Shown in pieces: positions 1 through 64,000 of a stretch of DNA of 64,000 nt. Position 1 is the first letter of the stretch, and every line of letters starts with the position of its first letter. Below the pieces are notes generated by a model. That model was not told where the DNA came from and searched no databases. It saw only the letters and a program-made list of their open reading frames with translations. Source of the stretch: Euprymna scolopes. Lineage: Eukaryota. Made by a program: the position numbers and the translations under genes. The stretch is from the NCBI GenBank assembly GCA_053919585.1, contig CM132807.1. One strand, 5' to 3'.

Positions 1-1023
1 TATATAATACCCCATATATTACATACGGACTTGTCGGTCGAATTTATTGAATAATTTATCTAGGAAAATATATCGACGACGTTTGGTTTAGCAACAGATT
101 ACGAGATCGCGCGACAAAAATATTTGCTATCAAGAAGATAACAACAAAACGGTCAACCTCGACCAACGTTTTTTTTTAATTTCATAAAGTAACTACAAAC
201 TAAATGATTATGCGACAATTGTAAGATCCCAACTCAGAGTTACGATGAACCAATTAACATAACTGCAAACTATTTCAAACGTACTTTTATTTGAATATTT
301 AAAACGTTTCTATATTCACGCCAAGTATACGTTGACTCTAGGCTAAAGTTTTCTTGAGGGATCGATCTCCTTAAAAAGTGTTGGTTTAACTGCATGCACT
401 CTCAGGAAACCAATATCATTTAGAACGGCCTAATAGACGTAAAACCTTTTTCTTAGCTGGTCTTAACGAGTTAAAAATTAGTTATTTTGAATGTATAGAT
501 TTTGTTCTTATTGCTTCGATGTTACTTTTCTACTGCGTAACATATTGGTTATGCACGAAGATTGACCTGTATAAATATTTGATATGTAGACGAGAACATA
601 TAAACTATATTAAGCTGCCATATTGCAAGGTCTTCCTATACTGATTGCTAGCCAGCGCCGTATAAAAATATAAACAAACCAACTTGAAAACATCATTGAA
701 TCAGCTGGCAAAAAGTTTGTTCCTGTTTCGAAAGGAGGTATTCAAACATCGTGTTTACGTTACTCAGTTTCCACACTCAGAAAATCTTGAGAATTTCTAC
801 AATTGTTATACTTTTCTAACGAAAATTTTATTCAACAACTTTGATTCGTTCACTGACGATCATATTTCGCTGGACAGAGCGAGAAGTCTCTCTCATGGAA
901 AATATTTTTTCGGAATCGATCAATCCATTGAGGCATAATCGTTTTGTAACAACATTATCGATATGTGACATAGAATCTGTTGCCATTCGGTGAGTCAAAG
1001 ACATTTACACTGAGGAACACATA

Positions 1024-2675
1024 CAGTTGTGCGCAAAAGTATTCGACCCCTACCAAAATTGTCTTATTTCTTTGAATGGATACTTCAATAATCTTTAAAA
1101 CCTTCTTTAACGACTAAGTTCGAACAAACTGTATAGTTTTCAACAAAAAATAATAAAAAGTAATTAGTGCTTGATAATATAAATAAATTTATTTACAAAA
1201 ATGAAAAATATGGATGTTGCAAAAGTATTCGACCCCTTTTCATTAATACTTGGTTGAGGCTCCTTTGACCTTGATTACTCCAAGTAAACGTTTCCTATAA
1301 CATCTAACGAGACTTCTACATCTGTCCACTGGAATTTTAAGCCACTCTTCTTGCCAGTACTGTTTTAATTCAATCAAATTAGATGGTTTTCTTTTATGTA
1401 CCGCAATTTTTAAATCATGCCATAAGTGCTCAATCGGATTAAGATCTGGAGAGTGGGAAGGCCATTCTAGAACTTTCACCTTATTATTCTTTAACCATGC
1501 CTTAGTGCTCTTTGAAGTGTGTTTAGGATCGTTGTCCTGTTGAAAGGTATACCTCCTTCCATGCCTCAACTGCTTCGCAGACGGAACAAGATTTTCTTTC
1601 AGTATGGACTGATATTTTACTGAATCCATTCTTCCATCGATTATGGTTAATCTTCCAGTTCCATTTATACTGAAACAGCCCCACACCATGATTGATCCAC
1701 CTCCATGCTTAACGGTTGGAATGGTATTCTTCACATTATAAGCAGTATTTTCTTTTCGACAAACATAGCGTTGCTGGTTGCGTCCAAATAGTTCCACTTT
1801 CGTTTCCTCTGACCAAATTATATTATTCCAGTAATTAGTAGGCATTTCTAGGAACGTTTTTGCAAAATTTAATCGAGCCTTTTGATGAGCTTTGGAAAGT
1901 AAGGGCTTCCTTCTGGCAATACGTCCATGCAATCCGGCACGATTTAATGCCCTACGAATAGTTGACAAGTGTACATCTGAGCCAGCATTCTTCAAATCGT
2001 TCTGCACGTCCTTTAGGTTAGATTTAGAGTCTATTGAAACTTGTCTAACAATTTTCCTAGCCCCACGTGTCGTAATTTTTCTTGGACGACCTGATCTTGG
2101 AAGACTTGATACAATCCCTTTTACTTTCCATTTTTTGATAATGGACATAATAGTCGACCGTGGTATAGAAAAACGTTTGGAAATTTTTTTATAACCTTCT
2201 CCAGACTGGTAGGCATCGATTACTTTCTTTTTAATATCTTCAGAGTACTCCTTGTTCTTTGTCATAGTTGCAGATTTGTTGACGTTGAAAAAGAATTTTT
2301 TTTTACTTGAAACAATTATTCAATCATTCAATATGGCATTGAAGTTCAATTTGCACTAATTTTAGATTCAGTACAGTCATAAATATTATTTATAGGAAAT
2401 AAATACAAGGTCAGACTAAAATAATAAACTTAATGACGCTTTTATTTAAACTTTAAATTAAAGGGGCCGAATATTTTTTAAACATCCATATTTATATTTT
2501 TTGTAAATAAATTGATATATATTATTAATCTCGAATTACTTTTCCTCATTTATTGTTGAAAAATATACAATTTATTCATAATTAGCCGTTAAAAGGCATT
2601 GTGAAGATTTTTGAAGTATAGATTCAACGAAACAAGAAAATTTAGACAGGGGTCGAATATTTTTGCGCACGACTG
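1024..2675 (-). mobile_element. Full-length Tc1-family DNA transposon with long IR/DR-type inverted repeats
   Basis: Left end TA|CAGTTGTGCGCAAAAGTATTCGACCCC (1024) mirrors right end GGGGTCGAATATTTTTGCGCACGACTG|TA (2675). TA target duplication. Inner copies of the terminal motif at ~1219-1238 and ~2461-2480 give IRs of ~215 bp. Transposase ORF inside. Confidence 0.95.
1243..2265 (-). CDS. Tc1 transposase (340 aa, DD34E-type; first catalytic D replaced by E)
   Basis: N-terminal HTH region with GRPRK linker, KHGGGSIMVWGCFS, FQQDNDPKH, then SPDLNPIE with 34 residues between D and E. WSEETK occurs where the family has WSDE. Confidence 0.93.
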   Translation of the reverse strand: MTKNKEYSEDIKKKVIDAYQSGEGYKKISKRFSIPRSTIMSIIKKWKVKGIVSSLPRSGRPRKITTRGARKIVRQVSIDSKSNLKDVQNDLKNAGSDVHLSTIRRALNRAGLHGRIARRKPLLSKAHQKARLNFAKTFLEMPTNYWNNIIWSEETKVELFGRNQQRYVCRKENTAYNVKNTIPTVKHGGGSIMVWGCFSINGTGRLTIIDGRMDSVKYQSILKENLVPSAKQLRHGRRYTFQQDNDPKHTSKSTKAWLKNNKVKVLEWPSHSPDLNPIEHLWHDLKIAVHKRKPSNLIELKQYWQEEWLKIPVDRCRSLVRCYRKRLLGVIKVKGASTKY

Positions 2676-4457
2676 TATATGTTTTGTATCAATTACACAT
2701 TATGTCTTGTTAAGTTTAATGAGGAAAAATGGGTCGGCTAGGATAAACGTAAAAGCACTATGATAACAATGAATATCTGTTTATATAAAAGTTTGAATTG
2801 TACTACATTTATTATTTTCACATTAAACGAACGAATACATAACATTTATGATACTATAATACTACTGTGATACTTTCAAATAAAAAACTGACTGCCTACA
2901 TAGATAATAGCAGTGGCATTAATATTAACATCCGTTAATAATACTAACTCTTTTACACTAACAAAAATGTTCGAATACGTAACATAGTTTCGATTATAAA
3001 CATACTTAATCTCAATTATAATAGTATTCTAACTCACTTAGAGTTTTCACGCCAATCCTTATTATAGGTGATAACTATTATGTTTCAAAGTACTCAAAAT
3101 ATATACTCATATCATTGTTATTGTAGTGTTATTCCCTTTCTCTAAACTTTACGTGTGTGTCATTATATGTCTGTTCGTTCATTTCAAATAGCACAATAGA
3201 TTAACGTCTTACTATTATCGAATACAATTTCCGATTTAATCATCAACCGTCTCTTACTTTCAGCATTTACAATTCACAAACTAAACATTGCAAAGTTCGC
3301 TAACCCTCATGCCAGGAAAGAATATATCATTTTGAAGATTCGGAAAATAAACTTCGTGCTTCGAGAAAGGGAGAAGAAAGAAGCAAAGAAAGCACCGCAA
3401 AAAGAAAAAGTGAAGAAATTGACATGTCTTATCTTCAAAGAAATAATCTGATCGGTTTTTACTTCATCATTTGAAACAATACATACGTAGTTTCGATAGT
3501 AAGATCGTTGTCAATTCCTTTCAAGTCATAAAGGACTTAATTGCTTTTTGTTGTAAAAAAACATTTGATGTACTGACTTTTAAATCGTTGCACCGATGAA
3601 AGGAAATTTGAAAACAAAAGAAATCACTTTATACAAAATGTCAGTTAATAACAAACCAATGGCTGTTAAAACATGATGTTCTTACAGCAGACAGCTTCCC
3701 TTGATAATTCTATTCGCTCATATGTTTTGTTATCTGTTACTATATGGCAATTGCTATTTCGGCTATGTTTACAAAATTAATGTCAACTGATTAAATGGAG
3801 TAAAAGACAAAAAATGACCCTGAAGCGTTATTTGTAATTACAATTATTGCTAAATTTTACAAATAGTTATAAACTTTTGAAAAAAGTTGTTATAGTTTGG
3901 AGAATAATGAGTATGAAAGAAGCGCAAGAGAAAGCAACACCATTCTAATAGTGATAAGCTTATCAATTCGCTGGGAAGAAGTTGAGGACGATTGAAAACT
4001 AGTTTTAATAGGAACAATATTATCTATTCGTTAGGGCTTCGAGGTAGAGAGAGAGAAAGAGAGAGAGAGAGAGGGAGTAAAACGATAATAACCTCTTAAG
4101 TTACAAACTTATTCAAATAGATATCGCATACATGAGAAGCAACTGGAAATCGGGGGGGGGGGAGGAACAAGAGGCAGAAATTGTGCTTCGTATTGTGTTT
4201 TCCCTTTTGAACCGTAAATTCCTTACAGCTAAAATGCTACTTATAATCTATACTGGTGTTATAGTTTTTTTTATTTCTTATTTAAAATCAAAGAAAAACA
4301 CAGCTCGATTAAAGTAACATTACGCTAAGGCAACACCGGAGGGATTCAGATATATTGATGTATAAACAAGAATATATTTATTAAATCTGAACTAAAGGAA
4401 AATGTGATCGACTAATCTTCTAATGATGAATACACACACGTGCACGCACATACATAC

Positions 4458-4503
<46 letters not shown>

Positions 4504-6914
4504 TTGATGTCGTTTAACTGTCAACTAACTACTAACTAGATTATGTGTCCAATCGAAGGGTATATTTTAATCTAATGCTTAATGTGAAAAGTACTTCAAT
4601 CTGAATAATTTAAATCATTCTACGAATTTACTGAAACGATAAAGTGTTAAATAAAAGAAATTAGTCGAAAATTATCATAATTCTGAAAAAGAATTCTTTA
4701 TGTCAGTGTAATAAACTGTCGCATGCCTGTAATGAGATAACTTTATGTATTTTTTGTTGCAAACACTGAGGATTTTTTTAACAAATATACATTTTAGGGT
4801 GGTGGGTCAGTTGGGTGTCTCTACAGATGTTCTGCGATGATTACAATTGTAAGAAAAGCTGTCACTTAGAATATATATTTATGCCATAAATCAGCCTATA
4901 CAACGACATGAAAACCTGTTTGCTACCATGATCAGTGACTACAACCAGATTACTCGGCAAAACAATTATTTGTAAAACCCTAACCCAAGTTCCCTCCCCC
5001 GTTACCCTGTTTTTACACAACACCCGTTTTGTTAGTAATTTTTCTCATGATGTGAACTGATATCCAAGCGAACAAGACAAACGAAACTTTCTTTAACTGA
5101 TTCGTCTCAGCATAATATAAGCAAGTAATCCCAATATTTGTAGATATATTTGAACCAATGCTATTACAAAATATTTAATCGAATTATCTAGTAGAGTTTC
5201 GAAGATATTGCGTCATATAGGTAATTTATAGACAAATCGTATATTAGATTTCAAATGTTGTATAATAAACAAGAAAAACGCACCTGATTATTCTATTCAT
5301 ACATAATCAATAAATAAAAAATCCGAAAGGAATTTCACTCGTATTCGGAAATTTTATCAATAATGCCTCCTCTAGTTAGCTCAATTTGAGCGAAGACATC
5401 ATGTATGTCAGCAATTAAAATATTGTATTAAAGTTTCGATTAAAATATTGGATTTTATACCCCGACAGTATCGTCTTACATAAATAAAATATCTAGTCGT
5501 GTATTTGGGCGATGCTAGATGACTGAAATACTCATACATATTAGTGAAGCCATATTGGATACTTGTATGAAAATTGAAGTAATAAATCTTATCAGGCGAA
5601 CATGTAAATGTATTTTAGGAAGAAATTTACGTTAAAAAGTATTAAAGTAAACAAAATTTTTGAAGATATTTCCATTTGTTTTCGTTTCATTATGAATGAA
5701 TTATTAAGCATTTTCGTATTAAATATAAAGTTATTTTAAGATGAGAAAATAAAGTAAACATGATAATTTTTTGTTTTTACTGAGAGTACACCGAAGGGCA
5801 TTGTATGTTATCACTTAAAGGATTTCTCTCCAAAGAACGGCAAATAAGAATGCGAACCTTGCGACAAAACTGGCTCATACGAATAGTAAAATATAAAATG
5901 TTGATATTATTAACCCAGGTTTAAGAGAAATATACAGCATGCAATTTTAAAAACAGACTTTAATTTATTCCTGCCCGAGAAAAGGCGTCGGTTTAATAAA
6001 AATGTGTCAAATATTTTCTGCGAAAACATGTTTTTACTGCTACAGCAAACTTAATACAACGATCGCGCGCAACAAGGCGGCGGGAAAACACGCCAACGGA
6101 GGTGCTATGATAACAGCGGTAGCAGATCTGAGTGTGATAGAGAACACTTTCTGATTATCCTTATGTATTAATGTCTAAAACCTAAATATCAGCAAGATTA
6201 AATATGAAAATAAGATAATTAGAACAAAACTTCGTACATAGTTTTTAAACATACGTAAAATAAATGGCCTAAATGGCGTCCGAAATAGATTTGTATAGGA
6301 CATTTTTTGTTAGAAAGATATGTCTTTCAAGAGTACGAGGAAAATTGCACTATACTTGATATAAATATATAAATAGGTTTAATCTATACGATATGTCAGT
6401 AATAATTATGTAATGGCAATGCCTAACACCTTATTCAGATTTAATTTTAAGATAAAATAACGTTGATATATTTCTTGTCTATTCCTTTGGTGATACTTTT
6501 GATTCTTTATTAGTCTTTCCGCATTAATGTTTTAATTTCTGTCTGTGTACTCCTTTTGAATGCCTCATGTGCATATTTAGATAAAGTTTTAGTGAAAACT
6601 TGACATGTTAAAGTTTGAAGACAAAAACTTTTTAAACTGAAGAAGCGACATTAATATTAGTGCGACAGAACACATTTCTACCGTAGGTTTCCTTCCCAAC
6701 AAAACGATTCAATGCAAAAACCGAGACATAATGACGGAAGTTGTTTATAAATTCAAGGTAAAACCTAGAGATTTAAAACTTACGGATATCAATATATTTA
6801 AACATAAGTTCTTATGAAAACTAAACAGAATTTTTAACAATCACATAAATTTTATAGACATTTATTGTGTGAAACTCTCGAGCAGGCCATCGACATATTT
6901 TAACCTTACCATAG

Positions 6915-9290
6915 TATTATGGAGTTCATTGATAATAACCGAAAGGAACACAGGATTTTTAGGAACGAAACATGCATTCACATATATTACAGGCAAAGTG
7001 AGTTGAGTAATACCATTCCTCAACGGTTGGGCGTTTGCACCAGACCTGCTTGGTCGCGTGCCAATGTCACTGTCGGGCATCGGTACTCCATACCGGAAGT
7101 AACGTCACAAGAAAAAGTGACGTCATGAGATAGTCCATTAATCCCATAGGGAGGGCATTTCCAACCCAAGCTTTTTGTTCGTAAAAGCTGTCAGTACTTC
7201 TTCCTTTTAGGGTTTACCATCAATGGCTCGGTAACCTTTCTCTTACGGAACGACCGTCGTAGTTCAGGTGTTGGTTGAGGAGGTTCAAGATCAAAAGTTT
7301 CGAAGTGTCTATCAGCTCATCTTCCAATGGTGGATTGTCGCTGGTTTCAACTGATCGACATCTTCTTAATTGGTTCTCGTGACGTTTGCTGCGCTTCCGT
7401 AGACGAGTCTTCTACTCTATGACAAAATTCATTCATAATTCCCACAATTCGAATCGCTCCATCCAATCAGTACCGAACAAGTTTTCGGATGTCCTATGTA
7501 CACACACTTTCACTTTTTAGTAACACCATTTAAAATCACCGGGAGTGTGATGTATCCCTCAAATTCCACTTTATCACCTGTCACAGCTCAAGCTGATTTG
7601 TTTGTCTTCCGCATGGTTGGCTTCCTTAGCCTTTTCCACGTCTTAATGTTAATGATGGACAGCTCTGATCCGGAATCCAATTGTAGATGCACAGTTTTAT
7701 TTGAGATGTTAACTTTGACATATTTGTGCCGGTTCTTATCCGAGTCCAAGTCGAATCTAGTCTGTCGGACGCTGTTCTTGACCTTTTTCTTCCTACACCG
7801 GGTCGCTTTGTGGCTCTTCCTGTCACATTCGTAGCAAAACTTATGTTTATAAAAACATTGACTCGACTAATGTTTCCCGCCGCAGCGATAGCACGGGCTT
7901 GTAGGGGATCCGGATCTTGTGATTGGGTTGTACTTATTAGGTGTAGCCTGAGTTTTACTTACATCTAACTTTGCTTTTTCGAGTTGTTCCTTGCGCTGAC
8001 TACCCGTTAACAATTCTCGAACAACTTCTGGAGGATGAGGCCCTTTTCGCTCCTAAGTCGTCATATAATCTCAGGGTTTTTGGATGAGACTAGACCCTGC
8101 GCAAAAATTAAACACTTGAAGTCATCTGCCGATAAGTCATATGGACGGAAATAATCGCCGTGTTTATTTACCACGGACGCGAAGATTAGGTAATCATCGT
8201 CGTTGCTTTTTTGCAGGTTCAAGTACTTCGATTTTCTATGAAAGAGCGTAGAATTCGGGCTAAACAGTTCGGATAAAGTTTGACCGCTTCAGAAAATTCC
8301 AATTCACTGGTCTTCCTGAGGAGAATATAATCCACAAACTTGCTATGTTCTGTAGACACTAATTTTCTCAAAAGTAGGCGATAGAAAGCGTCAAACGTCC
8401 CATCCAACTTCGGTTGGTAGTTGAACGTTTCTATAGCGTTCCATATTGTACTTTGGGAAAAAGCAAAACTCTCGTCCCTGTGTTCAGTTCTATCGAATAT
8501 TTTTAACAAATTCTTGTTTCTGTTATTGAAGTAACATTCTCTTCCCCAACGCTTGTTGTCTCTCTTGAAATTGTAACTGGAGCTGTTTTTCACGTGCTTT
8601 TAAATTTTCCTCAGCCATCTGCTGCTGGTTCATCTGGGCCTTGATTAGCTGTATTAATACTGCTTTAACGTCCTTCATCTTTCAATGGCTTTTTTCCAAA
8701 CGTACGAAATTATTTCCGTTTTTGACCGTAGAAGAGAGATAAAATAAAAAAAGAAAAAAGAAAATGTTCTTTCCTTGAGTGCATAAAAGGCGGGAGCAAT
8801 GTATCCCTTACGTCTTACTTAGATATAACCCAATATGAGGGTGGGCAATTTTTTTAATTGCTAACCAAAACACAAAAAATAAACATGTGCTGTGATAAAA
8901 TACAGTTGCAAAAGAAAAAAAAAATAATAGCAGAATTGTCTGGCAGTTAACCAAAATGGCTGTTTTTGTATGTGTTGGGGGGGGGGGGAAACGCGGCAGA
9001 AAAAATGTTCACTTTAGAAACGACAGTTAAAAATAGAATATTTCCTAAAATTCAATTCAATGTAAGTTTCTTTTAGTCCAAGTAAAACGAAAAGAGGGGA
9101 AAACATTCCTCTCCCGTTAAAATATTGCATAAAGTTAGCAGCACAAAACAAAGCCAGAAAAACTTTTCACTTCATTTGAAAAAAAATTCAAATTTGCATA
9201 CAAATAAACAGCCGACAGTTTACAATAGGATTGCCCTCGCGGTGAAAATTGGGTCAACATTTTTCTCTTTTTTCTTTCTTCTTTCAAATT
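6915..9290 (-). mobile_element. Internally deleted Ty3/gypsy (Mag-clade-like) LTR retrotransposon: leader, gag, protease, integrase tail, 3' LTR
   Basis: Minus-strand translation gives double zinc knuckle CYRCGGKH*SSQC...CYECDRKSHKATRC (~7790-7895), protease QLDSGSELSII (~7652-7683) and NLFGTDW (~7462-7482), then directly the integrase tail RHENQLRR and LRRSFRKRK...KY*. The LTR at 6915-7166 matches 62219-62588. Confidence 0.85.
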
Positions 9291-9299
9291 GAATTTGAC

Positions 9300-9850
9300 T
9301 CGTAAGAAGACAGGCGTGTACATGCACACAAGTATACAAAGTTTCTTGGACTGGCCAAGAGGGCTCCTCCACCAGGACCAAGATAGGGTTATCATGACTG
9401 CTCAAAATCAGGGATTGATGATCAATGACTTTAAGACTATGTCAGGTTTTATTAACGACAACAGATGCAGGTTTTGCCACACGAAATATCGTTATTGTTG
9501 TTGGAACTGACGCAACTGTATCAAGTTCACCATACAAATATCAAATTACAAAGTTCACCATACATGTAATCCTTACAACCACCTTCCTCGGAAATGCTGC
9601 TGAGCTATCAATCATCCAAGTTATTATAGGTTCCACATGGAACATGAAAAAGAACTTTAAGACCTATCTAACCATTATTCTTTGTGAACCAAGTTCAAGA
9701 AAGATCTAGACAATTGCACTTAAGGAGACAATGAGGATCCCGAAAAGAGCTCTCGGCTTGAGTCAATAAAAAGTGAGTGAATGCTGGTATCTGGATTAAC
9801 TGCGCTGTATCCAACTTCTAACCCCAAAATAAGGTAATTAAAAAGAGGAA
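9300..9850 (+). mobile_element. 3' fragment of an R4/Dong-like (RLE-type) non-LTR retrotransposon
   Basis: WPRGLLHQDQDRVIMTAQNQGL...CRFC resembles the W..G.L....E..I.AAQDQ.L...CR.C motif. IIQVIIGSTW and ALKETMRIPKRALG resemble the clade's C-terminus. Frameshifted. Confidence 0.65.
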
Positions 9851-11099
9851 AAATGAATGTAGAGAAAAATTGTAGACATGATTCTGGAGTGCCTCTCTCT
9901 GTACTAGGGTTTAGGAGAGGCTGTTGCATGAGGACACTTCTCATCGGAAGTAACCGCATATTCAGAAACATCATATGCTGTCTTTTTATATTAATAGTGG
10001 GCAGAGTTTAATACCAAATAAGAAGCCATAGACAATGAGGAATTAACTAATGAAAATAAAATGATTAAAAATACCCGCAGGCCGGCACCCCGGATAAAAA
10101 TGGAGCATCAATTCGTTCATGCACCAGGTAAGTAATAGTATAAACCTTCCATCATCTTGAAATGGCACTATTACCACGAGAAAAGCGAACCGAAGTTAGC
10201 CATCAGATTTTGAAAAAAGTCCCGACCTCCTCTCGAAACAAACTCTAGCATCTAAAAATATTAGAGGGTGAAAAGCTCAACCAAAGTCAGTTGCAGTAAA
10301 GGCGGCGTTTGTTTTGCAACCACTATTCAAAGATTGAACAGTTGAGGAAAAGTTCAAACGGAGACAGAAGGCTAGATGAAAGAACAAAGAAAAAGTGATA
10401 CTGCTATAGTTTATTGGCGATGCTCGAGCCAAACAGATGCAGAAGACAGAGACCTGGAGGGGAAAATTCTTCCATCTCTGTCCAGACAAGAAAAATATTT
10501 CACACATAAAAATTACCTACCAAAGACATAACAGCAGGAAGTTGTTCAGTGAGACTGAGCTAGACCATAAAAGATAAAAAAATAGCAGCGCTCATAAGTA
10601 AGAAAAAGCGTCTATTGGAAAATTCTATCAAGATTCACGCACTTGCTGGCACCGGTGAGGGCACCACCTCATCAGTCATTTGCTTGTCCAAACGAACATC
10701 CTGGGCCCATGACATGGCACCACAGATCCAGTTCACCATGAGAATCCCCACTATAAAGTGGTTCTCAGACAAATCTCCCACTACCATCAGCTATCTATTC
10801 ACAACCACTGAATAGCTCTACTATCTGAACAGCTCTACAATAAATTCTTCTACACTATGGTCAATAACTGAATAACCACTCTCATCAGAAAATAATTGCA
10901 AGGCCCAGAAGATGAACAATTTTCCCTGGAAGAACTTTGTAACACGATTGAATATGTAAAGTTGATGAAAATGCAGTTCAACTATTAAAAGCTCAAGCTT
11001 TAAGAGCAACCAAGGCAGTTATGAAAAGCACCAATGTCACCCTTAAATACTTATTCCCTGAAACATATACCTCACGAAGCTGAACCAAATACATATGCT

Positions 11100-13660
11100 G
11101 CGGAAATCTACATTGTCAGAAAAATAAACACCCATTCAATTTTAAAAACTGTGAGTTCAGAGAAAAACTTGTTCCATCATGGAAACGGAAACTTCAAAAT
11201 CGATTGAATCTGTATAGAAATGAGTTGTTTCAGATCAGACCATTACTCGTCGCCCCTACTGTGCGGAAGTGGTTGAAAAATATCATCGCTGGATAAGTTC
11301 TAGCATAGTGTAAATATGGAGGAGATTGAGCATGTAACAAAGGAAGGTGAAGGGAAAATTTCTCACTTGCCAAAAAAGGATCCGAATAATGGCTAATAAA
11401 CGTGGGCGAAAATCAAAAACAAACTTTTTAAAAAGAATGCGAGATTACTCTACATATATCTCACAAGTGACACAGTCACGGCAGAAAAGCCATTGACAAA
11501 AAAGCTTTCTGGATGCCTTTGTTTGATGAAGAAGAACGCTGCAATCAAGAGGCTAAGTCGATCCTGGAAATAGCCCGCAAAAATACTACAGCAAGCCAGA
11601 AATGGCAGAGCTAGTTATAACATCCTGTGCGATTAAACGAAAGTAGGATCGAGTTGAGAATAACAAAAACCTGGAACAACTTATTTAATTCCTGGCTTAA
11701 ACAGCTAGTAACACTTCATAATCATTATGGTAGCTTCTTCACCAACTCTTGAGAAACAAGAGAGAGACGTGGCTATTAAAAGGTAATACTACTCTCATAG
11801 GTTAACGGAGTTAGACACAATGCCATACTAAATATAGATCCACTCGAAGACCGTCAAGCATATCATAATGTGCCCCACATAGGAATACTGCGATTCCTCC
11901 ATTTATATTAGTTTCATAATATATTTAAGAAAATGATGACTGAACACATCAAGATATGCCCGACAACAATGACATTAAACCACAGTAATGGAAAAACAAC
12001 AAATACTGCCGTAAAGATCTGGATATGAATTTTCCAAAAGAATAGTTTATGTCCTTTGCGCTTTTATTTGACGATATATTCGCGAAGTTTCAATTTTTTT
12101 TATCGTGAGAGGGTATGATTAAAGAAGATTGGAAGGTTCTAGTTATAGATACTGTATATTGGATAGGAACTAACCAATCAAATCGAGCTACGTTCTGCTA
12201 ACAACCAATCAGAAACCAGAATTGCTCCATAAAATATTGAATATTTCAGCATTCCTGCACATTGTTTTTCATGTCTTCCCACTAAAATAAATTTTCTTTC
12301 CGTCTGTAGACTTTTACAACCCGACACTTGTACAAACTGACTTACCAACGAAAACATTATTCTTCGTCATTCACTTGGCTTTTAAAATTGAAAGATTCTC
12401 TGAATGATGACTGTCATTTTGTTAGGAACAATTTTTTCTATTCTTTTGAAGCCAATAATGGCTTTCAATTCAAAACTTTTGCTCTTTTGCTTGGAAATAT
12501 ATCCGCAAAGTAAGGTCCACGAAGAAGACCCAAACAAAAAAAATCAACCACCAAGCTTTCGTGGATGACCTCAAGCTGAATGCCAGTTCAGACGTTGAAT
12601 TAATCGTCTCTTACAGATTCTACATAAAATTTAAAAGTATATTGAATGGAATTGGGCTTGAAAAGTATTCCATCAGAGCAGTGAAAACATACAGCTTGAC
12701 GAGTGTACTAACATCAAAGATCTACAAGGACAAGAATAGATGAAATACTTTGGCATAGAAAATAAAAACAACTAAATCCAACATGGCAACACATAATCAA
12801 CCTATGCAGGGAATATGAACGCCGGGTACGAAGAGTTTGCGAAACAGCTAACAAATAAAAACATTAACCAGTATTTCATGCCAATAGTAACATACAACTT
12901 TAGCATTAACAGGTTTGACACTTCAACAAAGAAAATGCTGACACTACAGAAATCAGTGTCTACCAAAGCTGTATCTGTCCAAAGGCGTAGGTGGTATGGG
13001 CTTCTCAGAAATTGACCACCAACACTGAGTTACTATTGTGTGCACCGGGTAATATCTGATGAGCCCTTAGAATTTAAACCTTAAGATGATATATAGAACA
13101 CCAAAAAACAAAGGCCAGTAGAACTACCTCCATTACAAAGTGGCCAAACTTTTTGGACAAGACTATCTTAGAAATTGTCCCGGAAACAAAACACAAGCCT
13201 GCAGCGGAAATAGTCCGGAAGAGCCAACAAAATATCTTCCACTACAGAAAACTAGAGGAATGGACATACAAACAGCGTATCAAGTATTTCCTGGATGAAT
13301 TATCGCAGGAATATATGAATTAAGAAGGTTTTTATACTGGGGAGAATGATGCTAGCCGTCCCTGATCAATACTTTTAAGAAAACGTGTGGTCTCAGTAAT
13401 AGCAACAAGGCCAGATTCACACAAAAGTAGAGAGTGCGAGCCATCTTGCTTCCAGTTTTAAAGTATTGCTAGGGGACGGCTATTATACAATGCGACAGAA
13501 TAGGGTTTGCAAATATCGTCACTAGAAAACGTAAAATCAAAAGATCTCGATCATTCTAGTAAATATAAGAACAATCTACCTTCCTAAATATACCCGGTTA
13601 ACCAAGTGCAAGAGAAATACAAATAATTGGACTTAACAGAATGGTTAAAATCTTTAAAAT
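11100..13660 (+). mobile_element. Degenerate R4/Dong-like non-LTR retrotransposon (RT plus zinc finger region)
   Basis: Decayed motifs in order: IFQKNSLCPL (~12030), INHQAFVDDLKL (~12543-12580), KYFGI, INQYFMPIVTYNF, LYLSKGVGGMG, ESASHLASSFKVL...YYTMRQNRVCKYRH. Many stops and frameshifts; boundaries approximate. Confidence 0.7.
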
Positions 13661-14734
13661 ATTTCCCGGTTGAACTAACTGAAATTGTGAGTAAATGTCT
13701 GGCATTCAGCAGGGTGCGCCGTCCCAATGAAAAATATAATGATTAAAAAAATAAAACAAAAGAGAAGCATATATGCATGAATAAAAAAGTCCCGGTCTGC
13801 GTAAATGCATACAAATAAACACATATATACGCATGTGATTTTTACAAATGCATACATACTTGTGAGCCCACACAAGAATAGTTGCCCTTACATGCACGCA
13901 CACACACATATAGATGCACATACATATACATACTCTCTTATTTCATTTTACTTCAGTAAGCTTTAAAAATCAAGATAATTCTCCCTTGGAGAAAACATCT
14001 GATCTCTATTTGAAATACATAGATACCCAAGTCCTATTTTGCCTCTAAAACTTAGAATTAGTAAAAAAAAAAAAAAGCAAGAAACTTTATTATCATTTTT
14101 CAAATTGACCAGTTAACGATTTTATACTATATATTATTTGTTGTCTTTTGGCCCCACTAGATTCCAGGACAAGAATTAATCTAGTCTGGTGAATTATCCA
14201 GCTCCAAGTTTTGTTACTTTAAGTAACGTCGTAATCGAATGTGTAGCCATGTCGAAATTTTATTTAGGCTTCGGATACGATACAATTCCAATATTTGTTT
14301 AGGATTTACTTATAAAGCGAAATATCCCATGTAACTTGCCATTGTAAATGATTGTACAAAGAGACTAAAAGCATTGGAAAATGTTGCCTAGTAATTAATT
14401 TAATCTCTTTATGTTTGTGTGTCTGTGTATATGTAGATTCGGCTTACGATAATATAAAAAAGAAAACAATAACATACGTATTGTATTAATTGGTTTTAGA
14501 ACCCAAACAAACCTGAATTATAAATTTATGCAGTTTTTAAATTTTATCATTCACATATTTTGTATTCACAAAGCATATGTTAGAGTTTTATTATTCTATT
14601 ATAGTTTTATTCATTTGTCACGTATTGTTTCATATCAGCTTTTTACATATTGAACATACACATATATATATATATTTAAATAGCTGTTTAACGGTACAAA
14701 ACTTATAAATTGCTTTAAAGAAAATAGCTGGCAA

Positions 14735-14775
14735 AACCCGAGGGGCCCCTTTCGTCCACAAACTCATAAGGAGTT
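14735..14775 (-). ncRNA. Minimal type I hammerhead ribozyme (core G5-to-U variant)
   Basis: Minus strand AACTC-CTTATGA-GTTT GT GGAC-GAAA-GGGGCCCC-TC-GGGTT: stem I AACUC/GGGUU, short stem II, palindromic stem III, CUC triplet. Core reads CUUAUGA instead of CUGAUGA. Confidence 0.75.
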
Positions 14776-15306
14776 AATCGTTGACCTGTTCAAAAATAAA
14801 TAAAAATATCCCATAAGAGCAGAGACTTAATGAGGTGTGCGTGTCAATTTTACCCATGGAGAGAAAAAATAGGGGTAGATGAGTGGGAATACGAATAAAA
14901 TAAAATAAAATATTTATAATAATGTAAAATATATGTATACGTAGGGACAAAAAGGAGTTAATATCTCAAAATAAGTCTTATGACTTGACGAATTCTTTCT
15001 GTCGACAGAGAGAGGGTCTACGTAAGATAATAGAGACTGACTCCAAAATCCGCAAGTGATTCTGAGAGTCAGCCCGGTGCAAAATTCTAAAACCCTCCAT
15101 TTTATACACATTGGCACATGCTGGATTTTCATGAAGGTGTTGGCCAATGGATGATTCCAAGGTTGAAGAGGAGGAGTAAGAGCGACAAAGCATGCCTAAT
15201 CTTATTTTTGCTGGAATATGTTGGTTAATTCGTGTCTGAACATTTAAGGAGCTTCGACCCACATAGTCAGCAGCATACATATGAATTCGTAAATTACATT
15301 ACTTTT

Positions 15307-15817
15307 CCCGCCTAGCGAGTGCAACCTTGGCGTGGTTAGGGAGCTTGCTTGTCTCTAAGACCCGGATAGCTATGCTGGCAGGAGGTTCGTCTCCTGGTAG
15401 GGCCGGCCAAGTCAGACAGGTTGAAGGGTAGAGATCAGACTAAGAGCACTCACTAGCCCTCCAGGTTGGGAGTTAGAATAGGGCCAACAACCCAATTCTG
15501 TAAAAGAAAGAAGATTGCAGAAACCGCAACGACATCATCTATAGACTTCCTGGTCCTCTATAGTAGAGTTCATGATGCGAGCGGATGAAAGCCTCCGGGA
15601 AGTGCGTGCACCGACAACCCTTCTGATGCCCAAGGCCAAGACAAGGATAAATGAAACTGGATTGGCCACACCTTGCGGAAACCTGCATCCAACAACACCA
15701 AGCAGGCCCTTGACTAGAGCCCGCTGAAGAGGACCAGTCAGAACTGGGTCCGTTGGAGGAGTGTCATTGCGGCCCTATGGTCCCCAAGGAATCAAGAGGC
15801 CTAATCAAATAATAATC
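15307..15817 (+). mobile_element. Bipartite (internally deleted) RTE-derived SINE-like element with 11-bp TSD
   Basis: Flanked by ACATTACTTTT (15296-15306 and 15818-15828). RTE-like 5' UTR (CCCTCCAGGTTGGGAGTT...GGGCCAACAACCC) joined to RTE C-terminal coding remnants WIGHTLRKP...QALD and VRWRSVIAAL, then a TAATC/TAA-rich tail. Confidence 0.8.
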
Positions 15818-16876
15818 ACATTACTTTTTGTGATGTAAGGAAAACTATCTTTAACAGCTTGGAGAAATGTAGACTTAATACCATTGAACAAATGCAGAGC
15901 AATGGACGGGTAGCAATTTGATAGAAATATAATGATTAAATCTGTAACAACAGCATATTCTTTTATTCTTTTGACTCTCGAGTATATGTCAAACACAGTA
16001 ACAGTTAATCAACCGAGAACCACATCAGTCTATATAAAAACAGATAAGATGTTAACGGATATATACTCAAGAGTCAAAACAATGAAAAGAACATCCTTTT
16101 GTCACAGCCCTAATGATTCCTTTACCCAAACACTAACAGGTCTCCCCAATCCAAGGAATTTTAAAGTAGACAGGACACTTGGAGGGACCAAAGACTGTAG
16201 GAGAATTGCATTTTTAAACTTTATTTTTAATAATATAATTAATTAAATTCTTCGGATAACCGTTGCGAATGAAAATGTCTCTGACAGTTTTTAGTTCGTA
16301 TTCTTTCTAGTTTACCGAAAAAAAAAATTCTAACGCATGAATAAACCCGATCTTCCCGTGTGGCAATAACACTTCTCAAATGCATTTGTGATGTTAGGTT
16401 ATTGACGTTCGTCAAAATGGACTTCCTGCTTTAATCGATTTTTTACAATTATTGATTTTCGTTACATATCTGAAGCATCCCGATACAAAACCTACGTAAG
16501 AACACTTCCTGACATATCAAGTACTTTCGTGTTAAATTTAAAAGAAAATCAGCCCAGTCGTTTTCGAATCCATAGCGAAATAACTCACACACACGTGCGT
16601 TTTTCTTACATACTAGTATATACATATAATCATCAACGGAGTGACTGCTAGGCAAACAAGTGTTTAAGTTGAGATTGAAACCAAATATTTTGTTTCGAAA
16701 GTGCTTATCTATATCCATTGCGTCATCGTTACAAGCACAGGAAGTGAAATAATATTGTGATAATAACGATGTAAAGTACAATTATACATTTGCAATTAAT
16801 TTGCTACATTTTAACGCCATTGTTTGGCATTTAAAGCGAAAACGAAGGTTAACGATCCCTCAAAAATATGCATATA

Positions 16877-17510
16877 TCTATATATAAATGTGATAATGTG
16901 TGTATGTGAGGAAAACTCTCAAATATACATCTTTAACGAATTTTTGATTAACAGATTTAAACTTTGGTATATAGGGAATTCAGACATGTGAAAATTTAGT
17001 ATATAGAGTATTCAGACACGTGAAAAATGTTATTGTTTTTTGGTACTTGGGGGTCATCGGATTTTTTTCTCTCAACTGTTTCACGATTGTGCATGCGCGA
17101 ATCATAAGCATAACAGCCCCCTTATTATAAGGATAGGTAGGTTTGAAAACACTTTTTAAAGTTCAGAGCAAGCTGGCATGATGGCTACTGTACTTGGCTC
17201 ACTGTTTTAAGGTTTATTTCGATCACAGCTTCAGTGTTATATTTTTTACTTAAAAGAAACAAAACACAATACTTGCTTGCACAGCTAGAGGGATAGATAC
17301 CTATTACTGGTTGAGCACTACACGTAATGGTTTCGATTTTACCGGATAGTACGCAAGTCATATTTTTAAAAATAACTTTTGAAATCATTAATATCTATTG
17401 GATAATTATTAATAGTAGAATAGGCTCTATAATAATTGATGAGAAATCGGCATGAATTAAAATATAATATTTATACTATGTTACGACGGCAACGGCGGAT
17501 GACCTGCTAG
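16877..17510 (+). mobile_element. Non-autonomous Helitron-like element
   Basis: A|TCTATATATAAATG...(TG)n start. GC-rich subterminal segment followed by CTAG|T. Confidence 0.55.
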
Positions 17511-20239
17511 TATATTATATATATAACATGAAATTGGTACAAAAACGACACTGAATCCACTTAACATTTTGCTTTTGTTTGGTCTCTCTGCGCTCCGGTA
17601 TATCAGCATTTTTAGTGATACTTAACTAAATACAATACCCATTGAAACAGTTCATTGCAAACGGTAAAATAATAAAACTTGAATAGTTGGCCGGTAGTTC
17701 ATACTTTTCACAAAGTATCTTAATCCCATAGATTAGATGAGATTCGAACCTTAATTATTCGATTGCATAGTTCCCCAGGTGGATATTTCATTGCACGATT
17801 GTTTGATAGTAGTATATTCCTGTCTTCACAAACGGGTAGATTTCTAGAAGATCTACTTGATGACGCTCTTGCATAAAACACGTATCTTTTTGTAAATCTA
17901 GAAACGTAAAAATGGCCATGAGGAATGTACATAATAAAGCTCATACAATATAATATTAATGTCCGATCGCAGGCACGTAAGCGATGCATCAGCTGATTCA
18001 GCAAAGAAAAACGAAAACCGATACACAAATACGGAAATCATGCGAATCTTCTTGTTTATCCGATTTATCATAATTCTTGACAAATCAACCACATGAGCGC
18101 AACGATTCGTCAAGCAAAGGAAAACATAAAAATTCTTTATGTTCACTCTTATGTCTGTAAAAGAAGCTTGTTGGCTTCGGGCGAATGCTTTGTTTCCATA
18201 CATCGATCTCAAGGTTACACAATTTTAAGGTCTATAATCTTATGCTGTGGTTGCTTACTGACAGAAGTACGCACTATCGTGTAGATATCCATCGACACTC
18301 CAGGGGACAATTTGTCATTGAAAGAATCGAGTTTCCTTACGCCATTCTATCGATGATTCATAAGAGACAGGAATGTGACTAAGAGTTAATTCTAAAGATT
18401 ACGAAAAGTGGTGTATGCTGAAAAACATTGAGACCCCATCGCAAATATGTGCACTTGCAATTCCCACTTCAAAATAAATCATGATCAATAGATTTAGGTT
18501 TAATTGCAAAATACCAATTATTATTTTTAGTCCCCCCGGAATAATCACCGACTGTAATAATATTGAATCGGCAGTGGCCAGAAGTTTTGACGTTAAATCT
18601 TATCCACAAAATTATCCTCTAAATTATTTTGTAGTGTGTATATTACCTTTTGTAAGAAATTTATAATTATTGGATAATAGCTTATTTTCACGCAAGATAA
18701 ATGAGTAAGATAAGTTAAACAATAGCCAGTCCTTCGTTTTATCGTATCATATTATCATATCATCCCATCAATTGAAGTCGTGTGACTGTTGAGTTACTTC
18801 TTTTCATCAATACCGACCAGTCTCAGTAGTTTTATATGACTTTCGTCACTGATTCAACATTCTGTGTATTAAGTTGTTGGTTCCCAATACTTGATCCTTT
18901 ATTAGATTCATCTACTTTGTAGGAGATAAACTAATAACAGATCGATGAGGAATCAAGGAATTGTATAAATAGATGAATTCCAGAAAATGTAAACCCTATC
19001 ATTTAATCTTCACTTTGCTTGGATGTACGGCGCTAGAAAACTTACAATCGAGCACACTTAGTATATCTGTTTACAGCTTTGTCATTGAACAACAGTTTTG
19101 ACGATGGGATTATGCAGTGTCATAAGTGTGTACCTCAAATGGAAGCAATCTTAATGCAAATAACAATCCCATTATTTTTACCAAAATAATATTTTAAATG
19201 AACATCATTATTGTCATTGCTCAGAAAACATGGCTAACGGTATGGTACGTTTCCATTAAACGAGTTTTAGAAAACTAATCGCATGGATATCGCGAAAATT
19301 TATTTGGCAGTTACAAAATAAGTAATGACAAACTTTTATGAAGGGCATCATTGAAAACGGAAACCGCGACAGTTATGTTTATGAAATTACAAACATGTTT
19401 GACGATGAAATGTACAACTTTTTCACTCTATATAAAAACAATATCTCTTAGCAATCCACCATTTTAACGTTTTATTTTCTTTCAAACCTAACGTGTCAAA
19501 CATTTTTATTAAATGTTAATAGGAAAGAAAATTAACCTTACATTGAAATAAGTTTAATTTTTTAATGTTATTTCATTTTGCGAAAACTTACGTCTTGCCT
19601 TTAAAAGATAAGTATATCGACTTCGTTGTTTTTGTGTACAGCATTGTCGAAAGTGTTGTAATTTCGTTCTCCTTCAAATATTTCAAACTTTATTATGATC
19701 GATAGTTTTATCTTTAACATTTCCTGATAAAATTGCATAACTGATGGGTAGCACTTAAAAAAATAATTGATAATTGCGATATCATCTGAATGTAGTCGTA
19801 GTCACTTATAAACATTTTTGACGTGAGCTCTTTGAATTTTGTCGCCACTGTTGTATCATTGTTAAAAGAGTACAATAGTCAACATCGTTACAGAGTAAAA
19901 ATATCAAATAACACATAAGAAGTAGGGATAAAAGAAAACATTATGACAACAAGACACAAATAGCGAGACAGACGTTAATAAAATACAACTAATATCAGAC
20001 GTAAGATTTATCTGTTACTCCCCGTATTCACCTTCAAATGCTCTAAAACATGCAGAAGATTAGAATCACGAAGCATACAAACAAATAATTTTTAAGACTG
20101 GTTTAATTGATTTTTAAACAACTGGACCAGTCACAGGGGTGTACGCTTGTATAAGTGATGCTGTTAACTAATAAACATTGGAAGAAACTCAATGTGCTCA
20201 TTCGTATAATAAAATCAAATGTTGATTAGTAAATGCACT

Positions 20240-23200
20240 GTTTTAAATAATGAAAACTTCAATTATAAGATACTTAAATAATAGAAACGTTAATAATCAG
20301 ACACTTTAATAATAAGAAACTTTAATAATCAGAGATATAAATAATCAGAAACTTTAATTAATAGAAAAATTCAAGAACCAGAAACCTGAATAATCCGAAA
20401 CTTTTATAAATAGAAACTTTAATGGTCATAAAACTTGAATATTCAGACACTTTAATAATCAGAAACTTTAATAAATTGAAACTTTAATAATCAGAAACTT
20501 TAATAAATAGATACTTTAATAAATAGAGACTTTAATATACAGAGACGTTAATAAATAGAAACTTTAATAATCAGATCCTTTAACAAATAGAGACTTTAAT
20601 AAATAGAAACTTTAATGAATAGAAACTTTAATGATCATAAAACTTTAATAATTAGAAACCCAAATAATCAGAAAATTTAAAAAATAGAAACATAAATAAA
20701 TAGAAATTTTAATAATCAGAAACTTTAAAAATCAGAAACTTTAATAAAAAGTAACTTTATTAATTATAAAACTTTAATAATAAGGATTTTAAATAATAGA
20801 AACTTTAATAATCAGAAACTCGAATAAATAGAAACTTTAATAATCATAAACCTTTAATAAATAGTAACTTTAATAATTAGAAACTTTACAAAATAGAAAC
20901 TTTATTAATTATAACACTTTAATAATCAGAAACTTTAATAACTAGAAACTTTAATAATAAGAAAGTTTAATAAACAGAGACTTGTATAACTAGCAACTTT
21001 AATAATAATAATAAACTTTAAACAATAAAAACTTTAATAATGGATAAAAACTTTAATAATCATAAAACTTAAATTGATAGAAACTTTAAAAAATGGAAAC
21101 TTTAATAATCATGACACCTAAATAATCAGAAACTCGAATAATCAGAAACTTTAAGAAATAGAGACTTTAATAAATAGAAACTTGAATAATCAGAAACTTT
21201 AATTAATAGAAACTTTAATGATCAGAAACTTTTATAATAAGACAGTTAAAAAATAGAAACTTTTATAAAAGACACTTAAATAATCAGAATCTTTAATAAT
21301 AAGAAACTTTAATAAATAGAAACTTTAATAATTATACAACTTTTAATAATCAGAAAGGTTAATAATAGAAACTTTATTAAATGGAAACTTTAATAATCAT
21401 GACACTTTAATAATCAGAAACTGAAGAAAATAGAAACTTTAATAAAAAGGAACTTTAATAATCAGAAACTTTAATAAATAAAGATTTAATAAATAGTAAC
21501 TTAATAATATAATATTTTAAATAGTAATTTAATAAATAGAAACTTTAATAATCAGAAACTTTAAAAATCAGAAACTTAAATAATCAGAAAATTTAATAAA
21601 TAGAGACTGTAATAAATAGTAATTTAATAATTAGAAACTTTAATAATCAGACACTTTAAAAAAATAGAAACCTTAATAAATAGAAACTTTTATAATCAGA
21701 AACTATAATAATCAGAAACTAAAATAAATAGAAACTTTAATAATTATAAAACTTCAATAATCAGAACCTTTAATAAATAGAACCTAAAATAATCATAAAA
21801 CGTTAATAATCAGGAACTTTAATAATCAGAAAGGTTTAAAAATAGAAAATTTAATAAATAGAAACTTTAATAAATAGAAACTTTCATAATCAAAACCTTT
21901 AATAATGAGAAACTTTATTGAGTAGAGACTTTAATAATAATAAAACTGTAATAATCATACCACTTTAATAACTAGAAACTTTAATAATCAGAAACTTTAT
22001 TAATTAGAAACTTTACTCAATAGAAACTTTAATAAACAAAACTCTAATAATAAGAAACTTAACAAAATAGACACTTTAATAATTATAACAGTTTAGTAAT
22101 CAGAAACTTTAATAAATAAAAACTTTAATAAATAGAAAATTTAATAATGAGAAAGTTTAATAAATAGAAGCTTTTATAAATATAAACTTGTATAATCACA
22201 AACTTAAGTAAATAGAAACTTTAATAAATGGAAACTGTAATAATAATAACACTTGAATAATCAGAAACCTTAATAATCAGAAACCTTAATAATCAGAAAC
22301 TTTAATAAATAGAAAGTTTAATAAATAGAAACTTTAATAAATAGAAACTTTAATAATAAGAAACTATTATAATCAGACACATTAAAAAATAAAAACATTA
22401 ATAAATAGAAACTTTAAGAATCAGAAACTTTAAGAATAAGAAACTTTGATAAATAGAAACTATAATAACCAAAAAATTAACGAATCAGACACCTTAATAA
22501 GTAAAAATTTTAATTATTATAAAACTTGATAATCAGAAACATTAATAATCAGAAACTTTAAAAATCAGAAACTTTAATAAATAGAGACATTACTAAATAA
22601 AAACTTTAATAAATAGAAACTTTAATGAATAGAAACTTTAATAATCATAAAATGTTAATAATGCGAAACCCAAATAATCAGAAACTTAAAACAATAGGAA
22701 ATTTAATAAATTAAACTTTAATAATTAGAAAATTTACAAATCAGAAACTTTAATAAATATAAACTTTTATAATTATAAACTTTGATAATCAGAATTTCAA
22801 TAATAGAAACTTAAATAATGAGAAAAGTTAATAAATAGAAATATTAATAAATAAAAACATTAATAAATAGAAACCTTAATAATCAGAAACTTTAAAAAAT
22901 AGAAACTTTAATAATCCAAAAACTTTAATAATCAGAAATTTTAATAAATAGAAACTTTAATGATTATAAACTTTAATAATCAGAAACTGTAATAATCAGA
23001 AATTTTAATAAATAGAAACTTTAATAATCATAAAACTTGAATAATCAGAAACTTTAATAATCAGAAACTTTAAAAATAGAAACTTTAATAATTATAAACT
23101 TTCATAATAAGACACTTTAATAAATAGAAACTTTAAATAATAGAAACTTTAATAATGAGAAACTTTAATAAAGAGAGACTTTAATAAATAGAAACTTTAA

Positions 23201-24225
23201 TAATCACCAAACTTAAATTATCAGAAACTTTTATGATCAGAAACTTTAAAAAATAGAGACTTTTATAAATAGAAACTTTAATAAATAGATACTTTAATGA
23301 ATAGAAACTCCAATAATCATAAAACTTAATTAATCGGAAACTTTAATAATCAGACACTTTAAAAAATAGAGCTTTTTATAAAAAGAAACTTTTATAAAAA
23401 GAAACTTTAATAAATAAAAACTTTAATAAATAGAAACTTTTAAAAATATAAAACTTTAATAATCAGAAATTTTAATAATAGAAACTTTATTAATTAGAAA
23501 CTTGGATAAATAGAAACTTTAATAATCATTAAACTTTAAAAATCAGAAACTTTAATAATCTGATATTTTAAAAAACAGAAACTTTAATAAATAGAACATT
23601 TAATAAATAGAAACTTTATTTATCAGACACTTGAATAATCAGAAACTTTTATAAAAAGAAACTTTAATAAATAGAAACGTTAATAAATAGAACATTTAAT
23701 AAATAGAAACTTTATTTATCAGACACTTGAATAATCAGAAACTTTTATAAAAAGAAACTTTAATAAATAGAAACGTTAATAAATAGAACATTTAATAAAT
23801 AGAAACTTTATTTATCAGACACTTGAATAATCAGAAACTTTTATAAAAAGAAACTTTAATAAATAGAAACGTTAATAAATAGAACATTTAATAAATAGAA
23901 ACTTTATTTATCAGACACTTGAATAATCAGAAACTTTTATAAAAAGAAACTTTAATAAATAGAAACGTTAATAAATAGAACATTTAATAAATAGAAACTT
24001 TATTTATCAGACACTTGAATAATCAGAAACCTTTATAAAAAGAAACTTTAATAAATAGAAACTTTAATAATCAGAAACTTTAATAAATATAAACTTTAAT
24101 AACCATAAAACATATATAATCAGAAACTTTAATAATCAGAAAATTTAATTAATAGAAACTTTAATAAATAGAAACTTTAATAATCATATAACTTTAATAA
24201 TCAGAAACTTTTACAATGAGAAATT
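20240..24225. repeat. ~4 kb minisatellite of a 16-bp unit (AGAAACTTTAATAA(TC/AT))
   Basis: Continuous degenerate tandem copies. 96-bp higher-order period at ~23590-24060. Confidence 0.95.
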
Positions 24226-25629
24226 CAATGGAAAGAAATAGCAGCTTCAAAATAGGATTGGTAATTAAAATATAAATTTAATGCAAATAACTATGTCGTA
24301 AATCACTATTTTCAGAATTACATAAATAGTATGTTTATTCAAATATTTTTGTCGACGTTGTCCAAAACATATGAATACTGAACGCTAAGATGGCGGACAA
24401 GATGGCGGAAGAGTTCAGATAAAACATCAGATACAATCTTTGCGGTAGCATATAGAACAATGCTATGACATTTATATTATTTTGGCATATCTTATTTTCC
24501 CTTAATCGTTGTTGGTCTTTTAGCTATTTTTTGTAATGTTACCAGCTGCAATTTTCACAGCGTTTTCGTCGTTTACTTACAAAGTTTCTATGTGCTTCTT
24601 TTCGAAGTTATTAACCGACATTTCTGATTGAACACTTTATTCCACGCATTGTGATATGCTGTTTCTATACCGTGTTCCATGCAATTTAGCTAATTAGTAT
24701 TTAGCTTCTTTAGTTATCCCAGAGGTGATTGAACCTCAAATATCTCTATATAATCCAGTCTAGAATGGTTCTAACTAAAACCTATATCCTCTCTATCATG
24801 TAATTAGTAAAACAACCAGAATGTGTTTTTAGAGAACATATATGTCTTAATAGCATACTATTTTGGGGTAAGCTCATATCTTTTGTTCTATTCTTATATT
24901 TGCCTAAATAATTCTCTGCACAAGAAGATATAAAATCAATACAACAAACCGATCAGTTTTAAACAATGGTGATAATGAAGATTATTCTATTATACTTTAT
25001 GAATATATTCGTTATTCTAAATTTTATTGAAACCAATTAGAACATTTTTTATTCTACAATTTTTTTAAACATGAAATTGAATACAGAAAAGCTTGCTTAC
25101 TTGTTAAATATTCATGAATCGCATTTAATACAAATCTGAAACATTAAAATTTTAAAATGGGCAGATGTTTCATATTAATTCCACGACATCTTTTTAAATA
25201 CTCTAAATAAACTGAAATCTATGGAATATTTACGTAGTGATGTATAAAACCTATTAACACGGATTCAAAAATGATTTATATAATTTTTACATAATGGATA
25301 AAACTTCATATTTGCTTTTTAAATATTTTTATATACAGACATATCTATCATTATTCTCCTCAATAGTTTTAATAACTAAAGAAATCATCGTAGCTTTGAA
25401 TATGTACTGATTCTTTTCAAAAACGTAAATAACAATACCTCATCGTCGAACTTTTCTGAATTGTTTATGCACATCAATAACCGCTGTTCTTTTGTGAGTA
25501 AAGCACATTTGCCCTTTTCCAAAGTTTAACAATATTCCATTTCAAATTTTATAATTGCTAAATGTAAACAAGTCGTTTCGCACAAATGGTATTAAATGAC
25601 AAAAGAACACATACACTCACACAGTAGCG

Positions 25630-25910
25630 TCCATGTGTATCTTTCTTTGTGTACATCTCTCCTACAGCTCACACCACTGGACCGATCATAACCAAACCTG
25701 GCATAATAATGGTTCCCCAAAATAAGGACGGTGTATACCATTTTTCAAAATAAAGGTCAAAGGTCAAGGTCAAAGCCTATGCATATATACTCCATGCCCA
25801 CACCATTGGACCGATCATGACCAAACTTGACATGATTATGGTCTCCGACCTAGGGACGGTTAACATTATTAACAAGGTCAGAGTCAACGGTTAAGGACGA
25901 GATTTTGCTA

Positions 25911-25911
<1 letters not shown>
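25630..25911 (+). mobile_element. Short non-autonomous Helitron-like element ending in CTAG at a (TA)n tract
   Basis: Internal duplication CACACCA(C/T)TGGACCGATCAT(A/G)ACCAAAC (~25670 and ~25799). Ends GCTAG|TATATA. Confidence 0.45.
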
Positions 25912-25987
<76 letters not shown>

Positions 25988-26324
25988 CCAAATCAATAGT
26001 TTCCAGATGTGATGCAAAAATAAAGCTTTGGCAAAGTTCATGCAACAGTGCTCAATATCAAAATTAGGTAAGCTATAATGTTATTTATTTTATTTATAAA
26101 AGCATTTTATATAGCTACTTATCTTTGAGGACGTTTCACTCAGTCAGAGACGTCTTCACGCGGTATTGCCTATATAAAGTAAAGTTCGTAATAAAAATTG
26201 TACGAAATTTTCCACTACAAAATTAATCAGGATTCCGCATCACATGATATTTAAAACTACAATTAGCTAACGACATTTAATATATGTAAAAAAGAAAGGA
26301 AAAGAAAAAGGTAGAGAATATAAA

Positions 26325-26355
<31 letters not shown>

Positions 26356-26399
26356 GTAGAAATGGTAATTAATAAAAACCTGAAAACAGTGCTCAATAC

Positions 26400-29300
26400 T
26401 GTTGTAGAGCAAATATGCGTTTTAATTTTTATTACCGTATTTTTCTGTTAAGTTACATTATTTTTTCAACTACACGGCCGTTTTTTGGTCGTCATGTAGC
26501 TTCCTCAGATTTTACAGAAATTTCGTTTATGGTGTTATGGTGTCATGAAAGAGTGAATGATGTCAGGGAAGGGGTTGGAGGAAAGCAGAAAAGAAGAAGG
26601 GAACAAGGGAGAAAGGTGGGAGGGGGTGCTTGGTATGTCGGTAATGTTTAAGTTTTGGAGTTTAAGGATATTAGGTGGTTGTGAGGGGGTCTGGGAAGTT
26701 CATCTCTGGTGTGGCTGAAGGCATAGGGATAGATGGAGGGGAGGGAGATATGAGGGGTAGAAGGAAGGGGTTACTTTAAAATTCAAGTCCTAATATTTAG
26801 GTTGTTGGCGTCTCGTTGGTGGGATGGTTTCTTTATAAGTATGTCTTGACCTGTTGGGTGTTCGCTTAGGTTGGGAGTCGGGGGGGGCTATAATTCGGTT
26901 TATCTATTTGATTTTTATTTGTTGTTAAGTGCTTGGAGAGGGTTAGCTTGCGGCCGTACGCGCGAGCACACACATGCGTACATACACACACATATACTTA
27001 AAGAGACGTTCACATGTACACTTGCATCTTCAGCTTGGCATGTAAACACATGCACATATGCGTACATGCATCCATATACACCCGCGCTGCTCCCGCTGAC
27101 CCCAAATTTTCCTTAAGGTGTAAAATTGAGTACGTGCGCGTAAGCGTGGATGGGCACATACACAGACACACACACACATTTACATCCATACATCCATGCA
27201 GGCGTATACATTGGACCTACATGCGTATAATAATTCAGATATACATGCATCCCTACGCATATATGCAAGCACACGCGCACATAGAGATACTTATATTCGT
27301 GAACACATACACAGCGGCACGCTCCTACGTACGTATGTGGATAGCAGATAACGGGCACACATATACTTTCATATATACATACGCATACATAGGTACGTAC
27401 ACATATACATCGATACCCCCAGGTACGCACGGACATACACATGGATGCACACATGCATATATACGCATACATACATACCTAGATATACAGACAGTTATTG
27501 GTATAGACATATTCGTCTACATAGATGTAAATCTAAGTTAATTTGTGGGTATATAGACGCAATACTTTCGTTAAATGTAGACATGATTATACATAGATAT
27601 GAGCATAAACACATTCCCAGGCTTATATGAGTAATATTCCTGTTGATGCACACCTCCTCATACCTACAGATACACGTCCCCACACGCATGCACTCACACA
27701 CATATACATGCATATATGCATACACATATGCACACATACATGTACTCATACATACATCCGCAAAGATCCACACCCACTCTCACTTAAGCACCGATATCAG
27801 CGCAGGCATATAGTTACAGATATATAGTGTGACATGCCGTAAATATAGGCACAGGTTTTACACACATATACTTACATACGCATTAATAAACGCACATGTA
27901 CCCGGGATATTGGTCCTAGGTAGCCATATTTATAGATTTTGGGGAGGAGTTTGAGGTAGTTTATATGGGGATTAAGTACTGTAGTTATTGTTCTAAGTTG
28001 AGGTATTTGTTTTTTTAGGGTATTATAGATCAGTTTAGGCGGAAGACTATATTGGGGTATCGTACTCTAGGGTATGCGTCTATGTAAATAAGGCATCGGT
28101 CAGTTATACATTTCCCTGCGTACTTACCTGTGCAGGTGTAAATCCACATAGTTATATGTAAACAATTTATGTGTTAAGTAGTGGAGGTTGCATGTAGGGT
28201 ATGGTGGGGTTGGGCAGGAGGTTGGCTGGGGGGGAATTGATGCCGATTATTGGGTGGTTATGTGGGATAAGGTTATGTGGTGTTTAGAGTTGGTGATGAT
28301 TGGGGGTATGTGTTATTTTGTTGGATTTAGGGGGATTCTTAGGGGGAGGAGGTAAAGGTGGTGTGGAGTGTGTGGGGAATTGATTAAGGGGGTTTAGTTG
28401 AGTATATGTCATGGTAGTTTGGTGTATGTGGTGGGTGGTTGTATTGGGTGTATAATTTAGAGTATTTAAGGTTGTGTTGTCTAAGGGATGTTTTAGAAAG
28501 TGCATAGTTGCTAAGAAGGTGGGATTTGTAATGCCTACAGTTTTTGGTGGTTTCCTGTTTTTTGTTTAGTAATTTGTCTCTGTCTTTAAAATTGGAGATA
28601 AGGAGTTTCTTGTTTAGGTATTTACATTTGGGGAGTTTAGGGATTTACATGTGCTGGATTTTCTAATAAACCATTTAATGGTTGGTGTAAGGTTATTTTG
28701 GGTTAGATGTAGATAGTGAGTAGTTAGTGAGGTTTTGTTAGGGTGGTTAGGGGTTGTGAAGGAGCATTTTTGTACTCTGAATCTATCCTTAAATGAGGTG
28801 CCGGCCAGGCCAATATAGTATTTTTTGTCGTTTGGATTTTCTTTAGGTGCGATTGTAGCTTTATATACTACTTCTGTTTGTAGGCATTGTTGATTAAGTG
28901 GGAATTCCGATTTGTTGGTGCAGTTTCATTTGTTCTTGTTGGCGATGTTTGTATTTTAACCTTTGTTAAGTATTTTTTTGTTATGTTTCTTGATTATTTG
29001 TTCTAGGCTGTCCGTGCAACTGTAGCTGAGTTTAATTGTGATTTTGTTGAAGATTTTGTGTACTATGTGGCTGGGCGGGAAGTGGTTGTTTATTGGTTGG
29101 AAGAATTTAGTTCATAGCTTTGTTTTGACCATTGTATTGAAGGGGGGGGGGTGAACCAAATTATTTTCCTAGTTCAATTTTTCTTGTTTGAGGTATTGGG
29201 TGAATTAGGTTTAATGTAATTAAAGGTGCTGTTTGGGTGACCACTTTCCTTTAGTGCATTTTCGTAGAAGGGTTTGTGTTAAAAATTTCGAGTTTGGAGG

Positions 29301-30130
29301 AATTTGTGCTGTCTTTTTTCGATAGATTTGGGGATGCGTTTTATTATATGTTTTGGATGGTTTGATAGTAGGTGTATATAGTGGGTAAGTAATGTCTTTG
29401 GTGTAGGGTTCGTATGTGTTGCTTGAGAGGTTGAGAGTTATATCGAGAAAGTTGACGGTTTTTATGTTGGATTTGATGTCTAGTTTTAGGCCTATTCTGT
29501 TCATTTCTTTAGTTAAGGTTTTCTTTATTTTTTCACATTTGGGGCCATTTGAGTTTTCAACTATTATGATGCCATCATCTCTATATAGTCCCATGTTTTT
29601 GTTATTTATAGTGTTAGTTAGGTTGTATAGAATTAAGAGACCGACAAGATCAGTTGCTTTTGCTGAGTCTGCCGCTCCCATTAAGAGGTCGAATGATCCG
29701 GATTGGTTCTTCTTAGTCCATTATGTGCTTTGGCTAATTAGGACTGTTTTTCTAGGCTTTTTATAATGTCCATTTCGGATGGTTGTTGGTCGGAGAGTAG
29801 AGAGGCAAATTCCAAGGCTTCGTCAAACAGTTCCTTTGATATGGAAGGAAGCTTTCAATATCGAACTGGATGAAGGCGGCCTTCTTTTTATTTTGGATGT
29901 TGTTGAACCATTTTATAGTGTCTTTAGTATTAATCCACTGGTTTAGTTCGTATTTGGTTTTAATTTGTAAGTTAATTATTTCTAGTATTCTTTTGCTAAT
30001 TTTTCCTATTCCGGGTTAGTGGGGTTTATGAGTCTAGTTTGAGGTTTTACCTCGAAGTTGGGTTTGTGGTCCTTAAGCATTATGTAGGCTTCTTTATTCG
30101 CTAGTTTCCCGACTCTGCTAATGTTAAGGG
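26400..30130 (-). mobile_element. Penelope-like retroelement (RT plus GIY-YIG endonuclease), degenerate, with long low-complexity 3' region
   Basis: RT remnant MGAADSAKATDLVGL...GLYRDDG...VNFLDITL (29220-29681). Endonuclease CLQTEVVYKA...KYYIGLAGTSFKDRF (~28780-28890). Strong G/T versus C/A strand skew. Hammerhead at the 3' end. Confidence 0.9.
26442..26520 (-). ncRNA. Type I hammerhead ribozyme, degenerate stem III
   Basis: Minus strand TTTCTGTAAAAT-CTGAGGA-AGCTACATG...CGTGTAGTT-GAAA-AAATAAT-GTA-ACTTAACAGAAA: intact core, 9-bp stem II, stem I UUUCUGU/ACAGAAA, GUA triplet. Confidence 0.7.
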
Positions 30131-30134
30131 TGTC

Positions 30135-32250
30135 AGTTGAAATATTTGCTTATGTCAAGGATACCTTTCCCTGTGAGAGAAACATCTCCAAAGAAAAAAA
30201 AGCGTTTATTTACAGCACAGCATTTATATTTGCGTTCTACCATCCTCACAATGATGGAGCAACTATATTTGAGGGTATCGCTAAGCAAATTAGGTCTATC
30301 TGTTCATCCCTCAGCCATCATTATTTAGAGCTTTTAATGTTCATAATGTTAAATGGTTAGTTCACTCAAATAAAACGGATGACGAAGGGAGCTTTTGTGT
30401 TTTCCTTTTTATGACCTAAATCTACTTGGGAACACGATGCTGACGGACAATTTGCAAATCTTTTAAATCTTTTTCTCACAACATGACCTAAACTGTGCTA
30501 ATCGAGGATTAGTGCAGTTTAGGATCGCTAGGCTGTTCTGATCACTCGGTTGTCTCAATAAAGATAAAACAAAGTATAAATTTCCAAATATTCCTTTCCA
30601 TCGAGCAGTGAACCGATAATCGATCGCTAACTTGGACGGTTTCCGAAAGCCACTCGAGCATAGCACAGTGTATTTATATTAAGTGGTGGAAATGAGGTAG
30701 AAATACATTATTTGTGAGACAGTTAAACATGACTTAAAACCAACAATATTGCAGTCAGCATGGAACGGAGGCCTGCAAAACTACTCCTATACTCCTTATA
30801 TAAAAGTGCGCTTGGTATAGCATCTGACTTAACTGATTTGTATCGGCAGCTACATACTTTCCAAAACATTTTATTAGAAACTGAACAGCAGGCCTTTGTA
30901 CACTCCTGAATGTGTAGTCACCATTGCACACATAACCCAGTACTTCAATTGCTTTTGACATAACAGATGTTTAAAAACTAAAACAATCACTGCAAAATAT
31001 TATTTAAAACGCGAGCGTGTCGTATGTGAATCCACCAAGTCTAAAGTAGAATAACAGAGTATTGCTTTCCGTGAGTTTGGCGAATAACAAACAATGCTCT
31101 ATGCGTGTTTTCTACCCCAACCACTATCAATGCGCCTAGGGGGATTGCGTCAGCATCTGACTAATTCAAACTTCTTGCAAAGAACCTTGTAGCAAACTTA
31201 ACCCCATGTGATCAGGGCCTTCTACCTCCAGAATTTCCTCACCAAGAATGAAAATAATCGGAGTGACTTCCACATATTTGTTCGTAATATTGCCATATCG
31301 ATTAAGAACCTTGATACTTGCTTAGTAATTGTTCCTGACAGTATTTCAGTTATATTACTCACAAAGCTGCAACCGGAACTAGCACCTATTCTTACAAAAG
31401 TGTTCAATCGATGCATAAAGAAGAAATGCGTCCCAGCACATAGAAAAAAACCTTATCACTTTGTCCAATATTGAAAAAAGTGGATATCTAGCTTATGCAT
31501 TTCAGTGCAGATAAATTTATCTTCTGTTTATCATGAGTAAGTTGCTTGTGTCTGTGCTAAATAGAATAATTGTCACACACCTCAGTAAAAGCAACCTCTT
31601 CAGCGACCAGCAATATTGTTTCCGTTAGGTGAGATCTATAACTGATGTACTGATTGCGCTGGGCATATCAAAGGCATTTCATAAGGTTTTGCATAAAGGT
31701 CTACTTTACAAGATTTTCAGCTATGGAATATCTGCAAATGTCTTCTCGACCATCATATCATTTCTCTCCGATAGGTCTATACAAGTACTCGTCGATGGGC
31801 AAAAGTCGGAAGCTACAAAGTATCAATGCGGGCGTGCTGCAGGGATTCATCCTGGGCAGAACTCTATTCATTATCTTCATCAATTATCTCCCAAATCACA
31901 TTCTAAATTCATTTGCCGACATATACGCAGATGACACAATGATCGATGGAAAAACTTCAAAGGCCAGCAATGACAAATATCTCACTGTTTCTTTCCTAAA
32001 ACCTTGGACATGTTGTGAAATGGAGTAAAAAGTGTCTGATTAATTTTAACTCATCCATAACCAAGCTTTCATTTGTTCACCATAAACGCTATGATCTTCA
32101 CTTGGCCACAAATGATAGGAATGCCCCTCGTCTAATAACAGTTTTTGCTTTGACAAACTTCTGAGTCTGACCGCTCCTTCTGACATGGAATACTTACATC
32201 AAATCTGTTGCTAAGGTTGCGCCTTTTCACGGTTCCAGAAGGTATTGGGA
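30135..32250 (+). mobile_element. Degenerate CR1/Jockey-group LINE (APE endonuclease end plus RT)
   Basis: LGCSDH (~30527-30546), ELAPILTKVFNRC, ISKAFHKV, GVLQGFILG..LFIIFIN, IYADDT. Several frameshifts. Confidence 0.85.
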
Positions 32251-32356
32251 GCATTATATTTTTGAAGGGAAACTTATTCTCAAACCGCATTAATACAAAA
32301 ATGCCTTTTCGTATAAAAATGATACAAGTTTACGGCATCTATAAAACACACACTAG

Positions 32357-32420
32357 CTCGGGTTAGCTCAGTGGTAAAGCTTCAGGCCCGGTCTCTGGGG
32401 GTCTGGTTTTGAATTTCTTA
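32357..32420 (+). mobile_element. tRNA-derived SINE head remnant
   Basis: A-box-like TAGCTCAGTGGTAAAGC and degenerate B-box GGTTTTGAATT. No intact cloverleaf. Confidence 0.4.
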
Positions 32421-33338
32421 GTTTCAGATAATCTGCTGAAAACGTGCTCCTGAAAAATTAAATTATTAAAAATATGTCTTTCTCTCCACATCTTCAGGAA
32501 AAAATATTCCCAACTAGCATCTATGTAAGAATGCTTCTTATGTATAAATATTTGAATTTGTTCAGAAGTTTCAAATAAATATTATTTGTAAGACCACGGT
32601 ACAGTTCAAACATTAGCAAAAATTAGGTTAGTTATGCTGGCGTCTTCGTTTCGAATCTAGCTATGAAGAACAAACGGTGATGAAACATAAACGTCTAAGA
32701 TGTCTCTGTAGATAATTACGTATGAAGCTGTCTTAGATCTTCACAGATAACTTGTATACATAGGTGAAGGGTTAGTGTAACAGCACCCACACATTTTAGA
32801 ACCACTGTAAAACTAATTCAGTCTAATCAATTGCCACAAGACAGTCTAGACGTTAGATCTCAATTTTAAATTAGAGTTTTAATTGTCTAAGATACATATC
32901 TTAACAGAAACTGAGGATACATCTCTCCCATATACTAATGTGTAAATATTTACAATGTATATGGCGTCTGGTACTCTTAAATGATCTCTCATAAAGTACT
33001 GACCAGGTTTCACTTTTCTTAACTTCGGCGTTCGAGCAAAATATGTCATGTCAACGTTATTATGCAGTATATCTATCTATTTACCTTGGGGAGTGATAGA
33101 ATAATTTGCCGCTAGCGCATAATCAAATGCTCTTTGTGTCAATAAATTGTACTTAGGCATTTTGACAATGTTTGGTCATTTAATATCGCATGCCCATCTT
33201 AGATGCGACCAAATAACGTAAGGGTTAGAAACACTGAAAATTGCTTAGGCGGTCAAGTTACAAACCTGCTTGAGTTAATTGATAATCTAACCGCACTGAA
33301 AAGCTGTGATTCAACGATACATTCTTTCTATGAATGAT

Positions 33339-33415
<77 letters not shown>

Positions 33416-33605
33416 CATGCGAGAATTATACAAGTTTATATCTTTTCTTTCTTCATTTTTTATATAATGACGTGTAGTAACACAAAACGTTTTCGGAAAA
33501 AATCTTTTTATTTAAAGAACAAAAGTTCCTAATGTATCTTCAATATTCCTCGGGACAGAAGTGGTAGGAGGAGAATATATAGTTAATGAGAAGGTGCCGT
33601 GTAAG

Positions 33606-33672
<67 letters not shown>

Positions 33673-35145
33673 CGGTTCCGATAAAAAGTTTAATTCTATA
33701 GGAGATCCAGGTAATTATTGAGGGTCACCCATTGTACGTGCTGGGTCATTGAGTCGTCTTACTCTCCACTGTTCTTATTATAAACGTTGATGGTTTCCCT
33801 TTTCCTTCAGCCATACCTGACAATTCAATCTTTCAACGTATTACGGCTTTTCGGTACTCTTCTGATATCATCTTTGAATAGTTTTCCACATACGCACAGT
33901 TCTTAGTCATATATTTTGTAGAGAGGTTAAGCTACACAAGCTGTTTCCGGAGAGCCAAATCGCTTCTGAATATTGTCCTAAATTACACATTCTATGAAGT
34001 TCTTATTCCAACAAGATTTTCATGTATGCTATACAAACTGTAGTGAGTTGTCGGATTGTGTTCTTTGGTGTCTGGTCAAGATTTATTGGAACTGATGTCA
34101 TGCTCCTTGCATAATTATTTCGATGGAGGGGTGATATGTATTGCTGCTACTACAAATTCCTTTTTTCTTCATATCGTAAACCACAGACGATTCTTTTTTT
34201 TTTTACATCATATTAATGGTAAGGATTGAAGTTTAGAACTGATGTTATGCTCCTTGCATAATTGTTCCGGTGGAGGGTTTATTTTAAGCTGTTCATCTCC
34301 TCTTTATATGTATTGCTGTCACTACACATGACATATGACTTTCGGTTTATCGATGACATAAACTCCATACCTATGTGGGTCATCACCACAGTTCACATAG
34401 TCTAGGTCTAGTAATGTTTGAACACTTTCCTGATGAGGTCAGAGTATGAATGTGTGATAACATTAATTAAGATAACATTAATTCGAAGAATCCAAATAAT
34501 ACGAATAAACAATCTGCATCTACAAAANNNNNNNNNNNNNNNNNNNNNNNNNNNNNNNNNNNNNNNNNNNNNNNNNNNNNNNNNNNNNNNNNNNNNNNNN
34601 NNNNNNNNNNNNNNNNNNNNNNNNNNNNNNNNNNNNNNNNNNNNNNNNNNNNNNNNNNNNNNNNNNNNNNNNNNNNNNNNNNNNNNNNNNNNNNNNNNNN
34701 NNNNNNNNNNNNNNNNNNNNNNNNNNNNNNNNNNNNNNNNNNNNNNNNNNNNNNNNNNNNNNNNNNNNNNNNNNNNNNNNNNNNNNNNNNNNNNNNCAAG
34801 CTGGATCAAACCCCCGTTAAATATCAAATGATAATGAGATATAAAATATATATCCGAAATCTTATCTGCAATTACAGAGAAACTATTTATGATTAACACA
34901 TTAGAGAACGTAACACATACTAAAATATAATTGTATTTCGACATATCTCACTTACCAGTAATAAAATAAGGTAAACTGAAATATACTAACTTCCTAGCNN
35001 NNNNNNNNNNNNNNNNNNNNNNNNNNNNNNNNNNNNNNNNNNNNNNNNNNNNNNNNNNNNNNNNNNNNNNNNNNNNNNNNNNNNNNNNNNNNNNNNNNNN
35101 NNNNNNNNNNNNNNNNNNNNNNNNNNNNNNNNNNNNNNNNNNNNN

Positions 35146-35943
35146 ACTATGTAAATTTTCGGACTACAGACTCGAGATTTGACATAAGCTGCATTGAGAT
35201 TTAGGAAAATATTTTTAATCAGTTCTCGGCCAGAAATTTGGCTGTCAAGGAGTTAAAGTTAAACGATTTGGGTCTAAACACTTGAAAGTTTAAATGTAGG
35301 TTACTTGGAATTGGACATGGATCAAACTTTTTAACTTTAGTTAAGGTTAAAACAATAAATATTGTCGGGTCAAAATTGGGGGCAAAGTATAAAAAAATGC
35401 GAACTCTACCAAATAACTCAGCCAATTTCTGGTTTAAACATTTGAAATTTTAAATAAAGGGTATTCAGAGGAAGGGTAAGTCAGGGTCGACAATTTGAGC
35501 TGTCAAGCGGTCAAAGTTCATAAGTTTTTACCTTTGCCGTCTGTAGCAAATTACTCAACCAATTTTTGGTTTAAATATTTTAAATTTTATATAACGAGTA
35601 GTCAGATATGCTGCAAGCATTTTAATGAGTTTGGGACCAAAAGTTAGCTGCTAAAGGGTGAAAGTTTAAGGACGTGACCGTTTCAGATTCTACGAAACTG
35701 CCAATTTTGGGTCTAAACCAAAATTGAAATTTTAGATGTAGATAACTTATTTTGATTTGATATCAAAACAATAAATGTTAAGGGGTTTCAATTATGGTCA
35801 ATTAAAAAAAAAATATTACCTCTGCGATCTCTACCAAATTACTCTGACAATTTCTTGTCTAAACAGTTACATAAATGGTAATTACACATGCGGCAAGTTA
35901 GTAACAGTACATAACCTCAGGCAAAGCCGGGCTGGATTGCAAG
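35146..35943 (+). mobile_element. Non-autonomous Helitron-like repeat (same family as 37361-37963)
   Basis: Shares CTACAGACTCGAGATTTGACATAAG...TCTAAACACTTGAAA subrepeats with 37361-37963. GC-rich end before (TA)n. Starts at an assembly gap. Confidence 0.55.
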
Positions 35944-36005
<62 letters not shown>

Positions 36006-36671
36006 TAAAACTCGAATGACCTTGTAAAGAGTGATATGTAACCCACTTTCCGGTTTACGACATCCGGTTGCGCATGCGCGCATAAACATTACGTTTAGAC
36101 AATTGGACAGAGTTATCCCCCTTACACTATTAATAACCATGGAACTAATACGGCCCTTTTTAACTAGAGGGCGTGAATAAAATCTTTTTTTTTCTTCTTC
36201 CAATTTTTAAAAAGTCGTCTGCTTACATTGTTATTGCCGATTTTCCAGTAGCTGATTAATCTTACCATAACTGGCCATACTCCTGTATTTTTTCTGCACA
36301 TGCCAAGGGAAATCTGTATCGGTAAATGCACACGTTCCTATTACATTAAATAGTGTTTTCTTTTGTTGTTGTTTTTAAACAGCAAATGCTTGAATCTAAT
36401 CGGTCATTTTTTTTTACACATATTAAATCCATTTTTTAACAAATTTAACTTTTTAAATTCTTCATAAGTTGTTAAACAAAGCTGTAAAAATGTCGTCGGC
36501 GTTCGATTCGTAGGAAAATCATATTTAATTTTCGATTTTTGAGCGACTATTCAGAAAAAAAGGTAATTTTACACGATTAGGAAAGATTTTTTTCCATGTT
36601 TGAGTAAACCGTCTGGATGCCATTAATCTGGAAATATATTTTTATATAATTAGAAAAAGAGAATTACAACA

Positions 36672-36727
<56 letters not shown>

Positions 36728-37224
36728 AAATGTTTTGGTTTTCTAATATTTTTGTGTTCGGAAAAAAATCTTGTTTGTTACTTATTTGCTGCGGTATTTG
36801 ACCAAGAAGAGATTGAAGTTATCCCCCACCACCATTGCCGCCGTCCGTATACTGCAGAATTGCTGAAAATAAAATAAATTAATTAAAACAAAACATTGTA
36901 AGTTAAATAAAACATGTAATGTTTTGTGACTTACCTATTAAAAGTAACACGTGATTAGAACAAAACGTTTTCGATAAAATCGCTCGATCTGTTAGGGTTT
37001 CTAAATAATATGCTTATGTTCTAAAAAATGTCGAGCGTTTCGTCTATGTGGAAGAAATGAACAAATCGTAAAACGGTGTAAACATGATTTTGTTCCTTAT
37101 ATTAAAAATGGCAAACACTTTTTAAAAAAGGAAAACAAATGCTTTTATATGTAACAAAAAAAACCCAATTTTCTTTACGTCACAAGTGTCACGCTCATAC
37201 ATGAATTCCATAGCTAATATAACA

Positions 37225-37253
37225 TACTGACCCAACGGGTCACGGGTAGCCTA

Positions 37254-37254
<1 letters not shown>
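37225..37254 (+). mobile_element. Helitron-type 3' terminus
   Basis: Hairpin TGACCC-AAC-GGGTCA followed 8 nt later by CTAG|T. Confidence 0.65.
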
Positions 37255-37298
<44 letters not shown>

Positions 37299-37360
37299 CA
37301 CAAAAGTTGTAATCAAAGCATAATAGTCTAGAACCATAGCTCTATGTTCAATTAAATCGA

Positions 37361-37963
37361 TCTACATATCTATAAAAGTGAAAATGTTTGTGTGTGTGGG
37401 GGGTATGTCTGTCTGCCTGTTTGTGTGTGTACACTTTCCTACCAAATAACTCTGTCAATTCTCAGTCTACAGACTCGAGATTTGACATAAGGGGCATTGA
37501 GATTTGGGAAAATATTTTCAATCGGTTTGCAGCCAGAAATTTGACTGTTAATGGGTCAAGTTCAACGATTTGACCTTTGAAAACTCTACCACACTCCTCC
37601 GCCAACTTTGAGTCTAAACACTTGAAATTTTAAATGCAGGTTACTTGGACATGACTCTAACTTTATTGTTTGAGCGTAAAACAATAAATGTTAAGAAGGT
37701 CATAATTGGGGGTCAAAGTTTTAAAAAAAAATGACCTCTGCGGTCTCTACCAAATTACTCAATTAATTTTTGGTTTTAACATTTGAAATTTTACATAACG
37801 TGTATTCAGACATAGTATAAGCTTATTATTCGATTTTTGACCGAAAATTTGGCTATTAAGACGTCAAAGTTTAAAGACTTGGCCTTTGCAAATTCTCCCA
37901 AACTCCTCCGCCTATTTTGGATCTAAACACTTGAAATTTTAGATGTGGATGAGTCAACCCTTT
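37361..37963 (+). mobile_element. Non-autonomous Helitron-like repeat, 3'-truncated
   Basis: A|TCTACATATCTATAAAAGTG...(TG)n start. Homologous to 35146-35943. Confidence 0.55.
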
Positions 37964-39833
37964 TAATATATATATATATATATATATGACGAAAAAGGTT
38001 TTAAAAATCTCACAATGTGAATTGAAAATGGAAATTTTCTGTTCAGTGGATTTTATTCAAACGACTGTTTTCAAATGTGACTATATCCCTCAGCTACCAG
38101 TTAATGTCAGGTATTCAGAATAGAAATATCAATCGTTTTGTCATGTATTTGTAATTATTCTATTCGTAGATTAATTGTAGGCTGATCTATAACTGTGGTG
38201 TATTATACATTGATTTTCAGATATCAGATCATCGCACTGTTTCGTGGCCAACATCTCGACAACGTCTTAAAGTGTACCTGTTCCTCTCAATAATGTGAGG
38301 CCAATACTATCTTAAATGCCAAGTAAACCAATATACAAATCAATAGAAAGTTTACGTTTCATACTGGTTTCTAAATCGGTAAACTGTCAAATTTAAGTTC
38401 AGATGCGCTCTTCTCAATAGAAAAAAAAATGAAATTAATTAAATAAATAAATAAAATAAGTATTAAAAATAAATATATAATAAATATGATAAGATATAAA
38501 TAAATAATTAATTAAATAAAAACAATTTTTATTCACTAGGGAACAATGAGTTTTTTGTATGTCGATATTGGACAGCGAACTAACAGAAAATTCTCAATGA
38601 GCAAAACGCAATACGTAAAATTCGAGAAAAAGAAAATAAGTCACGTCGGCCTCTGTTCAATAGGCGACAATTGTATTATGCTCTTTTTACCACTGTTGCA
38701 CATACGTGTGTGTTGTGTCTGTATGCATGAGATGCACTATTTTACAGAGACTAATGCCCTGGGATGCATACTATATAACTTACCGGACGATGGGTTGTTT
38801 GAATTAATAGAGCCATACAGTCACTGCGCCTACATTTGTAATATATTGAAGTTTACACGTAGTAACATGACCTCGCTGCGTTGCTGACAAGAAGATAAAT
38901 AATAAATGTGGCTTAACTTTGCCCTTCGTCGCATTTTTATGGATGAGCAATCATCAAATGAATGTTGAAACAGAGCATGCTGAATAATCTGTTTTTTACT
39001 GTTACGTCTTTCACAACATCATATTTTATTCGTGAAAAATGTTTCATGTATATGACGTGGCAAAATTCTCTAGCTGGTGTGAAACTTTTACAATCATAAA
39101 TAAGTCATTATATAACTGATCCAGCTAAAACTGATGATTTTCTTAATTATAGAAAACTAAGTAATTTTACATACAGATTATAAGTGGTATCGTTTTAAAC
39201 TATAAAAACATTTTTCATATTTACTGGACTTCATAACGTAAAAGTTGCATAAAAGAAATCAGGGAGGGATACCATAAAACTTATATGGAATTAAAGGATA
39301 AAAGTAATACTGTTAATATTTATAATAAACAAGGGACTAATCCAGCTAATATAGAAACATCATTATTAATTGAGTTAAGGATAGTAGGAATGGGAGATTA
39401 ATTAGGAGGAAGAAGACGATTTGATTCAACTCATTTAGTGAACGCCGTAAAACCGATATATTTAAAGCATTATATAAAATAATCGCTAATAATTTCAAAC
39501 ATAATGAGAAAACTACTTGATAAATAATACAACAAAATATTTTATTCAACTATGATAAAGATTAAAATAGAATATCATTAAATAAAAGAAAGCGTAGGAA
39601 AATGAAGAAGAATATGAATCCGGGGAACTTAAAATTGAAAAGAAAAGGTAAGTGTAGGCGAAAAAAAGAATGGCTATTAAATGCTGCACGTCTAACCAAA
39701 AGTATGGAGTATAAGTGCAATGTCATCAGCATATATCAGCTGAACAGAGAGAAGCGTTTAAATTCAAAATTATAACCACATGGCAGCTACTAAAATGTAC
39801 GTATAGTCGACAAAAACATTCATTTATCAGCGT

Positions 39834-39879
<46 letters not shown>

Positions 39880-39902
39880 TTTTTTTTTACTATAATAAAT
39901 AA

Positions 39903-39955
39903 ATACTTATGGACACTAGTGTTTCATCCTTTCGGTAATCTTCAGTGCAAGGTGT
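39903..39955 (-). ncRNA. Type I hammerhead ribozyme (downstream copy)
   Basis: CTTGCA-CTGAAGA-TTACCGAAAGGAT-GAAAC-ACTAGT-GTC-CATAAG. Core intact; two proximal stem I mismatches. Confidence 0.75.
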
Positions 39956-40246
39956 CACGATTAACACCAGTCGAACGATTCGAACCCCGCAACACGAGAC
40001 ATCTCTGGCTCGGTTAGCAAAGACCGTATCAATTCGGCTAACATTAACTGCGTGAAATAACATTGAATTTAAACATTTTAATTTTAAATGTTCATTTAGG
40101 TCAGTCAGACAGTGATCTAATCGTTATACGATGATCTATACATAAGAGCTAAACTGATCGACTTTAATTCAACTGAAAGTGCTCAACGATAAGAAACGAA
40201 TTTCTTAAAGGGGCTGTCATAATCATTTTTTTACTATAATAATTAA

Positions 40247-40299
40247 ATACTTACAGACACTAGTGTTTCATCCCTTCGGGAATCTTCAGTGCAGGGTAT
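40247..40299 (-). ncRNA. Type I hammerhead ribozyme (upstream copy)
   Basis: ATACCCTGCA-CTGAAGA-TTCCCGAAGGGAT-GAAAC-ACTAGT-GTC-TGTAAGTAT: stem I UGCA/UGUA plus AUAC/GUAU, stem II UCCC/GGGA, palindromic stem III, GUC site (cut between 40256 and 40255). Confidence 0.85.
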
Positions 40300-40387
40300 C
40301 ACGATTAACACCAGTCGAACGATTCGAACCCCGCTAATATATATATATATAAAGTTCACTTAATAAATAAAATAATGCATCACTTAC

Positions 40388-40497
40388 TTCAAATTTGCCG
40401 ACAAAGCAAGTTGAGTAATTCGTCCATTGCTCGTTTGTTTCTGGATGAGTGGCCCATGTAGCATTCTTACGGCAAATGTTCGTCACATAAATTCCCT
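40388..40497 (-). CDS. Class B GPCR (calcitonin-receptor-like) exon, end of the hormone-binding domain
   Basis: tttccttttgtag|...|gtaagt boundaries. 110 bp, phase 1 to 0, in frame with the upstream exon: (E)GIYVTNICRKNATWATHPETNEQWTNYSTCFVGKFE, matching C...W..HP.....W.NY..C of calcitonin-type receptors. Confidence 0.92.
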
Positions 40498-40799
40498 CTA
40501 CAAAAGGAAATGAAAAAATATTTCATAAGAATTTTTCCATTATTATCCATACTTGCGTGGATGTATACCACAACGCATTTATTTTAAAAGTCCGTTACAT
40601 ATATCATGATAAGATGAAACATTATTTTAGTATATGAGAGAAGATATAACAAAAATGGCTAAATATATCAATCCTGAATAGACAGCTAAACAATATTTTC
40701 GAGTATAGATGTTGATAAATGATCTCTATCCTAACAGATATGATAAATAATAACGGTTACCTAACATTGATGTATGAAATTACTGTCTGGTGAGGCTCT

Positions 40800-41040
40800 A
40801 TTGGTTTATGATCCGCACCCATTAAAGCGTCTCAAGTACCGACCTAGCTACTATACCTGTAAATAGTTTCCTTTCTTACACTGCGTACTGAAAAGCAAAC
40901 AAAACTTTTTCCCATCCCGAAACTACAATACGACGAAACGCCTTCTTTGCGAACTACAAAATCAAGCTCTTCAAGTCTAATGTCAACAAATACTTGTTGA
41001 TCCATTCCTCGAAGCAATACAATTGTTGATAATAACACCC
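40800..41040 (+). mobile_element. Decayed 3' end of a CR1-type LINE
   Basis: NFFP and KLFKSNVNKYL resemble NFFPRT...QKFKCNVNRHL at the end of the 54887-56290 LINE. Confidence 0.35.
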
Positions 41041-42282
41041 ACTGTTTTCAAGACTCTAGTTGTATTGTGCTACATCCAACATAAGCGATCTCATTAATTT
41101 TTTCTCCGATTGGTCGGTGCGGCTTGAAAACGATATTTACATTTTTCTATTTAAAATCTTAATAACTGCATGAAAGATCACCTCAAATATTAAAGTAAAA
41201 ATAAAGTCAATTCATTAATCATCTCACAATATGAATCATGATTTAAGAAATGTTGTAATGTTACTATAATAAGTTAGGTACAAAACGTTTTCAAAGGTTT
41301 AGTTTGAAAATGTACTACTCAATTTTTATTTGATAAGCTAAAGCTGCCCTGTCTAATGTATTTTTCCTTTTGTGTTTTTCTAGTTTTTGTGAATTGAACT
41401 GCAGTGTCGGGATGGACAGCATATTTGAAGAAAATGTCGTCTCATATAAATTGCATTCTGTCTCAATAAGCAAAGTGTGCTTCCACTGTGTCGACGATCG
41501 AAACATCGCTGTTCTACGTCATTGGTTGTGCAGAGGTATGAGACAGAAAACCAGTGTTGCATCTGAATATTTTATATGAATTATTATCTAATATGCACCA
41601 AATTCTACTGAAGTTTCAGACATCTTCAAATCGTCTGAGACTGAGTGAAAAGTACTTTTTGTTTTATCAAATATTTAACCCTAAAAATAAGCAAATATTT
41701 TTTATATTTAGATGTTTTGACTGCAGTTATATCAACCCTCCTATATTTTGTTGTTCAAATCTTTTGTTTATGCTTTTATGTATCATCTCTTCTGTATATT
41801 GTTTCATACAGAAATACTAGTGTTATAATTTAAATAATCTAGAATTGCACTCCTTCTTACCATTTCTCTTATCGTCTCAGGTGGTATAGTATATACTATC
41901 ATCAGCACCGATCTCCTCATCGCCAATTACGTCTCAAACACACTTTTTGAATTCTAAAGAATGTATTTCCATTACAATTACATGGCCTCCGTCGTAAATA
42001 GGAAGGCGGATTAAAATTAATTCTTACCAGAATAGTTTTGTAATAAACAGTCTGATTGTTATACAATGGCTTGACTCTTTTCCTCATGAAACACCCTCTA
42101 AGCTTCCGGTTCATTTTTTCGCATTCAATTCCATCCATAAAACCTTTATTGGTGTCTGCTCCCAGTTATCGCATCCATACAGATATTTATGACTTTCTAA
42201 TTCTATTGCTTTCTTCAAGTCGATTCTATATACTGATTATTATGGTACCTACAAAATCGGTTGGAATTATATAACTATGTTT

Positions 42283-42447
42283 TCCTCATTTCGTAAATCA
42301 ATAACGTGATATTGTTTAAAACTAATCATTTCGTAAAACAACGTGATGTTGTTTTAAACTAATCATTTCGTAAAACAATAAAGCGATATTTTTTAAAACT
42401 AATCATTTCGTAAAACAATAACGTGATATTGTTTTAAACTAATCATT
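42283..42447. repeat. ~40-bp tandem repeat, about 4 copies
   Basis: AAACTAATCATTTCGTAAAACAATAACGTGATATTGTTTT repeated. Confidence 0.85.
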
Positions 42448-43237
42448 GCTTTTTCGTTAATGTCATTGTTTTGTGGAGCGACAATAAAACTTCAATACTT
42501 TAAAATTTGAAAATGGCGAAAGGAAGAAACGTGTCATTTATCCGATTCTTTGAAATATCAAAATAAAAGAAAATCCTTCACTCATTAAAATAAAGCGAAA
42601 TGATTTGAATTCAAATAAAATTTTATTATTAATAATAGAATTTCTGGTATTTGCTTCCATATAACCCCCTCCCTCAAAAATAAAAGGATTGAATATCAAG
42701 TAGGCTGATATAGTACCACAGAATAGATTCTACATTAATCCTCCATTTCTGTAAGATGGATATCATGACTAACAATACCATACTATTAAACCAAAAGGTA
42801 TGAGATTTCCTGAGATGATAGTCTCATGATATATACTACAATATCATCATAAAAGAGGGTGAGAAAATGATATCATCACAACGGAACTTATACTACACTA
42901 TCGTCCCAAATACAAAGGTAATAACCGAGTGAATGATCTCATAATAACAGAACATATACTTAAATATCATCCCCAAAGAAGAGTATAATTCCAGGGAAGA
43001 TGGTTTCATAACAATGGAAAATATATTACACCACCGCCAAAAAATGTGTTTATCCCAATTGAATGGCGGCATAACAACAGAAAATATACTTTCTCCAACA
43101 GTAGGAGATAATGCATGAAAGGAAGGTATACTAACAACATAACTGATATTAGACTTGAATTAAGAATTGAAAGGTAACTAATTAGTTTGATAGAGAAGCA
43201 CAGTAAATAAAGCATTAAAATATAGTACAAATACTCA

Positions 43238-43303
<66 letters not shown>

Positions 43304-43370
43304 TCTTCTATGTGATTAATCGAAATATCTTTAAGGAATTGAAATAATCCAAAGTCGATTTTTTTCTTAC

Positions 43371-43752
43371 CGTTGTCATCCGGAAATGAAACATAAGCCG
43401 GGCATTTCCGGACGACCGACTCGCCTGCCGGCGTACGTTCCCAACAGCTGAAACCATCCCAGTTGTGGTCGCAATGATTTCTCTCGGACAGCGTTTCATT
43501 CTGTTCCATTTCTATGGCTTCTTTCTCCTTTTGTAATTTGCAGCATTTTTCGCCGTTTTGTCTACAACTCTTCCAAGAGTTGCACTCCGATTCTGACAAC
43601 ATCATGCAACTCTCCTTACCAGGAGCAACTTTGTGTTTCCGAAAGAGGAAATAGAAACAGCTGAAACTAATAACACTTTTAAATTCTTCTATTGGAAGAT
43701 TATTATCTTTGTATCGACAGGTATCCGTTGTGAATGCAGTAACAAACGACAT
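43371..43752 (-). CDS. Class B GPCR exon: cysteine-rich N-terminal extension and first part of the hormone-binding domain
   Basis: catttttcag|ATG...AAC G|gtaaga boundaries, 382 bp. Contains CDHNWDGFSCWERTPAGESVVRKCPAY (class B CxxxWDGxxCWxxxxxGxxxxxxCPxY signature). Confidence 0.93.
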
Positions 43753-44832
43753 CTGAAAAATGAAGGAAATTAAAATTAAATTAACAGAAATAAATTCGAC
43801 ATGTCATTAAGCAATCGCAACCACTTAATTGTTCATAAACTCTGAACATTTTTGTATGAATTTTCACCAGAAAAAAATACAAAATGGGTCTACACATTTT
43901 TTGTGAAGTTTTCTGTTCGTATGCAGATGGGATTGGTTGAACACATGAATAGGCTGAGTACACATTACTACGACGCTGGTTTTACGTTTCAGTACCCGAG
44001 TTCAAATCTCGCTTTAATCTAAATATTTTTTCATAACTGAATATGGGCTTACAAATGTATAGAAATTAACAAAACAACAAAAAGGATGACATGAATATTT
44101 TAAAAGACTAACCCCCAGAAAGTAGACGTAACGGGTATTCAACATTTATTCAAAGGGATTTTTGATTAAAATTAAAATATTGAATATCTTTTGCCGAAGC
44201 ACAATATGAAAATACGTCCATTGTAGTTACGTAATCTCTTACATAAATATTAAGTAATGTAATTGTCCATAGAATTTCACAAATGAAACAAGCTGTACAG
44301 CTGGAAATGAACATACACCACTAAAAGTATTATATAATATTGTAGAATATTTAAAGAAGGAATTAGACGAATTTCAGAATTAAAGGGCATATATTGGATG
44401 ATTATCCAGGGAAACATTTAACCGAATTTAATCCGTTCATGCCGCAGAAATAGTGGAAATGCTTGTGCAAAAGTAATCAGGATAAATTAGCAGAAAAGTA
44501 GATAAAAATGCTTTAAACACATATCAAAGAACTAATAGATATTTTCCAACCCATGTGTAAAACAGCGTTCAAGGAATGTGAGAACTAAATGATAAAATAA
44601 GGAAAGCGAGAATTAAGATAAAAAGTAAACCTAAAGTCAACTTGCTAGTGAAAAAGTAATGATCAACGGCTTTTGCAATAATGCAGTCATTTGCTATTGA
44701 TTTTAAACAACGTGGAGATTACTGATAGAATCTAAGGAGATTTAAACTTAGAATCTAGAGAACGCCATTATTTATTATCATTGATGATCATATTTGTGAG
44801 AACGTTTAATGATAAATCGTAACAACAACAAC

Positions 44833-44880
<48 letters not shown>

Positions 44881-45107
44881 TAGCTAACTTAAAAAATGTA
44901 TTAACAATAACAAAATATTATGATAAAAATAATTTTATTATTTTAGTCACTCATAGGATATTTGATGCAGGCTTTAATATTTTAAAGGAGCAAAAAAATG
45001 TATTTATTAGTCAGTTTTTGTTAATAAAATCTAATAAAGAATTCCACAGAACTTTTTTCGGGAAAAACTAATTTATTTTATAAGACGCATATCATACTTA
45101 TCTCCAT

Positions 45108-45610
45108 CATTTATTAACATATAAGTGTTTAATTTATTAATATATAAGTGTTTAATTTATTTATATATAAGTGTTTAATTATTAAACATATACGTGTTTA
45201 ATTTATTAACATATAAGTGTTTAATTTATTAACATATAAGAGTTTAATTTATTAACATAAGTGTTTAATTTATTAACATATAAGTGTTTCGTTTATAAAC
45301 ATATAAGTGTTTCATTTATTAACATATAAGTGTTTAATTTATTAACATATAAGAGTTTAATTTATTAACATAAGTGTTTAATTTATTAACATATAAGTGT
45401 TTCGTTTATTAACATATACGTGTTCAATTTATTAACATATAAGTGTTTAATGTATTAACATATATGTGTTTCATTTATTAAAACATAAGTGTTTCATTTA
45501 TTAACATATAAGTCTTTAATTTATTTACATATAAGTGTTTAATTTATTAATATATAAGTGTTTAATTTATTTACATATACGTGTCTAATTTATTAAACTA
45601 TGAGTGTTTA
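45108..45610. repeat. 23-bp minisatellite (TTTAATTTATTAACATATAAGTG)
   Basis: About 22 tandem copies, some with 2-bp deletions. Confidence 0.92.
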
Positions 45611-45942
45611 TACGTATAACATTTCAAGACGATGTTTATAAAATTCGAATAAAAATCTTTCCTAAATTTAAGTTAAAAATACATATACAATCAGAGCTTC
45701 AACGTTTTGCAAATAAAACACTAATCCAAAGTGCTCTGGTCAACATTTTATTGTAGAATAAAGACTGAAATCAAATAAAGAGGAAATATGCGTGAATAAT
45801 TCGCAAATCAAAAAATATTTCACTAAACTTTATAAATTCATTAAAAGTTTTTGATTAAGATCTGTTATCTTCTGTTTATCTTACTCTTAACATGCAACCA
45901 TTGTTCCTATTATATGGTTAATCGATATCCATTATTTTAACT

Positions 45943-48598
45943 TTTAGACGATGGGCCAGACCTTAGTAGTTTTCGGTATTTAAGGCGATGGGTCAGACCT
46001 TAGTAGTTTTTGGTATTTTAGACGATGGGCCAGACCTTAGTAGTTTTCGGTATTTTAGACGATGGGTCAGACGTTAGTAGTTTTCGGTATTTTAGACGAT
46101 GGGTAAGCCCTTAGTAGTTTTCGGTATTGTAGACGATGGGTCAGACCTTAGTAGTTTTCGGTATTTAAGGCGATGGGTCAGACCTTAGTAGTTTTCGGTA
46201 TTTGAGACGATGGTCAGACCTTAGTAGTTTTCGGTATTTTAGACGATGGGTCAGACCTTAGTAGTTTTCGGTATTTTAGACGATGGGTCAGACCTTAGTA
46301 GTTTTTGGTATTTTAGACGATGGGCCAGACCTTAGTAGTTTTCGGTATTTTAGACGATGGGTCAGACGTTAGTAGTTTTCGGTATTTTAGACGATGGGTA
46401 AGCCCTTAGTAGTTTTCGGTATTGTAGACGATGGGTCAGACCTTAGTAGTTTTCGGTATTTAAGGCGATGGGTCAGACCTTAGTAGTTTTCGGTATTTGA
46501 GACGATGGTCAGACCTTAGTAGTTTTCGGTATTTTAGACGATGGGTCAGACCTTAGTAGTTTTCGGTATTTTAGACGATGGGTCAGACCTTAGTAGTTTT
46601 TGGTATTTTAGACGATGGGCCAGACCTTAGTAGTTTTCGGTATTTTAGACGATGGGTCAGACGTTAGTAGTTTTCGGTATTTTAGACGATGGGTAAGCCC
46701 TTAGTAGTTTTCGGTATTGTAGACGATGGGTCAGACCTTAGTAGTTTTCGGTATTTAAGGCGATGGGTCAGACCTTAGTAGTTTTCGGTATTTGAGACGA
46801 TGGTCAGACCTTAGTAGTTTTCGGTATTTTAGACGATGGGTCAGACCTTAGTAGTTTTCGGTATTTTAGACGATGGGTCAGACCTTAGTAGTTTTTGGTA
46901 TTTTAGACGATGGGCCAGACCTTAGTAGTTTTCGGTATTTTAGACGATGGGTCAGACGTTAGTATTTTTCGGTATTTTAGACGATGGGTCAGACGTTAGT
47001 AGTTTTCGGTATTTTAGACGATGAGTCAGCCCTTAGTAGTTTTCGGTATTTTAGACGATGGGTCAGAACTTAGTAGTTATTGGTATTTTAGACGATGTGT
47101 CAGACCTTAGTAGTTTTCGGTATTTTAGACGATGGGTCAGACCTTAGTAGTTTTCGGTATTTTAGACGATGGGTCAGACCTTAGCAGTTTTCGGTATTTT
47201 AGACGATGGGACATACCTTAGTAGTTTTCGGTATTTTAGACGATGGGTCAGACCTTAGTAGTTTTCGGTATTTTAGACGATGGGTCAGACCTTAGTAGTT
47301 TTCGGTATTTTAGACGATGTGTCAGACCTTAGTAGTTTTCGGTATTTTAGACGCTGGGTCAGACCTTAGTAGTTTTCGGTATTTTGGACGATGTGTCAGA
47401 CGTAGTAGTTTTCGGTATTTTAGACGATGGGTCAGACCTTAGTAGCTTTCGGTATTTTAGACGATGAGTCAGACCTTAGTATTTTTCGGTATTTTAGACG
47501 ATGTGTCAGACCTTAGTAGTTTTCGGCATTTAAGACGCTGGGTCAGACCTTAGTAGTTTTGGGTATTTAAGACGATTAGTCAGACCTTAGTAGTTTTTGG
47601 TATTTTAGACGATGGGTCAGCCCTTAGTAGTTTTCGGTATTTAAGACGATTAGTCAGACCTTAGTAGTTTTTGGTATTTTAGATGATGGGTCAGACCTTA
47701 GTATTTTTCGGTATTTTAGACAATTGGTTGGACCTTAGTAGTTTTCGGTATTTTAGACGATGTGTCAGACCTTAGTAGTTTTCGTTATTTTAGACGATGG
47801 GTCAGACCTTAGTAGTTTTCGGTATTTTAGACTATGGGTAAGCCCTTAGTAGTTTTCGGTATTTTAGACGATGGGTCAGCCCTTAGTAGTTTTCGGTATT
47901 TCAGACGATGGGTCAGACCTTAGTAGTTTTCGGTATTTTAAACGATGAGTCAGACCTTATTAGTTTTCGGTATTTTAGACGATGTGTCAGACATTAGTAG
48001 TTTTCGGTATTTTAGACGATGTGTCAGACCTTAGTAGTTTTCGGTATTTTAGATGATGTGTCAGACCTTAGTAGTTTTCGGTATTTTAGACGATGTGTCA
48101 GACCTTAGTAGTTTTCGGTATTTTAGACGATGTGTCAGACCTTAGTAGTTTTCGGTATTTTAGACGATGTGTCAGACGTAGTAGTTTTCGGTATTTTAGA
48201 CGATGTGTCAGACCTTAGTAGTTTTCGGTATTTTAGACGATGTGTCAGACCTTAGTAGTTTTCGATATTTTAGACGATGTGTCAGACCTTAGTAGTTTTC
48301 GGTATTTTAGACGATGTGTCAGACCTTAGTAGTTTTCGGTATTTTAGACGATGTGTCAGACCTTAGTAGTTTTCGGTATTTTAGACGATGTGTCAGACGT
48401 AGTAGTTTTCGGTATTTTAGACGATGTGTCAGACCTTAGTAGTTTTCGGTATTTTAGACGATGTGTCAGACCTTAGTAGTTTTCGGTATTTTAGACGATG
48501 TGTCAGACGTAGTAGTTTTAGGTATTTTAGACGATGTGTCAGACCTTAGTAGTTTTCGGTATTTTAGACGATGTGTCAGACCTTAGTAGTTTTCGGTA
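45943..48598. repeat. 37-bp minisatellite (TTAGACGATGGGTCAGACCTTAGTAGTTTTCGGTATT), about 72 copies
   Basis: Head-to-tail units without spacers. 295-bp higher-order repeat on the left; TGTGTCAG variant dominant on the right. Confidence 0.97.
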
Positions 48599-48599
48599 T

Positions 48600-50400
48600 C
48601 AGAAGGATAAAGCAGATATTCAGAGTTTCATGCAGACAATTGAGTCTATGCAAAATCCATTTTCATATTATAAAAAAGAATTAACATTTCATCAGGTCAA
48701 GTAGCAGCATCTGAAATTAAAGATGCCATTTTGACAGCACATGCAAGGTTGTAATATTTCAAAGTTTGTTCAACAACGAATAATTTTTAAAAATAGGGAA
48801 TTGAATGCACCAATAAAATCAATTAAAATAAAAACTTTTAGCTATCTTGACAAAAACAAAACATTTACAACAAAAGAGCAAAAAAAAAGCAGATAAAGAC
48901 CTTTATCTGATTGAAAGCAAATAAAGACCTTCTCACTAGGCTTCTTATAGTAGCAAGAACCCGAAAAGTTGATCTGGGAGAAATCTTTTCACATTGTCTT
49001 TCAGGGTTCCCAACCAGCCTAAGTAACCTTGATGGTTTTTTAGTGTACCAACTAAACGGTTTAATTTCATTATCTTCTTGTAAAGTTTCCTGATATAAAA
49101 ATTAATAATATTCCAAAAAATGCAGCACTGATTTAAGATGAACTAGCAGTGACACAACCGCTTTCAAACCACGTTCCATCAAAGTTTAGTGGGCTAAGCA
49201 TCTATATTTTTAGATATGTAATTAAGCTTGATTCTTTTTATATGTGACCAGGAGTCGACATTGTTTGTGATAAGTATAATCCATGGAGTATTAAAGACGC
49301 TGCAAGAAGACGCTGTTTGATTCCCCCACCCCTCTCTTGCGTGCTCTGAATGAAAAACAAAAAACACCGATAGAATTTCGAAAATTCTTTATGTCTGGCA
49401 ACAATAAAGAATCTCTAATTTTATTTATGTTGATGCATTGGAAGAAATTGCCAGCAGAAGAATTTCACGGAAAAAGTGTGATTGCTGGATTTAGCCAAGG
49501 ATGTTTCATGTTGTGTCCTCATAGTGACACGAATGATGTAATCACAGAAACTTTGACAGAAGTAAGAACTGCCCATGAAGAAACATAATTAAGACTTCAG
49601 ATACGGATGTTTTTCTTCTCTGCCTTGCTCAACAAAATGATTTAAACTCTGATTTATATATGGCAACTAATACCAGCCGATCATCTTGTTTGCTCTCTAT
49701 TAAATCAATTGCAAGGAAATGCGAACTTGCTATTTCAAGTGCCTTACTTTCTTTGCATGTATTTACTAAACTATAATTCATGAAAATAAAACCATTTGAA
49801 TGAAAAAAAACAGAAGTCCTTCAAACTTTCACACTGTTAGGTTGCAACTGACACCTGGCAGACAATTTGTTCCAGAAAAAAGAAAAATGTGTGTGCGCTG
49901 TCTTTGGACAGAGACATGTTTGTTCTCTTAATACTTCCCGTTTTTATATTTTTTCACGTGACTGGAAAATTTGATAATACTTTACCACCTTGTCAAAATA
50001 GTTTACGATTACATGAAGAAACACCAAATTATCAGGTTGCTATTTGGCGGCAACATCTTTGCATTAATATTAATGCTCCTTCTCCCACAAACCATGGCTG
50101 GAAATGTGAAGATAAAGCACCATTTATTTTTATTGGAGCAAACTTCCAAAAATTCCATCAACAGTAATCAACTTAGTAAAGTGTAACTGCAAGGACAGCT
50201 GTGACTCGTTGTTCTTGTGTTCGTCAAATACTGCCTTGTACCGACCTTTGCCAGTGTGTAGATTGTTTTAATGTAGTTAAAAAATAATGAAATGCAGCAG
50301 TTCGATGAGATAGAAGATTCTGACGCCTTTAATGGCGAATGATAAAATGAGTTTTCAGGATTAGAGGACAATCAATTATTTTAACATTTCTTGTCTAAAT
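48600..50400 (+). mobile_element. Degenerate Academ (AcademX-type) transposon ORF: XPG-like nuclease plus Cys-rich finger
   Basis: KDKADIQ...QNPF, FFMSGNNKESL, TAHEET and DTDVF (HEEAD/DTDV-like), LPPCQNSLRLH..TPNYQVAIW...PTNHGW, and KCNCKDSC..RCSCV...LPCTDLCQC across frameshifts, followed by an acidic tail. XPG plus Cys8 is the described Academ architecture. Confidence 0.7.
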
Positions 50401-50466
50401 ACATTACTTCATAACAATTTTTAAAATATAACTGAGAAAAAAATACCATATTATTTTATATATATA

Positions 50467-53105
50467 CTAGCAGAACTACCCGTCGTTGACTGGCTTAAAA
50501 AAAAAGAGGGGGTTGTAAAGAAATAGGTTTTGATATAAATTTTTTTACCCTAAGCAAAATATGATGAAAGTAAAGATAATTTTCGCGAAAATATATTTTT
50601 TTTATATCAGCTTTGTTTCCATTCGTAGCCAAGAGTGACCAACAAAATGATGTTTTCTTACAAAGAGAAAATGTTATATATATAATAATATAAATATACA
50701 AGAAATAAATGTTACCATAGTCACTAAAAGTTACTTTTATGGTAGAAAAGTTCATTGGTTTATATTTTTAAGTAATTTGTATAACTAATTTTTTTTTAAA
50801 TTCACGAACCGGTTTTAAAATATCAAAATGGCAGCGACTTTTAAATGGAGAGCCGCGTTTTCAATTTGAAGGAGAGGCACCTGAGCATTCTGTGTTAACA
50901 ATTTAAGAGAGTCCCGTCAACTTAAGGAATATTTATAAACATATTTTAATGTTTTCCGTTATTTTGCGCTTGAGGAATATTCGATTATGGCATGTGTAGT
51001 TTATATAAACATTTATTTAAGTAGTTATTGCCTAAAATTTCGTTTTAATTTCGGTTCGCTGAAATTATTTCAAGTAAAGAACATTAAAAACTATTTAAAA
51101 AAAACATGAACTGAACTTTTATTGACTATGGTAACATTTATTTCATGTATATTCATTTTTTCGGGTAGTCGTTTGTTGGCTTTTTTTGCTAAACACTCTT
51201 ACTAAATAATATCGACGAAATATCGAAAAACAAAGAAACAAAAACAGTTTGGAAAAATAATGAAGCTTTACTTACTTTAGAAAAATAATCCGAAACAGCA
51301 AAATGGAATATTAAAAAGTAAACACGTAAGTACTTTAGTTTTTTTTACAGCAAAGAATCGATATGAATATGAACAGGAAGAAAATAGCGCCCTTTTCAAG
51401 CAGAACAGCTTCGTTTCAGTTTTACAGTATTGAACGGTTTGTATTGCACCGTCAGATTCAGGGTTGTACTAATGTAATGTAAAGAACACGCAGAAAGGGT
51501 TGTAATCAACTTAATTCCTTCTAGTACACTGACAAAAAAGCTTAAACAGATATATAAATAAAAATAAAAAGGTTATGTAAATGTTTTTAAAAGACACGTA
51601 ATCACGTGAGCAGAATTTTTTCCTTCTTTTGACACGATAACAAGTAACGTTCTTAATTTTTATTATTTATCTATTTATTTATTTTCGAAAGAGTGCCAGG
51701 TGCAAGTGGAGAAGGAAAAAACAGAGTTATGCAAAATTTATGTCGAGAATTGTCTAAAGTTCCGACTGTGTTTTTTTTGGCTTTCACTTTAATAAGAACG
51801 TGAATATATGAGGTGAATGTATTCGACAATATGATTCAACTAAAAAAATGAATAAAAGCTAACGTGAATTAAGATTAAAGTTAAGGTGTTATCGTGGATT
51901 CTCACCCCTTTTAAAAAACTTTGTTAAACTTTGTGACATATTTACATTCTATGGAGGTCAGGCGCGAACGAACACTCAATAATTTTATTATACCATATTT
52001 TTTCAAACTGAAACATAATTATCAAAGTATACTTACGCAAATAGATATGAAAAGTATTTATTAAAGTTTGTGCAATATTTCTATGGAGTACAGGCGCGAA
52101 CGCTGACCCCACAATTTTGTTATACCATCCCTATTTAAGTTGAGAAATACTTATCAAAGTATTCTTAGGTACATCTATATCAAAAACACTTGTAAACGTT
52201 TTTTTTTGCATTTTTTAATTCCATACTTTGTGGGCCAGGCGCGAACGCAGACCCCACAATTTTTATGAACCACCGTTCTGCCAGATCAAACATACCCATT
52301 CCTAATCCTCGATACATCTTCTATCATTCTATTTAATCAGTTTTTTAAAAAAAAGTAAACCATATAGGAGCCTATTCGTGAGCAGACACACCCACACACA
52401 TACACACACAGACATTCAGCTTTATCTTCTCTATATAAATAAAATGAACTCATTTTTTCCCGTCTGATTTTGACATTAATAGGATTAAAAATCAAGATAT
52501 TTCATGCAAATATAATATGCACAAATGGCAGAACAATATCTGAGGTGTGTTATAGGCTTATTATTTCTCAAATTCCTCGATAATCTTAGATTTCTATACT
52601 TTTTCTGCTGAGAAGTCACGGCCAAAATCGGTTAAGATCAATGGAAGTGGTAAAATATTTTCTCTCTAATAAATTCCTCCTCCCCCTGCCACCACTTAAC
52701 ACCGTTTGGGGATCGTTCACAAGGAACAGTTGAGAAGAGAACACCGGTTTGGCTTCGTAGTTCTTTTATGTGAAGTTATTTAAAATCGCTAAACTAAGCT
52801 GAAGTGCTCTGTGGCGTAGTGGTTAGCGTGCTGGACAATTCACATTATATTTTCATGTTTGCGCCGACCTACCGTAGTCGTTTTTTTTTTCCTAAACAAC
52901 TGGAATGGACTTTTCTTGGTGGCCGAACTGTTAACGTTGCAGATGTTTTTTTTTTTTTCACACTTTATTTTCCTACTTTTACTCATGACTCCGGGTTTGA
53001 TCCTTCCTACTTACCTACCATAACATATTTTAAAAATCCCCCGCCCCGTCCCGGAAACAAACACTCGGGCAACGCCGGGTGCCCCCGCTAGTATTATATA
53101 TATAG
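50467..53105 (-). mobile_element. Non-autonomous Helitron-like element (host of a nested insertion)
   Basis: Minus-strand 3' end CTAG|T at 50467-50470 with adjacent GC-rich segment. Internal subrepeats AGGCGCGAACG (~51960, 52091, 52237). (CA)n-CAGACATTCAGCTTTA|TATTATATATAG 5' end is split by 52425-53091. Confidence 0.6.
52425..53091 (+). mobile_element. Non-autonomous Helitron-like element containing a tRNA-like fragment
   Basis: A|TC start, CTCGGGCAACGCCGGG hairpin and CTAG|T end, no TSD. GTGGCGTAGTGGTTAGCG at ~52811. Confidence 0.7.
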
Positions 53106-53789
53106 TCAAAGTTGGTCTACGCATTACGGTTTGTATATCAGGCAATGCTCATATGTGACAAAATAACATCCAAAAGTAAATGGTCGTCCAAAATGAAGAA
53201 AAGTCATTCAATCACCGGAAATATTTGAAAACAGTTTTTCCATCTATGATTTTTGAAGGGGACAAGATTTGGAGACATATATAAATGCTTTTCATGTTTT
53301 TTTATCAAATGAATGTAAATTGTTGTGTTTTATAAGAAATTGATAAGACAATAGAAAGTAACGTTTTCGTTGATATGACTTCACACAAGTTATTTTATTC
53401 GCTGAAATTCCTACTATAATAAATAAACACATCATATAAAAGAATAGACATATCAACTTCTTGTTGATACACTTTAACATGTTAAACAACTGATTTAAAT
53501 TTCACTTCACATAAAGTGAACCATGAAAATGGACCTTTTCTATAAATGACCAATCCTGTCTTATCTCCTCTTTTCTGAAGCAGTGCGCACATTTAGCCTG
53601 AAGATCACTTCATATTGGAAATCAGCACAAAAATACTACTAGAAACACATGAGATTTTCTCATGCGAATAAAATGTTTACCAACTCAATAACTAAGCCCG
53701 TTCTTAGCCTCATGCCCATAGTTTATTCAGCAGTCACTCCGATATCATATTTAATTTGTCTACTAGTTTAAAGTGTCCCTTACACTTTT

Positions 53790-53912
53790 CTTTAGTCATT
53801 CATAAAATAAAACTTCATTTTAGTCATTTATAAAATAAAACTTCATTTTAGTTATTTATAAAAGAAAACTTCATTTTAGTCATTCATAAAATAAAACTTC
53901 ATTTTAGTCATA
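53790..53912. repeat. 28-bp tandem repeat, about 4 copies
   Basis: TTTTAGTCATTCATAAAATAAAACTTCA repeated. Confidence 0.85.
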
Positions 53913-54886
53913 TTAATAATAAAACTGGAAACAAATAAATAAAAATGTCGGTATTTTTTTCTTTTTTTAACAAAAATTTATTACCGTTCTTCTTGTTTCG
54001 ACTTAAAAGTCTCACCATCACCCACATTGCCCGTGTACACTTTTCCTCTCCGATGCCACGCTGACCGCAGCCAGCTATCTCTTGCCTTCTCTTTACACTC
54101 CCATTTTCTTCAACGTCCAATTTGTGTCTCTCCTGAGCACGTGCTGTACTTTTCTATCTTTTTTCCTTCTTCTTCTCGAACACATATTCTAATTTACATA
54201 CGCGCATTTTTCGGCTTCTTCTCCTGCTAATCCCCTCGCAAGCCAGCCATCCTTCTCTGCTGTCGACATCTTTTCACGCGCTCATAAGCACTATGCAAGA
54301 CTCTTTTAACCGTTCTTAAGCGTAGAAATGCAACAGTTACGTTTTTACAACTGGAGCATGCCAGTTGATTTCTAAATGGGAGAAATATTTAAGACATAGC
54401 ACATGAAATAGGATGGAGAACGGGAATGATGGGTGCCGTTTCAAGATAGTTTGGAGGGGAACTAAAGCAAACAACAGACATGTATGTTATCTGAAAACAT
54501 AAACCCATTTATATATTCCAATAACATAGAAGAATAAACATAAAAACAATTGTTAGCGTTTCATGGACATGATAAATGAATAATTAAACGAACAAATGTT
54601 GCACTTCAGTTTATTAACTGGTATTATAATGGAAACTCGAGATTTAAAAAAATATTTGCATAAGTTAGATTGGAGCTAACTCCAGTTGTAAACAAAATCA
54701 CCCATATGAGTTTAAATATATTTTAAAGCACTTACGATTAATATAATTTTTGGTTCTAAAGTTGTTCATTTATACGTGATTTTATAAATAAACAAAAATA
54801 CCTTAATGATACTACTATATAGTTGCAATGGAACTATAGAACTAATATATATTGTAATTCTATAATTAAAAATATATATATATTAC

Positions 54887-56290
54887 ATTTTCACCCCAAA
54901 CAAGGCACATTGCCACTTTGTTGTAAGGGGCTACTATCAGGGGCATAAGCATCAGGGGTACTGTGTAGGAAGTTGGGCAGCAAGATGTCGGTTCACGTTG
55001 CACTTGAACTTCTGCACGTCAGTACAGTCGGGGAAGCAGGAACCCGGAAGGGAATTCCAAAGTCTAGCTGTTCTGGGGAAGAAATTACTGGAGTAGAAAG
55101 CTCTCTTGCATCTATGGATCTCTACTGTGAAGGGGTGGGATTTAGCTGGTTGTCGGATTTGTCGGGGGTATTTACGTCGAGGGGGCACAAGTGCTTGCAG
55201 TTTGTCAGATCATTCACCGTTAAAGTACTTGTAGAACAGGCAGAGAGATGCAACATTTCGTCGATGTGACAGAGGCTGAAGTTTAGCTGACAATTCAGGA
55301 CCTATCAGATTGGCGACTCTTTTGAACTTTGTCTAGGAGCGAGAGACTAGTGGCAGATGCACCAACCCAAATGTGGCAACAATACTCCATGCATGGGCGA
55401 ATGGTGGCCTTATGGAGATATAGGATACTGTCAGGCGTTAATAGCTTTTTAGCACGGTAGAGAGAACCCACCTTCTTCGCAGCGGTCCTGGCAATGTTCT
55501 CAATGTAATTTTTCCAATTCATGTTTCCTGTGAACGTTAGGCCAAGGAGTTTAAAAGATGTACTTTCAGATAAAGAGTCTTTGGCCATTGCTATTGGCGG
55601 TAGGGAAGGTTTCTTATAATTATTGAAGAAAACAAGTTTAGTCTTGGCATCATTAAGGTGATCATCAATTTTTGTCCCCATTCCACTACGGATCGGATGT
55701 CTTCCTCTAGTGTGTCTGCCATTTCTTTAGATATATGTTCATTTGTGTTCCTGTCGTGTCTGTTATAGAGCATGGTGTCGTCAGCATACATACCCATCTC
55801 ATAGACAATTTTGTCAGGGAGGTCATTTTTGCATATTAGGAATAACAGAGGTCCAAAGATAGACCCCTGAGACACTCCCGCATTTATATCATATTGTTTA
55901 GATGTACGACCGTCAAGGACAACCTGGATTTTTCTCTTATCTAAGAAGGATCTAATTATGTTATGCATTTTTCCAGTGATGCCGTATGATCTGATTTTCT
56001 TGAGAAGACCCTCATGCCATACCCTGTCAAAAGCCTTAGATATATCTAGAACCACCGCTCTACTCTCCCCCCGCTTTGTCCAGTGACGTACATTCTGAGA
56101 TTACAGTTAGGATGTCTGCTGTGGAAGGAGCTTGCCTAAATCCATATTGTTGGTCAGTTTAGCATCTGTAAGACTAGAGCTTGGTTAATTACGGTCTCAA
56201 ATATTTTGGCGAAAGTGGGAGGAGGCTAATGGTCCGATAATTCTTTCGCCAGAATTCTTGAAAACTGGAACTACAGAAGCAGCATTATTA
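54887..56290 (-). mobile_element. 5'-truncated CR1/Jockey-group LINE (RT and C-terminus, frameshifted)
   Basis: LDISKAFDRVWH, GVSQGSIFGPLLF, MYADDT, RPCMEYCCHIW and FFPRTARLWNSLP across three overlapping ORFs. Confidence 0.92.
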
Positions 56291-57072
56291 AATAACAGCG
56301 TATGCACAAACACACACGCAAAACATGTCGCAAAATTATATATTGAAAAACAATTACACATTTATACACACATCGGTTCCAAACAGAGCATAGAAACATT
56401 ATAAAAGTATCAAGTCATACTACCAAGGCTGAATATATATTAACAAGCAACATCCAATATGCACTTTTAATATGACTCAAAACAAAAACCTTCGTGATTC
56501 ATTTGCCAAATGGATACCGCCACGACTATTGATTGTGTGAAGGTGAGTCCTAATACTAAGACAAAATAATAATTGACAGTGAATAACCAAACATATATCG
56601 TAAAACTAACAATAATNNNNNNNNNNNNNNNNNNNNNNNNNNNNNNNNNNNNNNNNNNNNNNNNNNNNNNNNNNNNNNNNNNNNNNNNNNNNNNNNNNNN
56701 NNNNNNNNNNNNNNNNNNNNNNNNNNNNNNNNNNNNNNNNNNNNNNNNNNNNNNNNNNNNNNNNAAGGGGATACAAATATTTCTATGCGCTAAAACGTTT
56801 TAATCCTAAATACTACACAATTATGCAGAATACAGAAACACTGCATGAAATGATTTAAGCAATAAATGAAACCAATTATCTAATACGAAAACAAAAAGTA
56901 ATCAGTAATTAATTGGTGTTCGTTTTTTTAAAGAAATATACAAAATTAGTTAACTATTATGCAGTCGCTCGCATATCCATAGTAAGAAGTTGGTTCTACT
57001 AACTTTTGAATAGAAAACGTAGATTTTTAATACCAGTGTGAAATAGAGAAACTTATATATACGCGCATACAT

Positions 57073-57130
<58 letters not shown>

Positions 57131-60100
57131 TTAGTTGATCTAAACATATATATGTGGATATTTGATTTACGTAGAATCCGTTTTAAAAATCTCCCGTTGG
57201 ATAGACTTAAAATCACTTTTACTTATCGAAGCAAATAGTATTGTATCATGAATATATTCTCGTAACTACGTTACTAATAGATTACTAACAAAAACTTTAT
57301 TTCTACAAAACATAAAATGTCAAACTAAAGTTCATAAGCTAGATAAAAATAATTCAGCAGAAAAAAAATCCAAATTAGAAAAATTGCCAAATTTACAAAA
57401 CAACCCCCTCCAAAAAAAAAAAAAATGCTCGAATCAAAAACTTTTTTTACTTTTCAATTAATCATTTATAATGAGTTTCTTAATCATAAAGCGTGTCGAG
57501 ATATCTTAGTAATTTGGCATCTCAGTAATTGACTTGATGAAACTCATTACAAAAATATATTTTCTCTCATTTCAAAAAATGCATATTCTTGGAAAACATG
57601 TTGATATCCCCTCATTTTCGAAATAGCGNNNNNNNNNNNNNNNNNNNNNNNNNNNNNNNNNNNNNNNNNNNNNNNNNNNNNNNNNNNNNNNNNNNNNNNN
57701 NNNNNNNNNNNNNNNNNNNNNNNNNNNNNNNNNNNNNNNNNNNNNNNNNNNNNNNNNNNNNNTATTTTCATGTATGTGTTGTGTACATGAGCTTAGAAAA
57801 TTATATTGTTTTTATGTATGGATGTGAAAAACGATGAGTTAATGTAAGAAGTGTATGTATGCCTCTGTTAGAATTTCAGAGTGTGTGTATATGTGTGTGA
57901 CATCGAATGTAAGTAACTTCATACCAGCTTTGTTCCAACGTCCGATGAAGGAGCACTTATCAAAATATGTCGACTGTTTTTTGAGTGCGTGCTGTCTAGA
58001 CTGTCTGACTGTGTCAATAATTTCAATAGAACATGCGATCACATAAACTATTAAATCTAAGAAAGAAAGATTTCTTGATATATAATATGAACGTTAATTT
58101 TCTACTTCAATCTATTTTCATCTGACTCATCATGTATTTACTGATCTATGATGGTATATTAAACAGTTAAAACTCAGTTGCTTTGTTGTATATTTTTCAT
58201 AAAGAACGATTATGGAACTTGGTCATTTTATCTCAATAAAATCTTCTGGTTAGAGAAAAGAAAGCGCCTTTTGTATTTTTCTATATCTTAACATTTTTGA
58301 ACGAGGAAATAGATTCCGAACTGCATACGACATGCTGCAATGACATTTTCTAAAAATCCATTCTTTACATGTTTGTATTGTCTTCTATCACCTAAGAATT
58401 TAATTAATAAAATAATTAATATTTTAACATGAAAATCCTATTTAAAACGTAGCAATATCCGCAAACTGCACAAGTACTAAAATATGATCGCGTATCAATA
58501 TTTACAGATTCAGTCTGCGATGGGTTGGGGCGTTTTATTTATAATTTTGCCATTCCGCAGTTTCGATTTGAAATTCCTAATCGAGCGATTGATTGATCTT
58601 ATTTTCAAGTTCAATGGAAGATTTATGATATCATTGTTATTTAATTTCAGTAAACCGCAGAGATACATTGAGTTTAAAAAAATACTCTACTGCGATATCA
58701 CATCATGTGTAGTTCGAAGTTGGGCCCCTCTTTTTATGCAAGTGATGCAATGCTGTATATATGCACATATTTTTACAAAACGTAATATTTTTAGAAAAAT
58801 ACGATGGTCACTTATCCAGGAAAATAAAACAACGTCAAACAATTGTTTTAAGGCAACCAGAATTTATTTCAGTAGAAAACGCAAGAATTGAATTGAAATC
58901 GAAAATCCTATGTAAACTACAGAAATACCAAAATATACTTAAGCATCGACAAATTGTTGAGGTGTATTAATTAGTGTTTTTACTGATTTTAGTTCTGTAG
59001 TTTATGGACTGTTGAACTTTCTGATAGAAATTTAAATTAAATGTAATATTTATGATACCTTTGTTTTATTAAATTTTAAGGTGATAGTACAGAATAGTTT
59101 ACATGTCGATATCAGGTTTGTAAATAATAACGTTTTTATTTTTTTTTATTTCAACATGGTTTGTAAACTACAGAAATACATTAAATTCAAATCAAACAGC
59201 CTCTAAGTGTCACATAATTTGTATTTGTGTTGTGTGTTTTTAAAGGAATGCTGCATGTTAAAACATCGATATGACAAACGTCATATGTCTTCGTAGAAAA
59301 TCGATAGATCAGTTATCGAAGAAAAAAGAGCAACATAAACCATAAAATATAGGAGAAGGAATTAATATACACGCGTTTATGTAGAGTGCAACACAAAGCT
59401 TCAGCTAATTTTCACGGAAGTTGGTGTACACAAAAAATAATTTCGTAGTTTAAATGAGTGAAAATTGCACCAATACGCCAGAGAATTGCTATTAAATATC
59501 ATAGTGTAAGTTTTCGGCGGACGCGTCCACTCACGATGTATGCCGAATTTCAAAAGGAGTTCGAATCGTATTGCATGCAAATCAGTGATGGTTTCCTACG
59601 ATATGCAAAATTCGAAAAATAGAAACAAAACGAATAAAACAATCTCGAATTCCATTTTCATCAGATGCATTTTTGCAAAAGTACACAATGACGGAAATAC
59701 CTTTATTTTCATATAATAAAATGTAGGAATTACGTTTTAATAGCCTTTTAACAATTTTCATTCCTTCGCCTCATAAAAGCACTATATTAAAGTTCTAATG
59801 AATTTAAAACGATTAAACCTGCTGAGTTTAAAATCCATGCTGTAACAATTACGTATAGTCCATTCTTACCGAGGAACGAGTATCTTGTTCTAGATGTTGG
59901 CATACTTAATCAAATTCCCACGATGTTCAACTATTACACCGGTCAACAAATCCTACGGTTTATAAAGACGGGTGATAGATTTCATGTTCTTTTTGCAGAA
60001 TGAAGACTTTCTGAAAAAAGAAAAACATTCATACGGGCATATTTATGAAGCATATTTAATAGTCAGATCTGTTACAAGTTTCTTAACTTTCTTACAGAAG

Positions 60101-60420
60101 TTATAGATAATTCTTCAGGAAAATAATAAAATTATTTCAAAACAATAAATCAACTTCAATTTAGTAAATACTTTAAGAAATGCCAATTTTGGAATATCAG
60201 TTGCCGTTTGTTGTGAATTAAAAATAATTATAAAGTCAAATTAACTAATGCTCTTAGAAAATGGTTAGAATGCACCTGTTACGTATTTGTTGTGGCCGGT
60301 TGTTCAATATACATTCGCCCTGTCTATATAATGTAAACATCTACTTTTGTCGCTGGCAAAATACACACACTGACAGCGAAGCAAAAATCATAACTGTTGA
60401 TTTAGAAAAATATATTGCTA

Positions 60421-60455
60421 CTAGCAGGACCCGTGTACCGGCGGTGCCCGGTGGA
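60421..60455 (-). mobile_element. Helitron-type 3' terminus
   Basis: A|CTAG on the plus strand followed by a GC-rich imperfect palindrome (ACCCGTGTACCGGCGGTGCCCGGT). Confidence 0.5.
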
Positions 60456-61499
60456 AGTATGCCTTCCCCACCCTGTACAAAATAATTAAGTACGGCTGTT
60501 AGTAGTATCCACTGCCCGCCCACGATACTTGCATGCACACTTTGGCAGTTTGTGAATTGTATATATTTGTCGTTATATTTCTTACTAAAATTTAAATGAA
60601 CCGTAATAAGAAAACACAACACTAAAACAGTAAATAAGAACACAATAAAGAACAGAACACATTAAATGTTAAAGCGATGTAGGATGGAGCATGCTGCATT
60701 CATGTTAGTATTTATTTTAGTTCAAGTATGCAGTTACAAAAGAAGACGCCCCTGTTATTATTTTAGTAAGAACGAATTACTATTTTTGTCAATGTGCGGT
60801 GTTGTTCAATCTACAGAGTGTGTTTGTTCCGAAAGCCGGTGTTAATATGAGGCGGTTGGAAAATAACAAACACCCCCAACCTCCCTATGTTGAGAACGGT
60901 CTTCGAAGTAAACACCGTTTGCATGTTGGACAACCAATGCACAATGAAAGAAAAAAAATCATGTAATAAATATGTGAATTATTCGCGATGTTAGAATAGC
61001 GTTTTCTTGTTGGCAATTATTTAAAAGTAATGAACGCTACTTAATATGTGACTGTTGGAATTACCCTTTTAAAGTAATTAAATATATGCAAATCTGTCCT
61101 AATATTGTATGTTCGCCGCTTATTTCATCACTAACAGAAATAAACTGCAAAGTGCATGAAAATGTGTTCGTAAATAAGTACTAATTCTGAGAACCGAAGT
61201 GTGTTTATGCGTAATAATGAGAAAGTGTTGTCGTCGTGGTTGTTGTCGTCGACGTCGTCGTCGGCGTCGTCCTCGTCGTCGGCAAAGTAAAAGAATTAAC
61301 CGTGTTAGTTTATTAAGAAGATAACAAAATAGTAAATAGTTCGGTATCCTGTAAATGCGTACAGATACTTAGAAAAATGTAAAAGAAAAGAAATGAATAA
61401 GGAAGAAATAAAATAAATAAATATACGGCGTATTGGGTTTGTTGGATAAGCGTGTTATTGCTGTTATTTGTTTCAAATTAATTTAATCTATACAAATTC

Positions 61500-62588
61500 G
61501 ATACAATACATTTGCAAAAGAATAAAAATATTGTGAAATTGTCTGGCAATTAATCAAAATGGCTGTTTTTTTTGTTTTTATGTGTGTGTGGTGTGTGGGG
61601 GGAGTTGTCCCTATGCACCAGAAAAAAAGTTTTTCACTTTAGGACCGACAATTTAGAATAGAATATTTCAGAATATTTCACTCAATGAAAAAGAAGTATT
61701 TCCTTTTAGTGCAAGTAAAACGAAAAGGGGAAAACTATTTCTCTCTGGTTAAAATATTGCATAAAGTTAGCAGCAAAAACAAAGGCAAAAACTTTTCACT
61801 TCATTTAGAAAAATGTTCAAATTTGCATACGAACCAACAGTCAACGAGTTACACTAGAATTATCCTCGCGGTGAAAATTGGGTCAACATTTTTCTCTTTT
61901 TTTTCTTCTTTCAATAGGCCACCAAATTATTTTTTAAATATTACAAAAATGGGTGTCGTACAGTTATTTTCAATTTAAATATTACAGACAAAAAGATTAA
62001 CTTACAATTTAGGCGATAACTTTGCCATGTGTTCGTTTTCTTTTTTGTTTTTAGAACGTAATTGCCAGCAGACTTCTTAGCTTGTAAATCCGAAGTTATT
62101 TTGAAGTCAATTAGAAGTTTTTGTGGAGTTAACCCGTATGAAAGTCGAATCCGAGTTAACCCGTGTGAAAGTCGAATCCGATTTAACCCGTGTGAAAGTC
62201 GAATCCCTCGTCGCCAGATGTTATGGGGTTAAATGGTAATAAACGAAAGGAGCACAGGATTTTTAGGAACGAAACATGTATTCACATATTTTTTTTATTC
62301 AGTTTTCACTTTGAAGTAGGGGGCTACTATCGGGGACATAATTTGCGGGGGCATTATGACGGGAGATGAGTAGAAAGATGTTCACATTACACTTGGACTT
62401 TTGTATATATTACAGACAAAGTGATTTGAGTAATACAATTGCTCAACGGTTGGGCGTGCACCCGACCTCCTTGATCGCGTGCCAATCTCAGACTGCTGGG
62501 CTCCGGTACTCAATACAGGAAGTGATGTCGCCAGAGGAAGCGACGTCATGAGATAGTCCATTAATCCCATGGAGGTGCGTCTCCAACA
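61500..62588 (-). mobile_element. 5' portion of a second Mag-like gypsy element: 5' LTR, PBS, leader
   Basis: LTR 62219-62588 with TGTT...AACA ends. Minus-strand PBS TGGCGACGAGGG lies 2 nt after the LTR. 27-bp tandem x3 (62126-62206). 61500-61912 aligns with 8895-9287. Confidence 0.85.
62290..62404 (-). mobile_element. 115-bp 3' end of a CR1-type LINE inserted in the LTR
   Basis: Absent from the 6915-7166 LTR. ATAT duplicated on both sides, T-run tail. GGGGCTACTATC.GGG.CATAA...GTTCAC.TT.CACTTG.ACTT matches ~54927-55012. Confidence 0.8.
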
Positions 62589-63830
62589 CTAAGTTTGATG
62601 AACTCTTCCTTACAGTCGTTGTGGAGTGCAAATACTATAGAATATCTACATAGTGTAAAGCCCACAAACCCCTCAAAGTGTACAAGGCTAGATACTATAC
62701 CGTAATAGTGTTCGGCAATGTATGTGTGAGACTGACGCCATTTAACATTTATACTGAACGTTAGTTTATGAAGGGTGAGAATTGGTAATTCAGAATATGG
62801 AAATGGTTAGAGTTTAGCCAATTGAAGTGAACGAAATTATGCTGGGAGAGAATTCATTAAATCGGTAGAGTGTAAAGGAAAGATTATGTTACGTATATGT
62901 ATCTAATAACCAGTTGATGGTGGCCAAAGCTCAACAAGGTTATAAAATATACAATTGGCACCGGTGCCAAGTGGTATCAGTGAGAGCACTTATTAAAGAA
63001 AGAGAAAAATAGGAATTTATTCCCCTGTACATATGAGGATTGTAATGGTGTTCTCAGCAGATATAATGTCACCTTTTATTAGTACGATTGAATATGGCAG
63101 AGATGGTGGTCGCAAGCTACTTAAGATAGTGGCTGTCAGGGTAGATATATTGAATTTGTATCTGGCATGTGTTGTTGAAAACCTACGTTACTTTGGTTCA
63201 GAGGGAAATTTCTGTGATCAAAATATTATATAGTAGATTATTTCACACTAACAAATCAGCTTTTCAGTGACAAATTATAATTCTGTATTTTGACGTTTCT
63301 GAAAGTCGCGGAAATGAGTTGTTGTCGGATGTCAAGCGGTGAAGAAATAGAGACGCAACCTCGCTGTCTCTAACCGACTGGCTACCTTTTTGTCTCTAAT
63401 TTTTATTTATAAAAATTCTTTTCCTATTAGAATATTTAATATTTCCTTTGTCTATAATTTCAAGTTTTTGACCGATATCTGCTCATTTCTGGGTCAAATT
63501 ATGCATTCTCTTAGACATGGTAAAACGTGCCGCTTCTTAATATTTGAATCCATTTGCATGTGTGCAGCCCACAAATGTATTTCTTCTCAGGGTTGCCTGC
63601 CAATATCTAACACATCTCTTACATAACTCATTATATATATGGTTGAAATAGTTGGATAGTCTATAGAGTTTTGGTAGAGCAACGCGTTTAAAAGAATGGT
63701 AACGCTTAAACATCAGCGAACATTTATTGATTATCGTAGTATTGTATGTAGTTCTCTTGGATTTATCTCTGCCACTGGACTACATAAACGCCTTCCAGTA
63801 AAGGTGGCATTTGATATTAAGCAACATTCG

Positions 63831-63904
<74 letters not shown>

Positions 63905-64000
63905 TATATAGTGCAGTCGTACAGAAACGCGTTCATGAATGTCTTTTATTCTCTTGGGCAAAAATATTACAACTAACAAAGATTGCTTAAAGGGCAAGTT

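What the first reader, a model, noticed from the sequence alone, without database searches (positions are those of the whole stretch)
39878..40334. tRNA-headed, double-hammerhead retrozyme-like element beside a GPCR exon
Seen: on the minus strand, two type I hammerheads (CUGAAGA / GAAAC-ACUAGU-GUC) with cleavage sites 344 nt apart (40256/40255 and 39912/39911) inside ~110-bp direct repeats. Between them is a tRNA-Ser-like segment: A box TAGCCGAATTG (~40030-40040), TGCTAA loop, GAGA-TG-TCTC arm, B box GGTTCGAATC (39978-39987). The unit is inserted in (TA)n. Established: metazoan non-LTR retrozymes and satellite-like hammerhead repeats (newt satellite 2, schistosome Sm-alpha) are short tandem type I hammerhead units that yield monomeric or circular RNAs, and palindromic stem III permits dimeric folding. 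Inference: this is a non-coding, probably Pol III-driven, self-processing retroelement family that could release a ~344-nt (circular) RNA and be mobilised by Penelope RT. I cannot tell whether this family is already catalogued.
Basis: partly seen in the sequence, partly recalled or inferred. Interest (0 to 1): 0.88.

Follow-up and report, generated by a model that had tools for sequence, protein, structure and literature searches.

The report
Decayed hammerhead retroelement copy in (TA)n
This is an old, mutated copy of a non-coding mobile repeat found thousands of times in a large mollusc genome. It carries tRNA-gene-like promoter boxes and a hammerhead self-cleaving ribozyme motif, so it is a further example of the known animal "retrozyme" or schistosome Sm-alpha type, not a new kind of element.

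Summary
The two hammerheads of this copy are mutated, and no tRNA tool calls the tRNA-like part at its normal settings.

**What it is.** Window 39873-40334 (minus strand) holds 1.3 units of a 344-nt non-coding repeat. It lies in a (TA)n tract, 53 nt inside an intron of a class-B GPCR gene.

**Family.**
- The copies examined, on many chromosomes of this 5.9-Gb mollusc genome, end at the same 3' point, ...TAATTAT(AT)n, and have ragged 5' ends.
- Exact-pattern counts give 2,180 intact 46-nt hammerheads.
- The 3' half of the hammerhead occurs 18,956 times and is shared with sister families.
- About one insertion in ten has two hammerheads, as this one does.

**Hammerhead.** The family consensus has a full catalytic core, a 6-bp helix I and a palindromic helix III that favours a double hammerhead. 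It has U·U in place of the usual G10.1-C11.1 pair and scores below Rfam's cut-off.

**Promoter boxes.** The A and B boxes are non-random (1 of 50,000 shuffles). A tRNA-Ser identity is not supported.

**RNA evidence.** PolyA RNA-seq shows no ends at the predicted cleavage sites and no unit-length circle junction.

**Mobilisation.** Penelope-like elements of the same genome also end in (TA)n but share no sequence with this repeat.

**Verdict.** This is a new member of a known kind. The scan had already found sister families (321, 337 and 343 bp) elsewhere in this genome.

The parts
39873..40334 (-). Whole insertion: 1.3 units of the 344-nt repeat, with a 5'-truncated upstream unit and one complete downstream unit
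   Evidence: 100% self-hit and 92-94% identity to copies on many chromosomes. The 3' end ...TAATTAT is followed by (AT)n, as in the other copies.
40250..40295 (-). Upstream hammerhead motif (helix I 5' strand, CUGAAGA, helix II, GAAAC-ACUAGU-GUC, helix I 3' strand). Predicted cleavage between 40256 and 40255. One helix I mismatch.
   Evidence: No Rfam hit at E<=10.
39906..39951 (-). Downstream hammerhead motif. Predicted cleavage between 39912 and 39911. Helix II is damaged (C>A) and two helix I positions are unpaired.
   Evidence: Family reads carry the consensus letters at 39936, 39950, 39911, 39910 and 39907.
39964..40046 (-). tRNA-like module with a long variable arm. A-box-like 40030-40040, B-box 39977-39986.
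   Evidence: ARAGORN only at 80% threshold; A..B pair in 1 of 50,000 shuffles; no tRNA call at normal settings.
40047..40218 (-). AT-rich 'body' of the unit, with no recognisable feature and no coding capacity seen
   Evidence: A 22-mer of the body occurs 2,139 times in the genome.
40219..40255 (-). Internal copy of the 37-nt A/T-rich tail that follows the cleavage site. In terminal position this tail is the fixed 3' end of the family.
   Evidence: 3' ends of the copies examined. loose end at 40219 running into (TA)n.
39873..39911 (-). Terminal tail of this copy, ending ...AAATAATTAT
39836..39872 (.). (TA)n microsatellite at the 3' junction
40335..40352 (.). (TA)n remnant at the 5' junction
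40388..40497 (-). Host exon ending a hormone-receptor (HRM) domain of a class-B GPCR. The 5' splice site GT is at 40386-40387. The element starts 53 nt into the intron, in the gene's orientation.
   Evidence: translation, AG/GT borders. (upstream ORF 43006-43752 matches Pfam HRM, E 2.3e-9).

Best explanation
The stretch is a dead insertion of a non-autonomous retroelement family with a 344-nt unit.

**Unit order.** 37-nt A/T-rich tail, about 170-nt body, tRNA-derived module with Pol III A and B boxes, type I hammerhead.

**How copies were made (inferred).** Target-primed reverse transcription at nicked (TA)n tracts copied an RNA longer than one unit, either a multimeric transcript or a circle copied round and round. 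Priming on the ...UAAUUAU tail gives every copy the same 3' end. Premature stops, joined at TA microhomologies, give ragged 5' ends, so copies look like partial tandems whose upstream unit is truncated.

**Likely enzyme source (inferred).** A Penelope-like element. This genome's Penelope-like elements also end in (TA)n and form the same layouts.

**Role of the hammerhead (inferred).** It probably acts as a dimer through its palindromic helix III and would cut multimeric transcripts after GUC into unit-length RNA. Cutting and circularisation are not shown here.

**This copy.** It is about 6% diverged and has lost pairing in both hammerheads and one A-box position, so it is very unlikely to release anything.
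For: **Dispersed family.**
- The 453-nt query gives 7,117 first-look candidates. The 40 scored are 90-94% identical and lie on many chromosomes.
- Exact-match whole-genome counts, each with zero hits for the reversed control:

| Pattern | Count |
|---|---|
| 46-nt consensus hammerhead | 2,180 |
| Hammerhead 5' half (22-mer) | 5,277 |
| Body (22-mer) | 2,139 |
| Hammerhead 3' half (22-mer) | 18,956 |

**Retroposition signature.**
- In 27 independent loci nearly all copies end at the same point followed by (AT)n. Three end a few bases short or are followed by unique sequence.
- Their 5' ends fall at varied positions, giving 1.3 to 3.2 units. The 5' flank is usually (TA)n, (GA)n or (GT)n.
- Internal unit junctions carry no (TA)n.

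**Hammerhead.**
- The consensus has the full core, helix I CCUGCA/UGUAGG and helix III ACA/UGU within the palindrome ACACUAGUGU.
- Rfam Hammerhead_1 aligns it end to end at 22.3 bits, E 0.013.
- Two copies cofold into a double hammerhead at -29.0 kcal/mol, against -8.7 kcal/mol for each monomer.
- The common family variant in the core lies at N7, the one free position: CUGAAGA versus CUGAUGA (places 40285 and 39941).

**Pol III features.**
- An A..B box pair at class-II spacing arises in 1 of 50,000 shuffles.
- Genome-wide the A box reads TAGCCGAATGG in 88 of 100 listed copies.
- There are 16 TTTT against 177 expected in 16.5 kb of copies.

**Penelope link.**
- Every Penelope-like family examined ends in (TA)n. 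The main one carries its own minimal hammerhead-like motif.
- Tail-to-tail inverted arrangements occur across a shared (TA)n (L026; L046).
- Partial tandems, a (TA)n bias and retrozymes riding on Penelope-like elements are described in PMC8557442, PMC4209133, PMC7229834 and the preprint 10.64898/2026.07.22.740005.
Against: - No sequence similarity between the unit and 30 resident Penelope-like loci, so the partner is not identified.
- Helix II closes with U·U instead of the highly conserved G10.1-C11.1 pair (PMC4209133). All Rfam scores are below the gathering score of 34.
- The monomer's lowest-energy fold is not the hammerhead fold and is no more stable than shuffles.
- PolyA RNA-seq gives only a few hundred family reads per run, on both strands. 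Of these, 70-82% run on into unrelated sequence. No ends pile up at 40255/40256 or 39911/39912, and reads cross the cleavage site freely.
- Genomic 5' ends that abut (TA)n are only about twice as common at the cleavage site (150 matches) as at control positions 8 to 24 nt away (60, 63 and about 96 unique). All sit at TA microhomologies.
- No significant covariation within the family: 94.7% of cells paired against 94.4% in shuffles. The family is too young for this test to decide anything.
- By adjacency of exact matches, only about 10% of insertions have two hammerheads.
Confidence: 0.75

Rival explanations
1. It is a classical Pol III SINE. Each copy derives from a transcript that starts at the tRNA-like head and is mobilised by a LINE that recognises the (TA)n tail. 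The hammerhead is a passenger.
For: - The A and B boxes are non-random.
- The sense strand is almost free of TTTT.
- LINE reverse-transcriptase fragments are present in the window.
- The tRNA-like module travels with the hammerhead in sister families.
Against: - Copies extend upstream of the tRNA-like head into the body and into further units. None of 27 sampled 5' ends lies at the expected start, just upstream of the A box.
- The pre-tRNA 22-mer is still abundant, at 2,236 exact copies.
- No LINE with this tail was identified.
- Partial tandems and inverted tail-to-tail pairs are Penelope-type layouts (PMC8557442).
Confidence: 0.12
2. It is a minisatellite that grew by unequal crossing-over or replication slippage. 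The hammerhead and tRNA resemblances have no function.
For: - The units are head-to-tail.
- The region is AT-rich and microsatellite-rich.
- There is no covariation.
Against: - Thousands of short arrays lie on many chromosomes. The sampled arrays share one 3' end and have different flanks.
- The hammerhead core is complete in the consensus and is aligned end to end by Rfam.
- The A..B pair arises in 1 of 50,000 shuffles.
Confidence: 0.03
3. The family is still an active retrozyme in the strict sense. Hammerhead-cut unit RNAs are ligated into 344-nt circles, and these circles are the templates of rolling-circle reverse transcription.
For: - Arrays of up to 3.2 units have seamless internal junctions and a 3' end that lies inside the unit, 37 nt past the cleavage site. 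Priming on a circle would give exactly this.
- There is a twofold excess of 5' ends at the cleavage site.
- Run X1 holds the family at very high depth, with one contig joined across 343 nt. X1 may be DNA rather than RNA.
- Circles were shown for mussel, coral and axolotl retrozymes (PMC7229834).
Against: - No circle-specific or cleavage-specific signal appears in three polyA RNA-seq runs.
- The back-joint of 343 nt is equally expected from genomic tandems.
- The U·U at 10.1/11.1 may weaken catalysis.
- Copies differ from one another by about 5%, so the family looks old rather than active.
Confidence: 0.25

Closest known systems
Metazoan non-LTR retrozymes (mussel, coral, axolotl; Cervera and de la Pena 2020, PMC7229834)
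   Same: - Short (170-400 nt), low-GC, non-coding tandem units.
- Each unit holds a type I hammerhead with a weak palindromic helix III.
- Thousands of copies per genome.
- Proposed dependence on Penelope-like elements.
   Different: - This unit carries a tRNA-derived module with A and B boxes just upstream of the ribozyme.
- Helix II closes with U·U.
- Most insertions hold one hammerhead only.
- No circular or unit-length RNA has been shown.
Sm-alpha / Sj-alpha SINE-like elements of schistosomes (Ferbeyre 1998 and Laha 2000, as cited in PMC2770079)
   Same: - A unit of about 330 nt that combines a tRNA-derived Pol III head with a type I hammerhead.
- More than 10,000 copies.
- The helix II sequence (UCC...GGA) is close to the Rfam type I consensus, which includes schistosome sequences.
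   Different: - A different phylum and a different tRNA-like head. Sm-alpha heads are called as tRNA-Gln by tRNAscan, whereas this head is not called by any tool at normal settings.
- Sm-alpha hammerheads pass Rfam and cleave in vitro.
- The (TA)n targeting and partial-tandem layout seen here are Penelope-like features.
Minimal hammerheads in the terminal repeats of Penelope-like elements (Cervera and de la Pena 2014, PMC4209133; Craig et al. 2021, PMC8557442)
   Same: - A hammerhead in a repeat created by a 5'-truncated upstream copy.
- A palindromic 15.2-16.2 pair and loop 3, implying action as a dimer.
- Insertion into microsatellites.
- Inverted tail-to-tail pairs.
   Different: - No reverse transcriptase or endonuclease ORF.
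- No sequence similarity to this genome's Penelope-like tails.
- The G10.1-C11.1 pair, conserved in those motifs, is absent.
Newt satellite 2 hammerhead repeats
   Same: About 330-nt units with a type I hammerhead that needs a dimer (established knowledge; cited in PMC7229834).
   Different: Newt repeats form longer tandem arrays and have no tRNA-like module. Here the copies are short, dispersed and 5'-truncated.

Membership tests
Hammerhead ribozyme, type I (Rfam RF00163) | Conserved core CUGANGA ... GAAA ... UH with helix I open | tested here: met
   Both window motifs and the family consensus carry CUGAAGA, GAAA and GUC in the right order.
Hammerhead ribozyme, type I (Rfam RF00163) | Three helices pair around the core | tested here: met
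   Met for the family consensus: helix I 6 bp, helix II 3 bp, helix III 3 bp, with 94.7% of cells paired in 33 copies. In the window, the upstream motif has one helix I mismatch and the downstream motif has helix I and helix II damage.
Hammerhead ribozyme, type I (Rfam RF00163) | G10.1-C11.1 pair closing helix II | tested here: not met
   U·U in the aligned copies, except one with U·C, and marked non-standard by cmscan.
Hammerhead ribozyme, type I (Rfam RF00163) | Score at or above Rfam's gathering score (34 bits) | tested here: not met
   Best 22.3 bits on an intact family copy. Nothing at E<=10 on the window copies.
Hammerhead ribozyme, type I (Rfam RF00163) | Self-cleavage after H17 | tested here: inconclusive
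   No pile-up of RNA ends at the sites in polyA RNA-seq. Genomic 5' ends at the site are only about twice the controls. This needs a bench assay.
Metazoan non-LTR retrozyme | Non-coding tandem units of 170-400 nt, low GC, each with a type I hammerhead | tested here: met
   344-nt unit, 37% GC, arrays of 1.3-3.2 units. About 10% of insertions have two or more hammerheads.
Metazoan non-LTR retrozyme | Expressed as unit-length linear and circular RNA | tested here: inconclusive
   PolyA libraries show only read-through-like reads. No total-RNA or RNase R data could be laid.
tRNA-derived SINE (Sm-alpha-like) | Internal Pol III A and B boxes at tRNA spacing | tested here: met
   TAGCCGAATGG and GGTTCGAATC are 43 nt apart. 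Such a pair arises in 1 of 50,000 shuffles. The window copy has a G>T change in the A box.
tRNA-derived SINE (Sm-alpha-like) | Head recognisable as a tRNA | tested here: not met
   No Rfam tRNA hit at E<=10 on 111 nt. ARAGORN calls it only at 80% threshold, with varying anticodons. No similarity beyond the B box to this genome's tRNA-Thr and tRNA-Lys genes. No tRNA-Ser gene was available to compare.
tRNA-derived SINE (Sm-alpha-like) | Copies begin at the tRNA-like head (transcription start) | tested here: not met
   None of 27 sampled 5' ends falls there, and copies run on upstream into the body and further units. The sample favours long copies.
Non-autonomous derivative of a Penelope-like element | Partial tandem with a 5'-truncated upstream copy, inverted pairs, microsatellite target | tested here: met
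   (arrays; L026 inverted pair). (Penelope-like elements also end in (TA)n). PMC8557442 for the defining layout.
Non-autonomous derivative of a Penelope-like element | Sequence shared with the terminal repeat of a resident autonomous element | tested here: not met
   blastn with word size 7 found nothing in 30 Penelope-like loci with 1.5-kb flanks. Other families of the roughly 15,000 candidates were not examined.

The most novel reading that the evidence does not exclude
The tRNA-like-plus-hammerhead cassette may be a working, modular 'head' shared by several repeat families, which together account for roughly 30,000 hammerhead copies.

On this reading Pol III transcribes the cassette, the ribozyme trims the RNA, and the tRNA-like fold recruits tRNA-processing or ligating enzymes to make circles that Penelope-type reverse transcriptase copies into (TA)n.

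That would be a large, overlooked SINE-like class in a group of genomes reported to have almost no SINEs (PMC13218726). This rests on my inference that the genome is a decapodiform cephalopod.
Probability: 0.2. Interest if true: 0.6.

Novelty: new member of a known kind. Interest (0 to 1): 0.3.

Why it matters
It adds a mollusc example to the small set of elements that join a tRNA-type promoter to a hammerhead ribozyme, known so far from schistosomes.

The hammerhead's 3' half occurs about 19,000 times as an exact match, so such elements are abundant in a genome type whose repeats are mostly listed as unclassified.

The family consensus, with its natural U·U at positions 10.1/11.1, is a ready substrate for testing how much that pair matters in a dimeric hammerhead.

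This particular copy is a decayed intronic passenger and has no evident effect on its host gene.

Tried and rejected
- **Rfam on the window:** no hammerhead and no tRNA, at gathering score or at E<=10.
- **Rfam on 20 family loci at once:** the table was swamped by microsatellite look-alikes of miRNA models.
- **Local alignment of the tRNA-like module to this genome's tRNAs:** only Thr and Lys genes had been fetched, and only the B box aligned, no better than shuffles.
- **Fetching tRNA loci:** I switched to exact-pattern counts instead.
- **Fold of the 344-nt unit:** no more stable than shuffles, z = -0.79, so no viroid-like rod is indicated.
- **My first strict hammerhead scan:** it missed the downstream window motif because of its helix II damage.
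- **My first A-box regular expression:** it was one base too long and was corrected.
- **Pattern search of metagenome contigs for the hammerhead 3' half:** no hit.
- **Within-array versus between-array divergence (4.5% against 5.4%):** units of one array are only slightly more alike, which cannot separate a circular from a multimeric template.
- **Covariation:** not significant. The family is too young for the test to count for or against the fold.
- **Footprint of ribozyme-cut RNA at copy 5' ends:** Only a twofold excess over neighbouring TA-microhomology sites was found, so I do not claim it.

Full report
**1. What is in the window.**

On the minus strand, 40334 down to 39873 holds one insertion flanked by (TA)n on both sides. 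It consists of:
- a partial unit that begins inside a B-box-like GGTTCGAATC;
- a hammerhead motif;
- a 37-nt A/T-rich stretch;
- a body of about 170 nt;
- a tRNA-like stretch;
- a second hammerhead motif;
- the same A/T-rich stretch again, ending ...TAATTAT and running into (AT)n.

The two 109-nt repeats (39882-39990 and 40226-40334) are 94% identical and 344 nt apart.

The insertion lies 53 nt inside an intron. The exon at 40388-40497 ends a hormone-receptor domain of a class-B GPCR and is followed by GTAAGT. The next ORF upstream matches Pfam HRM. The element has the same orientation as the gene.

**2. Standard detectors.**

Rfam finds nothing in the window at gathering score, and no hammerhead or tRNA at E<=10 around the element. 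ARAGORN finds no tRNA.

On a better-preserved family copy (L007), Rfam Hammerhead_1 aligns all three tandem motifs from end to end at 22.3, 20.3 and 16.6 bits (E 0.013 to 0.97). These scores are below the gathering score of 34, and the pair closing helix II is flagged as non-standard.

The Rfam tRNA model finds nothing, even when given only the 111 nt of the tRNA-like part.

**3. The family.**

The 453-nt query gives 7,117 first-look candidates in the window's own 5.9-Gb assembly. The 40 scored are 90-94% identical and lie on many chromosomes.

In 27 independent loci nearly all copies end at the same point...GTAAAAAAATAATTAT, followed by (AT)n. Three end a few bases short or are followed by unique sequence. 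The 5' ends fall at varied positions, giving 1.3 to 3.2 units. The 5' flank is usually a microsatellite, and the junction usually sits at a TA-containing site. Internal unit junctions carry no (TA)n.

This is the signature of target-primed reverse transcription with 5' truncation of a template longer than one unit. It is not the signature of a satellite.

Whole-genome exact-pattern counts, each with zero hits for the reversed control:

| Pattern | Exact copies |
|---|---|
| 46-nt consensus hammerhead | 2,180 |
| Hammerhead 5' half (22-mer) | 5,277 |
| Body (22-mer) | 2,139 |
| Stretch just upstream of the tRNA-like part (22-mer) | 2,236 |
| A-box region (22-mer) | 5,725 |
| Variable-arm region (22-mer) | 8,412 |
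| Hammerhead 3' half (22-mer) | 18,956 |

The last three are several times more abundant than the body. Among listed hits they occur at spacings from about 335 to 367 nt. The tRNA-like-plus-hammerhead cassette is therefore shared by sister families with other bodies.

A second such family, with a different tRNA-like head, turned up by chance next to a Penelope-like tail in L046.

Among the first 100 exact hits, only 6 (46-mer) or 12 (5' half) have a partner about 344 nt away. In my sample a motif is exact with probability 0.31 (46-mer) or 0.61 (5' half). Together these figures suggest that roughly one insertion in ten has two hammerheads, as the window copy does. This is an estimate, not a count.

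**4. The hammerhead.**

The family consensus reads:
- helix I: CCUGCA / UGUAGG;
- core: CUGAAGA;
- helix II: UCC / GGA, closed by U·U, with loop CGAAA;
- GAAA;
- helix III: ACA / UGU, inside the ten-base palindrome ACACUAGUGU;
- cleavage triplet: GUC.

The one common family variant inside the core lies at N7, the only free core position: CUGAAGA versus CUGAUGA (places 40285 and 39941).

As a monomer, the lowest-energy fold is an alternative pairing rather than the hammerhead, and it is no more stable than shuffles. Two copies cofold into the double hammerhead, with a 10-bp intermolecular helix III, at -29.0 kcal/mol against -8.7 for each monomer. This matches what is known for newt, Penelope-like and vertebrate retrozyme hammerheads (PMC4209133, PMC7229834).

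Two features argue for caution:
- The G10.1-C11.1 pair, described as highly conserved (PMC4209133), is replaced by U·U.
- There is no significant covariation among 33 distinct copies: 94.7% of cells paired against 94.4% in shuffles, with two double changes. At about 5% pairwise divergence the copies are neutral descendants of one master, so this test cannot decide.

In the window itself the upstream motif has one helix I mismatch. The downstream motif has a C>A change in helix II and two unpaired helix I positions. Family reads carry the consensus letters at those places.

**5. The tRNA-like part.**

- The pair of an A box (TAGCCGAATGG in 88 of 100 listed genomic copies; GAATTG in the window's subfamily) and a B box (GGTTCGAATC), 43 nt apart, arises in 1 of 50,000 shuffles of the unit. 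It occurs once in 323 kb of unrelated sequence, and that one case is the L046 sister element.
- At 80% of its threshold, ARAGORN draws a cloverleaf with a long variable arm at the same place in 33 cases over 30 arrays, against 14 in 150 shuffles. The anticodon is called Asp, Asn or Glu, position 33 is not U, and the acceptor and T stems are weak.
- A tRNA-derived origin is therefore likely, and a Ser identity is not supported.
- The sense strand nearly lacks TTTT: 16 against 177 expected in 16.5 kb of copies, which means none in the consensus. This fits read-through by Pol III but is a single observation.
- None of the 27 sampled 5' ends lies at the expected transcription start.

**6. RNA evidence.**

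Three polyA RNA-seq runs of the same species were sampled at about 12% each.
- They give 353 to 515 family reads at 90% likeness, on both strands.
- 70-82% of these reads run on into unrelated sequence.
- Depth is continuous across 40255/40256, and no pile-up of ends is reported at either cleavage site.
- A loose end at 40219 running into (TA)n shows the family's 3' end in transcripts.
- A back-joint of 203 nt (40248 to 40046), seen in two runs, suggests a relative that lacks the tRNA-hammerhead cassette.

Run X1 holds the family at very high depth, with one contig joined across 343 nt. Its nature (RNA or DNA) is not on record, and it carries tagmentation adaptor sequence (all).

The family is therefore transcribed at least as part of longer RNAs. 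Nothing shows cleavage or circles. PolyA libraries are poorly suited to show either.

**7. Footprints in the genome.**

I counted copies whose 5' end abuts (TA)4:

| Position of 5' end | Matches |
|---|---|
| At the cleavage site | 150 (some double-counted) |
| 22-24 nt upstream | 60 |
| 6-8 nt upstream | 63 |
| 2-4 nt downstream | 145 (about 96 unique) |

All classes sit at TA microhomologies. A twofold excess at the cleavage site is suggestive at most.

**8. Who moves it.**

The GIY-YIG search gives 15,395 candidates. Many belong to a young Penelope-like family with open frames of about 806 aa.

That family's 3' region carries a minimal hammerhead-like motif (UUGAAGA, a bulged A, a 5-bp helix II with G-C at 10.1/11.1, then GAAACGUU) and ends in (AT)n. 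A second Penelope-like family also runs into (TA)n.

The shared target, the partial tandems and the inverted pairs point to Penelope-type integration (PMC8557442, and the preprint 10.64898/2026.07.22.740005 for vertebrates). However, blastn finds no similarity between the unit and these 30 loci. The partner is inferred, not shown.

The reverse transcriptase inside the window (55.3-56.1 kb) looks LINE-type.

**9. Comparison and novelty.**

The element works like a metazoan non-LTR retrozyme and like schistosome Sm-alpha, which already joins a tRNA-derived head to a type I hammerhead (PMC2770079).

I found no paper on hammerheads in cephalopods or other large mollusc genomes in the library. One cuttlefish genome paper reports almost no SINEs and many unclassified repeats (PMC13218726). 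That this genome is a decapodiform cephalopod is my inference from its 5.9 Gb, its chromosome-scale contigs numbered up to at least 46, and the mollusc labels on the runs.

The scan has already met sister families of 321, 337 and 343 bp in this genome and reached the same class.

**Verdict.** This is a new member of a known kind, and this copy is decayed.

Noticed in passing
L046:2130-2330 (minus strand; G000 C5 near 35.83 Mb): A second, unrelated tRNA-like head (A box TGGCATAACGG, B box GGTTCGAATCC) is followed after 19 nt by CUGAUGA ... GAAAC with a palindromic CACGCGUG. It then runs into (TA)n, which joins tail-to-tail onto the 3' end of a Penelope-like element.
   Followed up: partly
window 40046 / 40248: RNA-seq reads of two runs join 40248 back to 40046 with one extra base (17 reads). 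This is a 203-nt step that skips exactly the tRNA-like part and the hammerhead. It suggests a relative made of body and tail only.
   Followed up: no
L032-L060 (for example L045, L050): A young Penelope-like family has roughly 806-aa open frames. Its 3' region carries several poly(A) runs and a minimal hammerhead-like motif with U instead of C at core position 3, and it ends in (AT)n.
   Followed up: partly
L002:2318-2434 and L014:792-908: 5S rRNA-like sequences score above Rfam's gathering score (65.6 and 75.4 bits) a few hundred bases from two copies of the family. They may be 5S-derived repeats or pseudogenes.
   Followed up: no
G000 contig C11, about 1.68-2.16 Mb (L061-L090): A very large cluster of tRNA genes, almost all tRNA-Thr. 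ARAGORN tRNAs in 30 overlapping 3-kb loci, 109 of them distinct sequences.
   Followed up: no
L031 (G000 contig C553:29970-33197): The best GIY-YIG hit of the assembly sits on a small unplaced contig and, by my reading of its sequence, resembles a bacterial UvrC-type gene. It is possibly symbiont or contaminant DNA.
   Followed up: no
window 1243-2265 (minus strand): An intact 340-aa Tc1/mariner-type transposase ORF (Pfam HTH_Tnp_Tc3_2, Sleeping Beauty HTH and DDE_3).
   Followed up: no
window 55295-56100 (minus strand): Fragments of a LINE-type reverse transcriptase (Pfam RVT_1, E 2.4e-18), broken by frameshifts and next to masked N stretches.
   Followed up: no
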